A program made the translations under genes and the position numbers. From Phoronis australis (Eukaryota > Animalia > Phoronida): DNA of 64,000 bases. The DNA lies in NCBI GenBank assembly GCA_002633005.1, contig NMRA01000894.1:36522-100521 (forward strand), written 5' to 3'. The notes beneath the pieces are model-generated. The model saw nothing but the letters and a program-made list of their open reading frames with translations. It had not been told where the DNA came from and made no database searches. Below, piece after piece: positions 1-64,000 of the stretch (position 1 is its first letter; every line of letters begins with the position of its first letter).

Positions 1-1333
1 TGTTGCTATGCTCACACTTGGTTGATAGCATTGTAAAAGTCTTGGTCTACACCAATTTTTTTATTAAAAATGCTCACTACAGAAGGCTGTTTTGTAAACT
101 TAGATATAAAAACCTTGGTCTATGGATTTTTTTGTAAAAAAATCTGTGTACTTGGGTGGATTGCTGGGGGTGGGGGGTTATGCGTCGGAACTATGGACGC
201 CCTGGAATATTGGGAACGTCATTTTGGACACCCTATTTCCGAAATCCTGGATAAAGCCCTGGCTGTACCCTCTGCCCCTTGCATACCTCACAAGCAAAGA
301 AAACATGAGCATTTGTGTGTGCAAACACAGAAGCGAAATATTATTAAACTTATGTCTAAATTTCTCGTTGTTTAGGAATAGACTGCATTTTGATCTGTAA
401 AGGATTATTTCGTGGTTGTGAGGAAGTTGGAACGATGTCAATGGGACTGGCAACTCTTGAGTAGTAGTATGCATTTTAAAGTTATTTTTTAGAGTGACGA
501 TTGAAGTGCTTTCTTTTATTTTGGATAGTAAAGAATTCCAGTTGTCATTACAAGTTAATATGGTAGATTTGCTGAAGGCTTGGCTGTGGGAAGATGGAAT
601 AGTGTGCATATTACTTTGCCGCAGTCCTGGTCTCGTGTTAGGTCTTTTGTAGGAGTCAAAGACGATTTTGTTTGAGTAATTGTTTATGTTGGTTAAGACT
701 ATGAATGTATACATGGACAAGTGGAGTTTACGACGGGTTGCTAGTTTGGTCCATTTGAGATTGTTTAGAACCTTGATTGTGTTGGATCCTTTGTATGTCC
801 CTGTTATGGCTAAAGCTGCTTGGTATTGTAGTCTTTATAATTGAAGAAGTATGCCAGCGTTTGCCGATTGGTAGATTATGTCACAGTAATCTAGATGTGG
901 AAGAACAAAAGACTTGAACAGAGTTTCAAGATGCATGGAGTTGAGATGACGAGAGACAATTCTAATTGGATTGTTTAATTTTTGTACTTTGTGAACGAGT
1001 TTGCGACAGTGATGAGTAAATGTAAGCTTATGGTCGAATAGCAAGCCAAGGTGTTTGTGCGTGAACTTGTTGGGGATAACTTCCCCATTGAGTGATAATT
1101 CCAGCACTGGATTTGTTTGGAATTGAGTATTATTAGACTTAGAAAATATAAAATATAAGATCAACACTTTTTTTCAGGTTTAAATTTTATCTTCCATTTG
1201 CAAGACCAGTCATAGGGTTTGTTTAGGTCAGTTTGCAATTGTAAGGAGTCATGGGGATTCTCTTTTGAGAATGGGAAGAAAATTGCAGCGTCATCAGCAT
1301 GAAAGAATGTTTTAGAGTTTATTGTGTCTGGAG

Positions 1334-1729
1334 CTTACTTTAAACACTTGATGGAACTGTGCTCAACCGCCATCTTCAGTTGGTCTCCTACTGTCCTTAA
1401 TGGTTTCGTCCCTAAACCAAGACCATCTCTAGTAGGCAGGACAACAGAGTTGATCACGCTCTGTCTGACGGTTGTTGGTGTTGTTGCTGTTGGTATTTCA
1501 TCCAAATCCAACAAGATGCCTGTTCAGCTTCAGTGGCTACGTCGCATAGCAGAGCCTTCTTTCCTGACATGGAGACGCCAAGGCACCTCGCCATGGTAAT
1601 GACCGAACTGGCCCGAAAACCCCGGCAGCCGACCTCCACAGGAAAACTCCAACATCTCCAGCCGTTAACATGACAGTCATTCCTAAGGTCTGCATATTTC
1701 AAGTTCTTTCGCTCGTGTGCCTCTTCCTC
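1334..1729 (-). mobile_element. 3' end of an RLE-type (HERO-like) non-LTR retrotransposon nested inside the LINE RT
   Basis: 'EEAHERKNLKYADL..GWRCWSFPVEVGCRGF..AEQASCWIW' matches the C-terminal restriction-like endonuclease signature of HERO/R2-group LINEs. Stop TGA at 1456-1454 is followed by a ~120-nt 3' UTR. The host RT reads YISD | insert | PDTINSKTFFHADD. Confidence 0.85.
1368..1443 (-). ncRNA. Candidate permuted/pseudoknotted hammerhead-like ribozyme in the HERO-type 3' UTR
   Basis: Minus-strand RNA: AUGGUC^UUGGUUU-AGGGAC-GAAA-CCAU-UAAGGACAGUAGG-AGACCAA-CUGAAGA-U-G. All hammerhead core nucleotides are present, stem III is AUGGU/ACCAU, stem I is UUGGUUU/AGACCAA, and stem II is minimal. 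Activity is untested. Confidence 0.55.
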
Positions 1730-4683
1730 ATCACTGATGTACAATAAAAAGAGTAAGGGGCCTAGTACGCTATCCTGTGGTACTCCACCATTTACAAAAC
1801 CTGGCGTTGATGAGCGAGATAAGACACCCTCTATTAGGACTTTGTAAGTTTGACATTCCAGATATGATTTTAAAAGTGAGAAGAGAGTTCTGGAAAAACC
1901 GTAAGATTGTAATTTATGTAGAAACAGATCATGGGGAACGGTACAAAAGCCGACGCAATGTCTAAGAATACGGATCTCACGTTGTATCCTTGCTCAAACT
2001 GGAGGTGGATTTCATGTACAATTTCTGTAAGTTGTGACACAGTGCTGTTACCAGGCATGAATCTGAATTGGCGACGATATATGAGGTTTTGTGAAGAGAT
2101 GTGGTCAAACATGTGTTGAGAAATTATTTTTTCTAAAATTTTGGATAGGGTGTTAAGTAGACCTATGGGGCGATAGTTGGCAATGTCTGTTTTGAAGTTC
2201 TTTTTGTGTATTGGTATCATAACACCAAGTTTTCAGTTCAAAGGAAATTTTCCAGATTGTAGTATTTTGTTGTATAATGTTGTCAAAGGAGCTGTAAGCT
2301 CTCTTGCTATTATCTTAATCATTTTATTGGTTATGAGATTGGTACCGTTGTTTTTGTTTTCGACAATATTTTCTAGTAGTTTTCGGACTTCAGAAGGTTG
2401 GTCTTGTATGTCAGAGAGATGTTCTAATGTTCTGTTTGGGAATTTGGGAAAGCTTGTTGTTGGTGCAACGTGATTCTTGGCCGTGAAGTATTCTAAAAAC
2501 AACTTTCTTTTTCAGCTTTGAATGATGCCTGAGTGTTGGATTCCTTTGAGTGGATGGTGGGGTATGAAGATTGCTTTACATGTCCTCAAATTTTGTTTAT
2601 TATATCCCAATATTCCTTTGAATTTTTGGAGACATTGTTGATGTTGGAGATAATTTTCATCTTATAGTCTTGTTTCGTCTTTTTGTTTAGTTCTTCCATA
2701 GTGAGATTCAATAATACATGTACACATCGTTGTGTACAATGGAGCACCCAGGACAGATTTAATGAAAAACCGTTTGTAATCATAAACTTACGTATTAAGC
2801 GCGATGACACTGTTACATCTATGCAGCAGTATGACAATAATAGAGGATGAACAAGAACTAGTTACAAAGACTGTGAACATGTGGACAGTAGCACCCATAA
2901 CTTGTAGTGCAGTGGTGAGGTATTGCACCAGTGTTCAATTTTTGGCTCAAAAGAAAGGCAAAATTGCCATGTAAGTCCGTAAAAGACATAGTAGCTATTG
3001 TTATTCTGTTATTGGTTGTAAAAATAGAACTTAGCAGTGCTATCGGAAAGCAAGGTTTGTTTGTAAACAGTCGTGTCCTTTACTGAGGTGCAATGAATGG
3101 TTTGTAATCATTTGGGTGTGCCCGCGTAACATCATGTACAAAGTATGCATGTATTTTCTCTTGACAAAACACCAGCAAAATGTGACAAAACAATGGCAAT
3201 AATTGCCATGAAGCTGAGTACCAACTTTGGCAGTGACAGGCCCTAACTGAAGTATATATGCGATGGATGGCAAAGGGAGTGAAATTAAGTCGACAGACTG
3301 ACACCCAGGCCATTAAGCAGACAGACTGACGTCACCAAGGCTAAACACCAGTATAAAACTGGCCAGCCTACCCCCAGCATCCGCGAAAAAATGGACCGCC
3401 GGGACACGAATAAAAATAACACTTTGAATCTACATAAAGACGCGGTGCACTATCTGGCACAAAGTTGGTGCCAAAATGGGTGCAACGAAAGTCTGTAGTG
3501 AAACGGAAGCGACTGAGTTCAAGTGAATTTTCCGTTTTATGTTATAGATAGCCCGAGTTTCATCTCAACAGGATATTGACAGCGTCTCAGCCTGGCGTGA
3601 TACAAATAAATCACTATTAATGGCTTCCAAAGGCAAAACCCAAATGGGACGTCGTGTTCAATTCAGCAAAACTTGTCTCTTGAAAGGAAAAGTTGCTACC
3701 GAGATATGCTGGTACAGAGCATTTGTATACAGGGAAAGTTATGAACCACTGTTCATCAGCATGCATTGATCAGGTTCATCGGCGTTTACTCCGCAGCTGT
3801 AATGGTAAAATTAGAGGTAAGTAGGCGCCTAAAGCCCATCATATCACCGTGAGCACTGAATTTCAAAGTGCATAGAACTCGTACAACCTGGCTCACAAAC
3901 ATGTAGGCTTATTTTTGACTCACGAGTGGGTATTTACAAAGAGTCTGCAGTGGCGGATCTTGGTCGGAGAAAGAGGGTCAAACCACACCTATTTGAAGCC
4001 AAAGGTCCGCATGCATTTCAAGTGGTCTCTGAAAGGTGCCCATGCATACAGGACAATAGGAGTGTCGGGGCCTTTGCCAACCCCTTTATCCACCTATGGT
4101 ACATGTGACACCATAATATGGCACAATAACTGATTTCTTATCTTGAATTAATAAAAATTCCATTACTCCACGAGCATATGCCTGGTGATAATGCACGCGG
4201 AAATGTTCGACAACAAATGCTGTCAGCATAGCGCATTGATGCAGTAAGGTATCGTATCGAGACTACGAAGAATTGTTCTTTCTCCCAATACCATTCACGG
4301 TGTCCTGTTTCGGTGACTTCGTAAGAAATTCGCAGTCAAAGCACAAAAATGTTCACAAAAAACCGACACACTTTTATCTTGGACCACTCGAGGTCAAGGA
4401 CGGTACAGAAATTGCTGATGAGTTACGGAAGTACTCAATAGTTTTTCTACTGGCGGCTAAGTGTACAGTTATCGACATCGTGACTTTACGCGACAAACCG
4501 GCAATTTCCGTACCGTCCTTGACCTCAAGCGGTCCAAGATAAAAGTGAAGCACCCGTGGAATTTCAAGTCCGAAGTGTCATACCTTGTAGTATTATATAT
4601 AGTGTATTGGGGACGATCAGAAGCTGAGGACGCCTATGCTATATACCGTCACATGTCATATGATCATTCATACGCATACGATA

Positions 4684-5524
4684 CGGTGCGTAGACTACAG
4701 TCAAGTGACCTAATTATCGGACGTTTTGGCACATTTTGCATTATATTTAATTGAAAATCACTACGGACTGTTGTAAATTCTTTGCTGAAATAAAGACTTA
4801 CCTTTATAGAATTGTTGTGTTACTATATCTTGTCACCGAAAGCCACATTTATGTTCCGACTGAACTTTAAAAAACACAACAAGCAAACCTTCGGAGAACC
4901 TAAATATCGGAAACCATGTTTCCCCATACGCCACACCGCGGAAAACTGACTAACCACGTAATGGCCGCGGGCACCTTGTAGCCAAATTTCAGCTCGAGTG
5001 TTTTCACATCTATGCTGCTAGAACACAGGTCCATTCGCAACAAACTTATCCATCAAATGAAATCTGATGACGGCGCCAAGTCATTTCGATGAATTAGCGC
5101 AGACGACTAAAGCACGTGCAAACAGACTGCAGTTTTTAGTATCACTTTGGCTTCTTGATATTACACCCGCACGTGCGCGGTCGGGGTTTGACTTGAGTTT
5201 AAAAACAAACGAAAAAATGGAACAGTGACATATTGTCAGTTCAATGAGAAAGTTTCATTGTGGAAAAAGATTTTATTTTCAACTTTTATAATCGATTTAT
5301 TCGATCGTCCATTTTAGGCCGACTTGGGGGTCTAAATTGCACCCTCTCTCGGTGAAATCAAAACGAGGCAACGCTGTAAAAAACGAGACGGTGCCGGACA
5401 TTGAATGCATTACAACGGAACAACAATTGGTGTCATTTAATTCTCAGATTATGCTTCAAGTAAGATTTTTTGAAATGTCCGATATTTAGGTTCCGTCCGA
5501 TAATTAGGTACACTATGTGTACCG
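4684..5524. mobile_element. MITE, Tc1/mariner(pogo)-like
   Basis: TA-flanked CGGT...ACCG ends with inverted ACCTAATTATCGGACG near both termini; a further internal inverted copy (~4893-4910 vs ~5478-5497). Confidence 0.6.
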
Positions 5525-5932
5525 TAGATGCTACGTCAAAATGAAAAAAGGTGGTTGCTGTGGTTGGATGCAACTACCTGCGCTTAATTCCCACTATACC
5601 GTAACTTACGGTGGGTAGGCGCTACATTGAAAAGCAAAAAGGTGGTTGGCTGCGTCTATGTGCGCTTGCGCCCCACTAAAGCACTGACTCTACCTTTCTA
5701 TCAGATCTATCCGCTCGTCTTTGCTAAGATGTCCCAGGGGAGTGCCAAATTGATTTTTACTTCCGGATGAAAAAATTTCACAGTGGATTTTTTTATCGAC
5801 AAATGATCAAAGAAGATGGAATTGAATCAGATCGTTGACCTTATTTAACAAATCACACATGATAAAATACAAAAGACAAACGTTTATAATTTTCGATGTC
5901 GATCAAGATGTGTATTATTATCCGCGCGCACA

Positions 5933-5941
5933 TCACATGAC
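5933..5941. promoter_or_regulatory. M-box/CLEAR-like (MITF/TFEB) motif upstream of CTNS
   Basis: TCACATGAC (reverse complement GTCATGTGA) ~720 bp upstream of the CTNS ATG. ETS motif ACTTCCGG at ~5759 and E-box CACGTGA at 6287-6293 are nearby. Motif match only. Confidence 0.3.
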
Positions 5942-6656
5942 CAGTCATCTGCTGATAGTAAACAAGGCGCGGGACGAGTAGATGAGGTGCTTCTTCAAAA
6001 TTGAGTCTGGAACCAACGCATCCTTCCTGTGTGGGACGTATATATTTTTAAAGCCAATTTGTTTCAGTAATAGTCAATGTGGACGGATTATGTGGAAGCA
6101 TTAGAACTGCAGTGCATAATGGTGTTATATCAAAACATAAAAAATCAAGGATCGCATCTTTACTCAAACTCGACAAAAACGAACTGATACTGTTTAGTGT
6201 CTAGTGATAGCCAGGGCCTCTTATGTCGAAGTGGTGACTGGATCTGATTACGTAATAAGTTATCCCTATCTACAATTGGATTAAACCACGTGATTCAGAT
6301 CCCCGGGACAGCCTACAGTTATCTGACTTTAGAAGCAGATAGTGGTTACAGAGATTAAGTGCTCTACAATCTACCCCCTCCCCCGTGGGATTTCTCTGAT
6401 CTGGATACTACTGTACAACTAGCCCTCCTCCACGATCTCGAGTCAAATCTCTGGATGAACTTGACCGAATGACCTGGCTTTTCAGTGACTGTGATTGTAT
6501 CTACAACAGAAGTTCACTCGGACTAATCATGCGTTACAGTATAACTGACAGTTTTATTTCTGGCTGATAAGAAGCTTGATTACTTGTTATAGTCAACAGG
6601 TCACGTTGTAGTGACAAGTTTTATAAATTGTGCCAGTTGAAGCAAATTATTGAGGG

Positions 6657-6759
6657 ATGGAGACAGTCGTGCTAAGTTTCAACAAAGCTGCTGCGTGTTT
6701 GTTGCTGCTTTTGACAACAGCATGCAATGTGGAGGTTCATTGTCTCGTCGATGAAGGAA
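6657..6759 (+). CDS. CTNS: CTNS coding exon 1 (signal peptide [23 protein letters not shown]..)
   Basis: ATG, hydrophobic signal peptide and donor GTACGT in phase 1, matching the next exon. Confidence 0.75.
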
Positions 6760-9700
6760 GTACGTTCTCTCCTGTTATCTGCCATGAAGTTCTTGTGCTT
6801 GAAAATTTTTAAACTTGCTGTAAACCTGTCTTCTCACTTTTGATGGGATCAGGCCACTTCAATATCTAGGGAAATCATACCCATTTCATTTTAAACAAGT
6901 GTTAAATTAGGATATTAAACCCTGTTTTGATGATTACAGCCAATCCTCATTCAGGCACTTCTAATGCATCATTGGCACCAGTCTTGAAAGATAAAAGCAG
7001 GAATCTACAAAAAATTATGCTATCTATGTCACACATTGAGTATTATGGTTCTTGGTGGCTGGTCTTTCTCCACAGTTGCCTTGCAATTCACTAAGAGCAT
7101 AGGCCACGCTTCCATTTTGCAGACGTTGAAATGGGTTCTTAAATTTTCCTTCCAACTTTTGAGGGTTGTCAAGAGTTATCAAGCATTATTTTGTTTCAGG
7201 GAATTGGATGGGAATGTCGTTTTTAACGTATTTTAGGACCAAATTGGGTTTGGTATCATTTAAGTAATGTTCAAATCAAAATAATCTTTGTATTTTTGTT
7301 AAATGGCTCAATGAAAATGAACATTATATAAGCCAAATGGTAGTTTATTAGGGTATGAGTTTGCCTGGGTTCATGTTGTTTGGTTTGGTCAGACTTGATT
7401 TAAATCAATGACCAGTGCTGTAAAACTGCTTACTCATGTTGCAAGTCACTTTGGCTTGAGAATTGAACCAACTTTTCATTTCTTGGCCTAAACCAACTTT
7501 TCATTTCTTGGCCTAAACCAACTTTTCATTTCTTGGCCTAAGACTCAAGGCATAAAATGATCCACCAGATCAAGCCGGCTTATTGAGGTGAAGGTGTCAA
7601 GCAGTTCTTCCAAAGATAAGAAATTAATTGGAGAAAGAGATCACATGTGGCCCAACTTTAGATTACTTGCTGGTGTTTGTCAGAAGGCAGGTTTTGAACT
7701 GTTTTAATTGTTGAAAATATTTTTCTAATTGAAATAGTTAAGTGTACTCAGCATTTAACCTGCTTAAAGTTCAACAATTTGCAATGCTTTTGTCAACTCG
7801 CAGTGATTTTGTGTTTGTTAGAAAGGATGTTTGTTACTCAAAAATGTGTTGGAGTCTCCCAACTACTGACCTTGAAATCTTTCTTGACAAAATACTATTA
7901 TGCTACTTATATAATGCGTGTTAAGCAGTCATCTATCATTGTTACAGATTCTACCAGAGCCAATACAACTGTACATTTTTCAACTTCAAGCATTGAACTT
8001 CAGCTTGGAAACTCGCAAAACCTAACCATAACACCAAGGTTTGTAATAGGATTTCATGGAAGACATTCTGAGAATGTAGCACACAACTGACAAAATTTCA
8101 GTATGAGGTAGGCCTACTCATTTTCATGCCCAGGTATTACATTGCTGTAGATTTTGAATGGGTGGATGGGACCCTTTATACTCTGTGTAATTATGTGTAC
8201 ATATTGAGATATATTTTAATTTTGAAGTAAATTTCATCTTAAAATTACTTAGTCCGAAAAGGTTATTGTATTTTTTATGTCAAATTTCAATGTTTATTTT
8301 TGCACTTTCCAAGGTTTCAATATTATTGGACTTAAATTTTCAAAATTTTTCTCGGTACAGACTCTAATTTTCATTTTACAAATGTACTTTTCTAATTTTA
8401 ACCTTCTATTAGTACTCTGAACTTTTTACAATTTGAAAGTCCTACACAGTAAGAATTGTGTTTTATAAAAATTATTGGATCTGCACAACTCAGTTACTGA
8501 GTGTGTTTGCATACGAAACTCATTGTCAGGCAGGAGTGTGCCTGAAGATTCATACCACTTGCGACAAAATGGATGCCATTTGAGGTCACTAAGCATACGA
8601 GACCATGTAATCTAACTCATGTTCAGTCTCAATGCTTTCAGTGTTGTCTGTGGCTACAATTGGACAGCTGCTCTGTGAAGTAAGCCCTCATCAGATTTCT
8701 TTCAGTTGTAATGAAATGAGCTAAGGATCATTTGTTGGTAGTCATTTTGTCAACACACTAGCTGCTTTCAGTGTGTCTATGTCTATGTCTACTATTGGAG
8801 AGCTGCTCTGTGGATTAAGCCCCATCAGATTTCTTTCTGTCAGTTGTAACGAAATGAACTAAAGATAATTTGCAGGTAGTCAATTTTACTAGTATGTATA
8901 GTCAAATTTTCAACAAATCATGATCAAAAAATGTAGTTTTCCTCTTCAGTCCCTCAAAACAACTACGAGGTTTAAGAAAATGCAATACTCTCAGCATGGT
9001 AGTTTCTAGTCAGCCTGGACACAAATATGAATGAAAAGCGTAATATATTTTTCTGTTTATTACGTTAAGACGTTAAGAATTTCATTTTCTGTACTCTGTT
9101 GCAGTTCACCTTTGGACAGAGATGCAGTTTTGATATTCAACTATCAAATCGACAAATCCATCGATCCGACCCAGGGGGCACATGTTGTCATTCGGCCACT
9201 AGAAAACATCACTATACCTGCCCTCTCAAGTCAGCCTGTGGTCGTATCCGTCAAGTCTAACAGTCCCGGTCATGTGACTATTGGTGTGAATTCGTCTTCC
9301 TCAGAACTTCACGAGTAAGCGAGAGGGAATTATTTTTTTTCCGTGCTTAGTGTAGAAACAAATGTCAGAGACCAGTTTTGTAGCCTTGTGACCATAAGTG
9401 ACAATTTATACACTCCTTGGTTATTCTGCTGGCATACAGCCTCACATTCACACGTTATACAGGCATCCAATCCATGCATGTGTGCGTACGTTGACTTAAT
9501 GTCAAATCAAGCTGAAAAGGACTACCATGACAAAACATCACAGGAACTACAACCACTTTTTGTTAGTCAGATCCAGCAATGTCGGCGGATTCACGCCATT
9601 GTCGTAGCCAATTGGGCTATGCATGTGTTTGGCACACTTGGCTTCGACGGAGGGACGCTTGCAATAAGTAATGATACACAGAAACTACGAAGGAGCTGAA

Positions 9701-12700
9701 AATTCTTGAGGCTCTACATATCAATTGGTGTAAGCACACCACAGGTTGTCATTGTTAGTCTAGTCTATTGTTACTCCCTTGTAACTGACTGTGTCTGTGT
9801 ATCATTACTTGGTGTTGGGCGTAGCAAGGTGGCCACTGTTTTTTCTTCTGAGGATGGTGTTTTAATAAACGCCGAAACATTTTTAAATCCATTGTTGTTT
9901 TTATTAACACATGCTGCTACCCCGGTACTTGCTATCATGGAAATTTGCTTAATCGTGGAAAGGCGTACTACTCTAAAGTCTGTGGTCATTTATTGAAGAT
10001 TTAAATGAATCTTCACTATGAATGGTAAAATCTTTTAGTGTATGAAATGGCGATCAAATGGAATTCTATTTTTGGATTTTTTATTAAAATAAAAAGCATG
10101 AAATGAATGCTTTGTCAATTTTAGGTCAATATGTAACTTACAACCATACATTGTCTTGACAAGTTGTATTCACAACATGTAACTTACAACCTTAGGTATT
10201 CACAACAATGCCAGAATCCTAAAAAAGGTGAAAATGTATTATATCTCAAATGTTTTTTTCCAAAATTGGTGAGATTTTACTGAATTTTAAAAGTGACAAC
10301 AACTTCATCAAATTCTGCCAAACGCTTTTCTGTACAACTGTAATTTTTTCCTATCTCCAGCTTGTACCAATCCTTCTGTAAAGTGACAGTGAAGCGCTCA
10401 CACGCTCTAGTCATTGTCAACCAAGTAATTGGATGGATCTACTTTGTCGCTTGGACGATTTCGTTTTACCCTCAGGTCATTGAAAATTTTAGAAGAAAAA
10501 GGTAAGTGAAATAATTCTCATTTAACGGAGAACTGCATGACTTGAGGAATACAAAGTCAATAAACTAATGTAATTGGCTACCTTCGTTACCAAAGATCAA
10601 ATTTCTTCAAGAACTTTTCACTATTATTGTATACCTAAAATATCCTTGATGTTCCCAACTCGAAATAGAACTCAAAAGTATTTTTCTCATTTTTGTTGTA
10701 CTTTTTGTGAACTCGATATAAGTGTCTATTGTATTCTGCTTAAGTACAACATTAGAGTTTACATAGGCTAGTGACCCCTAGATTAAAGGTACAAACTTGA
10801 GTAAAAACTCAAGATTTTGAGAAAACTGAAAATTTTGAGTTCATATTCGAAGTTAAAGCTTTAATTCTCAGGTGATCAAGTACAAGCTAGGATTAGACTG
10901 TGAACCACGTGAGCCATAAAGTAGTCTAGTACACAATAATGAACACTTATCGTGATATCGCACAAAATGAGAATGGAAAATATCAAAAATAATTTTGACT
11001 ACTAAGTTTAGGCCCTGAGTGGATGTTTGTGATCATGTGACTTTTTTCTCTAAAAATTGTACAAATTATGTTTCTGTTTTTATAGTGATCCATGACAGCG
11101 ACATCCTGTTGCCCCCATCTTGTTCGATTCTATAGCCAAACAACAAGTTGGGAAGTTTACCCCCATAGCCAATATCTTACATGACTGATTAACTCCATTC
11201 TGGCAGTTAGGGTTGGAGGGCCAGCTCCATGTTGTGAACACATCCACTAAAACAAGAAACTGTAGGAACACTGCATTTATCCACCTTCACTCTTATCAGG
11301 CTTCTATTGTGAGTCAGCATGCGTGAATAATTGGCTGATAAGCCACCTCTGGAACTACTTTGGGCTGAATGGATGACCAGGCCATAAAATGATAATTAGC
11401 CAAGACCAGTTACTATAATGCAACAAAGAACAANNNNNNNNNNNNNNNNNNNNNNNNNNNNNNNNNNNNNNNNNNNNNNNNNNNNNNNNNNNNNNNNNNN
11501 NNNNNNNNNNNNNNNNNNNNNNNNNNNNNNNNNNNNNNNNNNNNNNNNNNNNNNNNNNNNNNNNNNNNNNNNNNNNNNNNNNNNNNNNNNNNNNNNNNNN
11601 NNNNNNNNNNNNNNNNNNNNNNNNNNNNNNNNNNNNNNNNNNNNNNNNNNNNNNNNNNNNNNNNNNNNNNNNNNNNNNNNNNNNNNNNNNNNNNNNNNNN
11701 NNNNNNNNNNNNNNNNNNNNNNNNNNNNNNNNNNNNNNNNNNNNNNNNNNNNNNNNNNNNNNNNNNNNNNNNNNNNNNNNNNNNNNNNNNNNNNNNNNNN
11801 NNNNNNNNNNNNNNNNNNNNNNNNNNNNNNNNNNNNNNNNNNNNNNNNNNNNNNNNNNNNNNNNNNNNNNNNNNNNNNNNNNNNNNNNNNNNNNNNNNNN
11901 NNNNNNNNNNNNNNNNNNNNNNNNNNNNNNNNNNNNNNNNNNNNNNNNNNNNNNNNNNNNNNNNNNNNNNNNNNNNNNNNNNNNNNNNNNNNNNNNNNNN
12001 NNNNNNNNNNNNNNNNNNNNNNNNNNNNNNNNNNNNNNNNNNNNNNNNNNNNNNNNNNNNNNNNNNNNNNNNNNNNNNNNNNNNNNNNNNNNNNNNNNNN
12101 NNNNNNNNNNNNNNNNNNNGTACAGTTGTTAGGCTAGACTGTAATCAGCTGATCATATCCGCATGAGCGAAGTCAATTATCCTCGCTCGTGACTCGATGA
12201 ATAGAGCAGCTTGGCGGCATCCCTTTGAGCATGAGCCGAGCGCGTCTCAGCCAAGGTGGATAAATACGGTTTAGTTCAATTTTCCATACCCCGCCGTTTA
12301 CCTTAAACACCGGGGTTAGAACCAATTTTATTTAGTGGGAATGTTCATAGCATGCTCTTTTGTTCGATAATTGCTCTAATCTCCGATCAGATCATATCTA
12401 GCCTGACTGGGCTGGGCTGATAAAAATGAAAGTTAAGTTATAACATATTTGAGCTTAAACCAATAGCATTTCTGAATTCCTTATCAAATGCTGATCATGT
12501 TCCGTTTTTGAATCACCAAAATCGCCCAACTACAACAGAAGTAAGACAATTTATTCTGTCCAAAGGCACTGGGTTTACTGTGTTCATAGGCGTTTGGTTA
12601 TAGCGTGCAACCACCATACCTTTCCTTTGAAGCCTGGGAGATAATTGGCCTGCTTGTTATCATATGGGACAAAAGACTGAGCTGGGCAGTTAACAAAAGA

Positions 12701-15700
12701 GGCAGATGTTATCGCAGGTTCAGCACCCCTCACGTCTGTAAAAGTTAGTGAACGACAGAACGCTGTAATGAGTATAGTTTGGTAGCAGCCCTTCGTTAAC
12801 AAAAACTTTGTTAAAACATTAGATGAAGTTTTTATATTGAAGAAACAAAATTAGCAAGTTTCATGGACAAAATTATGTTGTAGAATATGACCATCTCTTG
12901 GTGAAAATCATGATTTTTTTAAAAGATGAAGTCAAAACATGTGATCACGAGCTTTTGGGCATTGCTTTCTTGCACGTATAGGCTTTTGTGATCATGAATT
13001 AAAATAATTACATTTTGTTTATGGGTCTGCTATTAATACCTAAAACAATATAAATAAGAAATTTGATCCTAGGTTAGCTAATTACCATAAATTCAAACAT
13101 TTGACACCAATCCTTGTGCAAAATTTGATGTCCAATGGCAATAGTATCATAAACATTGTTCAATGTAACTTTAAAATATCATGTCTTGACAAAACTTGAC
13201 TTCACTTGGTTATCTCACATTTCCAAATCAATGAATGTTGAAACTGTTCTTCATAGCAATGACATTTGTCCAGTTTGTTAGTCTTACTTTGAATCCGTCG
13301 TGATTTCACATTTGACATGCAGTGTGTGGAAAAGAAGTACAATTTGGATTTCAGAAATTCTGTTTAAATTATTTCTGTTTTCTTTCAGTGTGATTGGACT
13401 CAACTTTGATTTCTTGGTCTACAACATTCTTGGATTTACGGCATATGGCTTATTTAATGTTGGAATGTTCTGGATTCCTGAGATTATGGTGTGTTTAAAT
13501 TTTGGTTAGCTTTAACACAATTGTAATATACAAACCAAGTTCAGACAGAAAACATTTCACATAACACACTTATTTATGCTGTAGGGGTCCCTTTCAGTTG
13601 ATATTTTATTGCATGCTTAATGCTGTTGTAAATCCACGCTCTGTCAGAAAAGATCTTTTAATTGAGACAACTTACTACAATAAACACTGATATTGGTTTG
13701 ACCTAATTCATATGAAAATTGATTTCTGTTCGTAGAATAAATGAATGGTTTGCTATAAGTACTTTAGACTGTGATTACCATTCCGCTCAGCGTCTGTAAG
13801 TTGGGATAGTTACATAACAATCCTATCTATGTGGATTACTTGCCACTAATTCGGAAATCAATTTATAGCATTATTTAGCTAGACAATTGATAGAAATACT
13901 TTTTTCCATGCAGTACTGTTCTCCCCAAGATAAAGGTGAGCTTGGGGTGGGGGGGATGACAGAACGCTATCAGTTGGGGTGGGGGGATGACAGAACGCTA
14001 TCAGTTGGGGTGGGGGGATGACAGAACGGTATCAGTTAAGGCTACTGCTAAGGCAAGAGATGAGACCCCTACGTTGTGTTTTCTTGGTGAAATTTCATTA
14101 CAAATATTTAGGTCATGGTTAGGTAATAATTTGATAAAAGTGTTAAAATTCAGACTGAGGTGAGCCCGATGTTGAAAAACAAGATACTAAAGAAAAGCCA
14201 AGTTCACTTGAACCGAAACCTGACAAAATCCTATACAGGGCAAGTATATGTATACATGACAAGCTTATAATTTAATTATCTCTTATTTTTTTCCTTTTCA
14301 ACATCACTACTAAGATCTGCCATGAGTCCTCATCCGTAAGACGACGATACATGGACCTGGTGATGTTCCCCTGGTTGACCTACCAATAATTACCTTCATG
14401 CATGACATTAGACTATCTAAAAACAATGTAATGGCCATCATTGGTTGACATCGATAAACATTGAGCATGTACGCTCAAAATTTGAGTAAAGAATTAGTCT
14501 GGAAGTTTAATTTAATTCTAGCGTGGGGGCTCCAGCATGCTGAGCCTGGTGAAAACTGCATTATGTGGCGTGGTGTATACCCTGTGTTAAGTGGGTTGAT
14601 TAACAGCAATGTACTTGAATATTTTCATTTTTATAAAAAATTGTTGTAACATTAATTGAAATTTGAATTCCGCAATTTGGGTTATTGGCTGAAAAATGGG
14701 TTTCTAAAAAATGTGGCTTTTAGTAAGCTCTAGTTAAATGTTTCAGCCCTATGTTTGTTTTGCTGACTTATTTTATAAATTCAATGAGTGTTATGGTTTG
14801 AGATATTAAAATCCTATTGTTTCATGTTTTGATAGAAACTATAAAAGCCTTAATAACTAGTTGGTAAATGGATTATATCCACCGTAAGCAGCTTACATCC
14901 AACATGCAGTGCTTACTGTGTCAGGTCATGTAGATATTGTGCTTAACTGACCTTTTTATGGATAGTGAACACTGATACATGCGCATCCCAGATTATACAG
15001 TTGTCATCGAATTGAGAATCAGGGAAATATCACATATTTGGTCACCTGCCTGTGAGCTTGTTGATTTTGAATGGATGTTTTTGTTCATCAATTGTATGAT
15101 AATTTCCAATGTCTTGATACTTCAGTGAAATGCCACTTTGAATAAAATGGTTACTTTTAGATATTATGTGAATCAGGCCCAACAGGGTGTACATATGTTA
15201 TCTCAATAATACACAAAATCTAGTATGTGATTGTATTTTGTGAATTTTGTTTCAGTTATTTTTTCTTATTCTTTACAGAACGAGTTTCATGCCCAGAATC
15301 CACGATCTGTGAATCCAGTTCAAGTGAATGATGTTTTCTTTACACTCCACGCTGTTTTGATTACAGGAGTTACAATTTTCCAGTGTTTTATTTATGAGGT
15401 AGGGACTTTTGAATTGTCACTGAGTAGTCTTTGTTTTCTACACATCATCTGTCTGCGGGATCCCAAAATAATTGTGAATTGAATTGTTTTGGAGTTGGCT
15501 TGTGCACAACTGAAACACAAGTCAGTTCGCTATAATTATTTTTGGAACCAGCACGTACTGCTGACCTTACTACACATGGATGTGTAGGTACTCTTGACCT
15601 TACTACACATGAATGTGTAGGTACTCATGACCTTACTACACATGGTCGTGTACAAGCCAAATTGACCTGTTGTGTGGCAACATAATAAAGATTGTACTTG

Positions 15701-18700
15701 TTAAGCCTAGTTAACAAAATGCAAACATGACAATTTCATCCATTGCTTTTTCTTATGTTGAAGGTACTTTATCATATAGGTATGTTGCTACAATTTTCAA
15801 TAAAAACATCATCTCATTTCTCCGGTTCTCTTGCAGAGAGGAAACCAGAAGGTGTCCAAAGTGTGTATAGCCTTAGTCAGTGTTGCACTGTTATTTGCCG
15901 TTGTAACTCTATTTGTGGCAGTAGGCAAGGCTATCACATGGCTTCAGTATGTCTACTTCTTCTCATACATCAAACTAGCCGTATCCATCATCAAATATGT
16001 ACCTCAGGTAAGTCATAAGATTACTTAGTGCACATTACCTGATGTGTAAGCGGTTTCTCTTCGCTAATTTTATGCATTTTTTTGCCCTGAAATGCATGTT
16101 TAATATTTACGCATGCATTTAATCTGTTCAATTCTGTCCATATTTGACACTTTCTCTCAAGTAAGTTGAACCTTCTTCACAAACATGCTAAAACAATGTT
16201 AATACATGTTTTTTGCTTTTGTATGTGTTTATTACTGTTCAGACCTGTTTACTTCCCCTCGCATGATTGATCTATTGTGTTGTGAAAGAATTAATATTTT
16301 TAGGTATATAAACAAAATCTTTTTAATGCAATGATGCAGCTTATAAATGTAGCTCATAAAATGTATTACCAAACTACTTACCCATTCCAGTGGAGTGATG
16401 GTAGGGTGTTGGGGGAAACAAACGGAGTGAGAGTCGGGTATTGGGGGAACAGAGTGAGAGTAGGGTGTTGGGAGAAGAAAACGGGTAAGATTAGGGTGTT
16501 GTTGGAAACAAACGGAGTGAGAGTAGGGTGTTGGGGGAAACAGTTTGCTTTTTATGAGAGTCAGAAATGATAATTTAGAAAATTATAACAAGTTATGAGA
16601 TTTCATGATCCTGAAAATGTATATTGAACAAAATTTGTCCTTGTTAACTGTTGTTTTGGTATTGATGTGTCTTCATTTTAATACGAAGACACAGTCACGG
16701 GACCCAGTTAATGGTCGATTGATAAAAAGTCAAAATACAATTCCATAGGCTTTCTACAGAAAATATATATATATATATATATATGTATATATTTTTACGG
16801 AGTTAAAATCTACAGCTTGGTAGATATTTGACTAAATGTAGACATGTTGATAAATTCGTAGTACGTCCCCTTAAGTATGCTCTTAATATTAGCATGACAT
16901 TCATTATGGCATTGTTTGTCTAGTTCATAAAATATTTTATTTCCTCTGTTGCTAGGCGTACATGAATTTCAAAAGAAAAAGCACAGATGGATGGAGTATA
17001 GGCAATGTGTTGTTGGACTTCACTGGGGGCACCTTCAGCCTGCTGCAGATGTTTTTGATATCATATAATAATGGTAAATTAATGTTTACAGACATAGTGC
17101 AGATGTTTTAGACATGGCTTGGTAGTCAATGGGTAAACACAGCCGCAGAGATTTTTAATATCATGTAATGATGTGTGACTGCTTAGTAAACTGTCTCAAA
17201 ATTATAACCAGGAAGGGAATTGCTACGCTTTATGAGAAAGTAATGCAACTACAACAGAAAAAAAGTTCTGAAAATTAAATGGAAAATCGACCTTAATGAC
17301 AGTGTGTACGTTTAATGCAAAATTCATTAAAATTGAGAAAGTGCATGTTTTGATGGTCGGAAACCCTCTTTGTGCGTCGAATACGCAAGTCCAGCTTTTT
17401 ATTGGGAAACCGTATTAAAAAAGTGCCTATCGAGGCACTCTTTGTGGGTTGACAGCGGAAACTCAACATTTTTTATTGAGATAACGCATTTTTACAAAAG
17501 AGAATCAGTTGTCTGGAACGTTTCATGTGCGTCAACAACGCAAACCAGACCCACTCATTGGAAATCCCATATTTGTCACCAGGAAGACTCCTTTTTCACA
17601 ACGCAGCCCGCTATTTCAAGTGAGATAGCGCAATTTTGATAAGATTCCATCACTTGCCGAAAACGGTTTTTGAGCATCGGCGAAGCAAGCCGAATATTTC
17701 ATATTGAGAAAGGGCATCTTTGAAAAGAAGAACCAACGCTTGTCGGGAACTGTCTTTATGCGTTGACAACACACATTTCTTATTGGGAAAGTCAGATTTT
17801 CAAAAATTAATCGCGCAGACCGTTTGAGTCTTATTGACCTGCAATTATGCTGCTATCAAATGACCGAGCCAGCAATGTTTGATACTACGACCGCTCATCG
17901 AAATAATGTACACCCGCGAAATTGGGACACTAGTCGAAACCCAAATTTGGAGGTCCGCCAAATTCGGACACCACAGAAATGATGTTTCGCGAGATTCGTC
18001 CAAGAATGAATTTTTTGTAGTGGAATTAATTTTCAGTGTCCGAAAATCACGCGACTTTACCGTACATATTGCTGAGAATTTGTTATTTGGTCTGGATGCA
18101 AAAAACTTGCAAAAACACAAGATCATGCAATTAATATTATTATGCGCCCACATATTTATATGTGGACGCATTATGCTGTCATCTCCGTCCATCCGGCGTC
18201 CGCTGCTTTATCTCCAAAACCCCTTGACGTATGTTATGAAATTTTGCACATGTTCCTTCCATAGATGGGACGGCATGAGAGAACTTCCGGACGGATCCGC
18301 CAACCAGTGTGGCCCCTAGTGGCAATTTTATTTTTTTATGCTTACCTCTGTATCTTCAGGGGTCCGTAATGGATTTTATTGAAATTTAGTATGTAGGCTT
18401 CTATTAGTGAGATGACACGATCCTCCCGTTTTCGAATGGATTTGACGTAGTTTATGCCATCTAGTGGCCGTTTTTACTGTTTTCGAGTCTGTTTTTTTGC
18501 GTCCACCCTTCTATCAGCCAAACCGCTCAAAGAATGCTTGTGAAAATTGGCATGTATGCTTTTACTATGAAGTGGATGACTGACGATGATTTTTTGATGA
18601 CTTTGTGTACTGGGGCGCCTCCTAGTGGCAGTTTTTTTTTGCGCTCATGGCTGTATCTCCTAAACTGTTTGCAGGATCTTTACTTAATTTAGCAAGTGTA

Positions 18701-19771
18701 TTTATATGATATTGACTACAGATGACGACGACTTTTGGACAGATCTGACTACTGATGTGCCCCCTATTGGCAATTTTAGTTTTTATGTTTAACTCTGTAT
18801 CTTCAAAGGTCCTCAACAGATTTTCATAAAAGTTTGAACATAGGCATCTATTGGTGAGATAACGCTATCATCCTGTTTTTGGATGGAATCGAGGTATTTT
18901 GCACCACCTAGCGGCCATTTTTACTGTTTTCAAATCTTGTTTTTGGCATCCACCCCTCGATCGTATATGTTTTCAGTGTGAAGAGGACATTTGATAATGG
19001 TGACTGGCTACTATGGCACCTCCTAGTGGTAGTTTTGTTTTGTTTTTTGCCCATAGCTGTATATCCAAAACCCACTGCAGGATCTTTATTAAATTTAGTA
19101 AGTGAATTTATATGAAGATAACAGACGACAACTTTCAGGCGGATGGAACGTACACTGTGCTCACAAGTGGCAGTTTCATTTTGTTTTCCTTTATTTCTCT
19201 GAAGTTCCTTGACAGATTTTCATGAAATATGGCATGTTCCCCTTTTTGGATGGATTAACATTTTTGCGCCATCTAGTGGCCATTTTTATGATACAAATAA
19301 ATAACCCTAAAAGCACACTATTTGCGATGCATTCGTGGGCGCATTTCAACGCTCCGCGTTGCTCTTGTGTAATTTTTTGTAAGACATTGCCATGCATGAT
19401 GAGTGAATTGCGTTATCATGTTAGTTTTACTCGTGAGTGTTTAGGTATACAGATCATAGCCCTGTTTTAGTCTATAACCACCTGTTGAAGCCATAAGCAG
19501 CTATTGGGACGGGGGGGAGGGGGGGTGCATAATTCCTTGTATAGCTAATTAACATTCTTTATTTGCAGATGATTTCTCCTCCATATTCACGGATCCCACC
19601 AAGTTTGGTTTAGGATTGTTCTCAATCCTTTTTGATGTGTTATTCATTGTACAGCATTACTGCTTGTATCGAGGTGCTGAACAGAAAAATTTCGAAGCAG
19701 TGTCTGAAGTTTTGGTGAATGAAGATGGGACTACCTACACTTATGATGATAAGGAATCCTTGATTGAGTAG
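6657..19771 (+). CDS. CTNS: Cystinosin (lysosomal H+/cystine symporter, PQ-loop family), 418 aa; join(6657-6759,7948-8038,9105-9314,10361-10501,13389-13488,15279-15398,15837-16007,16956-17073,19569-19771)
   Basis: All introns are GT-AG with matching phases and the spliced length is 1257 nt. The protein has a signal peptide, an N-glycosylated luminal domain, PQ loop 1 '[32 protein letters not shown]', 'NDVFF', PQ loop 2 '[39 protein letters not shown]' and '[19 protein letters not shown]'. Confidence 0.96.
7466..7540. repeat. Short tandem repeat, ~25 bp x3
   Basis: AACCAACTTTTCATTTCTTGGCCTA repeated three times. Confidence 0.85.
7948..8038 (+). CDS. CTNS: CTNS exon 2 (luminal domain)
   Basis: ttacag|..|gtttgt; [29 protein letters not shown]; phases 1/2. 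Confidence 0.85.
8633..8887. repeat. Diverged ~130-bp tandem duplication in CTNS intron 2
   Basis: TGCTTTCAGTGT..AGCTGCTCTGTG..CATCAGATTTCTTTC..GGTAGTCA occurs twice in tandem. Confidence 0.75.
9105..9314 (+). CDS. CTNS: CTNS exon 3 (luminal domain)
   Basis: ttgcag|..|gtaagc; [23 protein letters not shown]; phases 2/2. Confidence 0.9.
10361..10501 (+). CDS. CTNS: CTNS exon 4 (TM1, PQ motif 1)
   Basis: ctccag|..|gtaagt; [27 protein letters not shown]. Confidence 0.96.
11091..12770. mobile_element. ~540-bp interspersed element (copy A) interrupted by two nested TIR elements (11228-12354 and 11270-12270)
   Basis: Flanks align with the uninterrupted copy at 23621-24162; ends are CATGACAGCG / CGCTGTAATG. 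The inner TIR element has a CTC duplication, and the innermost TIRs ACYGYATTTATCCACCTT span the N gap. Confidence 0.7.
11434..12119. other. Assembly gap (Ns)
   Basis: Run of N. Confidence 1.
13389..13488 (+). CDS. CTNS: CTNS exon 5
   Basis: tttcag|..|gtgtgt; [31 protein letters not shown]. Confidence 0.95.
13942..14036. repeat. G-rich tandem repeat, ~32 bp x3
   Basis: TTGGGGTGGGGGGATGACAGAACGCTATCAG repeated three times. Confidence 0.85.
15279..15398 (+). CDS. CTNS: CTNS exon 6
   Basis: ttacag|..|gtaggg; [24 protein letters not shown]. Confidence 0.95.
15562..15651. repeat. 33-bp tandem repeat x~3
   Basis: TGACCTTACTACACATGRATGTGTAGGTACTCW units. Confidence 0.8.
15837..16007 (+). CDS. CTNS: CTNS exon 7 (PQ motif 2)
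   Basis: ttgcag|..|gtaagt; [23 protein letters not shown]. Confidence 0.96.
16956..17073 (+). CDS. CTNS: CTNS exon 8
   Basis: tgctag|..|gtaaat; [33 protein letters not shown]. Confidence 0.96.
18138..19368 (+). mobile_element. Non-autonomous Helentron-associated element (HINE/DINE-1-like) in the last CTNS intron
   Basis: 5' subTIR ATGCGCCCAC (18142-18151) with adjacent inverted partner GTGGACGCAT, then (GTCC)-like microsatellite and degenerate internal repeats containing CCTAGTGGC. 3' subTIR GTGGGCGCAT (19335-19344), 3' hairpin CAACGC-TCC-GCGTTG, and end CTCTTGT. Confidence 0.75.
19569..19771 (+). CDS. CTNS: CTNS exon 9 (last coding exon)
   Basis: ttgcag|; [41 protein letters not shown], stop TAG. 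Confidence 0.95.
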
Positions 19772-21101
19772 CTTTAACGGAATCTGTTAATTCACCTCCA
19801 TTCTCAGTGAAGATTACTCCGACAGTCATTCGTCATGACAGGAAATTGTAGGTCATTTTCTCTGAATACTTTGGCTTGTTATGTAACAGTGTAATGTGAG
19901 TGCTGTTTAAGTGTAATAATTGAATCTATTATGAAATACCAAAGTGTAACATTTAAACCTTCTTGCAATGCTAATGTTAATGAGGTTGCTGTAAAAATTT
20001 TCCAGTTTGTGAAGTCTCTGAAATTTGTGACACCAAAATTCAAGTCGATATAGATTTTTCATAATCTTGAATGTTTAGGACATGGGCTATTTTGGCATTT
20101 TGTCACACACTGAGCACTAGGCTGTGTCAACTGAGTCCAAAAATAGACTGAGCAGCTAATAAAATCAAAAATCCACAGATGCACATTGTTATTGTGTAAC
20201 AGTCATCAAGTGAATGATGGTTTATCATAGTTTTGGATTTGAGACAGCCAAGATTGCATATTTCGAAAATGTGGTACAAACGGCTCCCACCATAAGCGAA
20301 ATAATTAACTTTTCATTGCCCTTACTGACTGGAGAATTGTTTACTGTTTCTGCTTGTGAAAAATCATTGATGTATGCAATGCACCCACTGAGTTTGGACA
20401 TCATCAAGTGCTATTGAATTGGTTAGGTTTGTAGCACTGGTTTGTATCATGCTTCAGACTCCTACAGCACCATGCCAAGAATTGTACAATGACATGTGGC
20501 TTTCATCAACATCCAATTGCTGCCTGGTGGTTTGCTTATTGGCCTAATTATGTTGCACACTCAGCAGAATTAACGAGATTCCTATTATGGCAACATTGTT
20601 CCAAAGTTTTTATGTTGAAAAGTCAAATTTCTTATTGGATTTTCAAAATTCAAAAACCTAATCACGTGTTCTTTTCACAAACTATTCAAATATGCAATTT
20701 AAAAACTTTATACTGTTGTCGCCCACAGTGTGTTTATGATGGGTGTAATTATCAAGAGACTGATAACATTAGCAGCCTGGGGCCGATGTAATTAACTGCA
20801 ACAACATGGCCTGTTTGATCAATAGGGCAGATTTTGTGGTATGCAAACCGGTTGAGTTGCCCAACTGTCTCGACCTGTGAGGGCTTCAACACAGAATTCT
20901 TTTCATGACACCTAGTGGTGTGGTTAGTAAATTTACATTTTGGCAATCATGAGTGAATTAAGTATTTGTTTTTCATTTTTCAGTATTCTATTTTCTATAG
21001 TAAAAGTAGTTCTCTTCATCTACGGTGATTCGTGCTTGGGAAATATGCCCGTATGACATTCTCTTTTGGTTTGAGATTTGTTGACTATCTGCAAGCAATT
21101 C

Positions 21102-21846
21102 ACTGCAGTTGATTGTGAGATATCTGCAGATGAGTGTGAGATATCTGTAGATGATTGTGAGATATTTGCAAGGGATTGTAGGATATCTGCAGATGATTGT
21201 AAGATATCTGCAGATGATTGTGAGATATCTGCAGATGATTGTGAGATATCTGCAGGTGATTGTGAGATATATGCAGGTGATTATGAGATATCTGCAGGTG
21301 ATTGTGAGATATATGCAGGTGATTGTGAGATATCTGTGCGTGATTGTGAGATATCTGCAGGTGTTTGTGAGATATCTGCAAGTGATTGTGAGATATCTGC
21401 AGATGATTGTGAGATATCTGCAAGTGATTGTGAGATATCTTCAGGTGATTGTGAGGATATCTGCAGATGATTGTGAGATATCTGCAGGTGTTTGTGAGAT
21501 ATCTGCAAGTGATTGTGAGATATCTGCAGATGATTGTGAGATATCTGCAAGTGATTGTGAGATATCTGCAGGTGATTGTGAGATATATGTGGGTGATTGT
21601 GAGATATCTGCAGGTGTTTGTGAGATATCTGCAGGTGATTGTGAGCGAGACATCTGCAGGTGATTGTGAGATATCTGCAGATGATTGTGAGATATCTGCA
21701 GATGATTGTGAGATATCTGCAGATGATTGTGAGATATCTGCAGATGATTGTGAGATATCTGCAGATGATTGTGAGATATCTGCAGATAATTGTGAGATAT
21801 CTACAGATGATTGTGAGATATCTGCAAGTGATTGTGTGACATCTGC
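21102..21846. repeat. 21-bp minisatellite, ~35 copies
   Basis: Unit GATGATTGTGAGATATCTGCA with point variants; it generates the spurious repetitive ORFs in the track. Confidence 0.97.
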
Positions 21847-22311
21847 CAAGGAAGCAAAATGAAACCAATCAATGAAAGCAGACAACGTACAACTACGTTT
21901 GCTGCCAACAGGTGGCGAGGAGCGTGCATATAGATCTTACAATTATCTAACTTTCACAGTAAAAAGGCCTATGGCAAGTATTGAATATTGTTAATTTTGC
22001 AACTTATTAAAAACTGAGTCACGAATCATGACAAGTTAACACTTCTCATTGTGTGTGGTTACGCCGTGGTCAGAATGAAGGTCAGGCCTGGGTGTTATTT
22101 GGGGCCTAGTAATCTGCTTCATTCTCATTTTGAAGTTGATTTTTTGAAGCAGGGCTAGTCCAGATGTGACATCCCAATTCCAAAATATTAGTCCAAAAGT
22201 CCATTAGTCCATATGCATGAACAGGAAGAGGGACGAGCACCCAGTGAGTTGGCCCGCAAAGCGCGTTTGGCCATGCGTTATACCCATTTGTCATGATCCG
22301 ACGGCCCCATA

Positions 22312-23586
22312 CATGTGGAGAATTTCTCGCTTACAGTGATGACCGCTCTGATTCCCTAAGCCCCAGACAACTTTTACGATGCCTATTCAGCACGCCCTTT
22401 GTATTTAAGTAGATCTGAGCTAGTGAAGTGGAAAAGTAATTGCTAGCATTACTGTCTCAACAATTTGGTTTTCTGTGACATTTGCACTCTAGAGAGTAGT
22501 TTTAACATGGTACATTATAAATATTACAAAATGACTAAAAAGGTTAACTTGTGTTTATCTTCACGAAGGGCCACTTCCCAAAGGAACGGTAAGTTTCATA
22601 TTGCTTTTCTTTATTTAATTTTTAATGCTTCTGCCCACTTGTTTTTTTTTTCTTACCGGAAACTGGTTGGTAACTTTTTATAAGTTTTGAGTACCCCCAT
22701 TTGGTTTTATCTGACATTTGCAGTAAGAGCTAGCCTGCAACTCTGGAGAGTAGTTTTAACTTGGTACATTATAAATATTACAAAATGACTAAATAGGTTA
22801 ACTTGTGTTTATCTTCACAAAGGGCCACTTCCTAAAGCAACGATGAGTTTCCGGTTTTCTTTATTTAAATTTTAATGCTTCTGCCCACTTTTTTTCTTAC
22901 CGGGAACGGGTTGATAACTTTTTATCAAAGTTTTGAACTTGGAGTATCAAAACAGTGGTAGATTTTGATCGCCACCTTAACTTGAGCCCATCCCTAAACT
23001 TAGTACTTACCACATTACAGGTACACTATTTTACATTTCACGTGTCATTAAAGTTTAATCTTTGTTAGAACTCAAATCATTAAATATGTACAAAAGTGCA
23101 AATATGGTGATAATCAAACTGAAGATTTGGAATCTGTGGACAATTTCGGTGGCACTGACTATAGTAACTATTCTAGCTCTTTGTCAGTAATAGAAAATGA
23201 AAATTGGGCTCAACAACTATTTGGTGGTCAAAAATCGGGTTAAACGAGATTGAAAGAATAAAGGAATCCATGTGATATTGTTAACTCTGATCAGCATTTG
23301 TATATCTACCGAGTATATCAATACGCGCGGTAGTTTATCTCTTCAGTCGTTCACAATGGTTGTAGTTTTTAGATTATTAGTTCATCGATTTTTAAAAATC
23401 GAAAACCATACTTGGTTGTTTTTTCCAGCTGAATACGCCGTGGTGTTCGTTTATAACGAAAGTTAGTGGTTTGTGTTAATGTTCTCTTTGGTCCTGGTAC
23501 AAGCCGCTCAGAAGGACAAGCGGTGAAAATTTCCTCATATCTTTGTAAATGCGTGACTTCCTTGTAAGCGTATTATTCACGACATG
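22312..23586 (+). mobile_element. ~1.2-kb non-autonomous TIR element (CATG termini), copy 1, with an internal ~250-bp tandem duplication
   Basis: Aligns in reverse to 42058-43209; imperfect TIRs CATGTGGAGAATTTCTCGCTTACA / CATGTCGTGAATAATACGCTTACA. Confidence 0.8.
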
Positions 23587-23620
23587 CGCATTAGTCCAAC
23601 AGCCAATAGTCCAAAAGCCA

Positions 23621-24162
23621 CATGACGGCATTTTCCCGTTACTCCCAACTTGTTCGATTCTATAGCCTAACAACAAGTTGGGAAGTTTACTCCCGTAGCC
23701 AATATCTTACACGACTGATTAACTCCATTCTGGCATACATGGTTGGAGGCCCTGTGCTCTTTTGTTCGATAATTGCTCTAATCTTAGATCAGATCGTATC
23801 TAGCCTGACTGCGCTGGGTTGATCAAAATGAAAGGTAAGTTATAAGATATTTTAGCTTAAACCAATAGAATTTCTGAATCCGTCGTCAACTTCTGAGCAT
23901 GTTCGGTTTTTGAATCACCAAAATCGCCCAACTACAACAGAAGTTAAGACGATCTATTCTATCCAAACGGACGCACTGGGTTTGACTGTGTTCATACGCG
24001 TTCGGTAATAGCGTGCAACTACCATACGTTTCCTTTGAAGCCTGAGAGATAATTGGCCTGCTTGTTATCATACGGGGCGAAAGACTGGGCTGGGCAGATG
24101 TTATCGCACATTCAGCACCCCTCACGTCTGGAAAAGTTACTGACCGACAGAGCGCTGTAATG
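23621..24162. mobile_element. ~540-bp interspersed element, uninterrupted copy B
   Basis: Highly similar to 11091-11227 plus 12355-12770; short TIRs CATGACGGC / GCTGTAATG. Confidence 0.75.
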
Positions 24163-25434
24163 AATAGTCCAAAAGCCTATTTGTCCAAAAGCCAATAGTC
24201 CAAAAGCCCATTTGTCCAAAAATTTACCCAAAATTGATTGGTTATTCCTTGCGCATCGATCGCGCGTGTGTGACAAAAGATCCAAAATTATTGCACCACG
24301 TGCGATTTTACTTGTGCCATTGTTCATTTTCACTTAATTTGCACGCGTTTTTCTATCCTTCATCCACTATGAACAAAATGATTTAAAATAAGTGGGGCAC
24401 GTGACTCTGTATCGCTACTTAATTTGTAAGCTTTTAGAGACAGTATCCTCTCACTTCGTCGGTATGTGCATTTATTTGGCATTCTAAGTTGAAAAACTTA
24501 TAATCGTTATTTACTTATGTCAAATTGTCAGGGTATACAGAATACGGATTTGAATACCTTGCTACAACAGCGGTGTGTTGCATACCGGGAAGATTCGTGG
24601 CTCGGACAATTGGCATTTAACACCGTAGAACTTTTAATAGCTAGCTATGCGAGTGTTTAGTGAATGCCTCAGGTGTGACATTTTAGCATTCAAAAACATG
24701 AAGTTAAAGACACCTACGTGCTAATAAAATCCAGGAATTATGCACCTTTATTCAAAATAATGGAGTCTTAACAAATTATATGCAGCTCTTTGTAATGTCC
24801 AAAAGTAAGGCCTTCGAAATATTGGGTAAATTTTCGATCAACAGGTCTTTGGATAGATGAGGTTCCGGACTATTTGGCTAACGAACTTTTGAGGCATCGG
24901 ACAGATGGGTAATTTTTCTGGCTAATTGTTCGTCAGAAAATTGGACTGTGGAACCAAAAAATTTTGTGACTAATGGGTCATAGCCGTGACAAATGGATTG
25001 TCGAAAAATTGGAATGTAACCACTAAGTCAAGATAGCTTTGACACACGAATTTCATAAGTAATAAAATAGTGAATCCTTTGAGTAAAATACAAAAAAAAA
25101 CGCTAGCTATTTAAATAACTAAACCAAGATATCACCAACAGTTAGAATCGTTTTGTACGTATTGTTTCGGAAATAGTTGAAAACTGTTGTAGAAATTGGA
25201 CCGTAAGAAACTCGTGAAGAAGTGAACAATAAATACCGAGTTTTTGTGAAGGCACGATCGCATCCCTTAAATTACAGTTGATTTATATTAAATGTACACT
25301 CGTGTGAGTTCTGTCACTTACTGAAATGGTGCTTTTTCCCTTTGTTAAGCAGGGTTCGGGAAGTCGTAAGACCTAAAACAAACCTTCATATACACGAACC
25401 GCATCTATGCAACTTCAATAAAGGAATTTGACCG

Positions 25435-25700
25435 CATACCAGTCTGGCTAATGTAGGACCTTGTCGACATACCAGTCTGGCTAATGTAGGACCTTGTCGA
25501 CATACCAGTCTGGCTAATGTAGGACCTTGTCGACATACCAGTCTGGCTAATGTAGGACCTTGTCGACATACCAGTCTGGCTAATGTAGGACCTTGTCGAC
25601 ATACCAGTCTGGCTAAAGTAGGACCTTGTCGACATACCAGTCTGGCTAATGTAGGACCTTGTCGACATACCAGTCTGGCTAATGTAGGACCTTGTCGACA
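25435..25700. repeat. 33-bp minisatellite x8, nearly perfect
   Basis: CATACCAGTCTGGCTAATGTAGGACCTTGTCGA x8 with one visible substitution. Confidence 0.97.
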
Positions 25701-27405
25701 AGTCTGTGCATATACAATTTCCCATGCCAGAAAAAACTTTTTTAAAGAGACCCTCCAGAAACCTGAAAAGGAGCCCCTCGCAAGCTACAGTGTATATCCA
25801 GGGAACACGTCCAAAAAAAACGCTTGTGTGCGTGTGTGTGCGCGCGCGCGCTTGCGTGTGTACACACAGGCACACGTATATACATATGCATAAATCTATA
25901 TTCCACATTAGGGGGACTGCATTTTTATTTTCTTGATTAAGGGGACCATTTTTATATTTCTCATTATTGGAGATTTTTGAACAAAAATCTGCATATAGGC
26001 TGAGTGAGGCTATGAATGAGGTCCAGAGTAGATATGAAGATGTTTTTTTGAAAAAAAAATATTAATTTTGAAATAGATAATTTTGGGGTCCACCTAATCA
26101 TGTTTTTATAATACGAACTTGATGTTAAGGTGCCCGAAATAATGTATATACACATCATCTTAGAGACCATCACTAATTTCCACTTTTCTTGCACATATTT
26201 ATAAAAGCAAAGACGTTATTCAGTGTTTTAATGTTGCAAAGTTCTTTTAAATTCTAACATATTCATGTTTCAATTTCATAATACCAGTACAACATTAGGG
26301 AGACCAAGGTGTATATATATTGTATATACATAAACCATAAGGTTATCAATATTGGTTTAACACATTACCTTAGTACATGTAAAAAAGCAAATTAAGTCAA
26401 ACGAGGGCTTTACTTATTTTCTTAACAAACAAAAGTATAAATGGGAAACATTAAGATGGCCGTCACCAATTCAGAACACAGTAAACACCTCCAAAAGGTA
26501 CCCTCAATAGTCCTAAGGTTCACACAGTAAACTCCTCCAAAAGGTTCACTCAATAGTCCTAAGGTTCACAAGTCGGACATATGCAGGCATTTTTAAAAGT
26601 CTACTCGGTAAGTTCCAATGGTCACAAATATAAACATGTGCGAGGGATCACAAATCCGAAAGTTCACAAGTTCCACAAAAATTAAGGGTTTCATTATTCA
26701 TATGACGAAATTTGCCCAACTAAACTGTTAAAATTAGACTACTGAATGTGTACAGCCTCCGCTATATTTTTAAAAGTCCATTGCAATGATGAAATATTCG
26801 AAACTGATGCTATTACACAATGAAATTGCACCATAATCATAATCATACATGGACGACTGCAGTTTATGCTATAAAGGCAGTTCAATATGTGTCTGAAATG
26901 TATTTCTATTTTTGCTGAGGTGTGTTAGTGTCACTGATAATTTAAACATTTCACCTTGTCTACCACCTCCCAATCAATGCTAAAATGGCTAAGAGTTCAA
27001 ACAATTATATTTAAGCACATACCAACAACTACAACAACAGTAACACAAGATTTTTCATAAAAATGTCTCGCCTATCACCAAGGTCGCTGACAACTGTTTC
27101 ATAGCTCTTCAAAATGAGCCTCACTTCCTACCATCCACATTTATAACAGCAATCACGTTTCAGCAAGACACAAGCACAAACGCATGATAGCTACAGATGC
27201 AAAACTTGAATACAGAGAAAAATATGGCGAAAATCACATGGTACAATGATATTTAGTTAAGGACAAAGGGGCAACCATAGCCGCTAGGAACATAATGTAA
27301 ACCTAGAATTAGACAGCACATTAGATAGAATTCTGTTACACATTACATAATGTTCTCTATAACAATCACCTTCCTCTAAACTCGGCTAACTATCTGGGTC
27401 TGCGA

Positions 27406-27678
27406 AACAATATACAGTAGCTGAGAGAGGAGTCATATTACTCAAACAATATATAGTAGCTGAGAGAGGAGTCATATTACTCAAACAATATATAGTAGCT
27501 GAGAGAGGAGTCATATTACTCAAACAATATATAGTAGCTGAGAGAGGAGTCATATTGCTCAAACAATATATAGTAGCTGAGAGAGGAGTCATATTACTCA
27601 AACAATATATAGGAGCTGAGAGAGGAGTCATATTACTCAAACAATATATAGGAGCTGGGAGAGGAGTCATATTACTCA
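27406..27678. repeat. 39-bp minisatellite x7
   Basis: AAACAATATATAGTAGCTGAGAGAGGAGTCATATTACTC x7. Confidence 0.97.
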
Positions 27679-28219
27679 TACCTCCAGAAGAAACACATGT
27701 TTAATATCCATCTTATTATGAATAGTGTATTCCAAGTGCATGTGTAAAGTCTAGTTCCACATTAGGAAAATATAAATAGACATACGTACACATTAGCTAC
27801 ACCATTCTAATGAACCAGTGCACTGTGCACAGTGCACACTGCACTAATATATCTTAGAAGTCCATTGAATCTGAACATGTTGGGTACATTCACATGGTGA
27901 AACACACACCATTTGACTACTCAATGATCCAGAAATTTTAAATGTGTGAATATAATACACTCAGGTGAATCTAATCTATGCCAAAAAACAAACCATTGAA
28001 TCCATGGAAAATCCCCCATATGCATGTAATGTAATGATTTATTGTCTAATTTCTGGTTATTCTCTTTATTATCAGTAAAAAAACCAAGTGATTTTCACCC
28101 ACTTATCAACATGCATGCTTTTCTGAAAACCAACAAAGCGTTGAAATTCAAATCATAAAATGCAAACACGACAATGAATACCAGGTAATTGCAGAATCCA
28201 TATTTGAAGTCACACTTAA

Positions 28220-29782
28220 AGGCAAAGGCAACATTTTCATGTCATGTTAGCAAAAACAAAATTTGTTGATTATACTACACATAATTTTCACTTAATTACA
28301 GCTGTTCATAATTTAACTAATTGCTTGTCCTCCACTCGGGAAGTAACGTTTTGAGAGACAAGAATTTGGCGCCAATTTCTTTTCATATAGTCTGACTGTG
28401 ACAGCTGTCGAATCGATCAATGTTCTACCTCGGTTGTGATAAGTTTGGTTGTCGTTTTCTTTTGTTTACGAGTCAGTCAACTTGCAAAAATGTTGCTGCG
28501 CACCGGGATGTACTCATTATCGTCTCACACGCGCTTTGAGAGTACCTTTGTATCGCTTTCCCAAGGATGTCACGCTTTGCTGTACTTGGCTCGTTTGTGT
28601 GAACAACGCAGCATTACCCATTCACGTAACGTACAAAGCAGTGGAGGGTTACCGAGAGCGTGGCAAGCATTTTCTGCCATCAGGTTACGAGACAGATATG
28701 TACACTGAATTGAAGAAAGTCCCTGCGAAACAACGCCCGAAGAAGGGTGACATACCATCGCTGTTGATTCCTGGCAGTTCCCCGTCTTCACCCCCGAGAA
28801 GTGCGTTTTTGAAGCGAGAAGCCTCGCGAACAGTGGTCACTACAGTGACTAGAGGCACTACTGTCACCCGTGCCTCAGAACGTACCCCAGAGCGTGCAAT
28901 TCTGGGAACTAGCAGTGATTCACCCTATGCCGTTGTCTCTAGCCCAGAGCCTGTAAGCAGCCCTGTAGCGATGTTGAGCGGTGGGAGTGAAAAAAGGCCC
29001 AGTTTGACACCCAATGAAAAGGACAGTTCGTCGTCCAATGAACATATCAGTGGGCCAAACATTGATAAGTTTACTGTGGACTTGTCTAAAGTATCGGAGC
29101 TATTTAGAAGGTGCCAGGTGTGTGGCAATGGAGTAACATGGTGGGATGTAAGCAGTTTGGGTGCTCAGGTCACCATCCAGTGGGAGCCTGTCGCGGGACA
29201 CTCGGGCAAGTGGCATAGTTGTTCCTCTGTACATGGGATTCCTGAGGTCCACTTAACCATGTACAGTGGTGTGCTCTTCACTGGAAATACCTTTCAGTCG
29301 GTGAAGACAATGATGGACTTTGGAAAAATTAATTTTTTTTCGAAAACAACATTTAACTACATTCAAAATTCTTATTTAATTCCAGTTATCAATGACTCGT
29401 ACATCTCACAACATCCAGACGACTTGTTCGCGGAATATATGGAGAAGGGTGACTTGTCACTGCTGGGTGATGGCAGGTCTGACTCACCAGGGTGGTCAGC
29501 CAAATGCACCACACAAACTAATGGAGGAGGAATCTAAGAATACATGTAGAATACTTGTCGATGAGAAGTGGTGACGACAATTTTAGAAAAACACCACGAA
29601 AACAACAGTAGTACAGAACCAAATTGGCGCAAAGTTCTTGCCTCTGAATTGTCACTTCCGGAGTAGAGGACGAGTAGTTAATCAAATTATGAAAAGCTGT
29701 AATTAAGTGAAAGATATGTCTGGGATAATCAACGAACCTTATTTTTTTGCTAAAAATGACATAAAACAGGTTGCTTTTGCCT
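28220..29782 (+). mobile_element. Internally deleted Kolobok-type DNA transposon
   Basis: TTAA TSDs (28216-28219, 29783-29786), AGG..CCT termini, ~160-bp imperfect TIRs, and an enclosed THAP-transposase ORF. Confidence 0.85.
28449..29537 (+). pseudogene. Truncated THAP-domain DDE transposase
   Basis: THAP: CCAPGC..LYRFPKD..W..(C>R)GKHF..GDIPSL. Then CQVCG and 'LLGDGRSDSPGWSAK' (first catalytic Asp region), followed by a frameshift and truncation. There is no in-frame ATG ahead of the THAP domain (the ATG at 28490 is off by one). Confidence 0.8.
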
Positions 29783-30660
29783 TTAAAGCCTATCCTGAAC
29801 AGTAACACCTGTAAATTTGGATTCTACAGTATATTAAGAGCATCACTCTGAGCCCACTAGTTCCATAAATTGTCAAATGTAACTGCTAGGCGTATTGGTT
29901 TGCTTTTGTCTACATCACAGCGAGAATCACCTTTTAATTCAAACAGCTGCAAATAACACCTGCATGTAATGGTGTTCTATTCCGACCCCTATTCAATACA
30001 AATGTTATTGGCCTTTTGTTTTTGTGCAGAGATCTCACGGTAACACAATAGGGCGGGTTCAGCTATCATGTTACGGGCCAGCATGGGCTGATTAAACTCT
30101 CATTTTCTTACTTTGGTAAGGCTTTGCTAGGACTACCAGGTTAGCCCAATACATCTAAAATGACAAAGTTCTGTTGAAGTTAGGCTTTAACAAGTTGTGT
30201 AGCTTATTACATCATGACTTACGTTTCCATGACTACATACAAGTAAATTTAAAACAACTTTTGCAAACTTGCACTCGGGTTTCTCTTGCCCTTTTTCTTT
30301 CGTCGGAAACATTCGTCTTCATTCTCTTATATTGTTTTCTCACATTAAGGTTCTGGATCGACTTAAACTTGTGGATTTCAATGGATCTCATGCTGTCATG
30401 TTTGCCTGCAAAATAAATTAGGCTAAAATACTTCATACAAACGGCGATAATTGATCTGAAAAATGTTGTTAAACGTGCATTTCATTCTGCTTACTAGCCT
30501 AACAAAATACAATGTATCAAACTTGCAACCTCAAGAAATCATTTACTGCAGTTTCTGCCTCATAAAATCTTATAGCCCACAATGTTTACTATCTTTCAAA
30601 TAGGCCTAGTGTACAAAACATTTGCGTGCTCACTGTAACCTGTATTTGAATGCCATTCAG

Positions 30661-30865
30661 TTATAAAGGCGTGTTATTCAGTGAATGCACAATAGATATT
30701 CAATGTTTGCCATTATAAAGGCGTGTTATTCAGTGAATGCACACTAGATATTCAATGTTTGCCATTATAAAGGCGTGTTATTCAGTGAATGCACACTAGA
30801 TATTCAATGTTTGCCATTATAAAGGCGTGTTATTCAGTGAATGCACACTAGATATTCAATGTTTG
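30661..30865. repeat. 52-bp tandem repeat x4
   Basis: TTATAAAGGCGTGTTATTCAGTGAATGCACACTAGATATTCAATGTTTGCCA x4. Confidence 0.95.
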
Positions 30866-33532
30866 TGCTCACTGGGCAAGCCTCCTTTTTTCGATGCATC
30901 AGAACTACTGCAATGCTCGTGGCTGATTGCACACAAGTAAATCTTGGTTTACCATGCAAAATCATCTGAGCAAATATAATGTCTTTAGCTTATTATGATT
31001 TCACCAAATCTTGATACTTAAGTAATTATCACAAGTTCTTAAGTTTTATGGGCACTTTTTGTCTTTACAAGAAGGAAATCACAACATTTAGTATTGTTTT
31101 CTTCAGAAAATATGCTAGTTATTGTGCAAGCATACACAATATACAGGTTATGATCTACCCTAAAGTTCATAAGAAGTCTTCCAAAATAAAAGCAATTTAA
31201 AGATTCGAAGCATTAATGGGATAAACACGTAACGTTCCTTGACTGGTTGTAATTGAAATGTCCCACTTGACATTATTCCGCCCAAGCGTGGAACATCTCG
31301 TGGGATATTATTTCACATACACCACGGTCTGTATGTTTGGTGTATATAATATGGGCAAACTATATTGTATAGTAATGCTTTATGTATAGTAATGCTTTAT
31401 GTATAGTAATGCAGACACAAAAATGGCAAAAAAAAGAAAAATAATAGTGTTGAATGCACATCATTGTTTTTAAATTGTTTGTTAATCAACGTATAACTAA
31501 ATCAGTCATGATGGGCTAATAAGGAAGATAAAATGCTAAAACACATTGCACTGACATGCAACAAAAGACAGTGACAAAGTGGAATGAAAGCAATGGTAAT
31601 GATGTCAATGGTTCCTTAGTCTATGGCTCTGCAAAGAAAACAAGCAAAATTACCTTTTGGCAGTTTTGTCAAACTTTTGTCAGCATTCGATGAGACATGC
31701 TCATTAGGTAAAACAGTCAACATACAGCATTTTCTGTACGATGTTATATGTATATAGAGAGAGGTTGAGAAATATTTTTGCCGCCAAATCGGACCTTCCT
31801 CTTTTCTAATGGAATTTTAAGAAACTTCAACAGTTTTCAATAGCCTAAAACTATAAAGGCATATGCATTGAAGATTAAATTTCTTTCCTCCACTGTGACC
31901 ATTCACCTCTAACTTCATTGCGCGCCGTAATCAAATGATCAATCAGCAAATTTTAAAATTTTGTAGTCATTTCAAACCTCGTTCCCAGCCAACACACTTT
32001 TCAGCCAATATTATCAATCTTATCTTGAAAGACAGAATGTTTGAACATTTTCACAGCGTCCTGCTTTCACTGCACTAAAACTAAGAAAGTCAAGTTTGAC
32101 CTCATTTAGTCACCAACATTAAATACTGCACATTATTAACGCACGAACTATGAAACTTGATAGTTACGAAATCTCTGTTCAATGGAAATAGACATCATGT
32201 ACTGCAAGACTGTCATCATGTCATGCGTGAAGTTATCTTACACAAAGGCATGAAATTCCGAGCTGTCTCAACAAATTGTTGTGTTTTGGGGAATTATCAA
32301 TACATAAATTTGTAATCTGTTGAAAAAATACCGATTTCATCTGTCCTTGTTCACATATGAAAGCTTACAAAGGCTTTCTTCACCTAAAATCAAGATGGAT
32401 CGAGTTACCCTGAAGGACCGAGGTGACAAATGCCTAATCTTGAGACAATGTGTGATTTTAGTTCTAGCATAACTGAGAAATTCAGCCAATGAGCAAGTGT
32501 ACTTAGTGTCGATATCCTTAGTTCGAAGTGTGCAATGATTTAAGATGCTTTTTGAAAATAATGAACGGGAGATGCAACGGAGACGATTGCCGGTGTTGGA
32601 GTTTGAGACAATAACCTAAGTATTTCAGTTTATTCAAAAATAAGGAAAACACCAAAACCGTTTGAAAAGCTATGTAAACTAGATGTAGTAATATACAAGA
32701 AAACTTCATACAGAAATAGATGGACTTCATATCCAATGAGGGTGGTCGACACAGTGCATGGAGCAACACCTGTCCAACTTTTGTTGAGACTAAGCCAGAA
32801 CTGAAGTGGGTTTTACTAGAAAGAAATGGACATTTGGCCGAGGTATTGAGCATCGAAACTGCATTGACTTTTGACATAATGCATTTTAATTTTTCAAAGT
32901 TTGTAAACGTGCCGGTGTACCTGAGTTAAGGAAGCTATGCACCCCTAATAAAATGTCGCCTTCATCTTGAAATGTCTAACTAGCAACTTTCAAGACATAT
33001 CTCTCCCTCTCTCTCTATAGATATATTCTAGAAGTCATGGCAAATCTAGTCATACTATTCTGAACACTTGTGTCATTCTTGTGGTCACGAGACAATCTGT
33101 TTTTTTAGAAAAATGATGTTTTTAAATTTGTAATTGAAAGGGAAAGAGCTCCTTGACCATCATTCAAAACTTTTTGTATTAAAAATTCGATAACAATGCT
33201 CACCTGGGATTTTAAGTTCATGATATTTTTAATCCCAAAAATAGGCTTTCCAAACAATAATGGAACACTTGATTCTAAACTAAACATAAAACATTATGTA
33301 AGCTTCAATACAAAAATTGAGACATGTCACAGAGATATTGTGCCATTGAGAAATTAAAACGATTAAAATCATTGTACTTTTTCTAGTAAAATTTTTACCA
33401 AAACCAAATGGCAACATTGCTACAAGAATCATAGTTTTGTGAATGGCATAGATTGCCTTGATTTCTAGCTTCAGACAATATATTCCATGATGGATTGATG
33501 GTACATGTATCTAGTAAATATTTTAAGATGAA

Positions 33533-33816
33533 GTAGACATTTAGTTACACATAACCTATACTAATGTAGACATTTAGTTACACATAACCTATACTAACGT
33601 AGACATTTAGTTACACATAACCTATACTAACGTAGACATTTAGTTACACATAACCTATACTAACGTGGACATTTAGTTACAAATGTAGACATTTAGTTAC
33701 ACATAACCTATACTAATGTAGACATTTAGTTACACATAACCTATACTAACGTAGACATCTATTTACACAAAACCTCTACAAACGTAGACATTTAGTTACA
33801 CATAACCTATACTAAT
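33533..33816. repeat. 33-bp minisatellite x~8.5
   Basis: GTAGACATTTAGTTACACATAACCTATACTAAY units. Confidence 0.95.
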
Positions 33817-35480
33817 CCAAACGTGTCTTGAAGATCCCAAATAATGTCATTTTGTCTTACCTGTGTTCTCTCTGGAATGTGATGAAATAACAACTTTAGT
33901 TTCAGTATAAAGAGGTTCATGCGGAAACCTGTAATACAAAAGATTTGGTCTGAATAGCCAAAATGTCCAACTGTGGACCAAAGAAGAACACACCATTAAT
34001 TCATCAATCTCAAAAACGCTGTAAACAGTTAGGGTTTTCCTTTTAAAAACATAATTTTGCGTACTATAAGGCAGACGAATGCAACTGCCATTTTTCACAA
34101 AAATACTTTATGTTTTGCAAGTTAATATGGCATGACAGAAACAAAACCAAACAATTGAAAATTCCTAACAGCATTTTTTGTGGTAAATTGTGAAGTTTTC
34201 ATTTAAAAATGTGTTCCATTACAATCGACCAAAGGGTTATTTTGGTATGAACGTACCTTTCTTAAACATAAAATTTTGAACAAAAAACCCGGTAACACAA
34301 TAATAATCAATCTAAAACGTATTTGTTACTCTCTGATCATTTTCAGGAAAATATATACTTTTGCTAGGAGACATAGCCTGGTTGTATGACGTGTGATAGA
34401 GAATGAAGATCACTAAATAAGAGCATAAAAATTTTGAGACATCCTGTTGAGAAAACAGATCAAGTTTGAGTCTAATACTGGAATAAAAACTTACAAAAAA
34501 TTAGCGACGTTGCGTTCGCATCTCATGGACCTCAGCTTGGCCTGTGACGTTATCGTTATTCTGGCCAATTTGTGGCGTTTTGATCAGACGGCGCGGCATT
34601 GATGTCAAAACACCATCCCATACGTGTGACAAAAAAAACTGGAAATCAAGTAAAAAGAAATCGAAACCAAAAAAGCTGAAATCTTCTTAAAAAAGGATAA
34701 TTCCAAGCCCTGTTCTGAGTTCATTCTAGGCGCTATTTGTCATGTGATACCAGCTGATTTTTGGAAAACCAGCAATAAAATAGTTTAACTGAATAGGGGT
34801 ACTGAGAATAAATGAATCTGACTGTTTATCAACAGTCAGATTTAAAACATTGATGAGCAGTATGTCATAGAGGTTATATCTCATTTATTTACTAAGCTTA
34901 CGTAGAAACTTATACAAATATGAGAACATCATATCTCAGATTGGATTCAAATGAAACTTTCAACACATGCGTTTGCTCCTCCCGCCAGAATGTTTATTAC
35001 CTGTGTGACTTGTTATTACCTGTGTGACTGTTTATTACCTGTGTGACTGGCCCAAGGTAAATATAAAAACTAGGGTGTCTTGATCATTCTATAAAATTAA
35101 GAACTGTGAATTACGTGGATATACTACAGACTAATGTCTCATAAGTTCTGACAACATTTGCTTAGAAGTGGGAGTCAACACGAGCAACAAACATGTTTGT
35201 ACACTGCCAAACATTCAGACATTAGAAGCATACAAACAAAAAGTAATTTTAAAGAAAATCAACATGAATTTTATCAAGCTTTGTCAAGTTTTTGGCAAAA
35301 GCCCTACTCAAAATCGTAACAAATTTTACAAAAGCACTGCACTGTCTTCAAACATGCTGTTTTTCAAAAAAAGATATTTATCAACTTTTTTGTAAAGCAC
35401 AATGGCAAGACTACTTGGCACATATGGCCCTTTTACAACTTTAAACCTCCTATGACCAAACGGTGAATGTCCCCTTCATT

Positions 35481-35780
35481 TCATGTATCCCTCTGTGCCT
35501 TTAGTAACTTAAGTCTCTCTGCAGGGGGCGTTCTGAAGTAGGCCTTCTGTTCCTCTGAGTATCTATTACCATCTTCCACACAAACAATATCTCTGAAGCT
35601 CCAATCCCTCCAGTGAAAGTTGAAGTTATCCAACAGTTTGATTTTCAGTTCATCTGTCTCTAGGCAATCCTTCGGCGGTTTTCTGGCCAGATGAGGACAC
35701 AGCACACCGTTAAAAATGATGACGCCTCTCAGGGCAAACCAGCCTCCATACATAGGATGAATGCTGACTCCGTGAATTTT
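35481..35780 (-). CDS. MMACHC: MMACHC exon 4 (last)
   Basis: ttttag|KIHGVSIHPMYGGWFALRG.., stop TGA. Confidence 0.95.
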   Translation of the reverse strand, partial: KIHGVSIHPMYGGWFALRGVIIFNGVLCPHLARKPPKDCLETDELKIKLLDNFNFHWRDWSFRDIVCVEDGNRYSEEQKAYFRTPPAERLKLLKAQRDT

Positions 35781-38700
35781 CTAAAAGGAGACATAAAGGA
35801 TGAGTTCACATGGTGATCAATCGAGTGTATCCATTTTTGACACCTTTTCATCTTATATTGTACTTCAATAAAACTCTACAAAAGCTTAAATGTTGTAACA
35901 ATGAAAACATTTTTTTTTGACTGCAGGGGGGGTGGGGGGGGGCTTTTGAATGACATGATCAAAACAATCAAGAGGGTACCAAGTGTACAAGCGATGACTT
36001 GCATGAATCATGAGAGAGAACCCAACATGGACACCCTACCAATCAATGCCTGCAAACCATTCCTCTGTATGTTGCAGCTGTGATTTGTTGCCAAGTAGAA
36101 TTTTAAATAAATGCTTTCTTTAATATGCAATCAACATTTCTGCTTCTAATCCATCATTTGCAAGTACTTTTTACCATCATTGTTCCAAACAGCAAGATTT
36201 AGTGCAAGTGCACCTCAACAAACACAATGCATGTCTATAAACCAGGAAATTTAGGCCTGTGACTCAAATGCACAGAAGTGTGTCAGGTAAGACTGCTCTA
36301 GAAAAATTACGTTAGTCAGTTTTGAGTAGCGTCAATCCTTAGTACATTGTTGCTAAATAAGAAAGGCTGTGGAAAAACATGTATGGAGTCATTGTATTTT
36401 CCTGCATGAGAATAACATTTCTTTCTGAGCAGGAACAACAAAACATGTGGCTCTTACTCAATTTGTTATCAATTTCTTCTTGAAGCTGGGTATAGAAAAC
36501 TTGATTCCATTAACAACAAGGCACTTTTCGAAAACGTTGCTAAATTTCTATTCCTTAGCAGAATCATTTTTAGCTTAAACTGACACAGATAAATTTTTAC
36601 TAGATGAAATAATTCAGTTATACACCATATCTCTATAACATGCAATGACTCTTGATCTTTATCGGCAAGATATTATACAGCAGTATCGTATATTTATATT
36701 AAAATTTATATCTCTATCAATTTTTAAATTTACGATAATATTGTACATGTCATTCAAATTTTTGTTGCAAGTGTATACATATATTTAAATGAATTAGTTA
36801 ATATGTGCATTTATCTGTAGTATGTGCTGATATATAACCGTGTGTTTGCGTGCAAGCACGCATGTGTGACACCGAGATATAACGTGTGTGACACCCACAT
36901 ATAATGAGTGTTTGCCACCAGATATAATAAGTGTTGGACACCCAGATCAGGGCTTGGAATGACCAATGACAAAGAACGCGGAAACTTTTACGGCCCAAAT
37001 CATGCCCGATAACCAGCCTTTGAAATGGTTAATGTGAACCTTTCCGCGACAAAAATCGGGANTTGTCGCCGCGCTTAACAATAACACGAGCCGCCATTGA
37101 AAATCAGACCACGCTTTACCCAGATGCCCCAGCAATGTTGACAATTTACGTTCCTCCGAAACATAAAGACTTCCGCTTTCCGAGGTGAACGTCGTCTGCA
37201 ACGCCGCGGTAAGAAAGGAATTTGCCGCGGAAATTTCATATCAAATCCGATTTTTTTACGCGGAAATATTATAAAAAAGCGGAAAGCACATTTCAAAAAA
37301 GCGGAAATCCGCGTTTCCGCGGAAAATTCCAAGCCCTGCCAGATATAATGTGTGTGACACCCAGATATAATGTGTGTGACACCCAGATATAATGTTTGTT
37401 TGACACCCAGATATAATGTGTGTTTGACACCCAGATATAATGTGTGTTTGACACCCAGATATAATGTGTGTTTGACACCCAGATATAACGTGTGTTTGAC
37501 ACCCAGATATAATGTGTGTGACACCACAGTTCTTACCCTCCTTTATTTCCCATAAGTCTCCAACCAATGTGTGCAAACAATGGTAATTCTTTCCTTATTT
37601 GACATGCAATATCACTAACAAAGTGAAATTCTATTTTGTGAAATCACTCCACAAAAACAAAGATTAAGAAAATGTTTGTCTATTACTAATTAAGGCTTGC
37701 ACAACGTAGATGTGATGAAAGAACTTATGACATGTTTTCCCTTGCTTGCAGTAATCAGCCTTGAAATATGAAAAAAATGACAATTTCAGTGATTATTTTG
37801 TGCGATAAGTGAAAGATTATCATAATTTGTCATTTTCCATGATTTCCATGGCAGAGCAAGATCATCATTTTTGAGCATTGCAGAAAATATGGAAAGCAAA
37901 AGTGTAAACGGTATGTAATTTTAAACTCTGTTAAACAACCTGCTTCTCGGGCCATGGTGGGTTCTGCACGTCTGACTTCTGGTAGTAATATGCGGCCCCG
38001 GCAACATGACCAGCAGTTTGGACCAAAACACGAGGCCTCCTGTTGGCTGGGTTTACTTCGAAATCATGAATTGCTTCGACGTCGTGGTCAGGAAATTCCT
38101 GAAATGCACCGACAACATCCATTGACAATAATAACCACATTCCCCAGTACTGCCCCTCTCTGATTCTGTGCAACTTGCCCACAGTGGCACATGGCACAAG
38201 GCTTGTAGTGCTGATACCCATTTTACATTAACATCAGTTTGCCTTTGCTGTTCTTACACAAATAAAATATTACCTTTGTTTAGTCAATGGCAATTATAAG
38301 AACATCAAAAAATTGAAAAGTCCAGTGAGCCATGATAAACTGTTCATCACTTGTCTGCCTTGGCTCAGAGGAGTGTTAGCGGGCCTACGTTTGGAAAAAT
38401 AGCTCAATTGTACAATGCCAGGTATTCTACCTCCAAAAAAGCGGAGAGTTGAATTTGGAATGTAAAAAAAGAAATACTGTGCTGGGCATGTGACAAATTC
38501 ACACTTGTCAGAACAATGTAAGAACCCACTTTGCATATAAGTGTTTTTAGGGGTTTCTTTGAAGTACGATGAAATGCAGAATACACAACAGTACAAATGA
38601 CTGCACAACATTTACACCTAGATGTCCCTTTGGGTATAGCACCGTGCCAGATATGACATAGTTAGAACTTTGTTGATGACTCTCCCAGGTGATAACAAAG

Positions 38701-41042
38701 ACTGCTCAATACTTATCTCCCCGTCCTAACAATGGCAGACATGAAGGTACACATCAACCTTGTGCTTGTAATGTAAACAAAAATATTTGCCGTTGCTGCT
38801 TGGTCATAGCCCAGAAACACTGTACTTTTTACACGTTTTCACATTGCAATGACATTTAACTGCATTCTTACCCAGATAAAACTATACAGTGACACTTTCG
38901 ACATGCTGGAAAATATTACGGTAGAGAAACATTGGAATGATAACCTGGCATTTATTAAACACAGTGGAACTGATTACTACGGAATGCCTACTAAGTGATA
39001 ATAACAAATGATTTTTTGTAAGAAGTGTTGCTATACACCTCGGTCAATGCTATGTTTTGTGAGATTTATGCCCAATAAAGGAGATTCAATGTGCATACAA
39101 CAATCATACACATTTTACACTCAAATTTTTTTCAAGTTTTTCAGTCATTAGTCCAAGAACAAAGATTTCAAGCTCTCAACATCAACGTACCTTTAACGCG
39201 TAAATTAAAAGACTAAATTTGACCTAATTTCTCACCTGTTTCACCAGACTAAAATAGTGGGTCATGCATTCATCAACAGGGTCCTTTACTCCTTCACAGT
39301 GGTCCTGAAGAACAAATGGTTTCAACGCCTTGTCAAACATGGCCGCTGTACTGATGACAATCACTGCAAGAGTGTCGTAGTCTTTTTCAAATTGGAACAA
39401 GGGGAGGATTTGCTCGTTATACCATCCTATCTGAAAACATAACAGCAACAGTTACAAAAACATGTCAGAGTGCAAGTGCGAATTACAAAATATATAACTC
39501 AACAAAATCTTCCAATTCAGTACACAGGCACTTATGACCTTTAAAGCTGCCATAAATAGACTTCAGTTAAAAAAACTATGTCAATTCTTTAAAGAGCATG
39601 CAATATGTATGGTAAACAGGTGAAATTCTAAACTTCTCGACAAAATAAAGATTATAAAAACTATTACTAGCTAGCCTATACTCAGCTCTTAAACAGAGCT
39701 AAGTTCCAAAAGAAAGGAATGAAGAAAAATTCTTGCTCATTGTCTTAGTACTAACCAAATCAAATTCCCTTGACACGTGTACAAAACTGCAACTGTCTAA
39801 CTGCATGGTTATATTTCGCGTATTCTTTCATACCAAATCCTCTAACAACAATGAATGAAATTGTCTGCCATCTTCTTCCCTTAGTTTTTGGCCTAATGAC
39901 ATCATATAGTGATCTGAATACCAGCCAAATTGCGCCCAGTGAATGCTTTAGAATTCACCAGGTAAGTTAAAAATGCAAATGGTGGAGTGTCAAGCGAAAA
40001 GTAAAACGTCAAACTTCGAGTGAGCAAGTTCTCTCAAAGAAAATTTCCATTCAGTTATATTTACTGCATTATTTCTTGAGATAAATGTGTTAAGCAATCG
40101 CAATTTCGAGGCGTACGTGTTATGACTGTTATGTTTAACTTCGACACAAAATATGGTAAAGGAGAAAATGGGTGATCAAATCATGAGACCAAAATTCCTC
40201 ACAGTGAACAAAAAAGTTCATCTTGTTGTAGATGTGCTTCCGGTGAATTATATGAGCCTCTGTTAGCTACTCGCTAACGGGCAATTGCCTATTAGCTGAA
40301 TGGTTAGCACGCTTGCCGGTTTTATGGGGGTCGCGGGTTCGATCCCCAGGTCGGGTGATCTCGGCTATTACTATACAAATGGCGTAGTCGGCAAACGGAT
40401 GATCTAACGATGAAGCACTGCCAACTAGTACCCACGGACCTCGGGACGGCGCGCGTGGAAGGTTCCAGGAGTCAAGGACCTGAATGAGAGACGACCTTGT
40501 GTTCACCTGTGTTGTGGTGGTAAAGGTACCAAGGGACGTTGATGACCTGTATGCGAGACATCCTGGTGTTCACCTTCCTGTCGCGTGCCCGTTCCGTAGG
40601 AAAGGGGGGAATGTTGTAGATGTGCTTCCGGTCAATTATATGAGCCTCTGTTAGCTACTCGCTAACGGGCAATTGCCTATTAGCTGAATGGTTAGCACGC
40701 TTGCCGGTTTTATGGGGGTCGCGGGTTCGATCCCCGGGTCGGGTGATCTCGGCTATTACTACAATCTGATTGCTCAAATGAACATTCACTTCCAAGTCCA
40801 CGCATGCGATCTTGAGATTAAGCAGGATTCCAGAACCAAGGTCATACACAGGCACAGCACCTACAGACACAGTAGACCAGAGACGGTGGTCACTGTCACT
40901 AGTGTCACTGTCAAGCAAAAAGTTATACACAATATTTCTAGGCAAAATATAATTACTAATTTATTACCTTGAATGGGTGAACTTCAAATCCACCCGGTTC
41001 CAAAACCGCTCGTACACGAGAAATAAGTTTTTCGTGTGACAT
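35481..41042 (-). CDS. MMACHC: Cyanocobalamin reductase / alkylcobalamin dealkylase (CblC), 242 aa; complement(join(35481-35780,37940-38098,39236-39430,40968-41042))
   Basis: MSHEKLISRVRAVLEPGGFEVHPFK|IGWYN..DTLAVIVISTAAMFDKALKPF..DPVDEC|..HDFEVNPANRRPRVLVQTAGHVAGAAYYYQ|KIHGVSIHPMYGGWFALRG..FNFHWRDWSFRD..YSEEQKAYFRTPPAER. All introns are phase-0 GT-AG and the spliced length is 729 nt. Confidence 0.96.
36864..37524. repeat. 22-24-bp minisatellite split by a MITE
   Basis: GACACCCAGATATAATGTGTGTTT units at 36864-36947 and 37339-37524. Confidence 0.9.
36948..37338. mobile_element. hAT-like MITE with a 6-bp TSD
   Basis: Perfect 13-bp TIR CAGGGCTTGGAAT/ATTCCAAGCCCTG, CCAGAT duplicated at 36942-36947 and 37339-37344, and subterminal CGCGGAAA repeats. 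Confidence 0.88.
37940..38098 (-). CDS. MMACHC: MMACHC exon 3
   Basis: tttcag|EFPD..GHVAGAAYYYQ..PEKQ|gttgt. Confidence 0.95.
39236..39430 (-). CDS. MMACHC: MMACHC exon 2
   Basis: ttttcag|IGWYN..LVKQ|gtgag. Confidence 0.95.
40224..40763 (+). mobile_element. Miniature non-autonomous LTR retrotransposon (TRIM) with tRNA-like LTRs (Helenus-like)
   Basis: Two 152-bp direct repeats (40224-40375, 40612-40763; TG..CA; 3 mismatches seen). PBS TGGCGTAGTCGGCA (40380-40393) is complementary to the tRNA-Ser 3' end; PPT AGGAAAGGGGGGAA (40598-40611); TSD ATCT on both sides. Each LTR has A box TAGCTGAATGG and B box GGTTCGATCCC. Confidence 0.93.
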
Positions 41043-41949
41043 TCTATTTCGCTAACGTTCTGACGAGCATACGTGTTGACGAGCATACGTGCCGGAAGTA
41101 AACATTACAATGCCACCTGACGGACATTTCGCGGCGAACCCCCGCGTTGCTGTACGTGAACCTTGCTTGTCTCAAGATTAATCGGAAGTGGGTGTTGCGT
41201 GAACTTGGAATTCCAAAATCTCACAAATGTTCTTGAGATTAAGCAAGCTGCCTCATCCCTTACGTGAACTTGGAATTTTGCTTGAACTTGGAATTAAGCG
41301 ACTGCCTGACATCCAAACACAGAACAAGGCGCTTTTGATGCATGGACTGAAATCATTACTGAACCGGTAGGCTACGGGGAGAAGAAAATTTAAAAAATCG
41401 AGATAAAGCTACCGTGGCTTGTTCATGAATACTGGTAAGTACCGAGAGACTGTAATAAAAAAACATTTAAGGACTGTAATGCCATTACATGTTCCCTCAG
41501 TAGGTCTATATGTAGGCTACCGGAAATTCCAAGGTTATAGACTTACGGCTTTGGTAGCCATTTCAGTCGTATTATTTTCTGCGTTGTTGCCTATTCCAAT
41601 ATAAAAATAAAGCTTGATGTTTGAAATTAGTGCCTGATTGTTGTTTGATCAAGTGCCGAACTAAACATTCACAAACTGGTTGCCAATACATTTTAAACAG
41701 ATTTTCTATTAATTTCGAAAGACTTCTAGTGAGCCCATTTGGATTTTTTGTACCCAATTTCAAGTTAATTTAAGCAAGCCACGCCCTTGCTTAAACTTGG
41801 AACATTCAATTTTTTCTTTACAAAAAATAGTGTGGTGAACCAAACATTCTCTGAATGGTTGCAATATATTGTAAATGCGTTTTCTTTTACTTTTGAAACA
41901 CCTATGAACGCAGTCGCAGTTGTTTTCTACCCAATTCCAAGTTTAAGCA
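40790..41949. promoter_or_regulatory. Putative MMACHC promoter with a clustered 15-bp motif and ETS sites
   Basis: Six copies of TTCCAAGTYYAMGYA in both orientations, CCGGAAGT at 41092-41099, and CpG enrichment around exon 1. Confidence 0.45.
40968..41042 (-). CDS. MMACHC: MMACHC exon 1
   Basis: ATG..GFEVHPFK|gtaata. Confidence 0.92.
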
Positions 41950-42057
41950 AGACACGCCGTTATAGTACAACTTAATTCTTTACAAAAAATCGTCTGGTGC
42001 ACCAAACATTCTCTGAATGGTTGCAATAAATTTTAAATGCGTTTTCTATTACTTTTG

Positions 42058-43209
42058 CATGCCGTGAAAAATACGCTTACAAGGAAGTCACGCATTTCTA
42101 AAGATATGCGGGAAATTTCGCCGCTCGTCCTTCTGAGCGACTCTTACCAGGATCAAAGAGAGCGTGGCGCCGAAGTAGGATACAGTTGTGATGACCGCAT
42201 TATCCGGTGAGAGCAAGACCAAATAAAGTGAAATTACCCCCACCATGAACCGTAGTTAACATCTTTGCCTGTACATATTGGCGAATTTTCAAAATGTATT
42301 AACCAATAATTTTCATTAAAAACGAACACCACGGCGGTATTCAGTTGAAAAAAAAGAATCAAGTTTGGTTTTCGATTTTTAAAAATCGATGAACTAAGAA
42401 GCTAAAAACATTGGGTATTGATATAATCGTTGGTTTTACAAACGCTGATAAGAGTTAACAATATCACATGCATTACTCTTTTAATGTTCTTTCAATCTCG
42501 TTAAACCAGATTTTTACTAGAAAACAATTTTACATGTGCCTACTCTTCATTTTTTGTGACTGACATCAAGCTAGAATTGTTAGTGCAACCGAAATTGTCC
42601 ACAGATTCCAAATCTTCAGTTTGACCTATTTGCACTTTTGTTTTCATTTTACGATTTGAGTTCTAATAAAGATTAAATTTGAACTACTGACGTGTAGTTT
42701 TGTTTGCTGTGAAATGTTTAGTGTAGGTGTAACCTGGAAAGTTCAGGGATGGGTTCGCACTTAACTAAACGAATTGAGTTTTGCTGGCGATCAAAATCTA
42801 CCATCGTGTTGGTACTTCAGGTTTAAAAATAAATAAAAAAATCCGTTCCGGATAAAAAAGTAGACTGGAATATTAAAAATGGAATAACAAAACCGGTATG
42901 AAACATATTTAAAGCCGTCTTTCCTTTAGGAAGTGTCCCTTTGTCAAGATAAACACAAATAAAATTTTTAGTCTTTTTGAAATATTTAAAATGTACCAAG
43001 TTAAAACTACTGGCAAATGCCAGAGAAAATCAATTTGGGTGTAAATAACAATCACCTTTGTTGAGACAGTAGTGCTAGCTATTACTTTTCCACTTCATTA
43101 GCTCAGATGTATATCAACACAAAGGGCTTGCTGAATAGGCATCATAAGAATTGTTTGGGACTAAAGGAATCTGAGCGGTGACCAGTGTATGCGAGAAATT
43201 CTCCACATG
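42058..43209 (-). mobile_element. ~1.15-kb non-autonomous TIR element (CATG termini), copy 2
   Basis: Reverse-complement homolog of 22312-23586 over its whole length. Confidence 0.8.
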
Positions 43210-43685
43210 CAACTCTCAAAAATACCGTTATAAAACTATTTCTGTGATCTCATGATCTCCTCGGACGACCACACCCGGCCACTTCCCTCGTTCCACTCAG
43301 TTTTCAAAGGTCCTTTAACTGTTGATGGTTGCATTTTTCTGATTGCGGAAATTATTTATCCAGTCTGGACCCACTGTCCCTCCAAGCCTGTAGCTTCCGT
43401 TGACTTGTTTTGGCGTCACCTATCTTGCTCTTCATCTACGACATCATTATTTTCTGTAATCAGTTCTGTGAGGAAACCTTTTCTTCAGGAGGAAAGTGTT
43501 CTAACCCTTTTTTTACCCAATTCATTGATGACAGAGCCACCAGGAAAATACCCCTACATTGATTCTACCTACAAATGTATGCTGTCATTGAAACCAACTT
43601 AATCACAGTTCCATTGAAGCACTTCAATAGTTTCTTTGTTAGGTTAACCCAGCTCGACACAGTGGGGTGCCTCGGATACTTTAAA

Positions 43686-43836
43686 CCAGCCTCCCGTTCA
43701 GTAACGCTAGGACCTCGCTAAAAAGCAATATTTTGCGAGGCTATGTGAGATATTACCGTGTATAAGAACACGTAACTTTGGCTTGATTTTAGTTAGGTCC
43801 TAGCGTAGGTCATAGCGTTACTGAACGCACGCCCGG
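43686..43836. mobile_element. ~150-bp palindromic MITE (second copy ~59276-59421, inverted)
   Basis: TIR core CGTTCAGTAACGCTA(G/T)GACCT; internal sequence shared with the 59.3-kb copy. Confidence 0.7.
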
Positions 43837-44583
43837 TTTTAGTGAACTCGCTCCCAGTAAACAAGAGCTACATGGAGCGTTGAAATGCACCCACGGCTGC
43901 AATGCAATTCCACTAGTGTTTTTGATATCGTAGGAATGGCCATTAAACGGCACAGAATACATTGAACCTATCCAAAGCAAGGCGTCGTCTTCTCTCTAGG
44001 AACACTGTCCGGCAAAATCCGCAAAGGAACTCTAACGATAGAGACAGGCGCCACTCATTGTTTTGAGTAAAAATAATTCAATTCGGAGGCACAGTAGTGG
44101 TCCAATTGTTGTCGAGTTTAAAATAGGGCTACACACGCCAAATTGACATTGAAAGATAAACACACAGATGTCAAGAAGAGCAACACGATAGCACTGCAAC
44201 AGGTGTGCTTCAATGAGTATATTTAAAATTATGAGAATGTCCGTTACATGACGCATATTGCGTCAAACCCATCTGAATTGAGAAGATGGTATCATCTCCG
44301 CAGAACATAACTGTTTGCCAAACTTAAAAAAATAAGCTAACGAAATCCTAAGATATAGAGGCAAACGTAAAGAAACAATTGACGTTAGGGGCCACAGCTA
44401 CAGTCCGATTTGTCTGTAATTCGTTATGTCTTGACATTGCCGTTGCCGTCTCTCATAGGATGTATAATAAAACAGCTGTCTGCAAACAGTAATTGCACAG
44501 ATTTCGGGTCCTCGGTAGCTCAGCACGAGACGTGTGGTTCGGTTCCCAGAGATGGAAATTTTCTGGTGAGTAGAGGCAAGTAG

Positions 44584-45670
44584 AGGAAGTTACGCATTTC
44601 TAAAGATATGCCCGAATTTTTACCGCTCGTCCTCCTGAGCAGCTTTTACCATGATTAAAGAGGTCGCCACAGTCGGTTACTGCTGTGATGACTGCATTGT
44701 GCGGTGCGATCAAGACTCAATTAGGAGGCACAGAACAGTTCTCACAGGGGTTTGCCTGTCAGAACACACGTCACTGCACTCTTCACCCTTTCTTCACTTT
44801 GTCAAAAACTACATGCAAATAAGGAAACGTTTTGAGTCATTTCACATCAGCCCTACAGATGAGCACAGAAACTTTATTCTCTCTTGTATTTTTGACCCAT
44901 TCACTCCCAGTGGAAACCAAGCCGAACTAAGAAAAATGAGGTCAAAAAAATGCAAAATCGGAACTTTTCACCCCAAAATCACCACTTTCCTGCCGATGCT
45001 CGACTAAAGCCAACATTAGATTCCGAAAGCAAATTTCCTACCAATTCCAAAAATGTGGTCCAAAAGTACTGTCAACCGACTAGTTTTTTTGCAAATCTGG
45101 CTTGTTTGAGGGCTACCTGAAATCGCGGCCAATTTCTCAGTTGCTACACAGCAATGCACAACTGCAACAGGGGGCCACCATCTTGAAGAAGAGTGCAGCT
45201 ACAGCCGAGAAACTGGCCTTTTTTCATTCCCAACACAAATAAAAAAAAAAACATTCACTTGGCCTACACACAATACCTAATTGAAAAATGCCCCCAAGCC
45301 TGGCCTAACCCTAGATTTTAACATTTTGGCAGTGCAAATTGAACGCGGCCACAACCTAACTATTCAGTGCCACCTTAAGTGAAATTGCCCGACTATAATC
45401 TGAAGTAAATATCTCTGCCTGTACATAATGGCAAATTTTCAAAATGCATGAAGAATAATTTTCGTCAAAAACGAACACCACGATGGTATTCAGCTCAGTG
45501 GAAAAAACAACCAAGTAAGGTTTTCGATTTTTAAAATCAATGAACTAATAAGCTAAAAACTATACACATACGATTGAAGATAAACGACCGTGTGTACTGA
45601 TGTAATCGGTGGATTTACAAACGCTGATCAGAGTTAACAATATCACATGGATTCATTATTTTATTAATCT
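44584..45670 (-). mobile_element. Partial third copy of the CATG element, interrupted by a Kolobok-like MITE (44724-45374)
   Basis: 44584-44723 and 45379-45670 align to ~42083-42500. The insert has TIRs GGAGGCACAGAACAGTT / reverse-complement GGTGGCACTGAATAGTT and ends at TTAA. Confidence 0.7.
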
Positions 45671-47167
45671 CACTTTAGAAAAATACAAAGTCTCTGACAA
45701 CATTTTCATAATTTTTAAGTTGTGTTGTGCTCATAATTACATGGCTAGTAGCGAAATTGGCGCGTAACACCAAATTTTTGTGTAGAATTTAAGTCACTTT
45801 TCATGAAACTGTTCTCGAGATTAGGCCTACAGTAGTTTGATAGTCGTGACACAGGGGGAGTTTTATTCAAAGTCGTACGACCGGTCGCAGTTAAGACTGT
45901 CGTAAGCCGCCGGTCTTACAGCAAACCCGGCACCACGTTTGTTTATGAAAATTTAAGGTTACAAACTGGCGTAAATTGGCAATGTTTCATATTCGGACTA
46001 ACGGCTGCCTTCTCGAGTCACATTCTAACGAACTATGTGCATAATAAACTCCAGAAGTTACGACCATGTTGACAAAGACTTGATGACGTTATATCATGTG
46101 AGGGCCAAACCATTTTGAAGAATTTGAATTAAGTTTCTTCGTGGTGCCATACATTTTTAATATTGTGACGGTAAATAAAATTTTAGCGTCACGTGACCTG
46201 ATAACTCAGTAACGCATGACTTTCCAAAAGTCAATACAATTAGGAAGATTACTGTATTTTCGGCTATAACGTGATCAGATCACCCAATAAAAATGCCCAT
46301 CACAATCCCGACTGTTCAGCTCATCTCCGTCCTTCCAATTTCCTGTCCGTCCTTTTTCTTTGGATGTCTGAACTGTAGAGGTACATGAGTTATTGTTAAA
46401 AATAAGTATCGTTGGAGCATGGTAGGTAGACAAATTCATATCACAGTGTTTCTCAGCTTCGTTTCCTTACCACTTGGAGAATAGAAAAAGGTAAAAGCCA
46501 GTGCAGGATTGTATATTAAGTAAAAAACAATTGAGGATAATGTATTCATTAAAAAGAATCGCAGGATTACGTGTTAAGTAAAAACCAGTGCCGGATTATG
46601 TGCTAAGTAAATGCTACAATTTACAGCCCGCAGAAAATACGAAACACATCGTCAAACACATCGTAGGCATAGGAGTCCATAGAAAGTTACGTCGCGCAGG
46701 AGGGTGAAAATTTTGGCGAAACAAGGAGAGGACGATGAGGCGGGGTGAGAAACTGTGATGACTGAGATAGCTGGCTTAGGTTTTTTTTTTATAGCTCTGA
46801 GGTCTCGAGAAACCTTTTTCTGCGCAGTTAAAAAGTCTATCTCCTACATTTGTAAATTAACTTGGGAAGCAGGTATAATATTACACTTGCACTTGCACGC
46901 TTTCGTACGTTTTAAATGTAGGTCGGCCAATCGATTTCACTACAAAATGGAAAATAATTTGCATTTCCACAGAAGACAAAAATAGAGAAAGATCTAAAAT
47001 ATATAATGTATTCACATTCTAAGATGTCCATTATCGCGTACTTATCTCGAAGGCTGCATGTGCTAGGGTCCGTTGGGGACAGACATTGCGCAACACTAAC
47101 TTAGGTCAAAGATCGTAACCTGGCATTTATTTTGACTTTATACGAGTAGCTTCTCGGAGTCATAACG

Positions 47168-47446
47168 ATGAAGTCTACAATGGCACGTTGGCTTCTCGTG
47201 GTCACAATTCTCCCGTTAGCGTCTAGCACCGTATTCCCAAATCCTTCAGAGGTGTTCTCTCACAACTCTGTCTTAGATGGAAATGACAATTACTACCTCT
47301 TCTGGAAGTATGATAATACGTCTATAACTTTCGAAGTACATGGCAGAACTAAGGGCTTCATTGGTTTTGGTATTTCGCCCAATGGAGGAATGGTCAACGC
47401 GGATGTCGTAGTTGGTTGGGTTCGCGACGGTAAAGCTTTCCTGCAG
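47168..47446 (+). CDS. MOXD1: MOXD1-like exon 1 (signal peptide, DOMON)
   Basis: ATG..GKAFLQ|gtaagc; the start could be Met1 or Met5. Confidence 0.92.
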
Positions 47447-50400
47447 GTAAGCTAGCCGAGTGCATAGACAGGGTCTATTTTACAATGACATTAAACCCTG
47501 TTGTTATGTTTCACCCGAATCTGTTTTTGTCATTTTCTAGTGACAGTACCCTCGTTTATTTCTTTACTCTGGTGGTTATTCCACAGAGATGTCGATGAAA
47601 TCGCTTCGTTTTGTCACATTTGCCTATTTAGCAGAGTTCGTGAAAAGTTTGTTTCGAACCTCTGAGGCTGACTAAGGTGACAGAGCATTTTATTGTTTCA
47701 AAATATTCTATAAGTTTATTTAAAAGATCTAATGCTACGTGATATTTATTAGGCTTATTCAGAAGCAAGATTACGGAAGAATACGTGATTGTATAATGTA
47801 ATAGGATATTGTTTATCATCCTCCGTTCCTACAATACAATATGGTATACGTAGGACCGTACAGACAAGCGCGTGTATTTAGCTAACTACGTATAACACTA
47901 TAGCTATAACTCAGCACAATATGCGTACGGAATATTAAATTTTTACTTTAAATATATCTCTCATTTGCTTGGTCACGTAAAGGATTGGTATATTCATAGG
48001 TTCACATGGCGTTTGATATAAATGCTCAAAAACGCTATTGCAGTTTTTTAAAATACCGGTTTTATTTAAGTTACGAGATTTTTTTCAGAAAAATCGTAAA
48101 AATCCTATTTTTGATAGTACCTCATTCAAAAGTAGAACATGGAAAATCCGAATCGTGTTTTGAAGAATATTGCAAAAAGCAAAGTATATGAAAATGTCAC
48201 ATGAATCCCATCAACCATTTGCGTCTTGTTGCATCATATTTATCTTTTTTTAAGTCTTTAAACATTATGTGATTCAGTAAATAGATAAACCATATAACTA
48301 GTCACGATGCAAAGTTAATGATATCCAAAACCTCCGAACGCTGCGCTTTTCCTCAGTTGATAATGCGAAGAGACACGGAAGAGAAAAAAATTAGAGAATG
48401 GATGTATTTTTACCTCATGGCAATGCATTACCGATACAGGTACTTGACATCTGACAGGACATTGAATAGCTCAAGGTATCATGTTAAACGTACAGTACTA
48501 CTTGTGGCCGAAATGGCAAAGCTACAAGTTTAACATTTAAATGCAATCGTTTTCAAGTGCCAGATGTGATTGGCTCTAGCAATGAACTGTTGTAACCTGA
48601 TTTCCGATCGTTCCCTGTGCCACCAACGCGTGCAGCACTCTTCCAATAGAATCATTACTAGGTGAGGAACGCGTCCATGAGTCGTCACAAGGTGACGCTA
48701 CAGGCAGTCAATATTGTGTTCGTTGTAGCATGTCCATACTTATATTCCAGGATCGGCATACCAAGGGAAAGTTTGAACCAATCATTGACAGTAAGCAAGA
48801 CTGGATCCTTATCTCAGGTCACGAAGATGCTGCCTTCACGGTGCTAAAGTTCAAGCGTGACTTGGACACCTGCGATAAAGAGAATGATATTGCAATTACG
48901 GTAAATGCCGCAGCTGAACGGGGAACTCACTAGGTGGCGCTCGGTAAACAAGGTCAGGCCCGCAAAAATTCCTCCTCTGTAATTGCATGCAATACAATAG
49001 CCTAAGTTATACATTACACTTGGCTCTACGTGTACAACATTAATTAAGAACTTCCTAATTTGCATAAAATGATTGGATTACAAAATCAAAAAATGACTGT
49101 CAATGGGATGCATTGCTCATGTCAAAACAAATATGCATATATGTACAGAGGATGAGATTGGGGTCCAAAACAAGTCCAACGAAAGTGCATTTACAATTAC
49201 CGCTCTCCGACAGAGGTCAACCAGAGATTATTGAATTACACCTACTAGTAGATGTTCTTGCTAAATACCGTACTGTACGAGCATAGGCCCATGCGTAGCT
49301 GCTGCGCCCATGCCTGAAACATTCGAGTAAAGGGAGACAACCTCTAAAGTAATGTTTGAAAAAACAACTTATCGGTTCAAATTGGAGGTCGCCGACAAAA
49401 TTTCAGATGCCTATTTCATAAAAAAATGACAAAATGTTGGTACCCCATACCCATCAATAATTTCCAAAATATATTCAATGAAAGGAATACTTCTTTCCGT
49501 CCACGAATTTCCTTGTGTCTCTCAAAGCAAGCATAAGTTTCAACATTAGAAGCATCATCTGAGAAAACCTGCAGCTAGAGGTCGGCGGAGGGATACTAAA
49601 TTGCATGGATTTTGACAATGGGGTTTTATTAAAGGTATCGAACAATAAAGGAAGAAGTTATTTTAAAAATTCCTAAAAATGTTTTTGTATGAATATCAGC
49701 ACATCCGATATTCCCATGTATTTTGATGGGGGAAATGGCTAACAAGTGGACCATTTCAAAAGGCTGTTATTAAAAAGTGGCACCAAACTATTTCAAACGG
49801 GATACTATTCCCAACACCAAACTATGATGAAACAAAAATATTCCGTCATCAAAACCATGGGAGGTTTTAGACGTTTTCTGTGAAATGCCGCCTAATACGC
49901 AGTATTTTGAGTAATTCTACTAAGCTTTCCTGCATTTGAGATAAATTCACTAAAACGAGAAGAGCCGTTCGCGTCTGTGTTCGGCGGACATTAAAATCCA
50001 AAGCGAGGCTCACTCCGATAAACAATGCGGAAGATGACCTTGCGTGAGTAAATGGCCCGGCGGTCTGTCGAGTCCAACCTGGATATTAAATCTTAAAAAT
50101 GTGTCGATAATTAACCAAAAGACACAGAAAAATACATTAGAGAACATGTCAATGCCCCCAAAGAGTTGTCTGACGAAAGGGTATAAGTTTTTTTCGGAGG
50201 TTCGAAGCATGGAAAGTAATTATAACCAAAACTGCGGCGATCGTAGCGTTACGGATTAGCTATTATGCTGGATGAAGGGTTACGTTTCTTCTTGTAAATT
50301 GTTGATGAAAATGCTTCCTACACGAACCAGGTCATCTTCTTCTATTGTTGGCGAGCTGAAGATATATTCGACAGAGGTGTCTCACCTGGTTTAACTTGTT

Positions 50401-53400
50401 GATCAATAATATTTATATCAAGCATATGGCCTAGCCCGGCCGGTGATCCTGGTGAGTTAGGGACTACCGGAACTCAAAACAGTTGATTTGTCATTGATCT
50501 TGAAGAATAACTGAAGTTATTGCAAATGTTTTTGTTTAAATAAAAACAGGCTCGTAATTGAAAATAAAAATTATTTGACCATTTTTTAAATTAAAAAAAA
50601 AATAAAATCTGGAGCAAAGCCCCAGAAATCGCTTTCGCATTATATCCAGGTTCTCATTCACTCCCTTGCACACACTCACAAGTAATTATTTGACCATCAA
50701 TTCTGCTTTCTTGGTTTTAATAATTCTTACGTCTATTTCATCTGTTAGGGTTCAATTCAATCTGGAACAAGTTGAATTTTAAAATTAAAACACCGAATTC
50801 GTTCGTCCAAAGCATAACCTCGTTTAGAGATCAATTTCAGTTAACTGGACAGAGCAAGCATAGTTATTATGTTTCTTCAGTGGCCTCGTTCATCCGAGGG
50901 GAAAAGTGCCTGTGCCTTCTGAGAGGGAATTTTTTTGCCGACCTAACCCTCCCTCACTGAAAACGCAGATGTGCCACTGGCATCATTACTTCCACCACAA
51001 TCACCACCACCACCACCACCACCATCACCATCACCAGCATCACCTCCTCCNNNNNNNNNNNNNNNNNNNNNNNNNNNCACCTCCACCACCACCATCACCT
51101 CCACCACCACCATCACCTCCACCATCACCACCACCTTCACCTCCGCCACCATTATATCCATCCCACCACCATCATCATCATCAAGTTAACAATTCAACTA
51201 ATCAGGCAATTCAGTCTTTCTGTCACGCCGCAAATAATTTCCTTGAAGTCAATGGCACAACGAATAAACGTCTCTAGTTCGTTTTATAAAATTATCCTTG
51301 CAAAGATTTAATTGAACGGGGTTTACTCCCACAGTAACGGAAGTTAGTCACTCATACTTCTACCACAACAACTGAGTTTTTTTCAACTGCGGTGACTGGA
51401 AATGGCACGCTGGTAACACGGATGTACTACGATTTCACAATGTGGGTTTACTCGTTGTCATTTATTGTAAGCAAACTTCGTTTCAGGATGGCACGACCAG
51501 GGTGATCTTCGCTTGGAGTTCCTTCGAGCCTACCTCTGGTTCCAACATCATTTACCATGGCTCCAACAGGGGCACAAAGTCCGTCCTACTTCTCCAACCC
51601 ACCATAGATGTGCCGAAATTGCCAGTAAAGGACATATACACGTATGACCTTCTCATGCCGAGGGTGAGATTTTTCAGCTGCGTATTCATCATTACAATAC
51701 AAGAAATTATTTTCTTCGTTCAGAACGCAAGGAGACGAACGTTCTGTAAATTCCAGTCCTTTGTAAAGCCAATAAAATGTCAGTGAAACTCAAAGCCATT
51801 CAAGTGTAGTGGCCATTTTGTGGATGCGTACAGTACAAGAAATTAAAAAGATTGATTTTAAAATATTAGCTCAAAATTTGAAGGTGCTTGCTACCATGAA
51901 GCTTTAAACCAAAATGAAGAGGAAAGAACGTCTTTCAAGATCAAATAATGGTATTAACAATTCGAGGAAGTCTACGGCTGTCAACGAATTTTTTTTCAAC
52001 ATCGGTTGCATAAAGTACGTATAAGCTTTGTAATGCTTTCTCAACTTTCTTAGATAACGGATTATCTCTTTATCGCCATCTCCAATGTGCCATTGTGCAC
52101 ACGCTGTTATAGATCTGCAGAAATAACAGTCGCAAACTATTTTAAAGGTACCCCTATAAAACAATACCGAAACGAAAAAGCAGCTTTGAAGTTCACATTG
52201 AGTTGTTTCTACTTCAGATGAAGGTACCTTCAGAACGAACCACGTACTGGTGCACGGCCTTCAACTTCCCCAAGTTTGACCGGAAGTACCATGTTGTGAA
52301 GGTAAGGTGGAGTAACGTCGTCCAACTACTGGCGAAAGCCAATAAAGTTGATGAAAATATGATTTGACTGTTTCCAGTTCAGACTGTTTCTCCTCTGCTC
52401 CTTTTGAAAAGTCGTCTTTCTCATGCAGTTGCTCGTGCACGCTACTTTAGACGAATGGTAGGACACCGATACAGATGCAAGTGTGAAGACGTGTATTTCA
52501 AAGTCTTGTTCATCTTTGCAGTACGAGCCTGTTATCACCCCTGGCAACGAGGGAATCGTCCATCACATTCTAGTTTATGGATGCTACCACAAAATCGATC
52601 TGGGTCACCACGGCAGAAGCGCCGATTGCGGTGCTAACAACGCTATGCCACCGGAACTGATGAAGTGCACCACCGTTATTCTAGCTTGGGCAATAGGTGG
52701 CACTGTAAGTGCGGTGTTTGACTGTTAGGGCGGACAGACATATGTGGTGACAGACAGGCAAATTTATGTTGCGTGTGTTAATATTTTAATGAAAATTGAA
52801 AACAAAATGTTCGACTCCCGTATATAAGCGCTACAGCATTCAATAGGCCTTGTCTGAGATATGCTTCTGTTGACTTCCTAATTGAAAACTCTTTTATGCA
52901 TAGGTTGTTACCACAAAACAGGTTTCTAAATTGTCACGAAGGAAGATAGTACCGGGGTTTTCCGTAGATAAGCCCAGCCGATGAAACGCCCATGTGCGTT
53001 TATTCAGAAAATTATGCCGAATAAACGCCCATGGTGTTGGACCTTCTCGTGTCAAGTGTCTAGATAGTGGTGCTTTAATTCGGAAAATTTCATCTTAAAC
53101 GCCCACTTAGAGTCAACAAATTCAGTTTTGTAGAAGATTTATTATGCTGAACTATACTAACAGAACTTCCCCGAATTTGTTTTTTTTTCACAATACTATG
53201 TGGCCGAGTTTTCAAGCCGGCCGAAGTTCACAGATTTTCTGTTGAACGACTTTTGGTACTATCATCTTTGTAACAAGGAGATCTAGAAGTGATGCACACA
53301 TATTTTCTTGTCCCGCTGGGCAGATATTGCGATTGATAAGCTGCTATAGAAGTTTCACTTACAAAAATACATATAGCGCTTCATACTGGTATTTACGTCA

Positions 53401-56400
53401 CGAAAGTTATGACTTTCCGTTTACACGCCCCCTTTTCCGAGTAAACGCCCGGGCGTTTATTGATGTTCCTAAACTGTCTTGAAATTTTCATTTTCCGTAT
53501 TCACGCCCAGGGGCTTATCCACAGAAAACCCCGGTATATATAAAATCTTTGAGAAATATATATATTGGTTAAGTGTATTCCAATATCAACTTTGAGACGT
53601 ATATGCTGGTAAAGTGCGTCCGAATATCAACTTTTCGTGATTCATTACTTGCGTCTAACAATTCACTGAATTCAACTACTTTATAATGAACTCTCTTTTG
53701 TATGAGTTTTCTTCTGTTCAGCAATAGGAGGCAGATGAGTTCACGAATTTCGTAAATTCCGCAAAACGGCTATAAATCACTTTCTGTCCAAGAAGCGAAC
53801 TTATGATTTAGGCAACTTACTGCTATGAAACTGTTCTCACCATGTTCCATACTGAGAAGTACTTTCTGAGTTTGGAAAGCAAAACTGACAGTTTAGTAAG
53901 ACTGCATGCTTCGCAGTATGAAGTCAACTTGTAGAGACACTGTGATCTCAAACAATAAGGTGTGAATCAAAAGTTGTTTTAGCTAAAGTTGTCAGGTTCA
54001 GGGCCGATTAGATAATGATAAATCAGGATTACACTTTCCTTTGTTTTTATATTTTTACGAAATTACAAAAATGCCTCGTGGTTTGTATTGTAACCTGTAG
54101 ATGTCCGGTGTATACTATATTATTTTTTGCCTTTTGCATTTCATCTCTAGGCCTACAACTACCCTGCACACGTGGGGTGGCCAATGGGCGATGGTGGAGA
54201 CCCCACTTTCCTCAGGATGGAGGTGCATTATGACAACCCCATGGGTCGAACCGGTAATTGCATGTATTTTCTGCAGGAAAGTGTTAGTTAAAAACAACTT
54301 CACGGACTGGAACATTTTCCATTGGTTTGATACCCTGTTAGTGATACGTAATGAGTGTTTGTACTGAAAATTTATCAGCTAAAAATAGAAGAAAACGTGC
54401 GTATGTTTTTAACTGAATATTTTCTGTGATCATCAAGGATTTGAAAAGTATCTGCTTTAATGGGCAATCAATTGGTTTTAAACGACAGTTGGAAACTGAT
54501 GACCTGGGTAAAGAAGTTATGCAGTTATCGTAAATATTATTATTTTAGATGTCATGGATAACTCGGGCCTACGAGTTTACTACACGCCAAAACTGCGTCA
54601 GTACGACAGCGGTGTTCTAGAGGTGGGTGTGCTTGTGAGCCCACAACAAATGATCCCGCCACAGTTCGACAATATGATCAGCCGAGGTTACTGTTACAAA
54701 GACTGCACCCAGAAGGTACGAAAATAGATGTAAATTGAATAATCCAAAACCCGTCTAACGTGCCGTACAAATGTCCAACATTTACACCCGTTGGCCTGAT
54801 TTCTGTTACCACTTTACATATTTTATTGAAAGGTGTACGTGCACGTCTCTCTACTTATCGGTATACAAACGTTAGTGTGCATTATTCTCTGTAGAACCAA
54901 CTGATTGACCACGACATCTTCTGATCATCGGTTGAGGCAACTGATCGACCGCCACAACTTCTGAGGTCAGTCCCGATGGCGACAGCAGTCACAAATACAG
55001 ACATATTAAGTTGCCCACTTTATTTACAGCTGACTGCATGACTTTTACCAAACTTCATGGGGCCATAGAAATCCCAGTGTTTACAAGATAGCCAGTTTAT
55101 GTGTTAAAATCCGGGCTATAGGCTTTTGTTTCACGAAGATCAGTCACAAGGGTTCGGAGATGAATCTTCACCACGGAAGCGAAAACCTTACAACGCAAAA
55201 AACTATTACAATGACCTGCACACAACAGTTTTTACGTAGTTATTTGGGCGTGGTAAATGCTGGCCATGGAAAAGTTTGTGGAGATTGGCGAGGTTTCCTT
55301 CCTGAAGTAAGGGTTCCGACTTTTACATGTTGTGCGGCCCGTGATAAGAGTTGGTCACTGTACCTGAGTCAACTACCAGCAGAAAACTTTTGCTATGTCT
55401 GACGGATGAGTCTATTGTCACGATTTGATTTAAGATATGCCGATCAGATCGTCGCCCTGTGATTTGCTGAAACCACAAAAAGTGATCAATTATTTCTCGT
55501 TCCGCAGGCTATACCTAAGGAGGGCATTCATTTTTTCACTTCTCTACCTCACGCTCATCTCCTCGGCAAAGGCGTCAGCACCAGGCTAGTGCGTAATGGT
55601 GTGGAGGTAGCGACACTTGGAGAGGACATGTCGTACGATTTCGATTTTCAGGAATACCGCCACCTGCCCGAAGAAGTTACAGTTTACCCGGTAAGTAGCT
55701 GATTCAGTTATATAGCGAACGCGTACGTCTAATAATGTCGGATATTTGAATCCATCATGGTAAAAATATTTCAACTTAAAAGTAATTTGTCGCTGGCAAA
55801 ATGGCGTTCAAAGGACAGATTTTAGTTAGCTCTTCAGCATCTTCCCCAACAACCCGTATATAAGAAAATCACTCGAGAAATTTGACTTGTTAAAGGAACA
55901 GTCCCGTTTTTACGGTCAAAAACGCAAAAAAAATTGTTGTTGGGTGGCATAGGATTTTTTTCAAATCATCAGCGTGGATCGGAACAATAAATCTACCAAT
56001 CCGTAGTGGCTTTGGGATTTTTATTGCAAGTCGACATTTTCGTCGTTGTCTGCCAGACATTCATTGAAACTAAGGCTCATGACTGCAAGTTAAATACGCT
56101 GAAAGTACTCTGAAAATACTCTGCCTATCGAGTGGAGTGTAACTCCTGCCCTGCAGCACAGCGTTTGACAGCAACCGTGAAAGTTCCAGGGTCGAGTTCA
56201 CGCCGGGGCTAATCTCAGAAAAAAACATTTTCCTCAACCATGACGCCTCACGGAATTGGCGGCGAATGACGATTTGAAAAAAAAAACAATAAAAAGTGAT
56301 CACCGCGAACGTAAGTGAAGTTGGTGACAACCTGGGGGCAAGGAAGATGACGAAGGAGGGGTAAAATACCCCTACCGAGAAATGCCCGAACAAGCGGTCA

Positions 56401-59400
56401 TGTTCCTCCCAATGACTTGGCTTGAGCGTCAAAAAGGAAATCTTGATGGCATCTGAGGGACGCGAAATTGTTAATGTGTCTGAGAGATTTTAAAAATTGT
56501 GTCATCTGGGATAAAATTGAATTTGTTTGTGACCACAGTAACGCTAAACCTCCACCGGTCTGTACAGGGGTGTTTTATTGATATACACTCGGTTATCTGT
56601 AAACAGGTCGGAAGAGAGTTGAAAAAGTTCCTGATGGAGGGGCAAGTTTGGGTTAGAGGTTCGAGATAACGCAAGGCTGAATATTACAGTGCGTTTTCGT
56701 TGGTTTCAAAAGCTATAGATTCATCTGTGTAGATGAATTACTTTTCATGCCACTTTTATTTCTAGGGCGATGAATTTATCACCGAGTGTCACTATAAGTC
56801 GACCGGAAAAAGGACCATCACGCATGTGAGTAATCGCCTTGTTTGAGGAATGAGTCGCAGGAGCGTTTACCTAAAATGGGAAAATTCTAACGCCGTTTTA
56901 ACGCTGGTTCTACTTACGCGTTTATCTGTGACGTTTGGGGATACAATCTGTCTTGGCATGCTCACTCTGCAGTCCGAAATAATGCCTTTTTCGTGGCCTT
57001 TTTTTACCCTAGTGGTTCGCATGCAAGCGCTATTCCGTGCAGACGACGACGGGCCTAAACGAGCGGCAATACGTATTAGCACGTGGATCACACCAGAGTT
57101 CGTTATTTGATCTATGCTTTCTACCGATCATCAGAATCTTTGAAGAAACGTAACTGAAATAAACCACGATCTTGTGAAGAATGATTTAGACAGGACAACA
57201 AAAATCAGCGGAAGCAAAAAATAACAAACTCGGCTTGAGACCTTTGTCAAAGCAAAAAGTACAACAAAAGCAAAACAGTCTACGTTTTTGCCGATATTTA
57301 GATTTGCTTCGCATTCCTTAAAATTATAGTCCTAAATGGATCTTGTTTATGGCAAAAATGTATCTACTGACTATTCACAAGTTTGCCACACAGGTAGTTC
57401 ATACTGAGGTGCCCGGTGTTTAGCACATGAAATAAGTCTAATGAATGGGACGCTAATATAGGAATAATCATTACACTCTCTTCATGGCTCAAAGTAGATC
57501 TGAAAAGGAACATTTTGCCAGGAAGGAAAGCAGACGTCCCTAAGTTATCAAGAGCAGAAATGATGGCTTGGCAATTGTTTTTGATGCCTGATATTACAGT
57601 GGCGGATCTAGGATATCACAAGGGGGGCCCAACATTTTGTCCGGCTGTAAGCATTTGCGCAAACTGAACCACGATTGTAGATGCGCATAGCACCCAATGG
57701 GGGGAGGTCGGGAGGGGGGCAAATTTTTCTGTTTTTACCTCTAAAAATCAAGCATTTTCTTTGATTTCTGAAGTATTATCCAAGAAAAAAAGGCAAAAAA
57801 AAACAAAAAACAAAAAACGGAGAACGCGTCAAACAGGAAAAACTGCAAGTATCAAAGACTCGAACTCACGACCTGACGCAAAGGCGCGCTTGCGTTACCA
57901 CTACACCACCACGATTAACTAACAACTTCATGCTAAGAGACCTACTTGTTTATGGTCCACAGCGTTTGCGCGCGAAATCTACTTCTTTTTGTAATGCTTA
58001 TTACACGTTTTATATTTTGTGCCATCGATTCTTAACAAATTTGTCGTATTTAAAATAGTCTTCAAATGCCAAAAAGACCAAATCCGTTTTTCGTGTTGGC
58101 AATAATGACGGGATTGCTTTGGAAATCGCCTTAAGATAAGGTTTGACAAAGAGAGTATTGCGAGTTTCTGAGTGATTCACTAAGGCTTTGATTAAAATTC
58201 ACATCTTACCAGCAGCGTCTGTTTTTTCATCGTCACTCAGGTTCCATTTTCTTTAAAAAATGAAGTAAATTTTCTTCATTGCACAGTGGAGCAGACGACG
58301 GAAACGGAGTCGTAGTGCGCAGCGCCACTGCCGGTCGCCTGGGATATCGCGAGAGAGCCTATACTTAGCCATAGTTCCGTTACGAATGCGCCGTGTTCCG
58401 AATTTGACACTTGAAATTGGATTTGAGCCCCCCCCATCACTAAAACTGCATAAATTTAAATTTTTTTTCATCCGTATAATCTTAATTACCGGGGTTAATT
58501 AATAAACTCAACATTTCCCTACGCTCTTACTGTTTTATTTTTTTGCGGCAGCCAAGGGGGGGGGGAGGGCCCGGGCCCCCTGGCCCCCCCCCTTAATCCG
58601 CCTATGTATTACAAGATGCTTTTTTCGTCTCGGATTACATGTGGATAAAATTTGACCAGATATTAGTAAAACGATACAAGCCAGTGTTGGCTAGGTGACT
58701 TATTGTTACTTTCTAGGGTGGTCTGGGCACCACGGAGGAAATGTGCCTCAACTTCATGCTGTATTACCCAAGGATGGATTTCTCGAGATGCGACAGTCTT
58801 CCTAGCTATCAAGTGTTGAAAGGCGCAGGTGTTCCCTGGAAAACCAAGAACCCAGGGAATTCATTCAAGAATATCTACGAGTTTGTGTACGCCACTAACT
58901 GGGGAGAGAAGGACAACCGCAATTACTTTCAGAGTCTAGTGGATAATTCACTCAACTGGATGTCATGCGAGAAGAGGAACATGGACCAATACCTGGTAAG
59001 TTAGGTGAATGTTCCAAGGCACACGCAGTGCCATCTGTCGTAATTGTTGTCTCGGTTCATCTTCTTGAGGTGGAATTCCAACTCATTTAGCTTCCTCAAG
59101 GCGAGATGATAACACCAGGGAAAACAGAGTTTTAAATTGACTCAACGGGAATTATTCATCGGTGACAATTTGATTGGTTCAGTTCAGTTTGAAGTTTGTG
59201 ACCTTGACATCATTATCGCTGTTTCATATTTTAAACATAACAGTACTGTTGTAATTGTAGTCTTCATGACCACTGCCGTTCAGTAACGCTAGGACCTACG
59301 CTACGATCTAGCTGAAATCTAGCCAAAGTCACGTGATATCATTTCAAATACACAACAATATCTCAAGTAATCTCGCGAAGTCTTACTTTTTAGCGAGGTC

Positions 59401-60139
59401 CTAGCGTGAACGGGAAGCAGGACTGTTTTTTCACTCCCTTCTCCGAAACCGTAGGCACTGTATTACATGTAGCTATGGCCACACTTAATTAAAAACGAAA
59501 TTTGAAGGAGCTGAAAAAAAAACTACTGCCGTGGAGTGACGACTTTCAAAATTCTTGGATGATTTGCGAGAGTTTGCGAGAGTTTGTTTGCATGTCATAC
59601 AATTAAGTAACATTTCGATTTGCGAGAGTTTGTTTGCCTGTCATTAAACAAACAACAGTTCCATTTCCACATACTCTAATAGAGTGTTTGTTTTTAGGAC
59701 ATTGGTAAACAGTGGAAACCAATCGAGGTTAAGAAACGTTTGACGAAAGCCAGCACGTGCCCTAAACAGTAGAGGTCTTCTTGTAGAAGTGGTGCCATAT
59801 TTTCTGTACCGTATTTTCAGGGGACAAATAATTCTTTTCGACAAATAAATTTGGTTCGAAGCTTGAATTGTTTTTGTTTTCTTAAACAATCAACATATAT
59901 AATTCACAGTCTGCGTTAACTAGCTTAACTTGTCAACGTATTCATGTTTACGGTTTAAAGATGCATTTTGCCAGGTTTAGTTGCTAAGACATAAAAACCA
60001 AATTAGTCATTTTAGCCTAACGAAGTCGGTCTGATACACATCCTTGCCACGACAGATTTCTATTAATGTTACCATCGACAACATGGAAACCATCAGCGAC
60101 TCAAAAATATGCGTCAAACTTCAATGGGGCAACTTGTAG
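47168..60139 (+). CDS. MOXD1: DBH-like copper type II ascorbate-dependent monooxygenase (MOXD1-like), ~582 aa; join(47168-47446,48751-48900,51487-51663,52218-52301,52522-52704,54151-54253,54549-54715,55508-55690,56766-56825,58717-58995,60056-60139)
   Basis: Signal peptide and DOMON domain (YYLFWK..GFIGFGISPNGGMVNADVVVGW..QDW..FKRDLDTCD..TTRVIFAW), 'TTYWC', CuH ligands VHHIL and MEVHYDNP, CuM ligands HAH and EEMC, and 'YDFDFQE'. All introns are GT-AG in phase. The last exon is less certain, and orthology to MOXD1 versus a paralog is not established. Confidence 0.92.
48751..48900 (+). CDS. MOXD1: MOXD1-like exon 2
   Basis: ttccag|DRHT..QDW..RDLDTCD..IT|gtaaat. Confidence 0.93.
50992..51182. 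repeat. (CAC/CAT/CTC)n microsatellite containing an assembly gap (51051-51077)
   Basis: Trinucleotide runs in MOXD1-like intron 2. Confidence 0.95.
51487..51663 (+). CDS. MOXD1: MOXD1-like exon 3
   Basis: tttcag|DGTTRVIFAW..YHGSNRGTKSVLLL..|gtgaga. Confidence 0.93.
52218..52301 (+). CDS. MOXD1: MOXD1-like exon 4
   Basis: cttcag|MKVPSERTTYWCTAFNFPKFDRKYHVVK|gtaagg. Confidence 0.93.
52522..52704 (+). CDS. MOXD1: MOXD1-like exon 5 (HH copper ligands)
   Basis: ttgcag|YEPVITPGNEGIVHHILVYGC..AWAIGGT|gtaagt. Confidence 0.95.
52952..53534. mobile_element. Tc1/mariner(pogo)-type MITE
   Basis: TA TSDs, TIRs CCGGGGTTTTCCGTAGATAAGCCC / reverse-complement CCGGGGTTTTCTGTGGATAAGCCC, and internal ACGCCC repeats. 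Confidence 0.85.
54151..54253 (+). CDS. MOXD1: MOXD1-like exon 6
   Basis: ctctag|AYNYPAHVG..MEVHYDNP..|gtaatt. Confidence 0.95.
54549..54715 (+). CDS. MOXD1: MOXD1-like exon 7
   Basis: ttttag|DVMDNSGLRVYYTPKLRQYDSG..IPP..GYCYKDCTQK|gtacga. Confidence 0.95.
55508..55690 (+). CDS. MOXD1: MOXD1-like exon 8 (HxH ligands)
   Basis: ccgcag|AIPKEGI..PHAHLLG..YDFDFQE..VYP|gtaagt. Confidence 0.95.
56766..56825 (+). CDS. MOXD1: MOXD1-like exon 9
   Basis: ttctag|GDEFITECHYKSTGKRTITH|gtgagt. Confidence 0.93.
57597..58606. mobile_element. hAT-like MITE with a 5-bp TSD, containing a tRNA-like segment
   Basis: Ends CAGTGGCGGATCTAGG / reverse-complement CATAGGCGGATTAAGG, TATTA duplicated (57592-57596, 58607-58611), and G/C-run subtermini. 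Confidence 0.75.
58717..58995 (+). CDS. MOXD1: MOXD1-like exon 10 (Met ligand)
   Basis: ttctag|GGLGTTEEMCLNFMLYYPR..|gtaagt. Confidence 0.95.
60056..60139 (+). CDS. MOXD1: MOXD1-like probable last exon
   Basis: cgacag|ISINVTIDNMETISDSKICVKLQWGNL, stop TAG. An alternative acceptor at 60015/60016 is possible. Confidence 0.55.
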   Translation: MSINVTIDNMETISDSKICVKLQWGNL

Positions 60140-60467
60140 AGCGTGGTCCTCAGCGACTAACTCGGTCAGAAATTACCGTCCACTGTTAATGGGGAACAGT
60201 TACCGTCCACTGTGCGTAGGGAACAATTTAGATCATTTGATGACGGTAAGTGTTCTGAGTTGACTTCTGCGGAAGGCGGCTTGACGCTTTATGTTGATCT
60301 CTGTGAAGGCGGTTTGACGCTTTAAGATTTTTAATAGTCGAAATGTTAAATTTGCTTTGCGAAATAAAACTCTTGTTTATAAACAGGGTGCTGCACCAAT
60401 GCAACCGTGAGCTGCAGTCAGCCGGTATCTATCATGGGCCGTTGGGGGGGAAGTGTCGCCGGAAAAA

Positions 60468-60585
60468 TACGAGCGTAATTATGTACATTACGCCGTTATT
60501 TACGCCGTTATTTACGCCGTTAATTACGCCGTAAAATTACGAGCGTAATTCAATTCTTTACGGCGTAAAATTACGCTCGTAATTT
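60468..60585. repeat. 12-13-bp CpG-rich repeat array, partly inverted
   Basis: TTACGCCGTTAT / TTACGAGCGTAA units in both orientations. Confidence 0.85.
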
Positions 60586-62242
60586 AGTGTTTACTCTTAG
60601 CCAATGCCGTTCGGTTTTACAACTCACTGTCGCGCGCGTTCGTGTAAATACTTCTTCACTGACCGGTTACGTGTCTGGGAGCGGTGAATCATTGCGGATC
60701 AAATCGCTGCTGAAATGTCGGCGATTGTGCAAGAACGAGCTGCCCAGCAACAGTCCAGTGAGACAGCGTCCTCCAGTGCAGCACCTGCCACTTTCAGGCA
60801 CTCGTAAGTTTGTCATTTGGACTATTCTCAACTAGTCTACATGCATGGCATTCAGCCCTTGGCTTAGTTAGGCCTACGGCCGGGGGGGGGGGTCACTCAT
60901 ATATTGACAAGGTGCCCGGGCAGGCGTGTACCAAAATTGCAGATAAGCAGTACTTTTTCAGCAAGGTTTTGTTATACAGGCACGGGATCCAATATGCCCC
61001 TAATCAATTAGCAGACCTGGTAGACTGCAACGGGGGGGGGGGGTGAGTTCTGTGGGCATTTAATTGTCATTGAGTGTCCCACGGGGCCTACTGACTTCAC
61101 TTACACTCGAGTGCTCCCCAATTGCGTACAGACTTAAAAATGTCGACGCTTGGAAGTGGGTTGGACAAGAATCAAAAGACTTCAGGGATACCAAGAAAGT
61201 GTAACACCCCAGTACTTTTAGATGTCAATAAACCTATTAAGAACAAGCTGATGTGAGCACTTGAGGATTGGGTCAGTCCAGCTGTATTACATCACTGTCA
61301 CAGTATCAAGAGTATTTCAAGTTCAATGCAGACCTGTGTGTTCAAATCTGAGCAGCCCCTAATAAATATATGTTTGAAGTGAGTTTCTACTGTTTCTACA
61401 TGAAGAAAATCCTATGTTGACACCCATTAATGTAAAATGGTTGGCTGCGCCTACGTGCTCAGGCTTCTGACGTTATCATTCTATAAATCATGATACCCAA
61501 AATATCAAAATTGGGGAGACAATATAAGTATATTTAATTTTTCTTTTTGAAAGTTTTTAACTGTTGTATTTAAAAAGTTTGTGATCATCACACGCGAGTA
61601 GGTTTTGAATTTTGAAACTGGCACAAAGAAGTGTGACTTACACAACCTAAAGGTTAAATGCCTTATAAATATATAAATACATGTGTTTTTGTATATGATT
61701 AGCTTAACATTCCTTATGTTAGCTTTATTAGCTAATAAGCCAATTGGTACCAGGTGCCCCTTCAGTCGGTAAAAAAATTGGAGTTTCTCGGTAAGTTTAG
61801 TTAATTCACGTGAATTTTGTAAAACAGCAGGTGATGACTGCTTTAGGTTTCAACTCGGGGAAATCCCAATGTCACATCTCCTACAGATAAAAACAATTTG
61901 CTTTGTCAAGTATTCATATTGGTAATTTGAGTAAAAAATCGTTGCTTAAAAATATCTATTAGAATGGTCATAAACTGCCCACTATAACATAGTGTGTTTG
62001 GCTTACTGATGTGCTTACGTAGATCTAAATCTGAGCCTTGTCAAGTGATAGGTTCATGTTTCACAGGCTCATATGGGATGTGAATTTACACTCTACTCTT
62101 GAAAAGCAAGTATGCCTCAGAAGCTAATGGCGCTTCAGACATTATTTCTGTCACTTGTCATCAAATGTGTGTGTATATTTCTGGTATAGATGGTGGTCTT
62201 TTGCCAATATTTTTAACAAATACGCATCTTTTCTGTTTTCAG

Positions 62243-62478
62243 ATAAAGGTGATGGAATCCTTTCTGACCTCCTCACCTTTGTGCCTGGTGCAGATCATAT
62301 ACCACCAAAGGGGTTTGATTGGAAAACCAATGTAGAGTTTTTTGACCAGACTCCTGGTGTGATGAGATATCCCTTTTCATCAACATGTTCCCTGAAGATG
62401 TAATTTCCAAGAGGTGTGGCAGATCCTGGCGAGTTTAAAGTGATGATGTCTCGTGCACTCACTGAGTCGTATGGATTT
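62243..62478 (+). pseudogene. HECT E3 ligase C-lobe pseudo-exon (G2E3-like)
   Basis: ttttcag| LSDLLTFVPGADHIPPKGF..YPFSSTCSLKM*FPRG..FKVMMSRALTESYGF. The HECT catalytic 'TC' motif is present, with an in-frame TAA at 62401-62403. Confidence 0.75.
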
Positions 62479-62479
62479 C

Positions 62480-63400
62480 CTTTCCGTATTTCAAGGTTAT
62501 CTTGTGCTTTTATTATGCAACCACCTATTGATATGTGTATGCATATTGCCAGTCTTCTCTGTCTGTGCATCCACTGATGCAATTCCTCCATTGCAGAATC
62601 TTTATGAGATTTGACAAATGTGTTCCTTGAAGATGACCACCAGGAATTGTTCACTGATCTGAGTACTGCTATGCCTCCTAGTGGCAATTTTATTTTTTTG
62701 TACTTGCGAAAGTTTTTGATGGATTTTCATAAAATTTCGCAAAAAGGTTTCAGTTCAGGAGACAATGAATTTGTGCCACCTTCTGTCCGTTTTTAAAATT
62801 TTCAAGTTTGTATTTGCCAATCCGATTGAAGGATCAATACGAAAATTTGCAGATGTGTGCCTGATGAGGTGAGGATGATGTTGATTTTCAGAAGGTTTGA
62901 TTTCGAAGGGGTTCCCTAGTGGAGATTTTTTTGTGTCTGTGGCTGTATTCCATTAACCCTATGCAAGAATTTTGTGTGAAACTTGGCATATGTTATTAGG
63001 AAATTGACAACAGATAATGACTAGTTTCCGAACAATCCAGATGATGGTAGCTTTTTTAGGTTTTCTCGTGTATTTTCATGATGGATTTCCATGAAACTTG
63101 GCAATTAGGTTTTTATTAAGGAGACAACAATGCCTTTCCATTTTCAGACAGATTTGACGTTTGCTGTGGGGCATAATGTTGATTTTTAAGTTTGGAGTCT
63201 GTTTTTAGTGTCAACCTCTATATCCACCAATCTACCAAAAATATTGTGAAAATTGCCAGATTTGTTTGTAATGAGAATGTGGCAGCTGACGTTAATGTTT
63301 GGACATGCTCGACTACGTTGTAGGTAATCCCTAGCGATTTTTTCCGCATGTATTGTCATTTTCTAAACCCTTTGAGGATCTTTGTATAATTTGGCAGAAT
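62480..63400 (+). mobile_element. Degenerate repeat related to the HINE at 18138-19368
   Basis: Shared CTAGTGGCAATTTTATTTTTT, GATTTTCATAAAA and GAAACTTGGCA motifs. Ends are approximate. Confidence 0.55.
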
Positions 63401-64000
63401 ATAGACCCTGAAGTTATTTGCAGAGTTGCTAATTTATAGTAATTTTGGTTAATAACTTTGACAGCAAAAGTAAGAAATCATGAATACTCATTGGAGTGTT
63501 AAAAGATCCAGTGTAAAGTTGTAATTGCATTTTCATGATTTAATCCAAAGTCGTCCTCGAAATAAAGTACGTACTTCTGAAACTCGAATGGCATTTATTA
63601 TGGAATAAATAATGATTCCAGAAAATTGAACTTAAACACGTTCTGCACTAATTTAAACATTCTTAGACATATAGGACATTCTCTACAGAGGTGTTCCTCA
63701 CAAAATGAACAATAATGATGTTAAATTCTTAAACAATGTGTTCGCGCACTTTCTGTCACTGGTGAAAAATTCACTTTCATTGAGTTAAATAACGTAAACG
63801 TTGGTGCACACAAAGGACAGACCTTTGTATTGGAAAAACATACTCGGTTGCAATACTACTTGATGTGTTTGGTTACTTTCAAGTGGAGCAGTGAAATGGT
63901 AAAACGAGAAAGGCAAGCAATGGCTACAAGGAGGTGGAGAAGTCACTATCGCACCAAAGTTCTGTGGTGTCACTTTGATATCGCAAACTGAAATGAAAAA

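Follow-up and report, generated by a model that had tools for sequence, protein, structure and literature searches.

The window, the whole 64,000-nt stretch of Phoronis australis DNA analysed in this study, contains a frameshifted reverse-transcriptase gene of a host LINE on the minus strand (Pfam RVT_1, E-values of 4e-11 and 1e-3), which is interrupted by an insertion: the part upstream of the insertion lies at 1730–2232, where the host frame halts at the residues YISD (1730), and the frame picks up again below 1334 (at or below 1333). The inserted segment of ~396 bp (1334–1729, minus strand) is the 5'-truncated 3' end of a HERO-clade non-LTR retrotransposon. Its boundaries were drawn from an empty-site joint and from mixed flanks; namely, reads from three same-species RNA runs contain the joint 1332→1730, and the element exits at 1334 into unrelated flanks in 16 contigs (X2) and 13 contigs (X4) of the same species, with an agreement of 0.45. 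Also, longer copies of the element run on upstream from 1727 into more of the ORF in reads of three RNA runs, and the 5' edge of the fragment (~1729) is uncertain by about 2 nt. The insertion in the window shows no target-site duplication. A TTC (element strand) next to the 3' end (1331–1334) is common to the flanks of many copies, which suggests a weak target preference. The host LINE, extending over 178–1333 and 1730 to ~2700 (minus strand), is a multi-copy element transcribed on both strands in the same-species RNA runs. Elsewhere in the window, an inverted repeat at 4369–4547, with arms of 62 nt that are 84% complementary and 55 nt apart, resembles a small MITE or palindromic repeat.

By translation, the fragment encodes the C-terminal ~91 codons of the HERO ORF (1454–1729, minus strand), a region from the endonuclease end with a VEVGCRGF motif and a stop codon at 1456–1454, and its peptide is 45% identical over 80 aa to the C-terminus of the full-length ORF in a related locus (L004). 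The relatives of the fragment carry the RT domain PF00078; single ORFs of 1100–1180 aa are found in L001, L004 (1180 aa) and others, and R2 proteins are the best solved relatives of this ORF. When compared by eye with part of the PMC7650587 supplement, the RT of L001 and L004 closely tracks HEROTn and HERO-1_BF and does not track the Utopia, R4 or R5 rows. We call the element HERO, therefore, from its single ORF, its R2-like best relatives and this resemblance of the RT to HEROTn and HERO-1_BF. The relatives have one ORF with RT and a C-terminal restriction-like endonuclease, as expected of the HERO clade, and the copy in the window is without RT; judged by its sequence, this copy is a truncated passenger with an intact hammerhead core.

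This core had been recognised in the initial annotation, with its strands in a non-classical order and its place in the 3' UTR of a HERO-type element, and the assignment is correct in view of the motifs in place and of the ORFs of the relatives. On the minus strand, the 5' strand of stem III and the GUC triplet (1421–1427) are followed by the 1.x strand of stem I (1414–1420), with the predicted cut between 1421 and 1420. The next block (1399–1412) comprises the 11.x strand of stem II (1412–1408), GAAA (1407–1404) and the 3' strand of stem III (1404–1399), and a further block (1373–1386) comprises the 2.x strand of stem I (1386–1380) and the core segment CUGAAGA (1379–1373). The triplet with its cut, CGAAAC (1408–1403), CUGAAGA, a stem III of 6 bp (1427–1422/1404–1399) and a stem I of 7 bp (1420–1414/1386–1380) are thus all present as originally described, and the core nucleotides C3, U4, G5, A6, N7, G8 and A9, G12, A13, A14 and A15.1, and U16.1 and H17 are complete in the window. 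An arrangement in which the cleavage strand comes first, the GAAA strand next and the CUGANGA strand last had been thought undescribed, but it is known as type SGC, which was reported from metatranscriptomes only and which cleaves in vitro with four required helices, according to the part of Eckert et al. (2023; PMC10085705) drawn on here.

A relaxed S-G-C descriptor matched in only one of 300 dinucleotide-shuffled 64-kb windows, and in none of the 300 when a stem I of at least 7 bp was required; the motif in the window is more than chance. The same descriptor gives a second, weak match on the plus strand (62808–62867) with AT-rich stems of 5 and 4 bp, which is missed by the family models and is probably due to chance. 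No second copy of the motif was found within the 64-kb window with either the pattern or the family models. Rfam hammerhead models gave no match at E ≤ 5 in positions 1–7000 of the window and none in eight relative loci.

Relatives were collected by a scan with the C-terminal peptide, and the best 80 (79 loci) of 166 confirmed metagenome stretches together with two genome contigs provided 82 ORF ends in 81 loci that were examined for the motif. A strict pattern found the motif at 53 ORF ends, and 13 more were found only by a profile, being mutated or partial; 66 of the 82 related 3' ends among these best 80 stretches and two contigs hence carry the motif, and the core is conserved across the family as had been anticipated. 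As for the 16 ends without the motif, eight contigs were too short and eight lacked the core. Among the latter, L042 retains the 5' half, L062 is decayed, L018 is unexplained and the contig of L051 begins with the end of a motif, while the remaining four (L072, L073, L075 and L077), which represent one HERO-like family, have no hammerhead trace in 1.9–3.5 kb downstream of the ORF. The motif is dispensable, therefore, and this family can serve as a natural control when asking if tandem arrays require the ribozyme. Two loci (L080 and L081) are HERO fragments on short contigs of two bacterial genome assemblies, probably contaminations from host animals. In viral contigs, no protein relatives of the HERO fragment were found; a degenerate DNA pattern gave 95 matches there; in three of them stems I and III reach 9 of 11 pairs, and all three lack U16.1. 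The best score with the family model was 15.9 bits. These viral matches were taken as chance and used as a negative control.

With the window included, the 54 strict instances fall into 32 clusters at 80% identity, and the median protein identity among the 32 carriers is 44%. Conservation of the core was tallied in 65 profile hits aligned without the strict pattern, where badly decayed copies drop out since the profile was made from motif-bearing rows. In this tally, A13 and A14 are found in 65/65, A15.1 and G16.2 in 64/65, U16.1 in 63/65 and G12 in 62/65 hits, and G8 and A9 are invariant where covered (60/60). Position 17 is C in 28, U in 20 and A in 16 hits and is never G (0/64), while N7 varies freely (U in 34, C in 11, A in 9 and G in 6). 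In a quick tree, in which the branch of the window copy is long, position 17 switches among A, C and U on many branches. G17 was seen in one minor, multiply mutated copy of the same species (one contig with a depth of 7.6 out of 294; nine reads, X8). The pair C3–G8 is CG in 58 of the 65 hits, U3–A8 in L013, L016 and L034, and U3·G8 in L038 and L040. The three U3–A8 loci belong to one lineage and probably go back to one event; U3–A8 is a natural covariation of active hammerheads, according to part of PMC3088659.

The pairing originally proposed around this core, on the other hand, is only partly supported by the relatives. For this comparison, 32 sequences were aligned with MAFFT without structure. 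Near-duplicates were omitted, as were L010, L057 and L059 (truncated), L015 (with its deletion) and the two variant loci L041 and L068. Stems I and III and the CCUAC/GUAGG helix, here called helix b (1431–1436 with 1387–1392), covary as expected, but the other extra helix proposed initially, UGUCCU/AGGACA, is paired in 37.7% across the 32 relatives, and a stem II formed with the bases after CUGAAGA in 53.1%. The latter two were rejected, as they are together paired in 44.7% against 41.9% in shuffled alignments (23/500). Stem II had been called poor in the window copy because the wrong partner was chosen: GGGAC (1412–1408) pairs with GUCCU (1442–1438), the 10.x strand with G10.1 at 1442, which lies upstream of the cleavage site and is paired in 90.6% of the family with two-sided changes in four of the five pairs. 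Indeed, in 47 of the 51 complete instances at least four of five pairs can form between the strand before GAAA and one located ~20 nt to the 5' side of the cleavage site, while a partner after CUGANGA allows this in only 10 of the 51. The pair G10.1–C11.1 is GC in 27, GU in two and other in three of the 32 sequences. A pairing of GGGAC with a segment of the 3' tail was also considered and was dropped once the relatives revealed the upstream partner.

The bases right after A9 then pair with a strand far upstream. The resulting helix IV (1466–1474 with 1372–1364) closes the whole domain; it has 9 of 9 bp in the window, is paired in 77.9% of the alignment and has two-sided changes in all nine pairs. 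What had been read as an extra nucleotide between A9 and G10.1 is the U that forms the first base of this helix, and the motif, put originally at 1368–1443, spans 1364–1474. Hairpin V (1443–1465; 7 bp, 1465–1459/1449–1443) fills the gap between the 5' strand of helix IV and G10.1, with a self-complementary hexamer (1456–1451) and the stop codon in its loop. In many families (1454–1474 in the window; L014, L011 and L004), the last codons and the stop lie inside helix IV and hairpin V, where a translating ribosome could unfold the domain. In other families the domain is found far downstream, at a distance from the VEVGCRGF motif that reaches about 790 nt. Downstream of the domain, the 3' tail (1334–1363) has a terminal hairpin (1363–1343) in the predicted fold before the end of the element at 1334 given by the reads and contig flanks.

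Pairing across the 32 sequences is 77.9% in helix IV, 76.9% in hairpin V (62.5% in its two inner pairs), 90.6% in stem II, 92.7% in helix b, 92.4% in stem III and 98.1% in the first five pairs of stem I, all five of which have two-sided changes; stems I, II and III accordingly close at the core, with G10.1–C11.1 and A15.1–U16.1 and with covariation. As a whole, this six-helix structure is paired in 86.0% of 1170 cells against 59.8 ± 1.1% in shuffled alignments (0/500), has two-sided changes in 324 cells against 105.8 (0/500) and gives a covariation score of 0.657 against 0.205 (0/500), where the shuffles ignore relatedness and the structure was derived from the same sequences on which it was scored. 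The number of pairs with a two-sided change, 33 against 30.2, did not beat the shuffles (42/500), and slid controls were paired in 33–47%. Stem II diverges among families in the forms GUCCU/GGGAC, GGCAC/GUGCC, GUUGA/UCAAC and GAUGA/UCAUC. Common variants among same-species copies at 1438, 1370 and 1464 keep or improve pairs; for example, the family majority at 1438 converts U·G to C–G in stem II, and a variant at 1370, with about half of the depth, converts G·U to A–U in helix IV. Even a pseudoknot-free fold of the window still picks helix IV (pairing probability of 0.81–1.0), hairpin V and the upstream stem II (about 0.74), with helices b and III at 0.13–0.23 and no weight on stem I; the z-score of this nested-only fold (−1.0) is uninformative for a double pseudoknot.

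Along the minus strand, the order is thus helix IV, hairpin V, stem II (10.x), helix b, stem III with NUH, stem I, stem II (11.x) with GAAA and stem III, helix b, stem I with CUGANGA, and helix IV. The sequence comparison shows a five-helix junction (I, IV, V, II and III) with six covarying helices; that is, a circular permutation of type SGC that is opened between A9 and G10.1 inside "block C" and bridged by helix IV and hairpin V. While the core, strand order and setting were interpreted rightly at the outset, helix IV, hairpin V and the kink-turn signature described below had been missed, and the true topology is more unusual than the one first proposed. A9 is not joined to G10.1 directly or via 1–2 nt as in a three-way junction, and helices IV and V intervene. 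The hammerhead has a metal site made up of G10.1 N7 and the A9 phosphate. As the phosphate concerned is the one on the 5' side of A9, this site could survive the opening. The open link lowers the motif's claim to be a canonical hammerhead, but not its claim to work like one.

A kink-turn consensus consists of a C-stem, a 3-nt bulge and tandem G·A/A·G pairs. This signature is present between helix b and stem III in 46 of the 54 instances, with GA on one strand (2n and 1n; 1428–1429 in the window) and the 3-nt bulge plus a GA conserved in at least 90% on the other (1394–1398); the bulge is 3 nt in 45 of the 46, and −1b/−1n is C–G in 33 and U·G in eight. A variant subfamily (L041:1995–2119 and L068:895–1021) has the same core, upstream stem II and helix IV, and its helix b adjoins stem III with a one-sided bulge, not the kink-turn signature. 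From these sequences it is likely that the predicted kink-turn bends the III–b arm back and lets helix b act as a clamp on the distal ends of stems I and II. The kink would fold the far end of stem III back towards the I–II contact, and the distance between these two sites is a puzzle that Eckert et al. flagged for type SGC in the part of PMC10085705 drawn on here.

Type SGC (HRIMA-1 and its variants) otherwise shares many features with the HERO motif in that part of the same paper. Both have the S, G, C order of blocks with a short link from stem I to stem II, and in both a fourth helix joins the distal sides of stems I and II, formed from the bases 3' of 10.x and 5' of 2.x and making a double pseudoknot; helix b is the counterpart of this interaction helix. 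The sequence of a 10.x strand, one purine and then helix b is also as in the SGC-1 and SGC-2 templates, but shifted from the 3' to the 5' end (PMC10085705). In type SGC, however, 10.x comes directly after CUGANGA, whereas the HERO 10.x strand is found on the 5' side of the cleavage site, and helices IV and V separate G10.1 from A9; a 10.x directly 3' of CUGANGA, as in an intact block C, is paired in 53.1% of the HERO alignment against 90.6% for the upstream strand. Unlike type SGC as presented there, the HERO motif also has the kink-turn signature between stem III and helix b. According to the same part of PMC10085705, known hammerhead alignments have at most 1–2 inserted nt between A9 and G10.1, the six hammerhead permutations assume CUGAnGA and the adjacent stem strands to be inseparable, and the RNAMotif patterns ask for CUGAUGA(U)G, for a stem II on the 3' side and for no more than 15 nt of linker. 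Patterns with these requirements would not match the HERO motif.

Is this core a ribozyme? We consider it likely that the core is catalytically competent in active HERO families, as its letters are conserved, position 17 is never G in the profile hits and C3–G8 is compensated by U3–A8. RNA reads in both orientations cross 1420/1421 with neither a pile-up of ends nor a dip (about 10–25 reads per strand), but these come from three same-species runs of fragmented libraries with low depth on both strands and cannot reveal the ends of an in vivo cut. Indels reaching 8% of the reads were not found at the predicted cut in the same species. One X2 contig matches 1329–1420 and continues into unlike sequence, an 11-nt loss via microhomology removes the NUH triplet in L015, L020 ends at the triplet, and L001 begins 1 nt after it; these traces are single cases, none of which is frequent in this species. 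Alternatively, the motif might be a non-catalytic, hammerhead-shaped binding site of the HERO reverse transcriptase that is kept for its shape. R2 proteins bind structured UTRs, according to part of PMC6765202, and an element end 87 nt past the cut, RNA reads across that cut and a broken A9–G10.1 link would all be consistent with such a site. A scaffold, though, would not obviously bar only G at position 17 (0/64) yet allow A, C and U, nor would it obviously keep G12 and G8 or swap C3–G8 for U3–A8, and we regard this explanation as very unlikely.

As noted at the outset, the element retains the sequence 3' of the predicted cut: with mixed flanks before 1334, the 3' end of HERO is fixed there, 87 nt beyond the cut. 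Since the ends of the element include the 3' product, its templates would have to be uncut, religated or bridged. Given a competent core, religation would probably be favoured and release slow, because the 5' product would hold one strand each of helices IV, II, b and III and the products would stay paired via about 26 bp. Such clasped products would also suit a reversible nick or switch in a linear template, in which cutting and religation in place limit translation or mobilisation or license priming, and from which nicked templates yield very short 3' insertions. In X2, one copy breaks at 1420, and the summed contig depth is about 2400 at 1355–1368 against about 400 at 1418–1431. Summed contig depth is not copy number, however, and it rises again 5' of the cut (700–800 at 1439–1459); furthermore, tandem arrays would be left unexplained, and a nick of this kind appears quite unlikely to be the main role.

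Full-length HERO copies are often arranged head to tail. Among eight full-length 5' starts that were found upstream of an ORF, four are preceded by the motif and two by the 3' tail up to the start of the contig; of the remaining two, one follows ~30 nt of tail and then a unique flank, and the other a unique flank. Conversely, 12 of the 82 ORF ends (from the best 80 of the 166 stretches and the two genome contigs) lead into a 5' start. Copies of a repeat become collapsed in short-read contigs, however, and L013 is a loop contig. The 5' start itself is a conserved motif of ~100 nt with repeated short hairpin-like units (L001:94–198, L004:710–809 and L052:116–217), with 17 further hits on the plus strand. 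Template jumping by reverse transcriptase is known for R2, and jumping from end to end can also yield head-to-tail junctions. In one locus (L004:361 and L004:4085), two different HERO subfamilies stand head to tail; template jumping, or an insertion at the end of a copy already present, would account for this better than a single circular template.

This arrangement may be taken to mean that the ribozyme is active as a linear processing signal, where the upstream copy of a tandem cuts a read-through transcript and sets the 5' end of the next element without any circle, while the copy at the element's own 3' end stays uncut because a protein binds it or because ribosomes translate across helices IV and V. 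A precedent would be the 5' HDV-like ribozymes of R2 and L1Tc. Consistent with this, seven of the eight full-length 5' starts are at least partly preceded by a HERO 3' end, the start of L001 lies 1 nt past the cut site in the upstream copy, and in the window and several families hairpin V contains the stop codon, so that ribosomes would unwind helices IV and V. L004, L052 and L013, on the contrary, carry upstream sequence from 5' of the cut, the four helices between the products would hinder release, and in other families the domain lies far past the stop (up to about 790 nt after VEVGCRGF). Linear processing thus seems unlikely, if less so than the explanations above.

The products clasped by four helices and the head-to-tail copies, taken together, suggest instead cutting, rejoining and a circular template. 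We give about an even chance to a scheme in which HERO RNA cuts after NUH (1421 here) and rejoins, and in which units derived from tandems close into circles that are copied by the reverse transcriptase. A unit released from cut to cut from a tandem read-through transcript would have its ends brought together by the same helices and ligated into a circle. Reverse transcription would start internally at the junction of the tail and the 5' start and could run past its start, giving head-to-tail copies with 3' ends 87 nt beyond the cut. The whole route, from ligation through internally started reverse transcription to head-to-tail copies, is evenly balanced between true and false in our estimation; the circle step is no better than this, as template jumping and collapsed assemblies are other sources of tandem junctions. 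The circle model would nevertheless give a common explanation for the arrays, for the fixed 3' end and for selection on catalysis, and similar schemes are proposed for Penelope-like elements and retrozymes in parts of the literature cited below.

Of 34 well-formed copies of hairpin V, 28 have a self-complementary hexamer in the middle of the loop, in four different sequences, and there is a fifty-fifty prospect that this palindromic loop dimerises two RNAs. On a stronger version of this idea, the dimer is the active form: the loops kiss, strands are exchanged, each RNA cuts or ligates the other, and monomers are turned into multimers; dimeric hammerheads are on record for Penelope-like elements. 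The hexamers speak for it, yet six of the 34 hairpins are without the palindrome and keep the core, and the near-fixed linkers (23–25 nt from GAAA to C3 in 51 of the 54 instances) suit a compact monomer; an obligatory dimer is most improbable.

Returning to the circular route, its nearest parallels are Penelope-like elements and retrozymes, in which a hammerhead also lies in a tandemly arranged retroelement; a circular RNA template is proposed for them, and an internal start of reverse transcription has been shown for one Penelope-like element, according to parts of PMC6765202, bioRxiv 10.64898/2026.07.22.740005 and PMC11167929. Their hammerheads, as described in those parts, have classical cores of type I or III and sit in the terminal repeats of elements that either encode a GIY-YIG protein or are non-coding, in contrast to the differently wired HERO hammerhead in the 3' UTR of an autonomous LINE with RT and restriction-like endonuclease. 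Self-cleaving-type RNA in non-LTR retrotransposons is also represented by the 5' HDV-like ribozymes of R2, L1Tc, RTE and baggins, but these are of another class and at the opposite end, and their cut sets the 5' end of the element (PMC6765202, in part), whereas the predicted cut in HERO is 87 nt inside the 3' end. The discontinuous type III hammerhead in the 3' UTR of mammalian Clec2 shares the location and the separated strands, but its long insertion is in helix I outside the core, its topology is classical, and it belongs to a host gene (PMC6155905, in part).

In the literature searched, which included few subscription papers and no Repbase or Dfam notes, no hammerhead in HERO elements is described, nor did we find, again among few subscription papers, any hammerhead, natural or tested, in which helices separate A9 from G10.1. 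Weinberg et al. (2015) reportedly deal with "HHR variants containing additional helices", which could bear on this claim of novelty. On the comparative sequence data, the HERO motif belongs to the hammerhead class as a variant in structure, found in a genomic setting that is new for it, and its predicted fold is well supported.

In conclusion, we propose, as a tentative reading with somewhat less than an even chance of holding in full, that HERO LINEs replicate via circular RNA made by a ribozyme and that a seventh wiring of the hammerhead, with the core opened into a five-helix junction, a kink-turn as a brace and a kissing loop, would serve mainly as a ligase clasp for rolling reverse transcription and tandem arrays. 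A natural and widespread family that separates CUGANGA from stem II would break the block rule behind the six permutations, as this rule is given in part of PMC10085705. The A9–G10.1 link would be dispensable and would provide a protein-independent graft point inside a catalytic core. Such a family would also account for the failure of pattern searches to detect a hammerhead that may rank among the most abundant ones of animal genomes. Within the literature searched, it would be the first non-circularly permuted hammerhead in eukaryotic genomes. An R2-related LINE would thereby have a ribozyme at its 3' end, and HERO, should the circle model hold, would be an autonomous LINE with a viroid- or retrozyme-like circular template, which bears on the origin of tandem LINE arrays and on genome-writing tools of the R2 family.
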